Assembly (NCBI GenBank): GCA_040285825.1 | Contig: JAUPSS010000003.1 | Span: 1,798,001-1,862,000, forward strand | Length of the DNA: 64,000 nucleotides | Reading direction: 5' to 3' | Source: Eukaryota sp. TZLM1-RC | Lineage: Eukaryota; Protista; Metamonada: BaSk clade | Shown here: positions 1 through 64,000 of the stretch, one piece after another | How positions within the stretch are numbered: position 1 is the first letter of the stretch | Layout: every line of letters begins with the position of its first letter | Program-made: the position numbers and the translations under genes | The notes under the pieces: generated by a model | The model's input: only the letters and a program-made list of their open reading frames with translations | What the model was told of the DNA's origin: nothing | Databases searched by the model: none

Positions 1-478
1 AAATCGTAGAAAATACCATTATCTGATAAGGATAAGTCCAAAAAGTCGAGCATTCTATTGACAGGAATACATTCTTCATACTCATTGAAAAATTCAATTG
101 GATTATCAATAGGATTAGATTTAAGACGACAATCTTCTAATACCAATAAATCTTCTACTACTAATGACCTCATTATTTTGAAACGAGTTAACAGCTCGTG
201 ACGAAGATGTTGTTTTCCCTCTTTTATTACGTAATTGATAAGTAATTCCAACTGCTGTGAAGATAATGACTGATCACTAGTACCCAATTGATTGACAATG
301 GCCATTATGTTGTTGCCAATTTTTTGTTCTATATATTTTTTATGCTTCTTTGGTAATTTGGGTTTGACTCTGATTACAATTTCAATCAATGTATTCCATT
401 CTGTATGACATTGATTTTGTTCTGCAACTTGTTCCTTCTTGTCATCTTCTGCATCCTTTTTTGGAATTTCCTGAAGAG
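1..478 (-). other. Open reading frame running off the window edge (LQEIPKKDAEDDKKEQ...YQIMVFSTI); gene fragment or degenerate repeat-family remnant
   Basis: Manual translation of the minus strand gives about 158 codons without a stop up to position 1; no recognisable motif and no confident start codon. Confidence 0.25.
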
Positions 479-601
479 CATTGAGTGTTGAAGTTGAGAA
501 ATTAAAGTTGCAACAAAATTACATTTCAGAGAAAGTACATCCCAAACTTTATTAAACTACATATCTAAACTGTATCCACTACCTATCCTACCTTATTCCA
601 G

Positions 602-1385
602 ATGAGTCTTTTTATTGGCAGATTAACCCACGACATCAGGGAGGCAGATGTCAGGGAAGCTTTCGACAAGTTCGGAGAAATTACTCGTTGTGACCTAAGA
701 GGCAGCTTCGGCTTTGTCACCTTTAAAGAAGATTCACAAGCAGAGAAGTGCATCGATGAGTATCACGAGCGCCCTCTAATGCCCGGTGGATCACGAATTG
801 CCGTGGAATGGGCTAAGAGCTCTCCTCGCTACAATGGCTCTTCCGGTCCAGCTCGTCGTTCCTCTGGAGGTCCAAGAGGAGGATGCTACAAGTGTTTGTT
901 TAAATTATACACTCATTACAGGCGGTAGTACTAGTCACTATGTACGAGATTGTCCTGAAGAACGTTTTGCCCGTGACCGTCGCAGGTCACCCTCTCCTCC
1001 TTACCGTCGTTCTCGCTATGAAGATAGGTACGATGATCGTCGCCCTCGTTATGACGACCGGCGTTCTCGCTATGAAGATAGATACGATGATCGTCGCCCT
1101 CGTTTTGATGATAGAGAATATAGAGATCGCAGTCCCGTAAGAGGCCCTAGTCCCAGACGCTGGAGTCCTGATCGTGATGATCGCAGAAGAGCCGATACTG
1201 GTCATCGCTCTCCGCCTAGAGGACGTTCTCCACCTCCCAGATCTCCTCCTCTACGACGTGAGTCTCCTCGCTTTGAAGATCGCCCTCAGAGTCCAGCTTG
1301 GGGTTCTGGACAACAGGATTACGGTCTCAAGCGCGGCTCTGGTATAGATAATCAACCTGAAGAAAAACGTCCTCGCGAAGATTAG
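602..1385 (+). CDS. SR splicing factor, SRSF7/9G8/RSZ type (RRM + CCHC knuckle + RS/RD tail); exons 602-893, 922-1385
   Basis: N-terminal RRM (LFIGRL, GSFGFVTF, RIAVEWAK). Removing the 28-nt GT..AG intron 894-921 joins the ORFs and restores C-YK-C-GSTS-H-YVRD-C; Arg/Ser/Asp-rich tail. Confidence 0.92.
894..921 (+). other. Spliceosomal intron, 28 nt
   Basis: GTTTGTTTAAATTATACACTCATTACAG; removal restores the zinc knuckle and the reading frame. Confidence 0.9.
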
Positions 1386-2123
1386 CTTTCCCCCATTTTG
1401 TTCTTTCTGTAGATGCTCCTAATTATAAAAGTCTGTATTTTGCCATGCTGCCAGAAACACTCTGGAGACCAATGCCCGCTTTGTCTCTGTCTTATTGTTT
1501 GTCCATCATTTATTTAATTGTGTAAATATTTTTTCAGTCTGTCCATTGTTCTATGAGCTTGTCAAACGTTATGTTTAACGGAATTTATAAAGTTGCCATA
1601 GAATTTTTATTTTGTTGTCTGGACTTCTCACTATCGTTGATTACGCTTGTTAATTCAATGACTGAAGTTTTAGCAATAAATTGATCCTTTGTGTAGGTCC
1701 AATATTTAATACTAATGATTGGACATCACTTGTTTTTTCAATAATATTGTTCTAAGTGGATTAATGTAACATGATACTCAAAAAAACGAAAGCCCTTTAT
1801 CCTCAACGTCTACCTTTTTGGCATCAGAACCTGTTATTAAATGTCAATGTTATTAAATGGTTTATTAGCTTGCAATTGTCAGAATTATAAATCCAGTAAC
1901 AATGGCTCAACAAAGCGTTTCAATAGAAATAAACTGGTTTGTCTGAATATGGTTGCAATAGGTGAAGCCAGAATGAGTGGTAATGAAAAGCCTCAGTATT
2001 TCAGTAGTATAATGTATTTGTAATTATTCCACACTTATGGAGAATTTCCCAAAGAATTCTGCACACTTGACACATAGATAATGTCACGGAAATCATCAGT
2101 ATTTTAGCAATCTTATTTCTTCT

Positions 2124-3165
2124 TATTAAACTCTTTCACCCAATATTTGGGCTAAATGTTTCCCCTCCGATATTGTGGAACTTCCTTCAAGAAGCTTGCT
2201 CTCCTTACCACTGACTTTTGCAAAATTGCAGAAAAAAATCTTGAAAGTTTTAGAAAACTTGGACTATATTGTACGTCTTAGCTTGGCTAAAGAAAAAAAT
2301 CCCGTTTTTGCAAACTTTTTGATTGATCTTGAAGACAGTTGCTCATGTTGCCTAATCTCCCAAATTCCCAACATTTATGGCCTTCTACTTAATGATCACC
2401 AATGGACCACTGCAATGAGAATGAGGTGTTTTCTATGGCCTTGTTCATTACCAAATGATTGAATTTGTCGCTGCAAGAGTGTTGTTACGCTTTCCCATAT
2501 TTTAAACTGTAAGTATTTTATAACTTATCGCTCAATTGTTCATGACTCAGTTCGTGATCAATTATATGCCATGTGCAAAAGTTTCAATATAGAAGCATTT
2601 TTTGAGCCACTAGTACGTAAGCTGTCTTCAGATCAAACTGATGATTCCTTTGGTAAAAGAAGGGCAGATTTAGTAGTTCCAGGGATCCATGGTGTTCTCA
2701 ATGTTGTAGATGTTGTCTCAGTTGATGTTTGCAAAAATTCTGCTGCTCGTTTAGTGTATTCCGCTGATTCGCCGTTATCTAACGCCGAAAAACAGAAGAT
2801 AAAAAAATATGAAGAACCTTTGGCACAGTTAGGTAGAGTGGAACATGTGAAATATCAGTTTGTGTCATTGGCAATTGCTCTTTTTGGCAATATTGGATCT
2901 TCAGGGTTGCACTTTTTTGAAAATTTTAAAAAAGTGTTACTGAATAGGTCTGGTAAAACAATGAACTCCGCTTTCTGGTTAAATAGAATTGTTTTTTGCA
3001 TTTTCAAGTCTATTCCAACAATGATTTCAAAGGCACTTTTAGCTATTGGTGTAGAATATGAACGTAATGCTGTGAGTAGGTTCAGTAATAGTGACGCTTG
3101 TTTGGAGGATATTGAATTCTAGATGGGTTTTTTTATCTCAATAAATATTCCAGTTTTAAAAAAAA
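2124..3165 (+). mobile_element. Non-LTR retrotransposon (RLE type, family A), 5'-truncated, short poly(A), 9-bp TSD
   Basis: CCHC (CRC..H..C), RADLVV..VVDVVSVD..AEKQKIKKY RLE motifs, ends DACLEDIEF; premature TGA at about 2460; AATAAA then an A-run; ATTTCTTCT at 2115-2123 and 3166-3174. Confidence 0.88.
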
Positions 3166-3837
3166 ATTTCTTCTGTAATGAAATATTCTTGGACTTTCTG
3201 ATTGCACCTTTCTCAGAACTTTTTTACTCACATTCAGCAGCAATGATAGATACTTTTACCATGTGTGTGTAAACTGAAAATTCACGTTTTGTTTGTCTTC
3301 AGTTATTATGAGATGGTGATTGTCACGTCCACTTGAAACACGTGTTAAACCTGAATTGATTCATTAAAGTACACTTTCTGCTGAATACAACAACACTGCT
3401 GACTGACCGACAATCAATTAAGTGTAATGAAAGAAGTGTTGATGTCTGTTGAGAACGAGGCCACAGAACATAATCACACTGTCGAAGCAGCAATTCCAAT
3501 AATATGAGAGAACCAGTAATGCTATATAATGTAAAGTAGACAGCATCACGAACTTTTTGTATATATGTTGTTATTTTGATGATATCACCACCTTTTGGTA
3601 TCTATATTCAAAGACATCGGTATGCTGAAGAGAGGTATTATTTGTAGTCTAAATTTCTTCAATGAACAGTCCATCTCTAATTGGAGAAATCATTGATTAT
3701 GGTGATTCTCGCATAATTCTTGACATGTAGAAATACATGTAGAATTCAGCAAAATGACCAAAAAATACTTTTTTAAAAGGAATATCAAGCCAGATTTAAC
3801 CTCTTTTATTTTCACATCTCGAAATTTTACAAATGAT

Positions 3838-5443
3838 CTATTCATCGTCTTGCATCTGTTCAATCTGTTCCAACCATTGCTGCATCCAAGGATTGTTCAT
3901 GGGAGGGAAGGTGCCTGGGAACTGTTGACCATTGTTTTGGTTTTGCATCTGTTGCATCATCCAAAAGAGCATCATCTTCTTTTTCCATCCCTTCTTATGA
4001 CCACAGCCACCACCACAGCCGCCACAACCTCCACAACCCTTCTTCATACCCATCATCATCATGCCACCACCACAGCAGCACTTTTTCTTTTTCTTTGGCA
4101 TACATGGACACAGGGCTACGTTCCATCGAGTTACACCTAGTTGGTGACCATTAATGAAAGCATAAGTTTTGATTCTTTGAATTGGTGCCAGTGCAGTTCC
4201 CAGATCAGAAAGCCCATTATCAAAGAAGTTACCATTATCAAAAAGATCGTCTTCATCATTAGGTAAGAGACCAGGGAAAGTAAAAGGATGAACAAATGGA
4301 TTACAGCGTTTGGTGAAGAAAGTTACATTGAAAGTAACAGAGGTTCCCGGCAGAACATTGGTGAATCTTCTTGGTTGAATGAAAACCATATCACTAGGTG
4401 CTCCTAGTCGGAGAGTGACATTAACAGGACCTTCGAGTACCTGTTCTTCAGGAGGAACTTGTTGAATGAAGCTAATGATAGCAGCAGCAACTTGAGCAGG
4501 ATCTGATTCTTCGGTTACAGGGAAAACTCCACCAAAACCAAGTTCATCAACTAAATCTTCATAAATTTCAACGACTGGAGGAGTAACCAAAAAGAGAGGT
4601 TCCATGTTATTATCCAAAAGAGCTTCCTGAACTTGTTGAACTGTAGGATAGTCTTGTTCAGGGTCAATTGTTGGTCCTGGAACATTGGGTTGAACACAAA
4701 CAGGATTGGCTTGGAAGAGGATACAATTGGGATCTTCATGATAAGGAGCATCAGTGACGATAATCTGGATTCTTGAGGCAACTTGATTTTCAGGAACTTG
4801 ATTGTTGGGGGTGAAACCAAAGTCTTCAGCATTGAAAGCAATGTGCTCCATGGCAATCAATTGTGCTTCTGGAATATCACCACCGCTTCCAGTAACGATG
4901 GCATTGACAGCAGCTTCCCATGTGTCAGGATCATTGGTCAGAGGGGCATAAAGTTCAAAAGTGGTATCCGTAGGAGCACCAAAAGGTTGGTGAAGCTTGT
5001 CCATATATGTAGAGACACCAAATCTGAGATTGGGAAACTCATCGTAAACGATTTCTGAGGCAGCAATTATCAGTTGCTGAATTTGTGGAAGAACATCTGT
5101 GAAAGACTCTGTGACGTCCATAGAAAGCATAACTTCGGGTAAGATATCGATATCAATCGGAGGTTCAACATCATCTGGAACAGTGACAGTAACGTTCATC
5201 CGTAGAGGATCCAGACAACCCACAATAATATCTGCTTCTTGGGGCTGAGATTAGAACCAAAGGTAGGAAACAAACATCAACAGCATTGTCTCCTTCAACA
5301 ACATTCACAATGCGGGAATCACATCCAGGTATACACCTTTTCTTCATGTATGGATGGTGCGCATGACCAAAAGGATTATAGAAGTGAGCATCACAAAGCT
5401 GTAGCACTATGGCCACGACAACAACTATGCAGAATAGACGCAT
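3838..5443 (-). CDS. Secreted vWA protein with integrin beta-I-like domain and Cys/Gly/Lys/Met-rich tail; exons 5443-5276, 5244-3838
   Basis: Signal peptide MRLFCIVVVVAIVLQLCDA; 31-nt GTTTGTT..CTAAT..CAG intron joins the ORFs in frame; motifs MDVTES (MIDAS), RFGVSTYMDK, GGDIPEAQL, IIVTDAPYH, QDYPTVQQVQEALLDNNMEPLFLVT parallel the integrin beta I domain. Confidence 0.8.
5245..5275 (-). other. Spliceosomal intron, 31 nt
   Basis: GTTTGTTTCCTACCTTTGGTTCTAATCTCAG on the minus strand; removal fuses the signal-peptide ORF to the vWA ORF. Confidence 0.88.
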
Positions 5444-5802
5444 TGAACAACTGAGGGTAATTCGAGCACACTCTCCTTAAGAGCTTGCATCTACAGTGTC
5501 TGTAGATACCACATCTACAGTGATTGATTTGAGAAAAGAATTGATTTGTCATGAAATTCTGGTAGATACAGATAAGGATGAAGGATTCTTCTGCACATGC
5601 CTCACCCGGGTCATCTTTACAACCTTTTGTGGCAACTGTGGCAGAAGATCGACGTGGTTCTGGTTCGATAAATTGAATTTGACAAAAAAATATTATCCAA
5701 GTTTCAATAAGTCTGCTTTGAAATCCATCATTACGAAATCAATGTTAAACATAGTGGACAAGAGACCTAGAGACTATGATGGACTCAAAATTTTAAAACA
5801 GT

Positions 5803-6477
5803 TTAATCAATATCTTTACTTCCAAAATTTGTAATGTAGTCTGAAACAAGACAATAGATACCATATTGATCAATTTGCATTCTATGCAAATGCTCACTAG
5901 AAGGAGAGTTGACGAGCTGCAAAAAACGCCGGAATAGTTTTTCTCCAATAAAATAAACACCCCAATTGATCAACCATGAAGGGACAAACATTGAAGGGTT
6001 CACTCCTAATATGGCTGCGGAAATCCTGAACTTTGAGGAAGATTCAGTAGTAAGTTTAAGGGCAATAGTCTCGATGTATCCATCAACAAATTGTTTATCT
6101 TGCTTCTCGGCATAAATACCTTTCGCCAAGGCCCCAACCATGGTATTACCGGGCTCATAAACAAGTTGAAGATGAAGTCGAAATCTTCGTGGTTTGAATA
6201 CTGGTAGCTTGATAGCAAATTCTATGGTGAGATCTAGAGGATGTGACATCTCAACCACTCTGGCAAACGTAACACAATCAAAATGTTGAGGCCAAAGATC
6301 TACTTCATAGAGAACAGATATCATGTTATGAAGACTACCAGTAACAACAGCATCCACCTGAACATCGTGGTGTAGTGAACGCCTATATCTTATAGCTATG
6401 TCTCCCTTATCCAACAGAACTGAAAAGTTGCTAGAATCTGTAAATATAGCTGCAATACATTGGCGAAGGCTCGCCAT
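5803..6477 (-). CDS. START/SRPBCC lipid-binding domain protein
   Basis: 224 aa ORF; pattern VLYEVDLWPQH..KLPVFKPR..NPSMFVPSWLINW typical of START domains. Confidence 0.72.
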   Translation of the reverse strand: MASLRQCIAAIFTDSSNFSVLLDKGDIAIRYRRSLHHDVQVDAVVTGSLHNMISVLYEVDLWPQHFDCVTFARVVEMSHPLDLTIEFAIKLPVFKPRRFRLHLQLVYEPGNTMVGALAKGIYAEKQDKQFVDGYIETIALKLTTESSSKFRISAAILGVNPSMFVPSWLINWGVYFIGEKLFRRFLQLVNSPSSEHLHRMQIDQYGIYCLVSDYITNFGSKDID

Positions 6478-6520
6478 TCTTATAGATGTTGTCTATAAGA
6501 ATGGAATAAGTGTCCTTTAC
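6474..6520 (-). promoter_or_regulatory. Upstream cassette family 1, copy a (AAAGGACAC box + perfect 13-bp hairpin covering the ATG)
   Basis: Sense strand: GTAAAGGACACTTATT CCATTCTTATAGA caaca TCTATAAGAATGG; homologous to copies at 54438, 57521 and 63948. Confidence 0.75.
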
Positions 6521-6849
6521 ACTGATGAAAAAGATGGAAAGGGACCTTGTTGTTTTTGAAAGATTTCTTTTTTGATGCAACTTTTGTTTTGATACTGTCT
6601 TTTAAGCGAAATTGATTTGACGATATTCTTCAATTTCATGCCATGTTGAAAACAGTATTTCTAATAGCATCATGTAAAGAAGAACGCCAAGCCATCAATT
6701 TAGAAAAACTGAGAGCATGACACAAGGTGACGTGGAGAGACTCCAACAGACATATTTTTCATTTAATAAGGATTGCTCAATTGGAATATTTGAATGGATT
6801 ATCATTTAGTTTAATCATAAGTTTTGTTATAAGCACATAATTTCTTTTC

Positions 6850-8850
6850 AACTATTTTTATTGATCTAAAATTCTATCTCAAATTCAATATCCTCCAAAC
6901 AAGCGTCACAGTTACTAAACCTACTCAAAGCATTTCGTTCATATTCCACACCAATAACTAAAAGAGCTTTAGAAATCATTGTTGGAATGGACTTGAAAAC
7001 GCAAACAACCATTCTATTTAACCAAAAAGTGTTTTTTTTCAGAATTCTTATTTTCAACGCTAACAAAACATTAAAAAAACTAAAACACAATATCCTCAAT
7101 ACACGCATCAACATCATCAAATTTCTTCAGTGCGCGATTCTCATACTCTATTCCTAATTGTAACAGTGCTTTGGTTATCATTTCGGGAATTGCTTTAAGA
7201 ATACTGAAAACAATTCTGTTGTGCCAGAAATTAAAGTTCAATATTTTTCCCACTCTTTCTTTTATTGAACTTCTGAAACCTTCGAGAAATTTAATGCCAG
7301 ATATTCCAATGTTACCAAAAAGAGAAACAGCAAATGGAACCAGCTGATACTTGACATGCTCAACACGTCCTTGCTGAGATAAGGGTTCATTGTACTTTTT
7401 GATTTTGCTCTTTTCAGCAAAGCAGAGCGTAGTTTCATCTTTTTTAGCAAAATCAAAAAGCGGAATTCATTTTTTTACGAGATCTATTTTGGAACACTTT
7501 CTTAAAATTTTGAAAAAAAGTGTAATCCTGAAGGACAAAAATTGCCAAAAAGAGAAATTGCAAACGGTACAAACTGATATTTCACATGTTCCACTCTACC
7601 TTACTGTGCCAAAGGTTCTTCATATTTTTTTTAATTTTCCTTTTTTCGGCGTTAAATAGTGGCGAATCAGCAGAATACACCGAACGAACAGCAGAATTTT
7701 TACAGACATCTACTGAGACAGCATCCACAACGTTAAGAGCACCGTCGATCCTTGGAGCTACTAAATCTGCCCTTCTTTTACCAAAGGAATTGTCAGTTTG
7801 ATCTGGAGATTGCTTATGTACTGAAGGATCAATAAAAGCCTCAATATTAAACTTTTACCCATAGCATATAATTGATCACGAACTGAATCATGAACAATTG
7901 AGCTATAGGTAATAAAATACTTGCAGTTTAAAATATGAGAAAGCGTAACCACATTCTTGCAGCGACAAAGTAAATCATTTGGTAACGAACAAGGCCATAA
8001 GAAACATCTCATTCTCATAGTGGTGGTACATAAAGGCGATAAATGTTGGGAATTTGAGAGGTTAGGCAACTTGAGCAGCTGTCTTTAAGATCAATCAAAA
8101 AGTTTCCAAAAACGGGATTTCGTTCTTTAACCAAGCCAAGACGTACAATAGAATCCAAGTTTTCTAAAACCTTTAAGATTGTTTTCTGCAATTTTGCAAA
8201 CGTCAGTGGTAAGGAGAGCAAGCTCCTTGGAGGAAGTTCCACAAAATCAGAGGGAAAACATTTAGACCAGATATTTGATGAAAGAGTTTCAATTTCCTGT
8301 TGCAAAGAAATAAGATAAGAGCTGCCACAGTTTTCAATGAGATCAATATTTTCTGGAAGGCGATTCACAAATTCAAGGATAAAATTTTTACCATCTCAGC
8401 AACACCAAAAACTGTACCACACTAAATGTGGCTTCGTAATTGAGATGCATCAATTTCTAATAATGTTGCAAAACAATTGGTCCTTTGTTCATCAAAAATA
8501 CGACAAAATTCCAAAGAAATTGATGGTGATGTTGATCTCAAAACATGAGTAACTTTCCAGAATAACAAATTTTTAGGAAACAGAATTTCCAATGTTTTTC
8601 AATTTTTTAATTTTCTATTGATTCTACTTCATTTCCAAATTGAGTCAACAGAATCGAAAGTTGGCTTTTGACATCATCAATATTTTCGAGATAACAACCC
8701 AAGAAACGAAAACCAGACTGATCATAATTGATGAAGGGGACATTGCCATCATTAATGAAAAATCAATTGGATCATGGCCAAGACAGACATTTGGAGATAT
8801 TGAATGAAAGACCAATATCTTCATAACGCTGTTGAATAAAAGTTGCTATT
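6850..8850 (-). mobile_element. Degenerate mosaic of family A (and related) RLE non-LTR retrotransposon fragments
   Basis: Fragments matching 2175-3122 and 37232-38942 (WPCSLPNDLLCRC, KCFPSDFVELP, DACLEDIEF) with many frameshifts and deletions. Confidence 0.82.
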
Positions 8851-9454
8851 TTTAAGCACATAACTGAGAGCTTGAAGGCACAATTATCTTAATTAAACAT
8901 ACAGCTACTTCCATTAACAATGAGTGAACTTTTTTATAGCAATCATAAAGTTTGTTTTTAACAAATTCCATGAATTCATAATTTAGATGTCGTTCAGATT
9001 AAATTGCATAGATATAGTTGAAGCCAGTGAAGGTGATGTGATGTGATACTGATGGTTACCGTGAATGTGACCAAAATTATCGGTAGTGTTGATAATTTGT
9101 GTGAGATAATAGCAGTTGACCAATAGGATATTCACTGCTCCCAATGGAAGGAACAATAGAAACTGTGGACAAACAACATAATAAATTCTATAAGAAAGCT
9201 AAAGAAAAATGGATTTATAATAATGAAAGGATTAAAATGAGAGCAAGAGTGAATTTTTATCAAAAAAACTGTGGAACAAAAGACAAAAAACAATTTTCCC
9301 ATATTGGAGCCTGTTGCTTCAATGTTGAATTATGAGTGAAGAAGTAGCAAGGATTCATAACCACATTGATGTTTGAAGTGAAATGGATGAATGATTTTGG
9401 AAAGAAGCTTAAAGGTTCGGGAATGAATGTTGGATATCAACATTTCATTTTCTC

Positions 9455-10756
9455 ATGCTTTTTGAATTTGCACCTCTTCATCAGGGCCCTATACCTGTCT
9501 TTGATTGTTCTGATGCCTTTCCTTTAATCATTGAGTATGAGGACCTTAAATTAATCAATATGGACCTCTCCGGTTCTGATTCATCAAAGCAGCAGTTTAT
9601 CAAGCGACAATCTGAAGCCCACCACAAACTCAATGGCCTTCGTCGTATTCTTAAACGTCGAGCTTTCTGCTCTTTTGATTTTGGTAAAAGTTATGACACT
9701 TATAAATTAAATGACCAGTTTATTGATACCCAAACTCAACTGCCAGACTCACTCTACGCTACCTCTTCCTGGCTCTTCCATAATATCCAAGACGATCATC
9801 ATCTGGACCTAGTTCCTGCTGAGAGACCAGCCTCTCCCAACATAACTATTAACGGTATTGATCCAAACGCAACTCAAGATACAGAATCTTCATCAGAGAG
9901 TGAATCGTCCGAAGATGAAGTGAATCAACCTGAAAAGCCCAAACCTGAAGAAACTCAACCTCAACCTCAACCAGAAGCTCAAGCGTCGCCAGTGGTGGAA
10001 AAGAAAAAGAAGGAAACGCCTTTGGAAAGAGCGGAGAGGGCTATAGGGGAATTGCAATCATATTTGGAAGAGTTTTTCATAACTGAATTCAATGAAAAAG
10101 TTATTAATTCACCAAGTTTTTCAACAATAAGTCGTCAGTTAAGGTATTGTACCAAGGAAGGCAAGAATCAAATCATTACTAAAATAGGAAAGTTGTTCAA
10201 TCAATCAACACCCAGTTTGATTGAAGAATCTCTTAAAAAGATCGCCAATGATTATAATGTGAATCGAAGTCGATCATTTTACGAATCCAGCGTTAAGAGT
10301 TTCCTAGACCGAATTAATGAAAAATTTCAATTACCTTTTGGAGAATTTTTCGATTCAGTGACATTTAAACAATTTCAAAAACTGAAATCTGCTTTAATTA
10401 AATACAATCAAGCTGTTGCTCAGTCAAACGGTCAGAATCCTGAAGACTCCATCGACTCGAGAAGAAAGTTGCTGTCTTCTCAGATAATAAACTACATTGC
10501 CGGCAAAATTTCAAATCCTGATACCCGGCATTGGGCAAGCTCTCTTTCAAATGAGGTGCTTGTTGCAGAACTAGCAGGTGATGATACCGGACCTCCAAGG
10601 AAGAGAAAGGCGGTTTCTTCAGTGTCACCAGAAGCTAAGCGTACAAATTCTGGTAAGGAAAAAGAGAATCACAAAGAGAAGGAAGAGGTGACAAGAGAAG
10701 AAAGCAAGAAGGAAAGTGAGGTAGTTGAAGTGGAGATTATTGATGTCTTGGATTAG
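9455..10756 (+). CDS. Hypothetical nuclear protein; weak Hpc2/ubinuclein HRD-like motif
   Basis: 433 aa ORF; YKLNDQFIDT resembles the HRD YDxxDxFID core; acidic and basic NLS-like tracts (PRKRK). Function uncertain. Confidence 0.65.
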   Translation: MLFEFAPLHQGPIPVFDCSDAFPLIIEYEDLKLINMDLSGSDSSKQQFIKRQSEAHHKLNGLRRILKRRAFCSFDFGKSYDTYKLNDQFIDTQTQLPDSLYATSSWLFHNIQDDHHLDLVPAERPASPNITINGIDPNATQDTESSSESESSEDEVNQPEKPKPEETQPQPQPEAQASPVVEKKKKETPLERAERAIGELQSYLEEFFITEFNEKVINSPSFSTISRQLRYCTKEGKNQIITKIGKLFNQSTPSLIEESLKKIANDYNVNRSRSFYESSVKSFLDRINEKFQLPFGEFFDSVTFKQFQKLKSALIKYNQAVAQSNGQNPEDSIDSRRKLLSSQIINYIAGKISNPDTRHWASSLSNEVLVAELAGDDTGPPRKRKAVSSVSPEAKRTNSGKEKENHKEKEEVTREESKKESEVVEVEIIDVLD

Positions 10757-11108
10757 ATGGGTTATATGTTTTTTTGGTTTGTGGGTTGTTTGGGTTTATG
10801 AAATGTAGTTTTTTCCATCTCAACTGTTTTTGTTTTTAGGTATTTTTTTGTTTCAGTAGGTACTTAAGCGCCAACAATACATTTTGTATATAGTTATTTT
10901 TTTTCAATACCAAGCTTCATATTTGCTTTACTCTGGTATTTCAATCTTTGATTAACAAATGTATCAAACGCAGCTCTTTCAAATACGGTTTACTGACTGC
11001 CTGTTGCTGGTGACAAAGACAATGGTAACTATATAGATTCAAGTGAATAGCCCTAGAGACAATACTAATTTGGTTCTGATAAAACTTTTTCTTACATACA
11101 CAAATATA

Positions 11109-11475
11109 ATGAATCTGGTACTATTGTCTGCTCTTGTGTTGACTGCTTATGCTTCAACTCAATATCAGGTACAGATACGAAACAGGGGTCTCAATATTAT
11201 GGATTATGAGTCTTACTGTACGTCACTGTTGATTTCACTTTATCTCAGACACTGATGGCCGATGGGAGTCATCACCAGCAAAGCGTCTTTTTCCATTAAC
11301 TTTTACCAATGCCATCACCAGTGGTATCAGAAATCGAGTATACTATATCAACAAGAACACTCGTAAAACAGCCAATATTGGGTGGGGCGAACTAGGTTGT
11401 ACTTGTTCGGGTACTTGCGATTGCACAGTCCACAAAGTGTCCAACAATTCATGGAAGGTTGACGTAAAGTGCTGA
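11109..11475 (+). CDS. Small secreted Cys-containing protein (111 aa), possible aegerolysin/actinoporin-like beta-sandwich; exons 11109-11217, 11249-11475
   Basis: Signal peptide MNLVLLSALVLTAYA; removing the 31-nt intron GTACG..TCTCAG (11218-11248) gives an open frame to TGA 11473-11475 (..VQIRNRGLNIMDYESYYTDGRWESSPAKRLFP..RVYY..ANIGWG..CTCSGTCDC..). Confidence 0.72.
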
Positions 11476-11489
11476 TTCTTATTTATTCT

Positions 11490-12539
11490 AAAAATACAGT
11501 CTAAAAATCAATATCACCAAAACAAGCTTCCACACCATCAAACCGTACAACAACAATGTCTTCGTAATGTGCACTGACAGACTTCAGAGCGAAGTCATTT
11601 TAGGAATAGCTTTGAAAATGGTAAAAACATTACAGTTCAACCACAAACGATGATCAAAACCTGTATTCATTCTTCTTTTTACAAGATTTTCAAAATCATC
11701 AATAAAAGTCATTGCAGTTTTTCTAAAACGCCCATTCAAAGAAATAGCAAATGGGCAAATTTGGTAATCTACATGGCGAACTTGTTTCAATTCTTTCAAA
11801 AAATTTGCACATTTTTTTTTCGTTTGTACAATTCTGAATCATCAAGAGGGGATACTTCGGATTGTACATTTTTCAAGGCATTTTTCCTGCAAACATCCAC
11901 TGCAACAACATCAAAAACATTCAAGACATCATCAATTGAGGCCACAACAACAGCACGTCGTTTTCCATAGTTTGAATCTCTTAAATTTTCGTTTATATCA
12001 AGAGACCTCAACAACGGTTCTACAAATGATTCAATACGATAGGAATTACACATTGCATGGATTTTATTTCTGGTAACATCATGCAGTAGAACGATAAGAA
12101 ATAAATCTGTTGCATGTAAATAAATGGATAGTGTCGAACAAGCTCCACATTTGCTAAACACATCATTGGGCAAATTACAAGGCCATAGGTAGCAGCGCAT
12201 TCTCATTGCAGTAGTCCATTTGGGTCCATTGATCGTCATTTAAAAAAAGCCATAAATTTGGGGAATATGATTCAACAAAACTGCAGATGAACTCTCCTTC
12301 AAATCAATCAAAAAAATGGCAAAAGCCGGATTTTCTTGCTTAGCTGTGCTAAGTCGAACAAAGAAATTCTTACTTTGAAATTTTTTCAAAAGATTATTTT
12401 GGAGGTTTTCAACGCAAACTTCAATGGAGACAAACTTCTTTCTGGAATGTCTTGAATAGCTACAGCGGAACATGATTGTCATAACCGAGGAGATAAACTG
12501 AATACTTCTTCTCTTAAGTTATCCAGAAATAGACTATTT
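11490..12539 (-). mobile_element. RLE non-LTR retrotransposon family C, 3' part (interrupted by Gypsy insertion)
   Basis: WTTAMRMRCYLWPCNLP, ESFVEPLL, VFDVVAVDVC motifs; the protein continues on the far side of the Gypsy element (RYPFAENLLERT|NSLFLDNLREEVFSLSP). Confidence 0.82.
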
Positions 12540-12693
12540 TGTTAGTCTTGAATAGTTTCTATAGTTAATAGTTTAGTTATTGGTATTCCGCCTGTTAGCT
12601 TAAGAAGAGAGAATACAATTCCTCTTCGTAATAAATTACACTTCTGTTATACTACACTGTATGAATTCTAACTCACAACAGCCAAAACCATCA
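12540..12693 (+). repeat. 5' LTR (154 bp)
   Basis: TGTTAGTC...ACCATCA; 2 mismatches versus the 3' LTR; contains AATAAA. Confidence 0.9.
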
Positions 12694-12913
12694 ATTTGTT
12701 CTTTCAAGAAGATTTTCGGCAAAAGGATATCTTCTAGAAAATTCAAAGACAAAACTTTTTCCACCACCAATGAATGTAGCTATGGTCAATTACTTTGATG
12801 GATAGAAACCAACACCGCGAAGTTAAATTTCAGAAAAATACGATTTTGAAACAACTCTTCCCGAGGGTTCTACCTTAAGGGAAGATAGTTCCCTTCCTGA
12901 GGATTCCGTTCCA

Positions 12914-15900
12914 ATGGAGGGAAGTTCCTTTCCTCGGGATTCCGTTCCTGCGGAAGGAGACAACCCTTCTAAGGATTCTATTCCTTCTGAAGGAAGAAGT
13001 CCTTCATTAGTCTCCTACGACGATGAAGATGTTGAGGATTCCGTTGCTCCTCTTCCCCCTTCGCAATTGGGGGCATCTGAAGTCCCACCTTCTCCCCTCC
13101 CTGGAAGATGTTCTGAAGTACCATCTTCACCTTCTACTCAGAGCAGAGAGTCTGTTCAACCTTCTCTCACTGCAAAAGAAGTATTGGAAGACCAACCCTC
13201 TTCCTCCTCTAAGAAGGCCATTGAAGTACCATCTTCATCCCTTCCATCCAGTTCTGAGGTTCCACCCTCTCACTCTCAACAGCTTCTCCCTGCAGTTCCA
13301 ACTGTTAGGAGAACTATTCAAAATCCTGCTGTCCCAACTTCAGGATCTCCTCTTACTACATCAACAGTAAGAGGAGTTAACAATCTGTCTGTTTCCCCTC
13401 CCCAGGCTAGAGATTCCACTCCTAGCACACCAAATTTTCCTTCGCATCTTTCCCAAGAGCAAAGGAAGAGGTATGAACTATTATTTTCAGATCTGGTTGA
13501 CTATGAGGAACCTCCCAGGGAATTTTCTCACACAGCTCAACCTCCGGTTCCTCCCACGGAACATGTTTTTGAAATTGATAGAGAAACTGGTGAGGTTTCT
13601 AAAAAATATTTAGAACGTTACTTCCATGAAGATCGAATCTGGAAACTCAAGAACAGACTGGAAAGAGAGTTACAGGCTAGAAGAGGAACATCCTCTACAC
13701 CTGCTCAACTTACCTCTTCTCAAACTAGCTCCTACGCTAGCTCAAGTGTTCATCATGGTGCTTCCCGCCAGCACAACCCTTATGCTAGATATAGGGACAC
13801 ACGAGTCATTCCAGAGGACCCAGAGGCCATCCCTCCCACGGAGATGAACAACAAGCGTCCTCCTTTCTACGGCCCCAAAGTCGAGAACGACTTAGGAATA
13901 TGGATCTCTCCCAGAATTGGTCCATTTCTTTCCGATGAAAGGATCACCCCAGAAACCTCCAGGAATGACCCTGAACCAACTTATGAACCAAGACCCGGAG
14001 TTACGTTCATGAGAACTACTCGAGAAGGAGTATTCAGACGCTTCGCTGAAGATGAAGACAACCTCTTCATAACCGTTCACAACCCTTGCCCATACCCTAG
14101 GTTCAGCCCTGGGTACAACGCATCTCTCGATATCCTTATCGACAGAGATTATAGAACAGGGTGGTGGTTTACCGAAACCACATATGGTGAAAGACTCTTT
14201 CTATATGATAGACGTCCTGATCATATAGCGTCATATTGTGGTCCCGACCACAGAAGATCTGGCAATCTTCAAAGAGCCCTCCAGCTCGTCACCGTTTTCC
14301 CTGGATGCATAGAATCCAGGATGTTAAAGTGGGTAATGGTAGAAGGTCGTATAGAGAAAACACGCTTGGTTCAACCAGCGATCTCTTCTTATCAGGTTCC
14401 AGCCCAGATCGAAGAGACAGTACCTTCCCCTGAACCTCAACAGAGTGAAGCTCCATCTTCCTCCGCTCAACCTCCTGAATCACCACAAACTCCTATGGAA
14501 ACTGATTCATTTCCTATCACGGAAACCTCTAACCCCAACCAATCTGCTATGGAACAAGCTGACGACGACGTTGTCACTGTGAGCAGTGAATCACCCACCC
14601 CCACCACATCTTCTGATGCAGTACCTGCTCCCATCACTCCCGTTAGTCGAGCTCCTCAACCCCTACCTACACCTTCCACGACAGAGTCAACATCCTCCAT
14701 TTCCTCACATCATTCAAATTTCTCGGGCACATACGAAAGTAGCCTTCTCCTCTCATCAATGATTGGATCAAGAGATCGAGATGACAGACGTAGGGACCGT
14801 CCTAAACGTCCATATCTTGAGGCTTGTGATTTGAGAGACGCTGATAAACTTCTAAAGTTTGTCAACAAATTCATTCTCTGGAGTCGTACCGACCGAGTCT
14901 TAAGAGAAACGAGAGGTAACGTTGAGGATCCAGCCCAAATAGCTCTAGCTAACGAAGTTGCCAGACTACGTGAAGAATTAGAACTAGCTGGAGAAGGTTC
15001 CCAACCACCGATCGATGAGTATTTTGGTAACATCACTGGAGAACCAGTTCACGAATGGGACTTGTTCCGCCAAGCCATGAGGATCAACCCCCGAGGCCTC
15101 GCTGAATGTGTCACCCCCGAGGTGTTAAATGCGCTACGATACCAAGGTGCTCACCTAGCTATCTCTTCTCCCACGGTCCCTACCTCAAGAGATGAACGCA
15201 TCATTTGGGCTCAAATTCTAAGAAGAACCCAATTCAGCAGACTGGATGAGGGTAATCGAGCTCTCCTCGCAACCAACATGGACTGGTCGGAAAGAGACTA
15301 TGGCAATAGATGGATTGACTTCATGGTCAACATAGGCAGAGTTCTGACTCGCTCAACCGCCATCCAAGAATTTAGGGGCATCTCTCAATAATTGAGAACA
15401 TTCTCCATAAGCTCCACTCCTCCAGCTGATAGACTTCCAGACTGGGTAGTTGCTACTCATGTCTTAGAAAGCGTAGGAATTATCCCTATCAGAGACAAAC
15501 TCCTCAGGATCTGGTCCTCTCCCTCCCACTACTCATGCGATGGACACACCCCTGGCGAATTCTTTAGTGTTCTCCAAATTGAATACGAGAATTTCTGTAA
15601 CGCCAGATCGTTCATGGAACAACTGAACCATGTCGATTTCACCTGTCAGAACCAATTTACTCACCAGCAGGCCTCTCGCCGACCTCCCATGGTCGTTGCC
15701 TCCTTACCTGACACCCCCAGACCACGAGGTTCTGGTCCAGGTAAACGCCCAAAACAAAGTAAGTGAGGAAGCCTACCACAATCGTCTTCCCAGGCCGCTG
15801 ATGTCCAATGCAACTTCTGTAAGAAAAAGGGCCATCCGACCGAAAGGTGCCCTAGCGAAGACTGCCAAAGGAGCAAGAAGTGGAGAGAGCAACAAGCTCA

Positions 15901-18900
15901 ACAACAAGCTCGAGGTAGAAGTTCTAGAGGTTCTGGTTTCCGTAGTCGAAGAGGTACTCGCGGCAGAAACAGAGGCTCTTCTTACAATAAACGTTCCCGT
16001 CACTATTTATGTACTTTAGAAACCATACCCCCTACAACAACAACACAACCACACACAGAAAGTTCAGCATGGAAAGATTCTCTTATCAATCCACTTGCCA
16101 ACTTGGAACCTACCAAGACACTCAACAGTCAGGCTCACTTCTTCTCAGAACAAGCCGACTTAAATGGACATGATTCTGATACATTTTTTATGGTACAATC
16201 CATGAATCACAACTGCCTACAATTAAACTTCTTGATCAACAATGTCGAAGTTAAAGGCATAATTGACTCTGGTGCAACATGCTCAGTAGTCACGGAAGAC
16301 GTCATCAGTAATTGTAACATGGCACGTTCCAACGAAACCATTTCATACAAGATTGCTGATGGAACTACCTCACAGTCCCTTGGTACTGCTTCTGGAACCC
16401 TTAGCATTAGACTAGGTAGTGTTACCCAGATTGTACACGTGAAACACAAGTTCAGCATCGTTCCTGGACATGAGACCATTCTCATTGGTGCTGACTTGTT
16501 GAGTCACCTGGGCTGATGAACAACAAGGGCATTTATATTAGAATGGACGACGCCTGTCGCACATTACTATTACCTGAAGCTGAATTCGATCATCGAATAT
16601 CACAAGCTTCGGAAGTCGTCAACGTTTCCACACGTTGGTTGGAACACATCAACTCATCTGGTTGTACCATCAACCTCGACAACGACCATTTCAAGAAGTC
16701 CCTACTTCAAACTTTGAAGGAGTTCGAAGACGTATTTACCCTCAAGCCTCATGCTGAAGGTATTGATTGCCCTCCCATGGAAATCAACTTCCACAACGAA
16801 GACGTCAGAGTTAGAAGACCCCCCAGGACCCTGAATCCAGCCAGGCTAGAGGTCGCTAACCAAATTTTCGACGAACTCGTAGACTCAGAATTTGCTGTCC
16901 CATCGAACCATGAGTTCAGCTCCCCTGTCTGTCTAGTGGTCTACCCAGATCACCGTAAGCCCCGCCTTACTGGTGACTATAGTGGCAAGGACGGAGTCAA
17001 CGCCAACACCATTCCTGTTGAGCCCAACCTTCCAAGGATCTCCGATGTGCTGGTATTTCTCTCCCAAGCGAACTACATAGGCACCCTTGATCTCCCCAAA
17101 GCCTTTTGGCAACTCAAGATTGCCGAAAAGGATTGGCAGAAAACAACCCTGAGCATTCCTGGCAAAAGCATCATGTTCAAACGTGCAGCTTTTGGCCTAA
17201 AGAATGTCCCAGCCGTTTTCCAAAACGTCATGGCTGACATCTTCTCGGGAGACGGTGTCTTCATTTACATAGATGACATCATAATCATAGGTTCAACCTT
17301 TGACGAATTCATTGAACGCCTCCGTCGCGTCCTTGATCAAGCCAGATGCAAAAGAGTTTCCTTGGGACTTCCAAAGTGCCATTTCGTGTCTTCCAGACAC
17401 CCAATCAAGATACTGGGCAGTGTTTTCCAAAACAAACAGCGGACTATCGATCCCACTCGCGTTGAATCTTTGCTGAATCTACCGAGACCAAAGACAATCA
17501 AAGACGTCCGCAGCCTCGTAGGATCAGTCAACTTCATTAGAGAATGGCTTCCTCAGGTATCTGAGCTCATCGCTCCTATCATCAGATTGACTAAGAAGGA
17601 TGGAAATAACTCCAAAGTTAAACCCAAACCCCGCGCGCAACGCCTTCAATGGCCGACATGCACGACAGACTCCTTCAAAAGATCAAACAACTGATAGCGA
17701 AGCACATGCCGCTCAGCTTACCTCCGCTGGAAAACCAAATTTTAATTAGTTGCGACGCATCCGACATTGCTGTAGGCGGCGTCATATGGGAACAAATCGA
17801 ACAAGTCGACGACCCTGGTACCCCCCTGATCAACAGGAAATGTAGGCCTATCAGCTTCTTCAGCCGGTTGTTAACCAACTCGCAAAAGAACTGGCCGACA
17901 AACCAAAAGGAATTCTATGCTATTCTACTCATGTTAACTCAAAGTGGTTTTGAAAACTACTTGAAAGGAAGGAATCTGGTTATATTCTCAGACCATCAAA
18001 ACCTTACCTACATGTTCACGGCTCCTGAGCAGAACAGAATTGTAACAAGATGGTTACCCATATTCTCTGAATTCTGCTTTGATTTGGTACATACCAAAGG
18101 GGAAGATAACTTCTGGGCTGATATGTTGTCTCGAATAGTTCCGCCTATAGACCATCAAGAGATCAATCATTTGTCCCATCAAATGCCTCCAAATTTTCAT
18201 CCAATATTTTACATTGATAAAATCGATGGAACAGAAAATGAAAGATACTACATCGAAGACTTAAACAACTTCGAACGTATCATGGTCATCAGAGAACGAT
18301 GTTCCAACGACCTGCCTATTTTCGAGCCATGGCTCTGTAGGATTAGGTCCGAACAGAAGCTTGCCATAGCTTCCAAAGACCCCTCTTTCAACAACTGTGT
18401 TCATAACAATCATCTTGATTTATATATGACTCACGACAACAAGATAGTGATTCCCAAATCACTCATTAAGGACACCCTTAACTTGTTGCATGGACTTCTG
18501 CAAGGAGGTCATCCAAGCAAAGCTGAAAGCCTGAACAAGCTCAGGAACAGCGATTATTGGTGGCCAAACATGCTCACCGACATGAATAAGCACGTCCAAG
18601 AATGCCCCTCCTGTCAGAAAACAAAGCCAGTTCCCAAACTGCATGTTCCCCCAACCGGTTCATTGTGGGCTGACAGACCTTTTGCTCGCGTCAACGCCGA
18701 CGTCATTGGTCCTCTTCCAGAAGATCAAGAAGGCTACAAATACATCCTCGTATTTATTGACAGCTTCTCTAGGTTCACGATCATCGTGCCTTTAAAAGAG
18801 ATAAATGCCAATCTTACTGCAGATGCATTAATTTGGAAAGTCTGTGCCATCTTTGGTATTCCATTTCAAATCCACAGCGATAATGGACCCGAATTTTCCA

Positions 18901-19816
18901 AGGCTGTCTTTGACGAATTAAGCAATTTTTTGGGCATAGAGGTGTCAAAGTCAATACCTAGGTTTTCTCCGTCCAACGGCTTGGTAGAGCGCCGACACAG
19001 AGACATCCTGCAAAACCTACGGAAATTGCTCGTAGACTTCAATGCCTACGATGTGTGGTCTGAATACTTGCCTTATGTGCAATTATTGATCAACTCTTCC
19101 AAGAGCTCAATAACCAACCACACCCCATACCAAGTGATCTTTGGCTCAGATGTGTCCCCAGATCAGACCCTGGCAAAATTCTTGAAATCATTGAAAGCTC
19201 GACGTCTGAGTCATCTTTTATTCAAGAAATTCAATCTAAATTTCGAAGATTGAAAGAGAAACAGGAAAAGGCAGCACACCATCAAGCTTCCAAAGCTTCC
19301 AAGCTAACTAGATCGTCAACTCCAAACCCTTTTGAAGTTGGGCAATTGGTATTGAGAGCATCTGGCTCTTCCGCTAAGCTTCATGGAGACTATTTAGGAC
19401 CCTTCCTAATTACTGAAATCGTATCCAATTCGTCTGTGAATATTAAGAATCTCTGCACAGGTACGATTGTCCAAGCTAGCGTCAAACATTTAGCACCCTG
19501 GCACTCCAGCTTGCCCACCAACGATGAGTTCCACTCCTGGGTCGCTGCAGATGATGTCGAAGAACACATCATTGAAAAAGTGCTCAGTCAGGATGGTGAC
19601 TTTTGCCAAGTGCAATGGCCTGGAAAAGAGATCACCACCGAACATGTGTCTACAGTCCAAAATACTGCCGCGTATAAAGACTTTATAAAGACTTCAAAAG
19701 CACGTCGCCGTACTAAATCCGCTCCTCCCAAGAAGCGTCATATTTCCATTAGTTCACCTCTTGTGACTAGAGCTTCCAGGGCTCGTCGCTCGAAAGAGAG
19801 GAAAAGGCAGTGTTAG
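12914..19816 (+). pseudogene. Gypsy gag-pol polyprotein with in-frame stops (15389, 15764) and frameshifts (about 16515, 17650-17690, 19150-19250)
   Basis: Gag, the CNFCKKKGHPTERC knuckle (15809) and the protease share one frame; RT, RNase H/integrase and GPF/chromo segments lie in shifted frames; the final stop lies inside the 3' LTR. Confidence 0.88.
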
Positions 19817-19964
19817 TCTTGAATAGTTTCTATAGTTAATAGTTTAGTTATTAGTATTCCGCCTGTTAGCTTAAGAAGAGAGAATACAATTCCTCTTCGT
19901 AATAAATTACACTTCTGTTATACTACACTGTATGAATTCTAACTCACAACAGCCAAGACCATCA
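19811..19964 (+). repeat. 3' LTR (154 bp)
   Basis: Preceded by the polypurine tract GAAAGAGAGGAAAAGGCAG and followed by TSD ATTT. Confidence 0.9.
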
Positions 19965-20880
19965 ATTTGTTCTTTCAAGAAGATTTTCGGCAAAAGGATA
20001 TCTTCTAGAAAATTCAAAGTCAAAACTTTTTCCACCACCAATGAATGTAGCTTTGGTCAATTACTTTGATGGATAGAAACCAACACCGCGAAGTTAAATT
20101 TCAGAAAAATACGATTTTTCAAAATTGTTGGATTAACTGACATTAAGAATGCCAAAAATTCTGTACGTATTTGTTTATATAGTCTACAACAATTGTAATT
20201 TAATGATGGAGGTAACGATCGTATCAAATGGGTAAATTCTCCAGAATAATATATTTTTAAAAGAATAAACTTGAGAAACTTTTCCAATTCAAGGGTTTTA
20301 ATAATTTCAAGCTCTTTCTCAATTGATTTCAAATAGTTTTTAAGGCTATCAAGTGTTTTTTCAACTGAACCTAGGTAACAACCAAGAAAGAAGAAATAAG
20401 TTTAAGTATAATCAATTAATGGTGCTTCCAGGGAATTGATTACTAATTTAACATTAGGTCCAGAAAAACAGAAACATTTTTGAACATTCAATTGAAGTCC
20501 TATGATTGATATAATGTGGCAGCTTCATTAACAATTCTATGAATTGTACTTTCTGGACCAATTCAAGAAATGTTATCCATAGAGGCTACCACTTGAAGAT
20601 CAGAATTTTCTTCCTTTAGTTTTTTCAAAATTAAATGAATTGCAAGACAGAAAAAGAAAAGTCCTAAAGATTATCCTTGTTTAACTCCTGGTAACGAATC
20701 GAGATTAAATGAATTAAAAATTAAATCAGATGAATTGCCATAAAATCTATGAAAAAAGTTTGAGTCCAGGAAAATTTCACCTAAGTTCTGTCCAAATTGA
20801 ATCTCTTTTCCAAGAATTGAAAGCATTTTTGAAATTAAGATTAAAAATGCAATTATTTTCCTTACAATTAAACAAAAGCT
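19965..20880 (-). mobile_element. RLE non-LTR family C, 5' (RT/thumb) part, degenerate
   Basis: YSGEFTHLIRS, FIGGGK and a degenerate GVKQG..LGLFFFCLAIH RT segment on the minus strand; 5' boundary approximate. Confidence 0.75.
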
Positions 20881-21511
20881 TAAGCTGAATATTATGCTGA
20901 TCCTTATTGTATTGTTTTAATTATCAAGTATTTGGATAGTGTTCAATTTTCTGGTGAATTTAATATTGTCATAAATTTTATAAAGATAACAAATTGGAAC
21001 ATCTTGAAATAATCCTGAGGAGCAAGATAATAAATGAGGTAGAGCATTGTTTGCTTTGATCAGCAAGTGGGCCATTGATGTATATTGATTTAAATCACAA
21101 CCATCATATTGAAACGGTCAACCAACAGTAAAGACATCACCAACATTAAATTTGAAATGTTATTTCAGTGAATTTAATGCTGGGAATAGTAGGTTATTGG
21201 GAGTAGAGTTGGTAAATCAAGCTCCTTTACTATTGCTATAACTCAGGTAAATTCCTAAAGTCTTCGACTAATGATCTTACTCACAATCCGAGAATACTGA
21301 AATAATTGCCACTCTCGTTGGGAGGTTACATTTTGAAGCAGTGTTCGGAATTTTTCCACCATGGTGGCACCACGTGGTCCATGGAGTACTAAAATTGAAC
21401 CACGTAGTGGTGTCTGTCTGATCACTTTTGAAACAATACAATTTGCTACGTCATTACAAGTCATCACTTTTATTTGTCAATGACAAATCATCCATTTATT
21501 ACTTTCACTCT

Positions 21512-22049
21512 ATGTCATCAAATCAAGATAAACCACACACCTCCTGGGCTCAACGCAAGGACAAAGTACTATTGAGTGTCGATTGTGCTGAACCCACAAA
21601 TGTTAAAGTCGATGTACAGCCTACCAGACTCACTTTCTCTGGACGATCTCAAATCTATTCCAAGGACTATAACTTTGACATCGAACTCTTTGATGAAATC
21701 GATCCTGAAACTTCAAAATACCATGTAAGTGGACGCGAGGTTCGATTCATTTTGATGAAAAAGGATACTGAAGCTGAATTTTGGCCCCGCTTGACCAAGG
21801 AAAAAGTTTGTTCAATGTCTCCACTCATCCAAGATTAAGCAACATTGGCTCGGAATCGACTGGAACCATTATGTTGATGAAGACGAAGAAAAACCTGAAG
21901 ACACTGGAGCCTTTGACATGTCCCAGTTCCAGAATTTAGCCAATATGGGAGGAATGCCTGGAATGGAAGGAATGCCCGATTTGTCAGCCATGGGAGACCT
22001 AGGTGCCATTGGATCAGATTCAGAGGAAGAAGAGGAATCCAAGGAATAG
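21512..22049 (+). CDS. p23: p23/Sba1 Hsp90 co-chaperone (CS domain); exons 21512-21805, 21834-22049
   Basis: WAQRKD..FWPRLTKEK|IKQHWLGIDWNHYVDEDEE after removing the 28-nt intron GTTTGTT..ACTCAT..AAG (21806-21833); GM-rich acidic tail. Confidence 0.93.
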
Positions 22050-22336
22050 ACGTTGTTCACTGTAACCTCTTGCACTATTTATCTCTACCACTTCTTTGTT
22101 ACAATAAATTATGATTATTCGTAGATATTTACTAGTTTTTATTGTTTGGTTTCAGACATAAACAAATTTCCATGAAATGTTATATAGCTGTACGATATAA
22201 CAAATTCATTAAAGCAACAAAAAAAATCAAAATAATTAAATAGTACAACACAAAGAAACCAACTGTAAAATGAATTGCAGAAAGTTCGCAAATAAAGATC
22301 AAAAATGATATCACAATTATTAAACAAGGAAAAAAA

Positions 22337-23245
22337 CTATTCATTTGTGACTGTCTCTTCCGTACTGGTTTCTTTATCTACAACTACAAACTCATCATCC
22401 CAATCATAATCACAATTGATTGATTTGGCTGATTTTGGACGGTCAACAACCGCACTTGGTAACGAAAGAGAGAGTAAAAATACTTCAGTTTGTTCAAAAT
22501 TACCAATTGACTGCAGAAAATCAATAGCTTTAAGGGTATTTGGATAAATCTTTCTATTTAAAGGTGATTTACTTTGATCGATTTCAATATAGTCAACTAT
22601 GAAAAGGATAGCATCTTCAATAGTTAAAGAAGAGGTAATTTGACCTCCTAGACGTTTGAATTCCGTTGAAAAAGGATCAGAATCATCATCAAGTAATTCT
22701 AAAACTGAAATTGGAAAATAGTTATTTTTAAAATAGGACTTAATTTGGAATAAAATTGATGAAATTGCAATTATTATCAGCTGTAATTCATTTGTAAATG
22801 GTATTTTAGAATTAATTCTACTGGACCGATGACTGGAAAACTGAGTAATAAACAAATGGAGCACTTTTTTTAGATAATCAAGTCTCGAATTATGAGCCTT
22901 CAAAACTTGGTGTATTGCTATATTCTTTAATAAACGTACTTGTTTGGGAAGCGACCGTGGTTGGATCACTGTGAGTCTGGAACTGTGAGGAAGTAGAGCT
23001 GATGAGAATAGAGAATCTATAGTGAGTTCCAGGTCTTCACAGAGAGAAAGAAGGTCTGAAGTGGGTGGTGTGGAGGGAGGAACATAGACGGAGGTCTTGT
23101 GTGATAAGATATGTTGTATAAGCTGTTTTTGAGAAGTTTTAAGGTTAAATTTGTTGGAAAGGAAAGTATTGCGAGAAGGAGGTGGAGTGAGAATTGACCT
23201 AGGTAGATCAGTAACTGTGGATGCTGGTCGTGGTGGTATTGACAT
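22337..23245 (-). CDS. Hypothetical protein (302 aa)
   Basis: Intact ORF; Pro/Ser-rich N-terminus, helical core; no recognised domain. Confidence 0.65.
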   Translation of the reverse strand: MSIPPRPASTVTDLPRSILTPPPSRNTFLSNKFNLKTSQKQLIQHILSHKTSVYVPPSTPPTSDLLSLCEDLELTIDSLFSSALLPHSSRLTVIQPRSLPKQVRLLKNIAIHQVLKAHNSRLDYLKKVLHLFITQFSSHRSSRINSKIPFTNELQLIIIAISSILFQIKSYFKNNYFPISVLELLDDDSDPFSTEFKRLGGQITSSLTIEDAILFIVDYIEIDQSKSPLNRKIYPNTLKAIDFLQSIGNFEQTEVFLLSLSLPSAVVDRPKSAKSINCDYDWDDEFVVVDKETSTEETVTNE

Positions 23246-23353
23246 TGACTAACAGCACAAAAATGTCAAATGGTTGTAACTCGTGGAAATTACTGGAATA
23301 TGATGAAATGATTCTTGATCCTTTCAAGACTTCAGGTCTTTCGTTTCCTTTGA
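23246..23353 (-). promoter_or_regulatory. Upstream cassette family 2, copy a
   Basis: About 74% identical by manual alignment (one gap) to 50771-50879; both end at an ATG; stem-loop GTAATTT ccac GAGTTAC at 23276-23293. Confidence 0.7.
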
Positions 23354-23454
23354 GATACCGATCTACAACATGAATCATATCGAGAACAGGAGTGACATTA
23401 CCATTCCATTGACATCCCTGAATCTTCCCAACTTCGGGTATTTCAATTATGTAT

Positions 23455-24625
23455 TACTGTAAAAGGATTGACCGACTGATAACTTTAGATATAAAAAAAC
23501 ATATCAAATTCACTATTATAAGACTGTGTTTTAGTTCCAATTTTAATCATATATTTCGATCTACAAATCTTCTTGTCACTAGACCTTTGGCTCAGAAGTT
23601 TAATGAATTACGTGCAAAAGTTTTGTCACAATTACTGGGATGTAAAATGTTCATAATTCCAGATCATGATTATGTTAGTCCACATTAGGGGGGTTTAGGC
23701 TGGACAAAGGCTTCTATTCTTACTGCATGTGCTTTTATTGGAAGATGCAGATATGCAATATTTAAGTTTTCTGAGAATCATTCAATGGCATTATTCCGGA
23801 GAAGAATTATTTAAATTTAAAATACACTCTTCGAACATTACAGTAACGATTGACTGGAATGTATGAAAATGATTCTTATAATGATGTATGGAGGTCGGCT
23901 GTTTTAAATCAAGATTTTCACTCATTGTAATTGGAAAAGGGTGTTTGTGAAAACCAGCCATCAGATTCTTCACTGTTGGTAACCTTTGTACCACGAAGAT
24001 TTGGGTTGTGTGCCACTAATGAAGCATTTGTAACAAAAATGAGATTATATTTGAATCTCCCCATTAATCAATTATTATCAAAAGAAAAATGTATTTATTC
24101 GAATTTACCTAAGCTCATTTTGTGCTCTAAATTGTTCGAAATTGATAACTTATCGTTTTTCATTACATGATGCTGTTAGAGAAACAGTTTTCAATATGGC
24201 ACAAACTGCAAGAATATCGTGTATCAAAGAGCCCCTGCTGAAGGAAACACTTTCTCTGAATAATTTTGGTTCTGAATGATAGAGGTGATGTATACTTCGA
24301 TTGGACTGATAATTCTGAAGCTATTGTTGACTTTGTCTCATGTAATGTTGCAAATGATACTTTGGTTCACAGAAGAAAACTTAATCCTGTGGCTGCTCTG
24401 GATTTTAAAGCAAAAGAAAAACATAGAAAATATGATAAAGATATTGAAGAGGCTAATGTCGATAGAAATACACAGCTGGTTTTTATTGCTTTCCCATTTT
24501 CGATAAATGGAAGATTATCAGTTGAAGCAGAAACTTTGTTGAATGACTTCCAAAAAATGGTGCAAGAAAAAACAATGAGAAGATTTGATATATTTTTATG
24601 GCGTTCACGGATTCAATTTGCCATA
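23455..24625 (+). mobile_element. RLE non-LTR family B, diverged truncated copy
   Basis: IKKHIKFTIIRLCFSSNFNHIFRST, DRGDVYFDW, KAKEKHRKY; stops, frameshifts and an internal deletion. Confidence 0.85.
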
Positions 24626-24895
24626 CAATATGAAATACAAGGTTTTAGCCAACAATAAATGTTTCAAATCATCAATAATCCCAGATTGATTTGGCAAACT
24701 TGTTTTTTACTGGAAAATTATCAATAAAAACAAATCTACAATGAACAGATGAATAGAATCCATTTGAAAGAAATTGAAAAAGCGTTTCAATATCAAGGTT
24801 TTGGAAATTGGCAAAATATAGTTCAGCTTTGTACAATAGGAATAAATGTCAACAAATTCATTGAATAATTTTTTGAAGTTATTTTTACCGATAAT

Positions 24896-25566
24896 ACTTT
24901 GGCTTTATTTATTGAATTTGCACACTTGATTAAATTAAATCATAACTAATGGGACGACTATCATTAAACCAAGATTTCCTCTACAAAATCTTGATTTGCT
25001 TGCTGTCTAGCTAAAGCTTCTCTAATTCGATTGAAAAACCGCGGTAATCTATTAATAATGGCAAATTGAATCCGTGAACGCCATAAAAAAATATCAAATC
25101 TTTTCATTGTTTTTTCTTTCACCATTTTTTGGAAGTCATCCAAAAAAGTTTCTGCTTCAACTGATAATCTTCCATTTATCGAAAATGGGAAAGCAATAAA
25201 AACCAGCTGTGTATTTCTATCGAGATTTGCATCTTCAATTTCTTTATCATATTTTCTATGTTTTTCTTTTGCTTTAAAATCCAGAGTAGCCACAGGATTA
25301 AGTTTTCTTCTGCGAACCAAAGTATCGTTTGCAACATTACATGAGACAAAGTCAACAATAGCTTCAGAATTATCAATCCAATCACAGTATACATCACCTC
25401 TATCATCAGAACCAAAATTATTCAGAGAAAGTGTTTCTTTCAGAAGGGGCTCCTTGATACACGATATCCTTGCAGTTTGTGCCATATTGAAAACAGTGTC
25501 TCTAACAGCATCATGTAGTGAAGAACGATAAGTTATCAATTTAGAGCAATTTAGAGCATGGCGCAA
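24896..25566 (-). mobile_element. RLE non-LTR family B, 5'-truncated, 9-bp TSD
   Basis: Near-identical to other family B 3' ends (QDFVEEILV, 3' UTR to AATAAA); ACCGATAAT at 24887-24895 and 25567-25575. Confidence 0.9.
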
Positions 25567-26239
25567 ACCGATAATGCAAACGAATCTAAATATTCTGAAA
25601 AATTTTATCTTGTAATCCTTTCCATACATTTAAGATATAAATTTCGAACACTTTCAGGTATTGTAGGAAAACAAACATTATGGAAATATAACATAACCTT
25701 ACCTCGAAAAATTTCAATAGTAGACTTTGAAATTACCCTGAATTGAGACTTTGACATTATGAATAGCATCAGTGTCCTCTTCCAAAGTGGATAAACTAGC
25801 AGTAAACCACCTGGGGTATTGGGAACGTTTTGAAATGCTGATGAGATAAGCTGATGAATTGTTGAAACAGTCGGTCAATTGTTGAAAAAATTGTATCAGC
25901 TGCAGTGGTGTTCAACAGGAATGCCTAGAAGGAACATTGAGATGTCTTAACAGTTAGTGGTTGGTGACAACGCAGTCATAAATTGTTTGTTCTATATGTT
26001 GGCTTGAATACAATTAGTGCTTTTTGCTGATAGAAAAGATAGAGACATGCTACATTTTTTAGCATTTGAGTCTCAACGAAGTTAAGATGAAATCCAAGAA
26101 TTCATTATTGAAATAATAAAATGAAGTGTTGAGGACCATAAAACCGAAAAACTGGAAGTTTTTCAGTGGAAGGGGAAATCACTCAGCAGTTGCTTCCTCA
26201 CAAGGCCCTGTCTTATTTTTTCAGATATCACACACAGCA

Positions 26240-27316
26240 ATGACGCTGCCAGAACTCAAGGATGATTATGGTTTTCCTTTAACCCCTGATCAACATCAAT
26301 TTTATCAGCAGTACTCTTCCTACGACACTCAGCTTAAGCGTAAATGGGACAAGTTCCTTACTAAGCATTCCTCCCCGGATGATTATTTTAAAGGTGCCTA
26401 TAGACGTAATTGTTCTACTCTTAAATCATTATGTCGACAAGGAATACCCATGGAATACCGGAAGCCAGTTTATCTTCGAATAACTGGTGCTTTAAGCCGT
26501 CAATTGTCCAATAAAACATATTATCAAAACTTATGTACCAAGAATCATCTTCGGCGCTCTACCGCCTCTGACCAGATCGATCTTGACTTGGACCGCACCT
26601 TTCCTGAACATGAGTCTTTCCAAACCGATGTCTATAGAGTTCGTCTTCGTCGTGTCCTGACCTCCTTTGCCTACAAAGACAGAGACATTGGTTATGTCCA
26701 GTCGCTCAACTATCTTGTTGGAATGCTCCTCTTGGTAATGGAAGAAGAGCAGGCATTTTGGGTGCTCGTTGCTGTTATCGAAGACTATCTCCCCCGTGAG
26801 TATTTTTCTTCAAACCTACTCTCAGTAATGACTGATCAACGTGTCCTCTCTTCTCTTTGCCAGTCTAAACTGGGATCTGAGTTTATGGATCATTTAGCTA
26901 ACTGTGGTTGCCCACTGGATTTGATTACAACGGACTGGTTTATGTGTCTCTTTACAAAAACTCTGACTTCGCATTGTGTCTTTAGAATATGGGATGCCTT
27001 TTTCTATGAGGGTTCAAAAATCATCTTTAGATTTGCACTAGCTATTTTGAAACTAAGTAAGCAACGAATATTAGAGGCCACTGATATTGTTAAAATATCT
27101 GCAATTATCAATTCATTTTCTACTTTTGTATATGATCCGAATGTGTTGTCCAAGGTTGCCTTTAACAAAATTGGCTCTTTTCCAATGAGAGTGGTCAGTG
27201 AGCTGCGTCATTCACATAGAGGAAGCGTACGAAATGATTTGCTAAAAAGTCAGCAAATGAGAGAGAAAATGAAGAAGAAAGCTTGTCCTGTACCCCCTCA
27301 GCCAATGGTTAGTTGA
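26240..27316 (+). CDS. TBC-domain Rab GTPase-activating protein (GRTP1-like)
   Basis: DDYGF, RQGIP, QIDLDLDRTFP (R-finger), GYVQSLNY (Q-finger), RIWDAFFYEG; first ATG at 26240. Confidence 0.93.
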   Translation: MTLPELKDDYGFPLTPDQHQFYQQYSSYDTQLKRKWDKFLTKHSSPDDYFKGAYRRNCSTLKSLCRQGIPMEYRKPVYLRITGALSRQLSNKTYYQNLCTKNHLRRSTASDQIDLDLDRTFPEHESFQTDVYRVRLRRVLTSFAYKDRDIGYVQSLNYLVGMLLLVMEEEQAFWVLVAVIEDYLPREYFSSNLLSVMTDQRVLSSLCQSKLGSEFMDHLANCGCPLDLITTDWFMCLFTKTLTSHCVFRIWDAFFYEGSKIIFRFALAILKLSKQRILEATDIVKISAIINSFSTFVYDPNVLSKVAFNKIGSFPMRVVSELRHSHRGSVRNDLLKSQQMREKMKKKACPVPPQPMVS

Positions 27317-27795
27317 TGGTTTTTCGAGGGGTGTTTTTTGGGCTTCAATTCTTGTACTTTTTGTTTAGCTTGTTTTCAATTTGTTAATCATTTTGTTGTT
27401 TTAGTTGAGTGTATTTGATTTGTTTATTGTTATTCTGTATTTAAATGTAAAGTTTGTCTATTTTTTCATCAAGGCATCTCAGATTAGACCATTCAATTAA
27501 TTTATTGATAAACTTTAAAGATTCTATAAATGGTAATAAGATTGTTAGAAAAGATAATACTTTAAACTTTGAACACATGTTTTGATCTCTCACCTCTAGA
27601 TTGCTGATAATGCTTTGTGCTAGAAGTTTTGTTTAACTGATAATTGTTTCAAAATAACATAGTTATTAAAACAAAGTCAATTAAAATCTTATCGAAAATT
27701 CCGTTTAACAAAACTTGCTATAGGAGGTACCAGAAAATCAAAAAAAACTAATAAATACTAAAAACAATCGTAAAAAAACAATTTTATGTACAAAT

Positions 27796-28947
27796 TTACG
27801 AGATGAACAAAGTGAAAAAAGCAGAAAGAAACCGTAGTCTGCTTGAAAACCGAGGATTAAGCTTGTTTAAATTCTGGGACCTATCCACGAAACTCAACAC
27901 AAGCGCAACTACAAACAAGCTAAACTTTCGAATTAAAGAAATTGGACCAAAAAAGCAAACAACGCCGCCTACAAGATAAAGAGAAAAAGCCACATTAAAA
28001 AAGAAAGAAAAACCAAGATGATCTCTACAGCACCACACAATAAACAATGAACAAAAACGAACCAGTAACGTAATAATTCTTGTTTTAAACACCGCAGATT
28101 CGAACATTTCATCAACTGAATATACTCCACTACGCACAATCAATAGCTCCTTCTGTCCATGCTTAACTGGAACAACTTCGCCTCTATCAAGGCTGCCAAT
28201 TATCGAGATGGGATGACCAGAGGGAATTGATTCGAATGAAGTTCTGATATCTCCTGCATTACAGTTACTGAAAAGCTTGGAGAAGAAGGAAAAAGAGGGT
28301 GATGCAAGTTGGGAAAAGCTGAAGAGGAGATCTTCCAAAATGGATGGTGTATGTGCTGAATAGAAATGTCCATCCACAAGATGTTTGAAACCAAGGTCCT
28401 GGTATGCTTGTGAATTATAAAAGGCATCCTCGAAGTGTGGTTCTGCCGCAGAGAACTTAGAAAGTTGGGAAAGGATCTTCTCTGAGATACGGATTTTACC
28501 AACATGAGCAACAGAGGCTGTGGACGTGTAGTCATCTATATAAGGTCGTGCAGGGTTATGGTGAGTAGGATCATGGAAAAAGAGTGATTCAATTTGGTGA
28601 GGTTTCCAGCCTAGGTTGTAGGTGTATGTAGTTGTATCAGATTCGCCTTCTTCAGTGCTGGTAATGGCAATTTCTGACCATTGACAGTATTCTGTAGTGC
28701 GCTTGAGGCGGATAGCATTGGGGAAATAGACGCCAAAAAAATCATCAACAACTTCCTCGTCAGAATGTACTGGTCCAGTAAAATGAACAATGGGATACGA
28801 AGATGAAGTGTTAATATCAAAAGGATCAATTGTTTGACATAACGGTTTTAATTTCTGTCGAGTATCTAAAGATAGTTTGTAACGCTGTTCTGTAAACGAT
28901 AGAAGTGCAATGTAGAGACCAAGTAGAACAACTGGAGCAAGGCGCAT
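27796..28947 (-). CDS. TMEM43/DUF1625-like membrane protein
   Basis: N-terminal TM; VHFTG..DDFFGV..LKRTTEYCQWSE..HHNP..GDIRTSF; C-terminal TM helices. Confidence 0.8.
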   Translation of the reverse strand: MRLAPVVLLGLYIALLSFTEQRYKLSLDTRQKLKPLCQTIDPFDINTSSSYPIVHFTGPVHSDEEVVDDFFGVYFPNAIRLKRTTEYCQWSEIAITSTEEGESDTTTYTYNLGWKPHQIESLFFHDPTHHNPARPYIDDYTSTASVAHVGKIRISEKILSQLSKFSAAEPHFEDAFYNSQAYQDLGFKHLVDGHFYSAHTPSILEDLLFSFSQLASPSFSFFSKLFSNCNAGDIRTSFESIPSGHPISIIGSLDRGEVVPVKHGQKELLIVRSGVYSVDEMFESAVFKTRIITLLVRFCSLFIVWCCRDHLGFSFFFNVAFSLYLVGGVVCFFGPISLIRKFSLFVVALVLSFVDRSQNLNKLNPRFSSRLRFLSAFFTLFIS

Positions 28948-29141
28948 TGGAAATTAAGACAAATTTCTGTTTTTTAATGAAGAGAAATTTCCTATGCAGC
29001 AATCTCGTGTTACTTCAATATCAGTAATCAATATACATGGCGTTATGAGCAAGACAAAGGTGAGTGTACAAAGACATTAAACCGAAAATTCGAAATTAGG
29101 ATTAAAAATCTTTATAATTTTTTGGCAGAGTACATTAATCA

Positions 29142-32100
29142 ATGTCTACATTGTCTGCGAGTGACCCTGGTATGTCATTCACACTCACACTCATGGAAGA
29201 ATCTGCTTGGTCTGGTGTCAAAAAATACTCTGCTTATGTTGATGCTATTAACAATGCCCTCACATACTTCTTAAAGTCCAAGGATTGGACTGACCTTATC
29301 AAAGCCATTAAGCGTATACAAACCATATTCGAGTCATCCCGCTATTCTCATCTCAAGTTCATACCACACAAACACCTTCTTGCTAAACGAATAGCCCAGT
29401 CCTTTTCTCCAGCACTTCCTTCTGGGGTTCATCTCCACGCTATTTCCCTCCTTGATCTCATTTTCTCACGTATAGGCGACGCTCTCTGCACTGAGTTCCA
29501 TATCTACTCCGTTGGTCTTCTTCCTCTCGCCCTCCATTGTGCTACACCCGTCAAACTTCCCCTCATCAACCTCTTCTCCACCCATCTCCTCCCTCTGGGT
29601 ATGTCCCTCTCTCCTTTTCTGCCTGCACTTTTAGCCGCTTTGTTCCCCGGAATCGAGGAAGAAAGCTCGGAAAACTACCAAGAAACGTTAGATCTTATCA
29701 CATCCTTCAAAAATATAGACGAAAGTCTGTTCATTTCCTCCACATTTAGAGCTATCACATCATCTCCCCCTTGCCGTTATTCCGCCCTTCTCTATCTCAC
29801 TCAGTACTATAAAGACAAGGGCATTAAGAATGTTGTTTTCGAGGACCCTGCTGATATCCATCTCAGTAGCCATTCGCTTGAAAATTGTCTTTATTCAGAT
29901 AACACGCTAGTTCAAAGGGCTGCTCTGGACTTGTTGGTCGCCAATTTTTATCTTTCTGAAACTGTTTTTTCAACAGAAACGCTGGTTTCTTTGTTTAAAG
30001 CTGCTTGTTTGTGTCTTTGTAAGCGTGAGTTGTCGTTAACTAGGAGAATATGGAAATGGATTCTTGGAGATTCTGAAGATTATTTTGAGCTATATTCTAA
30101 GAAAATATTGTTGACCTGCATAGACCAGTTATTTACCTCTGACAAGGTTATTTGCCAGGCAACCGATGACGTGGCTTATTTGGTATCTCCGTACCAAGTC
30201 TGTGAATATTTGCTATCCAAATCGGAAATTGCAAACGTGATTCTAACCCCATGTCTACGACACGTCATCAATCACGTGTACGAATGCCTTTTTTCTAACC
30301 CTGATAGTTTATTTGGGTGTTTTGATAGTGATTATGAATTCAGAAGCAGCGTTTTGGATGGGTTTGTCGCTCTAATTCGTAATTTAAATGTGTCTGTTTT
30401 GTGGAAAAGTATCCAAGACATTTCAGAAGAGCTCATCCAATCAAAAATGATTGATCAATGGGCTAGAATGATTGATGTTTTAACTAAAATAGTCTCTCTG
30501 CTTCCAATTTATTGTAACGATTCCCACACTTATTCCAGTTTCTTCAGCTTTATATTCACTAGCGCAAAGAATTTATCATCTCTATTAACCAGTAATTCCG
30601 AGTCTGAAATTCCTAATTTTTCACCCACCATTTCTAATATTCTTTGTTTATTTAATTATTGTTTTTCTGTAATGTGGGGCTCCATGGATACTTCAACCCT
30701 AACCGTACCACCTTCTGTTCCTCATTGGTATAAGAAGGAATTATACGAGGTGTCACGGGCTCAGAATTCAGAGGAAATTTTGGAGAAGAGCTCACAGGAA
30801 GATCAATATAGGGAAATTTTCGATGAGTATTGCTTATTGATCTGTAGTATTCTTTCCCCCGAAACTCCTCCCTTTTCTAACCCCTTGTTGCAATCAATCA
30901 CGTCATCATTTCAGGTTATTACGTCATATCAGAGTCTACAATGGACTGGCCATTCTACAGTTGGTAGTATCATCAATCATTTAATTACCACAATTTCAGA
31001 TTCTGATCCCAACTTGTCAATCACCTGTCTGTCATGTCTAATCACGTTACAGTTAAGAACCCCCCAGATCACGTCACTAGTTTCCCCTCACAGTGAGCTC
31101 ATTATCAAAACATTATGGTCCTTCTTGAAACCTTCAAAATCACTTTTCCACCGTAAAGCATCAACTCTTTTATCATCAATGGATAGGCTATACCCTTCCG
31201 AAACTTCCTCTATCATCCTAAACGTTCTCAATTCTACCGAAATTGAAACAAAAATATCTTCAATGCAAATGTTTGCTACTTTGTGGAATTACAGCACGCT
31301 TTGTTTAAATGTTACTGCAGGTTTATTCAATAGGCCTTTGTTTACAATGCTAGAGGCTGTTTACTCGGATAACGCAAATATTAGGTCAATTGCTGTTAAC
31401 TTTTGCGTGAACAGTTGCCACTCCGGTCACATTTCGTCTATTTTGGATCCTCTGATCTCTATTCTACTCGATGACACGTGTTCAATTGTAGACGGGTCTC
31501 TTGAATTTTCTTGTATTTTTGATTTTGATCGTATTCTCTACGCGATTAGAACCTTGGATCATTTGATTAAGAAAATTTGGAGTGTCAATAGAAGTAGTCT
31601 CACTAGTGAAGTGTCTGTCAAAGTAGATTCACTGTACAAATTATCTACTGTTTATGGCAATACCCCCCACAAAAGCAAACTAAACTACCAAAATCCAACT
31701 GACCCTAGTAATTATTTTGAACTTCTTCTTCTAACCGCTTTAAAGTTTATTGATGCCAAATGTCCAAAGTCTTGGTCTATTTCAGACGTCAATAGTAAAT
31801 CTGCTGTTTCACTTGCTGCAATGGACTTTTTTTCTGATTTGGCTTCTATTTTTATTAAAATTAAATCCGAAAGACATTCTAAATCCTTGTTGAATCCGAC
31901 TAAATCAGTATTAAGTCTTTTTAAATCATGTTTCAGACCAAGGAGTATTTGCTATTTTAATAGAAGCGTTTTGGAAAATGATTCTCAAAATTTATTAATA
32001 GCAATTAGGCTTATCACCAGCGTATTGGAAGTAACTGAGGGATATAGCAGTGCTGATGACGTTTCCAATCAATCATCTTTGATTGATAGTCCGATTGAGT

Positions 32101-34922
32101 TGATTGAAGAGCATGAGAACACCGTGTCCAACATTACCGCAATCAACACGTCACCAACTGATAGTCAACAAGAGTCAACGGAAACCGCTCAAAACAACGA
32201 TTCAACCTCCCCATTAGCTCCTCCCTCTCCTTTATCACACACATTTGGCTCTCCAAGGTCCGATTCCACTGCTTCTCATGGTACAGTGCATGATAGCTCA
32301 ACCTTGGATGAGGTTCGATTGTTGTGTCATACCTTGACAAATTCCCTTGTATCAACTCTTGATGTCTCAATTGTTCGATCACTTACACTATTTTGTCAAT
32401 CACTAGTCCCTGTAGGTGGAGAGTTTTCTGTCTACTTCACCAGCTGTGGTCTTGTTGGCTCTAATTCAGCATTGATAATGTTATTAAAAAAGCAAAGCAT
32501 TGTTGTGCAGCAGCAGGAACGTGTTTTATTGTTGTTAGAATTAATTCGAAGTATAGTAGAATTCGTTGAATCGAACGGTCTCGTGACCTCTGATGACTCT
32601 GGTGGCGTTTTTGACATTGTTACAGACACAATTGCTGCACCTTTCAAGTTTATAGGGGGTGTGGTTGGTGGTATTTTCACTGATACTTCTAGTACAAGTA
32701 GGAGTGATAAGTCTATCACATTAGGTCCCTGTCAGGAAGTTGTTAATTTCTATCTATCAAAATTAACCGAAACTTTGATTTATCTATATGGAATGAGCAT
32801 TGATCAGCTAGATTACAGTGATTTTGCCATTAAGTTTGAGATTGTTATTATTGGCAGAATCCTTAATAAATACATACCCCAAGCCTATACCTCTTGTCTA
32901 TCAAAGCTATGGTTTGTGTTTATGTCCTCAAAGCCTTTCAGCGGGTGTTCCTTTTCCAACACCAAAACTTCATTACTTACACCGCAGCAGAAAGCATTGT
33001 TACATCTCTGTACGCATGAGATTTTACTATCACTGTCAGATGGGAACAATCCAGAATTGGTTTCATTAGATTTGATTGTTTCAAATATTACTGATACACT
33101 CATATCTACTAAACGTAGAAGTAACAAAACTTCTTTTGAATCAATCAATCAATTTGGGTCAGGAACTTTCCAGAATGATGACGTGCAGATTGAGCTTCCT
33201 GTCGATGGTGACGTCACCCAAACACCCTCCCATCAACGCTCTGAAAGTAGTTCCATCCTAGCTGATGAGTTGTGTAAGTCAAGCCTGTCTATTCGAGCTA
33301 TTGAACTTGGTTTCGTTCATTTTGCCTCCTGTTTAATGTTTTCACTTCTTAATACTCTGACGGACTCTCATCTCTCAGACTTTGTCGAGAAGTGTCAGAC
33401 AGTTGTCTTGAATCCTGTTGACTTGCCACGTGTCAGTTTTTCAGGACTTGGGAATTTAGATATTCGGGACAAATCTTTAATTATGGAAAGTTTCAAGTCA
33501 TTAACTTGTAATTTCCTTTCTGTTGCAAGTATATTTTCTTCAGGGTCAACAGCAGCTTCCTCAATCAGTGTCGTTTTTGACTGTCTCTGTTGCCTTTTAA
33601 TCTCTGGCAGTCACATTGCCTCAACCTTTAAAACTGAATCTGATGTCCTGAGTCTATTGAAATCCAACGACTTTTTTGATAATTTTGGTAAAATCACCAC
33701 ATTAATGGCTTCCATCGCACATCGCTCTTATTCATTTTCCCCTGCCAAACTCACCTCCTCCCTCGCTGCCAATGAAGATGGGGTTCGTTTGTTCTTCCAG
33801 GTATCAGCCATTGAGAAGTTTACTCGTGTGTGGCCTATTGTTTTAGATTGTGGATTGTTAGGAGATTCTTCCACTGCATTGGTCAATGGACTTCTTGAGA
33901 AATTCATGCCAAAAATGTTCACAGAAGCTCAAAATCACTCTCCATATGCAATCAAATTATTAAACGCAATCAAATTTGATAGTAGAGCGAGTTCAACACT
34001 CAAACAAAAAGTTTTGGATCTTTTTAATGATGATCACTTTTTCCATAAAACTAATACATGCCTCTCAAACTGGACTTTCCTCATCAACCACTGTATTTCC
34101 AACCCCTTTGCCCAGATCAGTGGTGATGCCGCTGTTTCGCAGTTTGTAAATGCTTTAAATTCCATTTACCCACCAAGAATGATGTATTTATCCAATGTCT
34201 CTGAATCTCGGAACAGAGTTGGGTTTATTTACAGGCTAGCTTTTCTTTTATTTAGTGGGGAGTATAACGCTTTTTCTAATAAGGTTGGGGTTGTATTGGA
34301 AAAAGTAATGGATTTGCTATCAAGGCATGGTAAAGGTAGCGCTAACATCACCATTGCTTGTTTACTCTGTCTTCGATGTCTACTAGCTCGTGTTTCGCAT
34401 CAACATTTACGATGCCACTGGGGTTCAATTACGCCTGAAATCATTAGAGTTTGCTCTTCACAGTCACCTTACACTCTGTTGCTGGCTGTAGCGAAATTTT
34501 TGGATATTTTGCTGGTCGTTTCACCAGAAGATTTAATATTTCACCAATGGATTTTCTTCAAGGATTTGCTCCTTTCGCGTGTTCAGTACGATGGTCATTT
34601 ACCTTGCGTTTCTTCAATAGCAAACTCTTTGGACACGGTTGACAATATGGAAATTGATAACAGCGTACTAACCCTCCGCTCACCCCTCATTACCTCCCCT
34701 GTCTTGACTGATGAAAATGACGCCCAAGCTGCTCTGATGTCCATTATTCCAGCCTTAGTTCGTCATGCTACCGTCGAGTGCTCTCTGGAACGTAGCATTG
34801 ATCATCGAGCTATTGACAAGAGTATCTTACTTGATTTTGTGGAAGGAGAAAATCTAGTGGTTCCAGTAAATAGCCAGGTAGAATGGAAATGTTTTGCTGC
34901 TGAGCTTTATTGTAAGGAATAG
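29142..34922 (+). CDS. DOP1: Dopey/DOP1 family trafficking protein
   Basis: Dopey_N motifs DWTDLI, LAKRIAQSFSPALPSGVHL, LFPGIEEE, VQRAALDLL, LTRRIWKW; C-terminal RLAFLLFSGE..AKFLD; 1926 aa. Confidence 0.93.
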   Translation: MSTLSASDPGMSFTLTLMEESAWSGVKKYSAYVDAINNALTYFLKSKDWTDLIKAIKRIQTIFESSRYSHLKFIPHKHLLAKRIAQSFSPALPSGVHLHAISLLDLIFSRIGDALCTEFHIYSVGLLPLALHCATPVKLPLINLFSTHLLPLGMSLSPFLPALLAALFPGIEEESSENYQETLDLITSFKNIDESLFISSTFRAITSSPPCRYSALLYLTQYYKDKGIKNVVFEDPADIHLSSHSLENCLYSDNTLVQRAALDLLVANFYLSETVFSTETLVSLFKAACLCLCKRELSLTRRIWKWILGDSEDYFELYSKKILLTCIDQLFTSDKVICQATDDVAYLVSPYQVCEYLLSKSEIANVILTPCLRHVINHVYECLFSNPDSLFGCFDSDYEFRSSVLDGFVALIRNLNVSVLWKSIQDISEELIQSKMIDQWARMIDVLTKIVSLLPIYCNDSHTYSSFFSFIFTSAKNLSSLLTSNSESEIPNFSPTISNILCLFNYCFSVMWGSMDTSTLTVPPSVPHWYKKELYEVSRAQNSEEILEKSSQEDQYREIFDEYCLLICSILSPETPPFSNPLLQSITSSFQVITSYQSLQWTGHSTVGSIINHLITTISDSDPNLSITCLSCLITLQLRTPQITSLVSPHSELIIKTLWSFLKPSKSLFHRKASTLLSSMDRLYPSETSSIILNVLNSTEIETKISSMQMFATLWNYSTLCLNVTAGLFNRPLFTMLEAVYSDNANIRSIAVNFCVNSCHSGHISSILDPLISILLDDTCSIVDGSLEFSCIFDFDRILYAIRTLDHLIKKIWSVNRSSLTSEVSVKVDSLYKLSTVYGNTPHKSKLNYQNPTDPSNYFELLLLTALKFIDAKCPKSWSISDVNSKSAVSLAAMDFFSDLASIFIKIKSERHSKSLLNPTKSVLSLFKSCFRPRSICYFNRSVLENDSQNLLIAIRLITSVLEVTEGYSSADDVSNQSSLIDSPIELIEEHENTVSNITAINTSPTDSQQESTETAQNNDSTSPLAPPSPLSHTFGSPRSDSTASHGTVHDSSTLDEVRLLCHTLTNSLVSTLDVSIVRSLTLFCQSLVPVGGEFSVYFTSCGLVGSNSALIMLLKKQSIVVQQQERVLLLLELIRSIVEFVESNGLVTSDDSGGVFDIVTDTIAAPFKFIGGVVGGIFTDTSSTSRSDKSITLGPCQEVVNFYLSKLTETLIYLYGMSIDQLDYSDFAIKFEIVIIGRILNKYIPQAYTSCLSKLWFVFMSSKPFSGCSFSNTKTSLLTPQQKALLHLCTHEILLSLSDGNNPELVSLDLIVSNITDTLISTKRRSNKTSFESINQFGSGTFQNDDVQIELPVDGDVTQTPSHQRSESSSILADELCKSSLSIRAIELGFVHFASCLMFSLLNTLTDSHLSDFVEKCQTVVLNPVDLPRVSFSGLGNLDIRDKSLIMESFKSLTCNFLSVASIFSSGSTAASSISVVFDCLCCLLISGSHIASTFKTESDVLSLLKSNDFFDNFGKITTLMASIAHRSYSFSPAKLTSSLAANEDGVRLFFQVSAIEKFTRVWPIVLDCGLLGDSSTALVNGLLEKFMPKMFTEAQNHSPYAIKLLNAIKFDSRASSTLKQKVLDLFNDDHFFHKTNTCLSNWTFLINHCISNPFAQISGDAAVSQFVNALNSIYPPRMMYLSNVSESRNRVGFIYRLAFLLFSGEYNAFSNKVGVVLEKVMDLLSRHGKGSANITIACLLCLRCLLARVSHQHLRCHWGSITPEIIRVCSSQSPYTLLLAVAKFLDILLVVSPEDLIFHQWIFFKDLLLSRVQYDGHLPCVSSIANSLDTVDNMEIDNSVLTLRSPLITSPVLTDENDAQAALMSIIPALVRHATVECSLERSIDHRAIDKSILLDFVEGENLVVPVNSQVEWKCFAAELYCKE

Positions 34923-35017
34923 ATTTTTTTGATGTATAAATTGATTTTTTTGAACAGTTGTATTTCTTGTATTTCTATAACACTTTGATATTGGTGACAT
35001 TTTTTGTATTTAACCAA

Positions 35018-36874
35018 TATTGCACATATTCTAATTTACATTTTGGTAACAACATTTTGATTTCATCAAGTGGCGTAAAGCAAGGAGATCCGTTAGGACC
35101 TCTTTTGTTTTGTTTGGCCATTCATCCTATTTTACTGCAAATTCAAGAGATGTTTCCTTTACTAAAAATGATTACATATATGGATGATGTTGTGCTTATT
35201 GGTGAATTAAATATTGTGAAAAAAGCAACTGTATGTTTTAAAGAATTATTTACCAAAATTGGTCTCCGACTTAATTTACTTAAATGTGTTTTGTTATCGA
35301 ATTCTCCAGTTTCCACAATAATTGATGATATTGAAATTCAAGCCAAATTATATTCAATTGATGCTATTCGTCAATTGGGTTCGTTTTTAGGAAATAATGA
35401 TGAAATTACCAAAAAATTGTTTGAAAAGTTGAACTCAATTTCTGACAAAATTGACCGAATGATGAATTTAGATATAAAAAAACACATCAAATTTACCATT
35501 ATAAGACTGTGTTTTAGTTCCAATTTTAATCATATATTTCGATCTACAAATCCTCTCGTCACTAGACCTTTGGCTCAAAAGTTTAATGAGTTACGTGCAA
35601 AAGTTCTGTCTCAATTACTGGGATGTAAAATGTTTCAAATTCCAGATCATGCTTACCTTAGTCCACAATATGGTGGTTTAGGGTGGACGAAAGCTTCTAT
35701 TCTTACCTCGTGTGCTTTTTGTTGGTGGATGCAGAAATGCAATCTTTGAGTTCTCCGAAAGATTTGCAGATTGGGAAGATTTATTGATGACAACGCAAAG
35801 TTCCACTGTTTTTGCATTAAATGAAGAAATTTCAAGAATTGATGTAGAAAAATGGGGTCGATGTTTTCCCCAATCATTCAATGGCAATATTCCAGAAAAA
35901 ATGTTTTAAATTTGAAGTACACTCTTCGAACATTACAGAAAAGATTGACTGGAATGTATGAAAAAGATCTTTATAATAATATTTGCAGCTCGGCTGTTTT
36001 AAATCAAGATCTTCACTCATTGTTATTGGAAAAGGGTGTTTGTGAAAACAAGGTGTCAGATTCTTCACTTTTTGTAACCATTGTACCACGAAGATTTGGA
36101 TTGTGTGCTACTAATGAAGCATTTGTAACAAAAATGAGATTATATTTGAACATCCCCATTAACCAATTATTATCAAAAGAAAAATGTATTTGTTCGAATT
36201 CACCTCAACTCACTTTGCGCCATGCTCTAAATTGCTCTAAATTGATAACTTATCGTTCTTCATTACATGATGCTGTTAGAGACACTGTTTTCAATATGGC
36301 ACAAACTGCAAGGATATCGTGTATCAAAGAGCCCCTGCTGAAAGAAACACTTTCTCTGAATAATTTTGGTTCTGATGATAGAGGTGATGTATACTGTGAT
36401 TGGATTGATAATTCTGAAGCTATTGTTGACTTTGTCTCATGTAATGTTGCAAACAATACTTTGGTTCACAGAAGAAAACTTAATCCTGTGGCTGCTCTGG
36501 ATTTTAAAGCAAAAGAAAAACATAGAAAATATGATAAAGAAATTGAAGATGCAAATATCGATAGAAATACACAGCTGGTTTTTATTGCTTTTCCATTTTC
36601 GATAAATGGAAGATTATCAGTTGAAGCAGAAACTTTTTTGGATGACTTCCAAAAAATGGTGAAAGAAAAAACAATGAAAAGATTTGATATTTTTTTATGG
36701 CGTTCACGGATTCAATTTGCCATTATTAAAGAGATTACCGCGGTTTTTCAATCGAATTAGAGAAGCTTTAGCTAGACAGCAAGCAAATCAAGATTTTGTA
36801 GAGGAAATCTTGGTTTAATGATAGTCGTCCCATTAGTTATGATTTAATTTAATCAAGTGTGCAAATTCAATAAA
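35018..36874 (+). mobile_element. RLE non-LTR family B, 5'-truncated within RT
   Basis: SSSGVKQGDPLGPLLFCLAIHP, YMDD, CCHC and RLE; frameshifts at about 35720, 35900 and 36730; ends at AATAAA. Confidence 0.92.
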
Positions 36875-37184
36875 TTAATTTATACCAAATGGGAAAACTG
36901 TCAAGATTTTGCAGATTTAGGAACACAAATTCCAATAGTTGAAATTAATTCAAATAATATGGCTTTAGATTATAGCCGAAAAGTCCAGTATTTATAATTA
37001 TATTTATTTATCAGAAAACCTATAAATCAACACCTAAATGATCCATCTCTCCCAATACAAAACAACTAGCTGCAACTCTTTCATAGTGAGATAAAAGAAA
37101 AGGCAAAGCATCAGAAACCATCTTCAACGTTGCCTTAAAAATAGAAAACACAATTCTATTTTGCCAAAACAATCTGTTTAAATT

Positions 37185-40011
37185 TCTTTTTTTTAAAAAA
37201 CTGGAATATTTATTGAGATAAAAATAACCATCTAGAATTCAATATCCTCCAAACAAGCGTCACTATTACTAAACCTACTCACAGCATTACGCTCATATTC
37301 TACACCAATAGCTAAAAGTGCCTTCGAAATCATTGTAGGAATAGACTTGAAAATGCAAAAAACAATTCTATTTAACCAGAAAGTGGAGTTCATTGTTTTA
37401 TCAGACCTATTCAGTAACACCTTTTTAAAATTTTCCAAAAAGTACAACCCTGAACGTCCAATATTGCCAAAAAGAGAAATTGCAAACGGCACAAACTGAT
37501 ATTTCACATGTTCCACTCTACCTAACTGTGCCAAAGGTTCTTCATATTTTTTATTTTGATTTTTTCGGCGTTAGATAACGGCGAATCAGCGGAATACACT
37601 AAACGAGCAGCAGAATTTTTGCAAACATCAACCGAGACAACATCCACAACATTGAGAACACCATCGATCCCTGGAGCTACTAAATCTGCCCTTTTTTTAC
37701 CAAAGGAATCATCAGTTTGATCTGAAGACAGCTTACGTAATAATGGCTCAATAAATGCCTCTATATTGAAACTTTTGCACATGGCATATAATTGATCACG
37801 AACTGAGTCATGAACAATTGAGCGATAAGTTATAAAATACTTACATTTTAAAATATGGGAAAGCGTTATAACACTCTTGCAGCGACAAATCATCTGGTAA
37901 ACATCAAGGCCATAGAAAACATCTCATTCTCATTGCAGTGGTCCATTGGTGATCATTAAGTAGAAGGCCATAAATGTTGGGAATTTGGGAGATTAGGCAA
38001 CTTGAGCAACTGTCTTCAAGATCAATCAAAAAGTTTGCAAAAACGGGATTTTTTTTCTTTAGCCAAGCTAAGACGTACAATATAATCCAAGTTTTCTAAA
38101 ACTTTCAAGATCTTTTTTTGCAATTTTGCAAAAGTCAGTGGTAAGGAGAGCAAGCTTCTTGAAGGAAGTTCCGCAATATCAGAGGGGAAACATTTAGCCC
38201 AAATATTGGGTGAAAGAGTTTCAATTTCCTGTTGCAAAGAAATAAGATAAGAGCTCCCACAATTTTCAATGAGATGAATTTTTTCAGGAAAACGATTCAC
38301 AAATTCATAAATAAAATTCTTTCCACCTCCAATAAAGGCAGCTTTACAAAGGTAGCTTGATTTATGAAAATCAACACCACCAAAATTTGTACCACAAAAA
38401 ATGTGCCTTCGTAACTGAGATGCATCAATTTTCAATAATTTTGCTAAAAAATTGGTTCTTTGTTCATTAAAAATGCGACAAAACTCCAAAGAAATTGATG
38501 GTGATGTTGATCTCAAAATATGAGTAAATTTTCCAGAATACCAGATTTTTTGGAAAAAGAATTTCAAATGTTTCTCAATATTTAAATTGTCTATTGATTC
38601 AAATTCATTTCCAAATTGAGTCAACAGAGTCGAAAGTTGGCCTTTAACTTCATCAATAATTCCGAGATAACAACCCAAAATACGAAAACCAGACTGATCA
38701 TAATCGATAAAGTGGACATTGACATCATTAATGAAAAAATCAATTGGTTCATGGCCAATAATCAAACATTTGGAGATATTCAATGCGAGACCAATATCTT
38801 CATAACGCTGTTGAATAAAAGTTGCTGTTTGTTTCAGAATTGTAATAGGAGCAAATACAGAAATGTCATCCATATATGCTACAATATCTATTTCTGAGAA
38901 TTTTCTTTCAATTCGCACATCAATGGATGAATTGCCAGACAAAAGAAAAAAGGACCAAGTGGATCACCTTGTTTAACACCTGAAGATGAAAGCAGGTCAA
39001 AGTTTTCATAGACCAATGTGGTTGATTTTCCATAAAATGAATAGAAAAAAGGCTCAACTTCAGGAAAATGCTTTCGCAGCAAAGGTAAAATGGAAGAGCG
39101 AGATACAGAATTGAAAGCATTCTTAAAATCTAAATTGAAGATTTAATTAGAATCACTAGAATTAAAAAACACATCCGACGAAAGTGCAGCAGAAGAAGCA
39201 CCATCAATTGTCTTGATTCCAAATTGAAATGGACTGAAAAATTCCTTGGCTTTTTTCCCAATTCTATTGAAAACAAGAGACGCAAGAATTCTTGAAAACG
39301 ATTCTCCAATTGCAATTGGACGGATTTTGGATTGACTTTTTTTGAGAGCAATTAAGCGAGCACTGGTCATCCCAAAAGGGACTATAATTTTTAACGTAAG
39401 AAGATTGTTGAAAAAAAGAACAAGATCATCAGCAATTTCAGGACACTGTCCAACAGCTGATTTGCTCATGTCAAAATTCAACAAAGATGGCCCAGGAGCT
39501 TTTCCAGTAGGCATTTGCTGAATCAGTTTCAATACCTCAGAAGCATTGACAGGATTTTGCAGCCAATAATCAACTGAATCTGGTTTAGTACAATGAAAAT
39601 TTTCTTCCGGATGAAGATGATTCAATTGGAACAATGTGCTTTCATTACATTCAGCTAAATCAGAAGAAAATAAACATTGTTTTGCAGATCCAAAACGTCC
39701 TTTTAAAGCTAATTTTCTCACTAATTTTTCTTTCGAAAAAAACATTTTTTTTAAAATTTGATTTTTTCGATAAAAGTTTATTTATCTTTTTCCAGAAAAA
39801 ATTTCCAAATAGGCGTAACATCCCATAATCCTTTACGGAGATTTTCAGTGAAAGCACGAAGAACAACAGCAAAAGGTATCGAAGCCAACGGACTAAGCTG
39901 AGCAGGAACACGAATGGGACAACGTAGCTGATCAGCAGCAACACAAGAATCACAAAAAAGTAAAGGTCGACCAGAATCATTGACAGCAACACGCTTTCGA
40001 CAAAAAACACA
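37185..40011 (-). mobile_element. RLE non-LTR family A, longest copy (N-terminal CxxC..CxxC, RT, CCHC, RLE), frameshifted
   Basis: KIRPIAIGE, QFGI, GVKQGDPLGP, AYMDD, RADLV..VVDVVSVD; upstream CVFCRKR..FCDSC finger at about 39830-40010. Confidence 0.92.
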
Positions 40012-40530
40012 AATGGAAATTTCTGTTAGTTTTTCTCTTTATAATCATTTCACAATCTGCCAAAAAACGTATAGCCGTTGGAGCAAGTGAACCAAATAGA
40101 GAAAATACAAATGGATACAAATTGTATTTTACAAGTTGCAGACTGGCCAATTTGGAAAAAGGTTCATTGTATTTTTTGATTTTGAAATTTTCAGCATTTG
40201 AAAGAGGATTATGAATTTCAGAATTAACAAGCCTTTCATTTGAGGCATTACAAGGATCAACAGACAATACATCCAATAAAATGAAGCTTCCATTTAATCC
40301 AGGTAATATGACATCACCTCTATTATTCTTATGGAAATCATCTTCAGTATCAAATAGATTTGGCAAAAGAGGTTCCAAAAAGGATTAAATTGTATAAGAC
40401 TTACGTGTACAATATAATTGGTCTCTTACAACATCATGAACCTTGCTTCTAAAAGTAATAAAATGTTTATATTTTAACAAATGAGTAATTGTAATTTATC
40501 GAGAACATTTACAAATTAAATTATTTCAGA
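40012..40530 (-). mobile_element. RLE non-LTR family D fragment (RLE domain)
   Basis: EPLL..NRGDVILPG..LLDVLSVD..AENFKIKKY..PFVFSLFG; truncated at the junction with family A. Confidence 0.8.
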
Positions 40531-41099
40531 ATTTAGTGATTGTAATTGCAACTGTATTGTTGTATTGTCACTTGAGTGATTACTGAATACTGTTCTCTCG
40601 AATTGCCCTTTAATCATATAATCGAATTTTCTTTAATCACTTCAAATTGTGGTGCATGCGTTGAACAAAATGTCACTCAAACTTAACTTCCACTAGCATA
40701 TTCCAAAAGTTCGGTAGCCCTTTTGAGAACGTTTTTGAGAATCATTTGGATATATTTCCAAAGATTCACTCATAAAAAAATATAGATACACCTTCCATTT
40801 TTTCACACACAAATCAACATGGAGAAGACTTGCTTCTGACAGATATACTGATTAGTGGATTTTAACTCAAACAAAAAGTCAACCTGAGCTTGAGCTGAGT
40901 TGCAATTAAATTTTCCAAGTCAAATGTTACTCAATTCTAATTCATGCCAAATTCCAGAATTACTGTCTTCTGATAACTGATCTTACTTACTGAAAGAATG
41001 ATCAAAATTCTTGAATGGTAAATCACCAACAAAATCGTTTTGACTAAAATTTTTACTATTTGTTGACGTTTCTATCTCATTTATGAAAATTGGTTCAAG

Positions 41100-41310
41100 A
41101 AAAAATATCGAAAAATTTGATATCTTTTGATGGCGCTCTCGAACTCATTTTGCCATTATCAATAGATTGCCTCGATTTGTCAATCGAATCAGAGAAGCTT
41201 TAGCTAGACAGCAAGCAAATCATAATTTTGTAGAGGAAATCTTGGTTCAATGAATTTAGTCCCATAAGTTATGTGTTTATTTAGTTAAGTGTGCATGTTC
41301 AATAAATAAT
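41100..41310 (+). mobile_element. Family B 3'-end fragment
   Basis: Matches FDIF..WRSR..REALARQQAN..VEEILV and the 3' UTR to AATAAA. Confidence 0.8.
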
Positions 41311-41687
41311 TGTTTTATAAAGAAAGTAGAAATTCATTAAGAATTACTTGAAGCACCCAATTTTTTGACCACATAGGAAAAATTGTTGACAAAATGTTTT
41401 GGCAGAACAGAATTCTGATTTCAATTTTTAAAGGCGTTGTCCCCTTATTGTCTTCTGCTTTATCTCTTGATCGTTTTTACGAAGGAAAAACTTCCAGTCA
41501 ATTCTTTTTGGCTGATTTGGGATATGAGAATTCAGAATTTTGATTTTTGTGTTTAGTTTCTCGGTGGAGAAAAAAATGGGAGTGTGAATAGAAAAAATGA
41601 AGCCCCCAAAAGCTAATTTGGAATTGGTGAACAAGGAGCAACTGTCAAGTACAATACGAAGCTCACCGATAACAGTGTACACTCCTG

Positions 41688-44399
41688 ATGCTTCCATCTC
41701 ATGTCAGTCGTGTCAAGTGTACCTTCAGCCAAGGTTGTGATGTCACTGTCATCAGTGGCCCTCTTGGAGGCAGTCTTTGTGTAGCCGCCCCTCTGTTGTC
41801 TAAGGAGTGCGTCTTTTCCATCGATATACGCGATGACTGTCATGTTGATGGTTATACACTTATCATATCATCACTTGAGTGCTGTCTCGTGAGTACTGTC
41901 AAGACTCTAGATTACACATCTACACCTAATTCAACTCATGCTCTGCTTCTTGATTCATCATCAAGTGAGAACGTTTATAACACTGCTTCTTCACTCCTTA
42001 CGTCTATCCTTGCTCCATCCAAAATTCGCATTGTCAAGGGTTCCCGTAAGGCCGCTGATCTCACTCTCACTGAACTCTGGCGTCACTTAGCCATTCATAC
42101 CACTGCAATTCCTGTCACTCCCCTTCTTTCTCTTCCTAAAGTAGCTGCCGGAGTCCGCAACGCCACCGACATCCCATCTGCACTCTCTTCCTTTTGTATC
42201 AAACCCCTACCTGTCTCTCTCACCAATCACTCCACCTCCTACCTCGAGTCTACCTCTCTCCGCCTCAACATCAACGTAGCCCAGTCCACATGGATGACAC
42301 TTAAGCTCTATGAGCAGATCATTCATCGAAACCTCTTATCGGGATCTCCTCTCCGCTTCACTGTCTCTGTGCCTAGGTTGTGTTGTAATGCTACTAAGGG
42401 ATGTGGGGTGCGGTTGGGTTCGTTCCTGGAGGCCAAACCACACGTGGACAGTGGACATGTACTTTCCTGTCCAATTTCAATGACTATGATTCAAATAGTT
42501 TCTAAGTTTTCCTCGCCTTTAACTGTTCTACAGGCAAAGTGTGGAACTTTTTGCCTGGGTGGCACATATTCAAATCACGTGATTCTTTGTGCCACGTGTC
42601 AGAAGTCTCCAGAAGTCAATGAAATTGATCTATGTGATGTTTGTTGGTTACCACTTGTGCTCGGGACTTGTTTTGATCATTGTAAATGTACGAAAAATAA
42701 GAATAGGTTGCTCAAATACCCAAGAAAAATCCAAGTAAAGCAAGAGAATACGGCAGATGATCCACCTGAATTACCCGCCACTACTACTGAAACTACTACA
42801 TGCAAAAAAACTTTGGATATTGACACGTCATCAAACCTTAACTCTCCTAGGACTCCCCTTGTTAATGCAAGTAATCAGGAATTTAGGTGTTATTTTTGCA
42901 GTAGTTGTTCCAGTATTTCTGATGTGTATAATAATCATTTTGAATCAGAAATCTCCCAATTACCCCCTTTAATTGTTGCTTCTTCTTTTAGTTGCCCTCA
43001 ATGCAGGGAAGCTCATCCAGGGCTATCTGGAATTAATTCTCATCTAATGAGTTGTTTCGAATCATCTGAAGGTAAAGATAAAGTTGATCCTCTAGATTGT
43101 TTGATGGTTAAATGCTTAGCTTGTGGAGTTTTGTTTGGTCACTTTGCGGCTATTAGGCATGCTGCGTCATGTCTTGGTCACAGTTCTTCAATCAAAACAC
43201 CAATCAAAACACCAATCAACGAATCAATCAAAACACCAATCAATTCAGCAATCAAGGAGGTGATTAAAGAGCCAGAATCAACGACATCTTTAAGTCAAGT
43301 CAAGGAAGAATCATCTATACCACCACTAAAGAAAACTAAAGTGGAATCTAGTAGTGATTCTAGTACCGAAACTTATGACTCAATAGACGAATACGAGTCG
43401 TACTCTGAATCTGAAAGTGACTCTGAAAGCGAATCTGAAAGCGAATCTGAAAAGGTCAAGGATAAGGTCATAAATAAGGGTCAAAAACCAGAAGATCCAC
43501 CAAAACCTGCAATTAACTGCATGTTTTGTAAGCTTGTTTTTCCCTCCGAATATGCTATGTCTCGCCACCTGCTAACTCGTCACAAGAAGGAGTTAATCAT
43601 TTCTGTTACAGACTTAAGTGTGTATCACGCTTTGCCGCGAGCAATGAAGTCTTTGCTCTCTAAATCACGATACGACCCTTTTAGATGTCTTCTTTGTGAT
43701 CCAAATGCTCCACCGGTGTCTAATTGCAAACTCCCCTCTGAAAGAATGTATTTTAAAAAGTTAATTCATGGAGTAATTCATCTAACGACTTTTCATCCGG
43801 ATTTCAAATACAATAACAAGGCACCTTTGCTCCAAGGTTGCAGTTGTAGATGCAAAAGTGTTTTGTTCATGGTAGATGATTTCAAAAGTCATTTTAAAAA
43901 CTGCGAAGAATATCAAGCTCTAATGGGATCAAAACCATCCAATCAATCAAATCATCAATCAAATCATCAATCAAAAGATGTATCAAATCATCGGTCTGAT
44001 AGACATTGTATCAAATGCTGCTTCTGTTCAATTGATGTAGCTCGTGATCAATTAGTCAATCATGTGGCTAAAGTGCATCCCAACAAAATTGTTGAATCAG
44101 TAGCATCTCCAGCACTTGCAATACCAGAATTACTCGCCAAGTTCGTCAAAATGAGAGTTGATAGGGCGTATTCTAGAACTGAAACCCTTTTTGATTGCTC
44201 TCTTTGTTCAAACTCTAAACCAATGCCTCTGTTTGATGGTTTGGTGCATCTTATGAGTCATGGAACAGCTAGGGGAAAGCTTTTGGTAACAGGTTCTGTA
44301 CCTAAGTTTTCTTGTACTTTGTGTAATGTTGAATTTGATACTATCGATTCGGAACCTTTAATAGATCATTTCAAGACCTTCCATCGAATGAGTGTGTAA
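41688..44399 (+). CDS. Multi-zinc-finger (C2H2-like/CxxC) protein, 903 aa
   Basis: Many CxxC..H motifs (CMFCKLVFPSEYAMSRHLLTRH); acidic SE tract; C-terminal half paralogous to 57564-58748. Confidence 0.85.
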   Translation: MLPSHVSRVKCTFSQGCDVTVISGPLGGSLCVAAPLLSKECVFSIDIRDDCHVDGYTLIISSLECCLVSTVKTLDYTSTPNSTHALLLDSSSSENVYNTASSLLTSILAPSKIRIVKGSRKAADLTLTELWRHLAIHTTAIPVTPLLSLPKVAAGVRNATDIPSALSSFCIKPLPVSLTNHSTSYLESTSLRLNINVAQSTWMTLKLYEQIIHRNLLSGSPLRFTVSVPRLCCNATKGCGVRLGSFLEAKPHVDSGHVLSCPISMTMIQIVSKFSSPLTVLQAKCGTFCLGGTYSNHVILCATCQKSPEVNEIDLCDVCWLPLVLGTCFDHCKCTKNKNRLLKYPRKIQVKQENTADDPPELPATTTETTTCKKTLDIDTSSNLNSPRTPLVNASNQEFRCYFCSSCSSISDVYNNHFESEISQLPPLIVASSFSCPQCREAHPGLSGINSHLMSCFESSEGKDKVDPLDCLMVKCLACGVLFGHFAAIRHAASCLGHSSSIKTPIKTPINESIKTPINSAIKEVIKEPESTTSLSQVKEESSIPPLKKTKVESSSDSSTETYDSIDEYESYSESESDSESESESESEKVKDKVINKGQKPEDPPKPAINCMFCKLVFPSEYAMSRHLLTRHKKELIISVTDLSVYHALPRAMKSLLSKSRYDPFRCLLCDPNAPPVSNCKLPSERMYFKKLIHGVIHLTTFHPDFKYNNKAPLLQGCSCRCKSVLFMVDDFKSHFKNCEEYQALMGSKPSNQSNHQSNHQSKDVSNHRSDRHCIKCCFCSIDVARDQLVNHVAKVHPNKIVESVASPALAIPELLAKFVKMRVDRAYSRTETLFDCSLCSNSKPMPLFDGLVHLMSHGTARGKLLVTGSVPKFSCTLCNVEFDTIDSEPLIDHFKTFHRMSV

Positions 44400-44596
44400 T
44401 TGTTTATTTAATTTCTTATTATTTTTAATTAATTTATTATTATTTTATTTAATTGATTTTCTTATTTTTCAGCTAGTTAAACAATTGTTTTCTTTTTTTT
44501 GAAATTTTTGTCTTTTAAGTTTATTTAGTCTTTTTAGCTTTTTAGTTTTTCTACTATGTATTTATTGTTTTGCTGCTCATAAAGCGTTTACTTATG

Positions 44597-45643
44597 TTAG
44601 ACAAACAAATCATACAGTTTGCGAAAACCATCGGTCAAGTCATCTATAAATTCCTTACTAGATCTACGTACTGCCAATGCTTTACCACGACTTCCTTCTT
44701 TTATAAACCTTGATCTCAGCCCCCCAGATAAAACCTTGCCATCAACAATGATATTGGGGATGTCTATTATATGGTTGACATAGTTTACTGCTAAAACATC
44801 GAGATGATGACTTGTAGCATTATTACATTCAATAACACATAGACGAATGACCACATTCGGTCTCATCATCAATGCTGCAAGAAGTAGATCTTCATGATCT
44901 ACTCCCATCAATACATCTGTATGGTGTAGCGTTTTGATTAATTCTGACACTGAAAGAGCTTGCAGATCAACATGATTTATGGTTAAGTTGGCTTTTCTTG
45001 AGAAATAGTTTATGTGTCTTTGAAAGTTGGTGGTTGCTTTTCTTGAGGCTATGGATAAGTCACCATTATCTCGTTCAATTACAGTGACAGTAGGTTGCTC
45101 TCTACACCTCCATTTGGTCCTGTACTGTTGCCGTAATACATCACGAAATGTTCTTAGGATAGAGGGAACAGATGAGTTATTAATATGGGAATCTTTGTAA
45201 ATAATTACTCTGTCAACGTCATAAAGCAAGAACGAATCATTGTTTAAAAAAATAGTACTTATAACAAACCCTTGCAGCAATTCAAGATAATGATAATAGC
45301 ATGTAGAATTTCGGATAAGCAGAACCACATTAGATTGCTCACTTCTGGACACATGAACAGTAGGGAGAGCCACTGTGAATAGAAATTCTTTGAAAGAACT
45401 GCAAGTTGGACCATTCAAAATGAGCAATGGGTGATGAATAGTGTTGCGTTGAGAATGTTGATATTGTGTGGAGTTGTATTGAATATTGTGTACTGTGATG
45501 TTTGTATTTGTATTGGTTATTACATCATAATGCTTCCCGTGAATAAGGGAGGATGTCTTAGTAGGTGATTCCTGCCCAACGTAAGGTGTGAAATAAGTAC
45601 CAACAAACAGTGAAAGTAACAGTAGCTGGTGAGACACTAGCAT
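44597..45643 (-). CDS. Glycosyltransferase family 61-like protein (degenerate HGAGL motif); start uncertain
   Basis: Signal anchor MLVSHQLLLLSLFVG; VTVIER..VDLQALSVSELIKTLHHTDVLMGV..LMMRP resembles the GT61/DUF563 C-terminus; candidate 34-nt GTTTG..CAG intron at 45661-45694 upstream. Confidence 0.55.
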   Translation of the reverse strand: MLVSHQLLLLSLFVGTYFTPYVGQESPTKTSSLIHGKHYDVITNTNTNITVHNIQYNSTQYQHSQRNTIHHPLLILNGPTCSSFKEFLFTVALPTVHVSRSEQSNVVLLIRNSTCYYHYLELLQGFVISTIFLNNDSFLLYDVDRVIIYKDSHINNSSVPSILRTFRDVLRQQYRTKWRCREQPTVTVIERDNGDLSIASRKATTNFQRHINYFSRKANLTINHVDLQALSVSELIKTLHHTDVLMGVDHEDLLLAALMMRPNVVIRLCVIECNNATSHHLDVLAVNYVNHIIDIPNIIVDGKVLSGGLRSRFIKEGSRGKALAVRRSSKEFIDDLTDGFRKLYDLFV

Positions 45644-46182
45644 AAGGAGCGAAAGATATCCTGTAAAGTTAAAGGTCACCTAAGCATTCCAAACTGGAAA
45701 AAAACAAAGAGTTTAGACGGAGTAACAACGACCAAAACAGCTAGAGGGTAAATGGAGCTGATGTTGATGACCACTAATAGAGATACAGTAGATAGGCATT
45801 TGATACCATTGTGGAAATTAGCAATCAATTTGAAATTGCAATCAGCATGTCAGACATCGTGTCAGACAGTGAGATTATCTTGACTCTTCCCATTCTTCTA
45901 ACATCATGCAGCGAAACGAGAAAGAGGTTACTAGGTTACGGACCCGGTTCCTGCCTCTTCCTTCAACCTGTGCTTCATAGAACAGCAGAGTACTTCTTCC
46001 CGAACTCCTCAGTCGGGAACAGTCATCCTGCTTAACAGGAATAAATGGAAGGTCAGAGCCTCGATCTCTTATCGGAATCGTCGTTCTGATCCTTCGGTGG
46101 GGTAGAGTATTGCACTTTTTTCAGTCATCATGTGAGTCATGATATTGGTGCTGAATCAGCCAAGGTGATAATCACCTTGGAT

Positions 46183-46272
46183 ATGGGATGTTCTTCTTTG
46201 TGTTTTGTTTTCAATTGTTATTTTGATGTTTTTGAGCTTGTTGATTTTTGTGGTTTAACTATTTGTAATGTA
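46183..46272. repeat. About 96-nt degenerate tandem repeat, unit left of the family B insertion
   Basis: Continues the array at 48733-49110 once the insertion and TSD are removed. Confidence 0.75.
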
Positions 46273-48732
46273 AATTTTTAATTTATTGAATTTGCACACT
46301 TGATTAAATTAAATCATAACTAATGGGACGACTATCATTAAACCAAGATTTCCTCTACAAAATCTTGATTTGCTTGCTGTCTAGCTAAAGCTTCTCTAAT
46401 TCGATTGAAAAACCGCGGTAATCTATTAATAATGGCAAATTGAATCCGTGAACGCCATAAAAAAATATCAAATCTTTTCATTGTTTTTTCTTTCACCATT
46501 TTTTGGAAGTCATCCAAAAAAGTTTCTGCTTCAACTGATAATCTTCCATTTATCGAAAATGGGAAAGCAATAAAAACCAGCTGTGTATTTCTATCGACAT
46601 TTGCATCTTCAATGTCTTTATCATATTTTCTATGTTTTTCTTTTGCTTTAAAATCCAGAGCAGCCACAGGATTGAGTTTTCTTCTGTGAACCAAAGTATC
46701 GTTTGCAACATTACATGAGACAAAGTCAACAATAGCTTCAGAATTATCAATCCAATCACAGTATACATCACCTCTATCATCAGAACCAAAATTATTCAGA
46801 GAAAGTGTTTCTTTCAGCAGGGGCTCTTTGATACACGATATCCTTGCAGTTTGTGCCATATTGAAAACAGTGTCTCTAACAGCATCATGTAATGAAGAAC
46901 GATAAGTTATCAATTTAGAGCAATTTAGAGCATGGCGCAAAGTGAGTTGAGGTGAATTCGAACAAATACATTTTTCTTTTGATAATAATTGGTTAATGGG
47001 GATGTTCAAATATAATCTCATTTTTGTTTCAAATGCTTCATTAGTAGCACACAATCCAAATCTTCGTGGTACAATGGTTACAAAAAGTGAAGAATCTGAC
47101 ACCTTGTTTTCACAAACACCCTTTTCCAATAACAATGAGTGAAGATCTTGATTTAAAACAGCCGAGCTGCAAATATTATTATAAAGATCTTTTTCATACA
47201 TTCCAGTCAATCTTTTCTGTAATGTTCGAAGAGTGTACTTCAAATTTAAAACATTTTTTTAGGAATATTGTCATTGAATGATTGGGGAAAACATCGACCC
47301 CATTTTTCTACATCAATTCTTGAAATTTCTTCATTTAATGCAAAAACAGTGGAACTTTGCGTTGTCATCAATAAATCTTCCCAATCTGCAAATCTTTCGG
47401 AGAACTCAAAGATTGCATTTCTGCATCCACCAACAAAAGCACACGAGGTAAGAATAGAAGCCTTCGTCCACCCTAAACCACCATATTGTGGACTAAGGTA
47501 AGCATGATCTGGAATTTGAAACATTTTACATCCCAGTAATTGAGACAGAACTTTTGCACGTAACTCATTAAACTTTTGAGCCAAAGGTCTAGTGACGAGA
47601 GGATTTGTAGATCGAAATATATGATTAAAATTGGAACTAAAACATAGTCTTATAATGGTAAATTTGATGTGTTTTTTTATATCTAAATTCATCATTCGGT
47701 CAATTTTGTCAGAAATTGAGTTCAACTTTTCAAACAATTTTTTGGTAATTTCATCATTATTTCCTAAAAACGAACCCAAATGACGAATAGCATCAATTGA
47801 ATATAATTTGGCTTGAATTTCAATATCATCAATTATTAAGGAAACTGGAGAATTCGATAACAAAACACATTTAAGTAAATTAAGTCGGAGACCAATTTTG
47901 GTAAATAATTCTTTAAAACATACAGTTGCTTTTTTCACAATATTTAATTCACCAATAAGCACAACATCATCCATATATGCAATCATTTTTAGTGAAGGAA
48001 ACATCTCTTGAATTTGCAGTAGAATAGGATGAATGGCCAAACAAAACAAAAGAGGTCCTAACGGATCTCCTTGCTTTACGCCACTTGATGAAATCAAAAT
48101 GTTGTTTCCAAAATGTAAATTAGAATATGTGCAATATGTTGATTGAAAATATGGTATTAATTCTGGCATATATTGCAATAGAGCACCATGGATACTGCGA
48201 CGACTTAGCGAATTGAAAGCATTACTAAAATCCAATGACATGCAAACATTGGATTCATTTTGACGAAATAAGACATCAGTAGCAAAAATCGCTGAAGAGA
48301 CTCCATCTGTAGTATTTATACCATATTGAAAGGGTAATAAAATCTTTTTAGCTTTTTCATTGAACCTGCTTAAGCAACACGCAGAAAAAATATTATGTAA
48401 GCTCTCAGAGACTGCAATAGGACGAACATCCATTTTTGAATTTTTGACAAGTGCAGTCAAACGAGAACTTCTTAATTCTTCTGGGTACTTGCGTTGACTT
48501 GATAATATTTGGTTGAAAAATTTGGTCAATAAACCAAGGCAATCTTCTGAAGAAATAATCGCGGCTTTTACATGATCAATAGTAATACCAGAAAGTCCGG
48601 CAGACTTACCACGAGGTCTCTTTTTGATAACCGAAAAAACTTCTGATGGCATCAATGGATAATTTTCCCAGTATGTGCCGTAAAAATTTTGATCCATAAT
48701 AGGGTCTTCATAAGGATGAAGTATTTTCAATT
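46273..48732 (-). mobile_element. RLE non-LTR family B, longest copy (RT+CCHC+RLE), 13-bp TSD
   Basis: DVRPIAVSE, QYGI, LDFSNAFNS, GVKQGDPLGP, AYMDD; single frameshift at about 47250; TATTTGTAATGTA at 46260-46272 and 48733-48745. Confidence 0.95.
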
Positions 48733-49110
48733 TATTTGTAATGTAGAAATGGGATGTTGTTCTTGTTTGTGTTTTGTGTTACATTGTTGTGATTTTGGTG
48801 TTTTGAATATTGGTGATTTTTTGGTTTAGGTACTTGCACTTTGAATATGGAGATGCTCTTCTTGCTTATGTTTTGTTTTGAATTGTTTTCTTGATGTTTT
48901 TCGGTTTGTTGTTTTTTGTGGTTCATGTACTTGTACTGCAGATGTGCGATGTTTCTTTTGTTTATGTTTTGTTTTACATTGTTGTTTTGATGCTTATGAG
49001 TTTGTTCATTTTTGTGGTTTAGATTCTTGCACTTTAGATATGAGATGTTATGTCTTAAATTGTTATTTTAATAATGTTGAGTTTTATTATGTTTATAATT
49101 TATATTTTCA
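48733..49110. repeat. About 96-nt degenerate tandem repeat (about 4 units, T/G-rich on +)
   Basis: Minus-strand units begin CATCTCATATCTAAAGTGCAAG / CATCGCACATCTGCAGTACAAG / CATCTCCATATTCAAAGTGCAAG / CATCCCATTTCTACATTACAAA. Confidence 0.78.
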
Positions 49111-49714
49111 ATCCAGCTGCCAACATCTTTTATAAACAAACCCATTTACTGTTGATTAAACAATGGCTGGAAATGTTGAAGCAAATCCAGGTCCTAGAAA
49201 GAGAAGATCTAATTGTAAATCAATTCCTCCATCAAAAATTATTAGAAATGCAATTTTTGACCAACAAACATGAAAATGTCAGTGGAAAAAACAACAAAAA
49301 GTACTGAACCGAGAAATTTGTATTGAGAATACAATGTTGAATATCGAGAACAGGAAGATTTTGACAAAAAAACCATTGAAACCGAGTATGGTCAGAAAAA
49401 TTGAGCCAGGATTTAATGGCTTCAAGCCCGATCCATTGATTCGATTCAAATCAATGACCCCGAATCAAAATCTTCCCATTGTTATACGCTTTGATCTTGA
49501 AACCTCTCAGGATGGTTATCTTTACCAAAATCATGACGGCCAATTTCACCCTCCTGATGAGACATCAACAAAAAGAGAAAAGAGGGTGCAAATCTTTTGA
49601 AAAAGAAAACTGATGAGCAAATGTGTGAGTCGATTTGAGATCAAAAAGAATTTTTAATTTCGATTGTTATTGGTAAGTTTGATCGCCATAATTTCTGTTT
49701 GGAGAGTAAGTATT

Positions 49715-50637
49715 TTGGAAAAAGATCTTTATAATAATATTTGCAGCTCGGCTGTTTTAAATCAAGATCTTCACTCATTGTTATTGGAAAAGGGTGTTTG
49801 TGAAAACAAGGCGTCAGATTCTTCACTGTTTGTGACCATTGTGCCACGAAGATTTGAACTGTGTGCTAATAATGATGCGTATGTAGCAAAAATGTGATTG
49901 TATTTGAACATCCCCATTAACCAATTATTATCAAAAGAAAAATGTTTTTGTTCGAATTCGCCTCAACTCACTTTGCGCCATGCTCTAAATTGCTCTAAAT
50001 TGATAACTTATCGTTCTTCATTACATGATGCTGTTAGAGACACTGTTTTCAATATGACACAAACTGCAAGGATATCGTGTATCAAAGAGCCCCTGCTGAA
50101 GGAAACACTTTCTCTGAATAATTTTGGTTCTGATGATAGAGGTGATGTATACTGTGATTGGATTGATAATTCTGAAGCTATTGTTGACTTTGTCTCATGT
50201 AATGTTGCAAACGATACTTTGGTTCACAGAAGAAAACTTAATCCTGTGGCTGCTCTGGATTTTAAAGCAAAAGAAAAACATAGAAAATATGATAAGGAAA
50301 TTGAAGATGCAAATGTCGATAGAAATACACAGCTGGTTTTTATTGCTTTCCCATTTTCGATAAATGGAAGATTATCAGTTGACGCAGAAACTTTTTTGGA
50401 TGACTTCCAAAAAGTGGTGAAAGAAAAAACAATGAAAAGATTTGATATTTTTTTATGGCGTTCACGGATTCAATTTGCCATTATTAATAGATTACCGCGG
50501 TTTTTCAATCGAATTAGAGAAGCTTTAGCTAGACAGCAAGCAAATCAAGATTTTGTAGAGGAAATCTTGGTTTAATGATAGTCGTCCCATTAGTTATGAT
50601 TTAATTTAATCAAGTGTGCAAATTCAATAAATACGAT
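49715..50637 (+). mobile_element. RLE non-LTR family B, 5'-truncated, 12-bp TSD
   Basis: CCHC/RLE ORF ending QDFVEEILV; AGAGTAAGTATT at 49703-49714 and 50638-50649. Confidence 0.92.
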
Positions 50638-50770
50638 AGAGTAAGTATTCACCTATATTGAAATTGAGTTCTCAAATCAGATTACCTGACATTGATATGG
50701 CTATTTAGGCAGAAATATTTTCTGACGAAAAAACCTTGTTTCGTAGGTTTTTAAACCTGTTTGGAAATCA

Positions 50771-50879
50771 TCAAAGGAAATGAAAAACCTCAAGATTTTG
50801 AAAACATCAACTTGATTCATTTCATATTCCAGTAATCTCAACGGGTTACTACTATTTGACTTTTTTGTGTTGCTACCCG
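50771..50879 (+). promoter_or_regulatory. Upstream cassette family 2, copy b
   Basis: Homologous to 23246-23353; stem-loop AGTAATCT caac GGGTTACT at 50831-50850; ends at ATG 50880. Confidence 0.7.
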
Positions 50880-51803
50880 ATGTCTTCCTTTGTTGACCTC
50901 TTCACTTATTGCGTACACCTAGCTAAAGTTGCCAACACTATTCTACGTAAAGCTGTTCGAGATGATGAAACTAAGGTTTTTGTCAAAGATGCTGCGACAG
51001 CCGACTTTGTTACCAGCGTTGATCTCCATGTGGAAACAATCATGGTTAATGCACTCAAATACAAATTTCCCTCTGTCAGGGTGATTGGTGAGGAGAGCAT
51101 AACAGCTGTGTCTACACCAATACCATCTGATTGTGACTTACCAGTGGAACCCCTATCATTGCCAAAGACTCTCCCAGAGTACGATCTCACCGATTTATGT
51201 ATTTGGCTGGATCCATTGGATGGAACATCATATTTTATCAAAAAGGAATATCATTCAGTTTGTTTTTTATTAGGAATATCATACAAAAACCGACCTATCG
51301 CTGGTATCATCACCCAACCCTTTGCTGATGTTGATTTCGACGTATGCTACGGTCTTCCAGGTATAGGAATGTTCTTTGATGGTAAGCAAGTTGAACCAAA
51401 GTTTCCACCATTAAATGAACTTGTAATTACCGTTTCAGACTCTCTAACGCAGTCCAATGTTGTTTATAAGACGATATCTCGTCTTGGTTATGCTCACTTG
51501 GTACATAACCATGGTACGGGTACGAAGTTCCTGACAGTGTGCAGGGGTCATTGCCATGCGTTTGTTCAGGCATTGGGGAGAACGAAGCGTTGGGATACTT
51601 GTGCAGGAGAAGCTTTAGTATTAGCAATTGGGGGATGTGCTACAGATCTTGATGGAAATCTCATCAACTATGATCCGAATGGGTCTTTTTTGAATGATAG
51701 AGGCATTGTTGCTCTTTCACCAGTGTTGTGTGAAGAGGGGAGGAGAAATGAGTTTTACGAACGATTGGACGTTCCTGCTGAGATTCCAGTCACATATAAG
51801 TAG
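50880..51803 (+). CDS. 3'(2'),5'-bisphosphate nucleotidase / inositol monophosphatase family (BPNT1-like)
   Basis: DFVTSVD, IGEE, IWLDPLDGT, GIITQPF, KRWDTCAGEA; first ATG at 50880. Confidence 0.92.
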   Translation: MSSFVDLFTYCVHLAKVANTILRKAVRDDETKVFVKDAATADFVTSVDLHVETIMVNALKYKFPSVRVIGEESITAVSTPIPSDCDLPVEPLSLPKTLPEYDLTDLCIWLDPLDGTSYFIKKEYHSVCFLLGISYKNRPIAGIITQPFADVDFDVCYGLPGIGMFFDGKQVEPKFPPLNELVITVSDSLTQSNVVYKTISRLGYAHLVHNHGTGTKFLTVCRGHCHAFVQALGRTKRWDTCAGEALVLAIGGCATDLDGNLINYDPNGSFLNDRGIVALSPVLCEEGRRNEFYERLDVPAEIPVTYK

Positions 51804-52425
51804 TTTTTTGTGTAAATAAATATTGGCAACTCAAAAGTTACGTTTCTATCCATGCTCATTAATACAATACAGCTCTCAACTTCCTTTACCATACTGACAG
51901 ACCTTTGCATTAGCTTTTGTCTGCAATCTTTTGAATTATGGGATTGTGTAATTTTGAAGATGTTCACTGTTCAAATCCTTATTTCACGATACACCATATG
52001 CACTGTTTCGATAATAAAGCAGTTTCATAGTATCGAAATCGATTGAACTGTTTATGACAGTTACATTGGTTACACCTAATTCCAAATACAAAATGATGAA
52101 ACCAGGACATTTTTTATTATTGTTCACTTGCTCTTTGTTTCTTTGAATTGTTTGCATTTCTGGAACAAATGCCTGTTTTTTCCAAAAAAAAATAGTGCTG
52201 AAGAAATAATAAAAGGACAAAATATGACTGAATGCAAAAAATAGAGGGCCATCTAAGATACAGTAACTCCATTAAATGAATCTTGTTCAGTTGTAATTTC
52301 TATTTTTGATTCTCACATTGATAAATTCATTTTTATTTCATTTATATAAAAACGCATGCAAAAAACCATAAATTTACAAAAAACATTTACAATAAAGCAC
52401 AATCAATCAATCACAATCAATCAAT

Positions 52426-54441
52426 CTAATCAAACATTTTCAACTTTAATAAATCAGTATTGCCAATCCCAAAAACACTAGACAATTGGGTCATAAGCAA
52501 AGAACCAAGTGCCTTGAATTGTTTGACCGACTCAAATTGCTTTTGCTGAGTGTGAATCTTGACCAAAAGATAAATTCCATCAATGGCCTCTGCTCTAGTC
52601 AGATTTGAATCTTTGCAGATAAACGCATCAGAAACAATTTCTTCAACACCACTTTGCTCAATCAAATACAAATGCTCCCTATCATCATGGCCACTCAAAC
52701 CATAATTCTCCATTTTATTAACACAATCGACCACAAACGACAACACTTCTTCAGCTTCAGCGTACTGCTTGCAATGAAGAAGAACATCGGCCAGGTAGAT
52801 GCGAAGGTAGGGGATGTGGGGTCTTCTGGAATGTGCTAATTTACACAATTGACAAAATAACTCACAATTGATATCAATCTTGCGTTTTGATTCTACCCAT
52901 GCAGAATGGATGCTATACAGATGAGCAGGTAGCACGTGATAATCACAGTCAAGGTCAAAATCAGACCAATCATCCCGTGATGATGACGTTTGTTTGATTA
53001 CTTTGTAGGTAAAATTAATTGCTTCTTGAGATCTACCAACTGCTGTGAGTAAAGTAAACTCCATATGCCATTTTCTGAAAAAATCAATTTCCTCAGGTCT
53101 AACTCCAAAAACAGTATTCTGGCTACCAAAAAAATCTCCCTGAATGTCTTTTCTTACGGTGACGTTTCCAAAAGCATCATTTAAATTAAACACGAGCTTT
53201 GGAAACATTGGAGCGTAGCCAGGACCAGCTGAAAGAATACATTCTTCATTTTCCAAGTCAAAAACCACAGTTTCAAGACAATTCTCTTTACATACAGTAA
53301 CATTACCTAATCCTATATCAATCGATGACGTGTCAGTTGCCGGACAACAATCAGATAGAATTAAAAAAACGTCTCGGGAAGTCAATGCTGAATATTTCAC
53401 CTGATTGATAATCTGACATAATCGTAACCATCTCAACTCATTAAGCCTATGGACACTTTCCACCGTCCCCAAACCCCGCACAATCACGTCATCCATCACG
53501 TGATCATTGTGACCTACTGATGACGTAGCACCACGTGCCTCTTTTGTCAAATATCTATTGACAGCTGCTATTCTAATAGGTTCTTCGGGTAAAGTCCACG
53601 TCGCTGCTTTTTGATCATGTCCAAAATCCATGATGAACCCACTCTTCTCCTTCGGCGAACTCACGGCAACCATCCATCCAAAAACGGCAGAATGAGAAGT
53701 AAGAGCTGTGTGAACTTCTACAATGTTTTTACAAGTCATAAGAGCTTGCCGGCAGAAAAGAGCCATTGGTAAAACACCTTTTCGCTCAACAAAGTCACGT
53801 ATCACGTTGAGAGAAAGTGACATTGCTTGGTTGTCCTCTGTTTCCTCCACCCATCCTTGCAGGGCTCCAAGGCTGCCTAAAAATGTAATAAGGCCATGAG
53901 GAGGGTAGTTTGGAATGATGAAGCGGATAACGCAAGGAAAGCGTCCAAGAACAGACGGTTGATAGTCGAGGTTATGACCATGGATTCCTTGGGATTCTAG
54001 CTTGGAGTTTGGAGGGGAAATGAAGACCGAACATGAATGAGAAGCCTTTGGGGTCATTATCTCTGCTCCCATGGTACAGAAAAGGAGAGTGCGTAAGGAG
54101 ATTCCACTACCTTCTACAATACCATTGAGTTCAGACCGGAATGTGTCCGGTAAAGATTTGTAGGCTCTGTTCAGTCGCCATGAGAGTAAGAGTTTGGCAG
54201 CACTGCGTGTACCAACGGGAAAACTTGCTACTTTGGATTCAATGATAAAATTGACAAGTTCTTCAAGTTTAGAGAGTTCAGGTGTGAGAAGCTTTCCAAA
54301 ATCGTATCCACCAGCTTCAAAATCTACTGCTTTTATGGTGACAAAGGGGACATTGGCGTAAAAGACAACAAAAGAATCACCTGATGTACGTTTGAAACCA
54401 TCATCATGAGAATAAGGCTCAGAAAAAGATGTACTGATCAT
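52426..54441 (-). CDS. C45/AAT-family Ntn-hydrolase (acid ceramidase-like) with C-terminal TPR-like helices
   Basis: ELNGIVEG, S-C-SVF putative Cys nucleophile, IHGHNLDY, SLSLN, AAVNRY; 671 aa. Confidence 0.78.
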   Translation of the reverse strand: MISTSFSEPYSHDDGFKRTSGDSFVVFYANVPFVTIKAVDFEAGGYDFGKLLTPELSKLEELVNFIIESKVASFPVGTRSAAKLLLSWRLNRAYKSLPDTFRSELNGIVEGSGISLRTLLFCTMGAEIMTPKASHSCSVFISPPNSKLESQGIHGHNLDYQPSVLGRFPCVIRFIIPNYPPHGLITFLGSLGALQGWVEETEDNQAMSLSLNVIRDFVERKGVLPMALFCRQALMTCKNIVEVHTALTSHSAVFGWMVAVSSPKEKSGFIMDFGHDQKAATWTLPEEPIRIAAVNRYLTKEARGATSSVGHNDHVMDDVIVRGLGTVESVHRLNELRWLRLCQIINQVKYSALTSRDVFLILSDCCPATDTSSIDIGLGNVTVCKENCLETVVFDLENEECILSAGPGYAPMFPKLVFNLNDAFGNVTVRKDIQGDFFGSQNTVFGVRPEEIDFFRKWHMEFTLLTAVGRSQEAINFTYKVIKQTSSSRDDWSDFDLDCDYHVLPAHLYSIHSAWVESKRKIDINCELFCQLCKLAHSRRPHIPYLRIYLADVLLHCKQYAEAEEVLSFVVDCVNKMENYGLSGHDDREHLYLIEQSGVEEIVSDAFICKDSNLTRAEAIDGIYLLVKIHTQQKQFESVKQFKALGSLLMTQLSSVFGIGNTDLLKLKMFD

Positions 54442-54486
54442 TGAAACAGATGATGTCTATAACAATGAAATAAGTGTCCTTTTTAG
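54438..54486 (-). promoter_or_regulatory. Upstream cassette family 1, copy b
   Basis: Sense strand: CTAAAAAGGACACTTATT TCATTG TT ATAGA catca TCTGT TT CAATGA. Confidence 0.75.
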
Positions 54487-56189
54487 ACCGATGTAGAGGG
54501 ACTGAGTTTTTAAAAATAGAACTAAAATAAATAAAAATTAAATTTCTTTGAACCTTTCACAACCTTAACTCTATGTAGGTATCCTGATCTATCTCCACCA
54601 TTTACATGTGCTTCTATCACTGCCAACATATTCAGTAAAGCATTTCGATCTCTATTTTGCAAACTTTCGTATGATTTACATGGTAACCCCGTGACGAATA
54701 GACATCTCATGCCGCTTCCATGGCCTAGGATATCTGCACCATCGGAATGTTTCAACTGTTTTCTCCGCTTTCTTACAGTTGAAACAACATCAACCGATTG
54801 TTCCTTTTACACTATGGAGGAACTCATTTTCTTAAAAATTCTTAAAACAGTATTCTATAGGCTTAATTTGCAAACTTAAAGCCACTCAATCTCAACCAGG
54901 CCAGTGATGTGTTGGTCTTTTAGTAGGAGATTTTTTGTTGGAGGCATTTTGTAGACGTGTTGTGCTTTCATGACCTCAAATAGGTTTGGTTATTTATTGT
55001 TATTTTTTATTTTTATTTGGTTATTTTTCGGTTGTTTTTGTGTAATAAAACAAAACTTATCATTATATTTATGAGAGAGACATTCTTAATTTTTTGATTT
55101 AGTTGATAATCATTTTTGGTTATCATTTTCTATGTTTCCAACATCTATTATGGAAGAAGCCGAGATGATTGAAGTTTTCAATAAAAGTGACACTTAGATT
55201 TTGTAATTGCAATGTCTTGGGATTCTGAGAATCAGAATTCTATTAGCTACCATTCCCACAACAAAAATATTTGGTGTGATATGATACCGAAATTGCACCT
55301 AGTGATTCTATTTGAAAACAACATTCTATTACATCGACTTTTTGGCTGATTTAGTGGACCAAATGTTACATTCATTTCACTTTAAAGTTTAAACGAATTA
55401 ATTAGTCTTTAGATGAATCGTTTTCTTGCTAACAGTGCATATTGTAGAATAATTATTATTATCATATGAATACAACCTGACAACTCAGTGAATAATTTTT
55501 AGTTTCCAGAGGCAAGATAAGGTGATGTGTGATATGTTGTGACTCCTATACTCGACGTCATTTTATTCTACAATTTGCATGAATATATGAAGCAACAACT
55601 GTTGTGAAGCTTTGATTGAACTATTTGCTTGAAACTAAATTATTATCAGTGTCAGATTCTTTTGTTACTATCATTATTACAGCTTATAATATAACAATGC
55701 ACTTTCGCATTCGATATCTTTTTGTTGGTTTAAAGTTTAGGAACACCAACTTTTTTATTGATTTAGTTTCCTTCATTTGTGTTGTACAACAGCCATCATT
55801 AAGAGAACATTATGCTAAGTTGGATTCAAATTTCCTGACAATTGATCAATAAGAATATAAATTACGATTGTAAATGGGACATTGACACTTCCATATTCGT
55901 TTTTAGATCAAACCAGATATTAATATTAGTGATTGATTTTACTAAATTTGAATTCTTGTACATACAAAACCTTTTGTTCTGAACACAAGAATTATGAGGT
56001 TTAGTTTTGGAAATTGGTTTATTATTATATTTTTTTCCTTAAAAGTCATTTTCTTTTTTGAAAGAAGTCCATAACTAGGAAAAATTTGAGTAACTAAATC
56101 AGCAGCAGAACAAAGACGAAGGTCTTTCAAAATAGTTCGGCATAAAAATTTCAGTTTTGGCCAAGTTATGCCTTTCTTTATTTTTGAAT

Positions 56190-57170
56190 CTTTCATATAA
56201 TTTAACCAGATGGTGATGAAGCTTATCAGGCAAAAACTCAAATTTGGGAGTGATCGGTTCAGAATTTCTTGAACAGTCTGAGGAAAACACCGAATTCAGT
56301 TATCAATGGGAAAATTATCAAATCCCAATTCCAGTTGCTTTAAGATAAATTTAGATTCACCATTGAACATCATTTGGAAACCTTGAGGAATATTCAAATA
56401 CAAAATTTTCTCCGCATCTAGACAAAGCTGCTTTACACAAAATTGAAGATTTGGTGAGGTCACCCAAATTAGCTGGACAGAATTCATGACTTTTTCATCA
56501 ATTATTCATCAACTTTTACTCATCCAAGTGGTCTTTTGGATAATTCTGTTTGTATTTGTAACGAAAAACCGACTGTAAATTTCCGTCATATTGTAAGTTG
56601 TAAGAAGTTTCTTCAATATCGGTCAGTTCGTCATAATGCCGATTGTGATGTGACACATGAGATGTTTAAGTGTTACAATTTTAGTTTCAAGGTACAAGCG
56701 TTATTGAACCATTATTCTGATAATAATTTGTTTAATTCACGCCGAGGTGATTCAATTGCTCCTTATGTGGATTCATCTCAAGTTGTTGTTGATTTTGCTA
56801 CAGTTGATCACTTTGCTTTTATTTATCGTGATGATGTTTTAGTTAGTTCTTATGGTCATTTACAGATGGCTGAGGATCGTAAACGAGACAAATATACTGA
56901 GATATTAAATGATCCAAATAAGGCGTTTACTTGAAGTTTTCGTTTGTTCCTTTTGCCCTCTCCATTTTTGGCAACATTGAACAGTCTGCCTTGAATTTTC
57001 TCAATGATTTTGATAAATTATGTCGTTGAAGTGGTAAGAATTTTGCAGGGAATTTATGGAAAAATCGTATCTTTTTTGCTTTGTATAGAAGTGTTCCCAA
57101 GTACTTAAATTCAATGATGTCCAAGCTGTATAAGGATTCATCAACAGTTGTCGTGGAGAATTCTGTTTCT
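56190..57170 (+). mobile_element. Degenerate RLE non-LTR family E fragment
   Basis: CIC..RHIVSC..RSVRHN, RRGD..VVVDFATVD..AEDRKRDKY, FVPFALSIFG; boundaries approximate. Confidence 0.72.
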
Positions 57171-57520
57171 TATGTGTTTTAATTTGTTTTGTTCTGGTTT
57201 GTTTCTTCGAAGAATAATAAATAATTTTACTCCCACTCAAGAAAAAAAAGAATTTCTTCCGAAGAACTTTGTTAAGCTATATGTGAAAATTGAGAGAAAT
57301 CGAATAAGGAGTTGATTTTACAATGCCACTGATCAATGGTCCAGGATATTTTCCAATTGAAACGAGGACAATAACGACAATTGAACAACAAACATTCATG
57401 GACGATTTTCTGCCTGACCAGAGATTGAAAATGGTCATTACACAATTAGCATCTTTGTGGTTGCTATACTTCGGCAAATTGTGGCCATAAGGGAATTTCC
57501 CACTTCTCATTGCATCTTTT

Positions 57521-57573
57521 AAAAGGACACACATCTCATTGTTATAAACAAATTTCTTTACGAATGACAATGA
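57521..57573 (+). promoter_or_regulatory. Upstream cassette family 1, copy c (diverged)
   Basis: AAAAGGACAC ACATC TCATTGTTAT AAAC...; TCATTGTTAT (57536-57545) can pair with ATGACAATGA (57564-57573), covering both ATGs. Confidence 0.62.
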
Positions 57574-58748
57574 CACTCCGTTCAGGCAGGACTCATGGGG
57601 CTTCGTCATCCAACATATGTTGCTTTTGTACTGCATGTGATTCTGAAACGACTATCTATATGACTCACTTCCATGAACCCCTTGTTGCTCGATTACCAGC
57701 TAAATCAATAGTACCCGTCTCCTTTTCTTGTCCTAAATGCCAGGACTTTTTTCCTTCTATTTCTTCTTTAATCACCCATCTAGATCTCTGTTATACCACT
57801 TCTGATCCTGCCTTACTTCCAGCCCAATGTCTCATCATCAAATGTCTCCCTTGTGGAATGTCATTCCAGCTTAGTTCTGTCTCCCGTCATCTCTCCCAAT
57901 GTCCATCTTCCCTACTCACCACCCCTTCTACCAACACCTTACCCAGCGCCTCTCCACCTTCCAAAAAGCCTCGACTGGACAACAGGGTACAAGACAAGAC
58001 AGAGAATGGCAAGAAATTCTGTTGTTTTGTCCATTGCAAAGGTTCTTACACAAGGTCTGGCCTCATCCAACACATACGGGATGCCCATCCAGCACAGCTA
58101 TTATCAAGTGGTGGTACTGATGTTCCGAGTAACTTTACCCCATGTAAGGATAAGGTAGTTTGCGCACTCTGTACAGGGAAAGTATTGGTGGATAAACAAT
58201 TGGCCGTTGACCACATTGTTGATGTACATTTGTCAAGCAATTATGTACCTTTGATTGGTTCAAAAAAGAGTAAAAAACTGCCTAGAGCGGCGTTTTATCA
58301 ACGCTATCTTTGTAGATGTGGGTATTATGCTCATTTAGATGATGATATTACTCGTCACCAGTGCAAGTTGAAATGTCCTTATTGCTCCTTTCAATCTGCT
58401 GAAGTCGATCAGAATTTTGTTGATCACGTGACTAGAAATCACTCCCAAATGTGCATCAAAGAGGTGGTTAAACTTGACGTTCCAAAATCTATTGAGTCTT
58501 TCGTCAAATCTCAAGACTCTGGACCTTGTAAAAATCCGCTATTTAATTGTTCCCAGTGCTCCTTTTCTGCTAATATCCAGCAGTTGGTCACGCACCTTAT
58601 CAAGGATCACTCGGATGGTAAAGCTAAGTTGGTGTACCAGCAACCACCGCCTGCCTTCTCTTGTGTGTTGTGTAATCAGGCTCTCAAAGTGAAGAATGCT
58701 ACCGGGCTATTGGATCATTTCAAGTCGTTTCACAGAATGAGTGTTTAA
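57564..58748 (+). CDS. Multi-zinc-finger protein, paralog of 41688-44399
   Basis: CCFCTAC..SFSCPKC..KCLPCG..; ends HFKSFHRMSV versus HFKTFHRMSV; first ATG at 57564. Confidence 0.85.
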   Translation: MTMTLRSGRTHGASSSNICCFCTACDSETTIYMTHFHEPLVARLPAKSIVPVSFSCPKCQDFFPSISSLITHLDLCYTTSDPALLPAQCLIIKCLPCGMSFQLSSVSRHLSQCPSSLLTTPSTNTLPSASPPSKKPRLDNRVQDKTENGKKFCCFVHCKGSYTRSGLIQHIRDAHPAQLLSSGGTDVPSNFTPCKDKVVCALCTGKVLVDKQLAVDHIVDVHLSSNYVPLIGSKKSKKLPRAAFYQRYLCRCGYYAHLDDDITRHQCKLKCPYCSFQSAEVDQNFVDHVTRNHSQMCIKEVVKLDVPKSIESFVKSQDSGPCKNPLFNCSQCSFSANIQQLVTHLIKDHSDGKAKLVYQQPPPAFSCVLCNQALKVKNATGLLDHFKSFHRMSV

Positions 58749-59139
58749 TTTAGTTTAGTTTTATGTAATTTATTTATCTTTTTTTGTTGTTTTTTTGTTT
58801 TATTTACTGGATTTAGTTTTTAATTGCTAGTTTGTTTATTATTATAAATGGTATTTAAAGAGGTGTATTATCTTATTGATAATGTTGACATTATTACAGT
58901 TGTTTTCTTGGCACAATGAAATGGCGAAGGAGTTTGAGGCGAAATTATTCTGCATGATAAACAAATTGTAATAAGTATGTAAACATTTTGAGCAAAATTT
59001 GGTCGCAAAACACAACAGCGTGGTGGATAAAATGTAGTCACAACTTCCAATGGAATGTTAAATGTTGATGATTATTCAGCATTATTTTTAGTATTGATCT
59101 CGACAAATATTATTTACCAAACTTACGATTCTTAACAAA

Positions 59140-59950
59140 ATAAACTCATAACTAATGGGACGAAATTCATTAAACCAAGATTTCCTCTACAAAATCTTGA
59201 TCTGCTTGCTGTCTAGCTAAAGCTTCTCTCATTCGATTGAAAAACCGACTTAATCTATTAATAATGGCAAATTGAATTTGAGAGCGTCACAGAAATATCA
59301 AATCTTTTCATTATTTTTTCTTGAACCATTTTATGGAAATCATTCACAACAGATCCTGTTTCTACTGATATTCTTCTGTTTAAAGAAAATGGGAAAACAA
59401 TATAAACCAGCTGTGTATTTCTATCAGCATTAGCCTCTTCGATAGCTTTGGCATATTTTCTATGTTTTTCTTTAGTTTTAAAATCAAGAGCACTCACAGG
59501 ATTAAGTTTTCTTCTGTGAACCAAAGTGTCATTTGCAACAATAGCTTCAGAGTTATCAATCCAATCACAGTGTATATCACCTCTATCATCAGAACCGAGA
59601 TTATTCAATGACAGTGTTTCCTTCAGCAGAGACTCTTTGATACACGAGATTCTTGCATTTCGTGCCATATTAAAAACAGTGTCTCCAACAGCATAAAGCA
59701 ATGAAGAACGATAAGTTATCAATTTCGAAAAATTCAGAGCATGAAGGCAAAGTGAGCTGTGGTGAATTCAAACAAATACATTGTTCTTTTAATAATAATT
59801 GATCAATGGGAATATTCAAATACAATCACATTTTTGCTACATACGCTTCATTATTAGCACACAGTTCAAATCTTCGTGGCACAATGGTCACAAACAGTGA
59901 AGAATCTGATGAATGATTCTCACAAACACCTTTTTCCAATAACAATGAGT
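59140..59950 (-). mobile_element. Diverged family B non-LTR copy
   Basis: ITYRSSL..SDDRGDIHCDW..KEKHRKY; 3' end VEEILV. Confidence 0.85.
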
Positions 59951-60120
59951 GGAAACTGATCTCGATTGGACTGAATATGTTTTGGACTGAATATGTCATA
60001 AGAATATGTTTTACTACTGTTGAAGGTTGTGGTTTCCTGTGAATCTGTCAAGTTTCTTAGTGGATTCAAATTGAGCATCACTTAACATAAGAGTTGCCTT
60101 TTTCAATAAATGAATGTTTT

Positions 60121-60228
60121 TGCTAGACAGCAAGCAGATCAAGATTTTGTAGAGGAAATCTTGGTTTCATGAGTTTCGTCTCCTTAATTATGAGTTTACT
60201 TTGATAAGTGTGCAAGATCAATAAATTA
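60121..60228 (+). mobile_element. Family B 3'-end fragment (about 110 bp)
   Basis: GCTAGACAGCAAGCAGATCAAGATTTTGTAGAGGAAATCTTGG..AAGTGTGCAAGATCAATAAA. Confidence 0.78.
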
Positions 60229-60258
60229 TTGAATTTTTGAGAATCATAGGTGAAATAT

Positions 60259-61515
60259 ATGGATATAGCATCCACACTCACACTTACTGTTGCCTATCAC
60301 GATGATACAAGTCCCATTAATGGAGCTGGTGATGATCACACTATTATTTCCTATTCCAACTTTACTCCTTCTTCACAATTAGCACATCCGTATACTAGGG
60401 ACGAACTCATATCCTCCGTTCTCTCGATTCTCAACGAAGAAGAACACGATCTCTATGCCCTTCATCCCCCTTTACATGCCCTCCAATCTGCTGCACGATT
60501 CTTTAAATCAAAAAAACTGTTTGCACACAACTATGTAGAATCGTGCCTTGTTCCGTTCACGGGTCCTTGTTCACCTAACAAATGGAGATGTTTTACCTCT
60601 GCAATCGAGCGAGCTCCCCAACACTTTCTCCCAGTCAACCAGCATTCCACTGCTATTAACCCCAATACCTCACTAGTGGAGTCCTGTTTCATCCTATCAA
60701 GGTCAACTAAATACGCCCATGTCACCTTCAACCCTAACCCTAACCCTAACTCTAACCCTAAGTCGTCCCCTGTGACCATTCCCATAGGTTGTCTGTACAC
60801 TTTTCCCCCTGATACATCCATTGCCGTTGGCCTTCCTAATACTAAGTGTCCATTTTATGGAGCTAGTGGTGATAAAAAGGGTTCACTTGACGACAAGGGG
60901 GTAAGTAAGTATTGGTATGGAAGGTTTAACTTGAGTTCTAGATTCGAGGAGGGCATAATGCTAGATCGACAAGCTTTATTCTCTCTGTGTCCAGAATCAG
61001 TGGCGTGCCACGTGGCAACACGTGTTCGTCACGTCATCGGAAACTCTACAGTTGTGGATTGCACTGCTGGAGGAGGTGGAAACGTCATACAGTTTGGTAA
61101 GGGAGGAAGTGTAATTGGTATTGATTTAGATGAAGTTAAAATTAAATGTACCCTTAATAACGCAAAAATTTACGAAATTGATCATAATGTTGATTTAATT
61201 CATGGAAATTGTTTACAAATTATACCAATTTTGAAAAGTATTTCTTGTATATATTTTAGTCCAGAATGGACAGGTCCTTCTTATACGGATTTAGCAGTTT
61301 TCCCTGCAAGTTGTTTTACACCATCTTTAATAGAAATAGCCAGAGTAATTAGGTTGCATAAGGTAAAAGTGGTGGTTGTGTGTTTTCCAAGGAATATTTC
61401 TGTTGCCACAGTTTTGGAATTTGGGAAATTAATTAATTGCATGGGTAAAATTGAAATGGAACAAAACATTCTTCGAGGCAAAATTAGCACGATACATGTT
61501 TATTATTGGTTTTGA
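60259..61515 (+). CDS. TGS1: Trimethylguanosine synthase (RNA cap hypermethylase)
   Basis: KYWYGRFNL..RFEEGIMLDRQALFSLCPESVA, VVDCTAGGGGNVIQF, IDLD, NNAKIY, SPEWTGPSY (canonical SPPWGGP). Confidence 0.88.
   Translation: MDIASTLTLTVAYHDDTSPINGAGDDHTIISYSNFTPSSQLAHPYTRDELISSVLSILNEEEHDLYALHPPLHALQSAARFFKSKKLFAHNYVESCLVPFTGPCSPNKWRCFTSAIERAPQHFLPVNQHSTAINPNTSLVESCFILSRSTKYAHVTFNPNPNPNSNPKSSPVTIPIGCLYTFPPDTSIAVGLPNTKCPFYGASGDKKGSLDDKGVSKYWYGRFNLSSRFEEGIMLDRQALFSLCPESVACHVATRVRHVIGNSTVVDCTAGGGGNVIQFGKGGSVIGIDLDEVKIKCTLNNAKIYEIDHNVDLIHGNCLQIIPILKSISCIYFSPEWTGPSYTDLAVFPASCFTPSLIEIARVIRLHKVKVVVVCFPRNISVATVLEFGKLINCMGKIEMEQNILRGKISTIHVYYWF
60732..60761 (+). repeat. (CCCTAA)5 telomere-like tract inside the TGS1 CDS (encodes PNPNPNSNP)
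   Basis: CCCTAA x3, CTCTAA, CCCTAA. Confidence 0.85.
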
Positions 61516-62202
61516 TAATTAATGTAATGTTTTTTCATTATTCTTTATTTTTCGTTTTTCGTTTTAAAATTCTTTCAATCACCCCTGAATATTTTTAGTT
61601 TTTAGTTTTTTATTTTGTTAGTTCTTGGGATTTTCTTTGCAATAAGAATTATTGTTTTTCAGTCTCATTCTTACTATTATTTTGTAATGATGATGTGTCC
61701 GTTACTCTCATTTGATTTTAATAAATTCTCTCTGACAGCTATTGTTTTTAGTAGCAGGTAATTATTTGCTTTTCGATAGTCTTGAGACATTATTGGGAAT
61801 GGTTGAAGAACTAAACACTAAAACTACAGCAACCAAGAACAAAAGACAAGGATAATTTGTTGTTAGTTGTCTTTTTAAACAAAGTATAGTTGTTGATAGT
61901 TTGTAAATGACAATTTATCAAATGATATCACAAGTAAGCTAATTCTATATTGCTGATGGTCAAGATTATACGTGAAACATCTTTGACTTGACAGATAACG
62001 ATTCAAACATCACTTTCTGAAAAGTGTATTGAATGTAAAGAACTTATGGCACTGAGTGCTTGGAACTATCATGGCATCATAGGTTACTCCAAGGAGTAAT
62101 CGAAAGTCACTTGCATCTGAAAAGGGAAAAAGCACCAATGTTGACTGGGTTTTCATATCAAGAAAAATAGAAACTTACAATCACTTCCATTTTTACGACA
62201 AC

Positions 62203-62732
62203 ATGTCGGAGTCGATAACACGAAACGAGACACCCCAGTTGGAGGCACAGAGTGACATCCAAGATGCTTTTATACCAGGGGAACCACAAAAAGTCTGTGG
62301 ACATCCCAAGTGTACCAATGCCGTTCCTCCTACCGCAACGTACAAAAATGGCGCTTGTAGTTCTCTTTGTAGGTTTGTTCCAATGATCTTTTTCACCATA
62401 GCAAACGGTTGTCTGATCTCACATATCGGAGGAAGACCCGCGAGGCACCACAACAGGGCGCCAGATCTTCTCCACGTATGAAGATTTCTGCTAAGCCCAC
62501 CATACCAATTCATAAACCTATACCCGTTCGGCCTAGATCTATGTATCATTCATTTTTGGGCTTTCAGAGAGCTCCTACATATCAACCACATGTGGCTATG
62601 CGTCCAAACCTTGATGCTTTTCTTATGCAACAACAAGTACCTTCGCACATGTCACAAATGTTTCATTGCCCGAATCTTCCCTTTCCAACACCACATGCGT
62701 TTGGTTCTGTGGGTTATGTTGCACCTTATTGA
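62203..62732 (+). CDS. Small putative Zn-finger (C-x4-C..CS-x2-C + basic helix) protein with Pro/Gln tail; exons 62203-62372, 62402-62732
   Basis: 29-nt intron GTTTGTT..CCATAG (62373-62401) joins the two ORFs: CGHPKC..GACSSLCSKRLSDLTYRRKTR. Confidence 0.78.
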
Positions 62733-63223
62733 CTCAATATTGTTATGACATTTATTAGTTTTTAGTATTTAATTTATTTAAGCTATTTGCTTACTGCATC
62801 TTTAAATTCCGCACTTTTTTTCTTTTTTCCAACTTCAACATTTTACTTGCTCTACTCTTCTTGAGATGTTGTTTTACAGACAGCTGTGGCTCATATTTGT
62901 TTAGAAAAAAGTTTTAAAACATTACTTTACAACAATTATTAATCTTTTCATAAACTAATCAATCAATTTGATGGCAGCGCGTTTGGACAACTGCAACAAT
63001 TTTTCACCCAAGTGTAAAGTCATGTTTCCGACCTTTTAACATTGAATCAAGACAAAAACAATCGTCAGAGAAGCATTGTGTTGGAGGTAATTAAACAACT
63101 ACTGGTAGATGTAAGTAACTTAAAGCTTCAATGCAATGGAAAATATTCAACAACAAACATCTCAATAAGAAAAACAGCTTGATAAAAAGTTATAAAATAT
63201 CCAACATACCAAAAGAATTTTAT

Positions 63224-63952
63224 TTACTGCCTTCGTCTACGTCCAAGTCGATAATCACCAATAGTGATAAACGCCACAGAGAACAGTCCATAAACAATGC
63301 TAGACACTGTTCGAATGAACAACTGATTGCTGATGAGTGGAGCAAATAGTGTAACTGAATTAGAAATAAAATGTGCAATAACCCCAGGAAGATAAGTCCC
63401 GGAATGCAGAGCAAATGCGGCTTGAGACCAGCTAAATGTTAGAATAGCAAATACTGCAGTAACTTTAGAATGATCCAATGCTATTGTATCTGAATGTGCC
63501 ATTAACTGAAGAGTGATCAACATGCCATAAACAGTTCTGTTAGACCAATACTTCTTGAGATAAAACACCACGACTCCTGTAAAGAAGAATTCTTCGCTGA
63601 TAGCAGGAAGTATAGCATTCTGGAATAGTTGAACAGGATCAATGTTTGATAGAGACACACATTTTGGACAAATGTGGTGGACAGCAGCGAGGGAGAGCAT
63701 AGGATAAAGTGAAAGAATTGTCCACATAAACGTAGGAATAAATCGAACTCGCAATCGTGGTATACTCAGGAATTTACGTAGAGCAAGACAGGCTGAAGGA
63801 ATTATTCCCAACATTAAAAGAGATTTAATTAGTAGTGAGAGATGTGGACCAAAGCTATCTGCATATAATGAGCCGAAAGCGTTGAGAAATGCATATGCTG
63901 TAAATATAGCATAAGTGATGATCAACGAATGAAGTGTCGTTAATATGTTCAT
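63224..63952 (-). CDS. CAAX protease-like (CPBP/Abi/Rce1 family) membrane protein
   Basis: PAISEEFFFTG, LMAH and VIAHFISN motifs; multiple TM helices. Confidence 0.82.
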   Translation of the reverse strand: MNILTTLHSLIITYAIFTAYAFLNAFGSLYADSFGPHLSLLIKSLLMLGIIPSACLALRKFLSIPRLRVRFIPTFMWTILSLYPMLSLAAVHHICPKCVSLSNIDPVQLFQNAILPAISEEFFFTGVVVFYLKKYWSNRTVYGMLITLQLMAHSDTIALDHSKVTAVFAILTFSWSQAAFALHSGTYLPGVIAHFISNSVTLFAPLISNQLFIRTVSSIVYGLFSVAFITIGDYRLGRRRRQ

Positions 63953-64000
63953 TGTGATAGATGTTGTCTATAATATGAATATGAATAGAGTGTGTTTTTC
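63948..64000 (-). promoter_or_regulatory. Upstream cassette family 1, copy d
   Basis: Sense strand: GAAAAACACACTCTATTCATATTCATATT ATAGA caaca TCTAT CACAATGAA; ATG 9 nt after the loop, as in copies a and b. Confidence 0.68.

Follow-up and report, generated by a model that had tools for sequence, protein, structure and literature searches.

At least five unrelated genes of Skoliomonas litria strain TZLM1-RC, a free-living soda-lake metamonad, carry immediately before their start codons a copy of one discrete, dispersed cassette of about 70-85 bp, which we call family 1. We propose, with moderate confidence, that this cassette is a candidate proximal promoter together with a short 5' leader and that it is probably of mobile origin. 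The cassette comprises an upstream box GTCCCYYTMCATC, then a box AAAGGACAC, an initiator-like YCATT that lies about 25 nt from the start codon, and a TATA-like TTATAGA; the last of these forms the left half of an inverted repeat whose right half runs into A-ATG-R. In this proposal a mobile or other copy-and-paste process would have brought the cassette to its genes, transcription would start at or near YCATT, and it would be chiefly for its promoter sequence that the left arm of the repeat is retained. As for the complementarity to the start-codon region, it would be either the retained terminal hairpin of a parent element or a modest leader structure.

Five copies of a discrete cassette

We analyzed a window of 64,000 nucleotides (bases 1798001-1862000 of contig JAUPSS010000003.1, assembly GCA_040285825.1), in which an earlier note had reported homologous DNA upstream of four genes; all four copies were located where it had put them. 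Copy a (6470-6547, minus strand) consists of box0 GTCCCTTTCCATC (6545-6533), box1 AAAGGACAC (6518-6510, exact), a left arm CCATTCTTATAGA that contains the initiator-like CCATT (6504-6492), the loop CAACA (6491-6487) and a right arm (6486-6474) inside which the ATG lies (6477-6475). Copy b (54434-54504, minus strand) has the same layout, with box0 at 54502-54490, an exact box1 at 54482-54474, the left arm TCATTGTTATAGA at 54468-54456, the loop CATCA at 54455-54451 and the right arm at 54450-54438, the ATG being at 54441-54439. Copy c (57492-57571, plus strand) is the most diverged; its box1 (57522-57530) is again exact, its left arm TCATTGTTATAAA lies at 57536-57548, and its right arm (57554-57567, with a bulged G at 57562) runs through the ATG at 57564-57566, with a second ATG after it at 57570-57572. 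Copy d (63945-64000, minus strand) is incomplete at the window end, the full copy being present in two fetched loci (L003 12396-12471 and L002 2935-3008). The earlier note had given copy d a variant of the box that is exact in a, b and c, and the box does read AAAAACACAC there (63999-63990); TTCATA is duplicated in this copy, followed by TTATAGA (63973-63967), the loop (63966-63962) and the ATG (63952-63950). We found a fifth full copy, e, by sequence alone in about 95 kb of further sequence from this genome, sampled as loci around Fanzor genes; it lies on contig JAUPSS010000002.1 (L109 20815-20890, minus strand), 4 nt before an ATG.

The shared block had been put at about 45-50 nt, and alignment of longer flanks extended it to about 70-85 nt, including the upstream box GTCCCYYTMCATC. 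Its 5' edge is sharp and common to the copies, since local alignment found no similarity between any pair of copies in the next 300 nt upstream of that box. At the 3' side, conservation ends at TCTRT, followed by 4 differing nucleotides (5 in c) and then by A-ATG, so that all five copies end 4-5 nt before the ATG in a single register. The distance from loop to ATG was claimed to be 9 nt in a, b and d, which is correct and also holds for e; it is 10 nt in c. Runs of 35 nt are 91% identical between copies. Convergence cannot account for a block of this length and similarity, so the copies share descent and the block was copied. As would be expected of a MITE or PATE, there are several dispersed copies with defined ends, both edges being common to them.

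Searches for further copies returned the known ones. With nhmmer, the window and 12 kb beyond it yielded the four copies only, without weak or intermediate matches. The earlier note had also proposed a covariance-model scan, and we built such a model from the five copies with the hairpin as structure and ran it over about 171 kb from strain TZLM1-RC and 66 kb from the relatives GEM-RC1 and TZLM3-RCL (about 245 kb in total). The five copies scored 67-84 bits (a 80.3, b 84.4, c 69.9, full copy d 66.8), all of them 4-5 nt before an ATG, and everything else scored 22 bits or less; these runners-up are antisense palindromes of the copies themselves, and no match was found in the 66 kb from the two relatives. 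Because both nhmmer and the covariance model recover the copies alone, with a wide score gap to noise, the homology exceeds chance. Matches to the cassette core in public metagenome and viral contigs (91 and 5 single hits, respectively) were attributed to chance, since none extends past the searched pattern. An Rfam scan of the window at gathering thresholds gave 0 hits, and a permissive scan of 6400-6600 gave sub-threshold noise only. A C/D-box snoRNA-like match holding TGATGA was seen at 6516-6591 on the plus strand, opposite to copy a; it was rejected at 23.5 bits against a threshold of 48, and the other copies do not have it.

Full copies are present on JAUPSS010000003.1 and JAUPSS010000002.1, and a partial copy on JAUPSS010000001.1 brings the number of contigs to three. 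A diverged partial relative (AGGAACCCTTATTTCATT, L107 5716-5751) lies 19 nt before the ATG of Skp1 and matches box1 and the initiator part at 15 of 18 positions, without the hairpin and without the TTATAGA palindrome.

Carrier genes

The carrier genes had been described as unrelated, and the five proteins indeed show no relation to each other and no shared function. Three of the five have no Pfam domain, and two of these (a and e) are orphans. Gene a (5803-6477, minus strand) is a called gene whose 224-aa ORF begins 4 nt beyond the conserved block; it matched no Pfam family, and a word search of 5.8 billion proteins found no homologue. Gene b (52426-54441, minus strand; 671 aa) is conserved in the Skoliomonas group and has no Pfam domain above cut-off. 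The labels START for gene a and C45 hydrolase for gene b therefore lack Pfam support. Gene c (57564-58748, plus strand; 394 aa), which had been called a zinc-finger gene, is rich in Cys and His and gives weak C2H2-type hits only, and gene d (63224-63952, minus strand; 242 aa) was correctly recognized as a CAAX protease, being a member of the Rce1-like family (PF02517, E 1e-6). Gene e (L109 19998-20822, minus strand) is a 274-aa ORF.

Orthologues of gene b are present in GEM-RC1 (49% identity) and TZLM3-RCL (39%), and because their N-termini align with that of gene b to within 2-3 residues, we take its ATG to be the true start. The promoters of both orthologues are without the cassette, which points to a gain of the cassette at gene b within the S. 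litria lineage. In TZLM3-RCL, the 13-mer AAAAGGACACTTA, which exactly matches box1 and 3 further nt in copies a and b, occurs 140 nt upstream of the gene b orthologue (L006 9856-9870), where about 2e-5 occurrences would be expected by chance in that spacer; it could be an old factor site or a chance match.

An inverted repeat that reaches the start codon

Every copy retains the inverted repeat. The arms of copy a form a perfect 13-bp stem, as the earlier note had stated, and in one common register 12 of the 13 pairs are kept in e, 11 in b (including one G.U), 11 in d if a 5-nt bulge is allowed, and 10 in c, with one bulged G. Copy c had been assigned a different stem over its tandem ATGs; RNAfold does prefer an alternative 10-bp stem to the second ATG, but the common register is retained there as well. 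Over the five copies, 87.7% of the cells are paired, against 33-52% when the partners are slid. The pairing also extends to bases that lie outside the evidently conserved block. The base at -1 is A in 5 of 5 copies (36% background in 47 other starts), and the base at +4 is complementary to the base before CAT in 5 of 5 (background about 26-47%). The pair at columns 62/82 covaries, being C-G in a and G-C in b, c and e. The loop sequence is variable (CAACA, CATCA, CAATA, CAAAT). Fold stability is modest except in a, with z-scores of -5.7 (a, -16.9 kcal/mol), -2.35 (e), -2.3 (d), -1.9 (b) and -1.5 (c). We rejected the idea that gene starts generally pair with an upstream CAT: among 41 other starts, ATG-containing stems of at least 5 bp numbered 9 versus 8.4 expected and those of at least 7 bp numbered 3 versus 1.5 expected, which is no excess. 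The ATG-containing hairpin is specific to the cassette.

Three pairs have changed on both sides, a number that was reached by 17 of 500 shuffles (n=5 sequences, with two of the three double changes in copy a alone). There are as many A.C cells (two, in c and d) as G.U cells (two, in b and e, one shared event), so wobble shows no strand preference. Of the 13 columns in each arm, 4 vary on the left and 7 on the right, which argues that the left arm is under sequence-specific constraint beyond the fold, and the right half of the palindrome is broken in b, c and d.

The earlier note had offered two readings of the repeat, a start-codon-occluding leader RNA and a portable promoter cassette. The latter fits better, because the family is discrete, is spread over three contigs, keeps a fixed ATG register and carries a YCATT that is enriched upstream of other genes. 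Sequestration of the AUG at the RNA level by the cassette hairpin is possible, and we put it no higher because the left arm is the more conserved, the double changes are mostly in copy a and wobble has no strand preference. Its fullest form would be a translational operator, in which the transcribed hairpin sequesters the AUG, a factor opens or stabilizes it, and the carrier genes form a translational regulon; we regard this as unlikely. The retention of 10-13 of 13 pairs in all five copies, the excess of pairing over slid partners, the three two-sided changes, the A at -1 with a complementary +4, and the similar fold of copy e, which was found by sequence alone (z -2.35), are all in its favor, and a transcript that began at the A of YCATT would include 11 of the 13 pairs. 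Double changes confined to one copy, however, could arise by quasipalindrome-templated mutation, and G.U cells do not outnumber A.C cells while the right arm evolves faster than the left. The stems of c and d are also weak (-7.2 and -3.8 kcal/mol, respectively), no Rfam family matches, the carrier genes have no common function, and the Skp1 relative is without the hairpin.

Initiator-like promoter content

The promoter reading rests in part on the motif that opens the left arm about 25 nt before the ATG, which is CCATT in a, TCATT in b, c and e, and TCATA in d. Upstream of 28 other S. litria genes, we counted YCATT on the sense strand 13 times between -40 and -5, versus about 4 expected (background 0.0041 per nt), that is, with positional enrichment. 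In Trichomonas, the initiator HCAHW is found no more than 30 nt from the ATG and determines where transcription begins (PMC7370421), and the cassette motif agrees with this consensus and distance. Given this parallel and the enrichment, an initiator role for YCATT is plausible. With transcription beginning at that A, the mRNA would contain 11 of the 13 pairs right from its 5' end; a start closer to the ATG would leave the whole left arm out of the transcript. RNA-seq was used for annotation in the S. litria genome paper (PMC11316075). Upstream of CAF1A (L109 11890-11935), the host DNA between the end of a Fanzor element and the ATG reads CCTTATAAGCAATATTTCTCA and resembles the family-1 part TTATAGACAAYATCT. 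It may be that promoters more widely have a TATA-like element about 15-20 nt ahead of the ATG.

Mobile elements and other upstream cassettes

To place the cassette in its genome, we performed an all-vs-all comparison of the upstream 110 nt of 52 gene starts. Upstream DNA is shared by five genes of family 1, three genes of a second family and at least five genes with Fanzor tails, so about a quarter of the sampled starts carry upstream DNA common to an unrelated gene, and on this account we consider the spread of cassettes a habit of this genome. The ATG register is fixed in families 1 and 2, whereas that of the Fanzor tails shifts. Family 2 has at least three copies in the same register, upstream of a 302-aa ORF (window 23246-23353, minus strand), of an inositol monophosphatase gene (window 50800-50882, plus strand) and, on another contig, of a RalGAP gene (L106 7527-7600, minus strand). 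The genes all start with ATGTC, and an 8-9 bp TTGACATT/AATGTCAA stem covers the start codon in two of the three copies, the CAT and with it the pairing being lost at the monophosphatase gene.

Fanzor proteins were found in strain TZLM1-RC, and several Fanzor tails lie a short way upstream of host start codons. Three copies of one subfamily (i) end at the same ...GTGTGAAATTCTCAGA, followed by 26, 6 and 27 nt to unrelated host ATGs: those of an RBBP4-like gene (L103 4868-5012), of a gene for an Ala_racemase_N protein, at which almost no host upstream DNA is left (L108 18116-18250, minus strand), and of CAF1A (L109 11793-11938). In a different subfamily, a hairpin of 9 bp lies 13 nt upstream of an ATG (L107). 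The family-1 cassette is absent from seven Fanzor tails of at least four subfamilies (L003, L103, L106, L107, two in L108, and L109), and we reject it as a Fanzor right end for the families fetched, as no tail resembles it. A tblastn search of the window with 8 Fanzor proteins gave no match, and no remnant was found upstream of a, b or c; none of the copies was found downstream of a same-strand Fanzor ORF or remnant, the remnant near d being on the opposite strand. Past the right end of the window (L003 8035-12397), the whole 4.4-kb spacer that separates cassette d from an Arf gene consists of a single Fanzor element, on the same strand as the Arf gene and interrupted by an RLE-type LINE. Because this Fanzor is on the strand opposite to gene d, with its 3' end facing the Arf gene, cassette d flanks its left side. 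A Fanzor-like C-terminus with an RD..A..N-like motif upstream of b (54525-54800, minus strand) was rejected as not significant (hhalign E 0.028, probability 1.7%), and hmmsearch, Pfam and PDB gave nothing for it.

Other candidate parents fared no better. The LINE upstream of copy a is 3'-truncated at 6620, and it was rejected as the parent since six other copies of this LINE continue with coding sequence past that point; the break is a deletion junction, 73 nt from cassette a. Terminal inverted repeats, a parent element and a transposase were sought and none was found, and a search with an LTR-retrotransposon protein for more of the genome returned only the window itself. Repeats of 3-4 nt flank copies a, d and e and fail in b and c, so they were not accepted as target-site duplications; the supposed flank repeat CTCA of copy b is part of the homology between b and e.

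These observations bear on a further alternative, in which the cassette would be a solo right end, left behind when the body of a mobile element was deleted; that element would have docked at start codons by a Fanzor/TnpB or IS200/IS605-like logic, its subterminal hairpin and a CATT guide pairing with AATG at the junction. We consider this rather unlikely. In IS200/IS605 elements a guide pairs with the cleavage site, and the order of CATT, hairpin, short linker and AATG in the cassette is similar; the covarying columns 62/82 and the Fanzor tails that adjoin host ATGs in this genome (at 6, 26 and 27 nt, and at 13 nt in the hairpin case) would also fit. However, the cassette has no similarity to the Fanzor tails examined and no transposase was found; copy d alone has a Fanzor nearby, which lies on the other strand and points towards the Arf gene; the motif before copy b fell short of significance; and the five copies have the same 5' edge, unlike random deletion remnants. 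Still more speculative, and in our judgment improbable, is the idea of a mobile element that chooses its start codons through base pairing and of which the cassette would be the terminal module. A YCATT guide inside the module, beside a subterminal hairpin, would then pair with A-ATG-R, and the element would land in a fixed register at gene starts, giving the gene a new promoter. If this were true, the alternation of C-G and T-A at column 52/+4 and of C-G and G-C at -2 would record guide-target matching.

Discussion

Our proposal of a copied promoter cassette draws on its discreteness, its sharp 5' edge, a register that is fixed in all pairwise matches, the YCATT motif and the asymmetry of the arms, as well as on the partial copy at Skp1, which retains box1 and the initiator part without the hairpin. 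Several observations count against it. Searches revealed neither a parent element nor terminal inverted repeats nor consistent target-site duplications, the seven Fanzor tails are without the cassette, and no Fanzor remnant was found upstream of a, b or c. A fixed distance of 4-5 nt to the ATG is hard to obtain by untargeted insertion followed by selection. In addition, the pairing in all five copies, including positions -1 and +4, and the well-kept hairpin of copy e suggest that the fold itself is constrained, which a pure promoter reading does not predict. The translational operator and the solo element end are each compatible with promoter use. A last alternative, in which a dimeric factor binds the DNA palindrome TTATAGA-N5-TCTATAA of a special promoter class and the match to the start codon is incidental, is very unlikely: copy a has a perfect palindrome and copy e a good one, the conserved upstream boxes suggest protein-binding sites and AAAAGGACACTTA recurs upstream of the TZLM3-RCL orthologue of gene b, but the half-sites are unequally conserved, with the right one broken in three copies, the pairing reaches past the palindrome to the flanks of the ATG, and convergence cannot give the long, nearly identical runs, so that copying would still be needed.

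To our knowledge, the promoters of free-living metamonads are essentially undescribed, and the family-1 cassette is a concrete candidate for a promoter and leader module in Skoliomonas. A sizeable share of the genes of this genome have upstream DNA that was copied from elsewhere, about 8% of the sampled starts for family 1 and about 25% for all cassette families together. The exact ATG register and the pairing need explaining under any model, and either a targeting rule of a mobile element or a selected leader structure would be new for this organism group.

Among known systems, the initiator promoters of Trichomonas vaginalis and other metamonads share with the cassette a short HCAHW or YCATT motif within about 30 nt of the ATG, and their 5' UTRs are short (PMC7370421). 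The cassette differs from them in that the motif is embedded in a 70-85 nt block of common descent, with an inverted repeat that reaches the start codon. Operators of the iron-responsive element type likewise place a hairpin near the 5' end or start codon of several mRNAs, whereas in the cassette the loop is variable, the genes have no theme and the stem stability is very uneven. The ends of IS200/IS605 elements and PATEs are, like the cassette, small dispersed units with a subterminal hairpin and a short 5' foot sequence complementary to the 3' site (CATT/AATG); the cassette is eukaryotic, and the likeness is one of architecture only, as no Y1 transposase, left end or target motif was identified. 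The Fanzor right ends of the same genome also lie directly upstream of a host ATG in the same orientation, some of them with a terminal hairpin, and supply the upstream DNA of the host gene, but the cassette has no similarity to them, is without an adjacent Fanzor ORF and keeps a fixed register where the tails of Fanzor subfamily (i) vary from 6 to 27 nt. The family-2 cassette is unrelated in sequence, and its copy at the monophosphatase gene has no pairing; it resembles family 1 in lying upstream of unrelated genes, in its fixed ATG register and in the pairing of its own arms onto the start codon.
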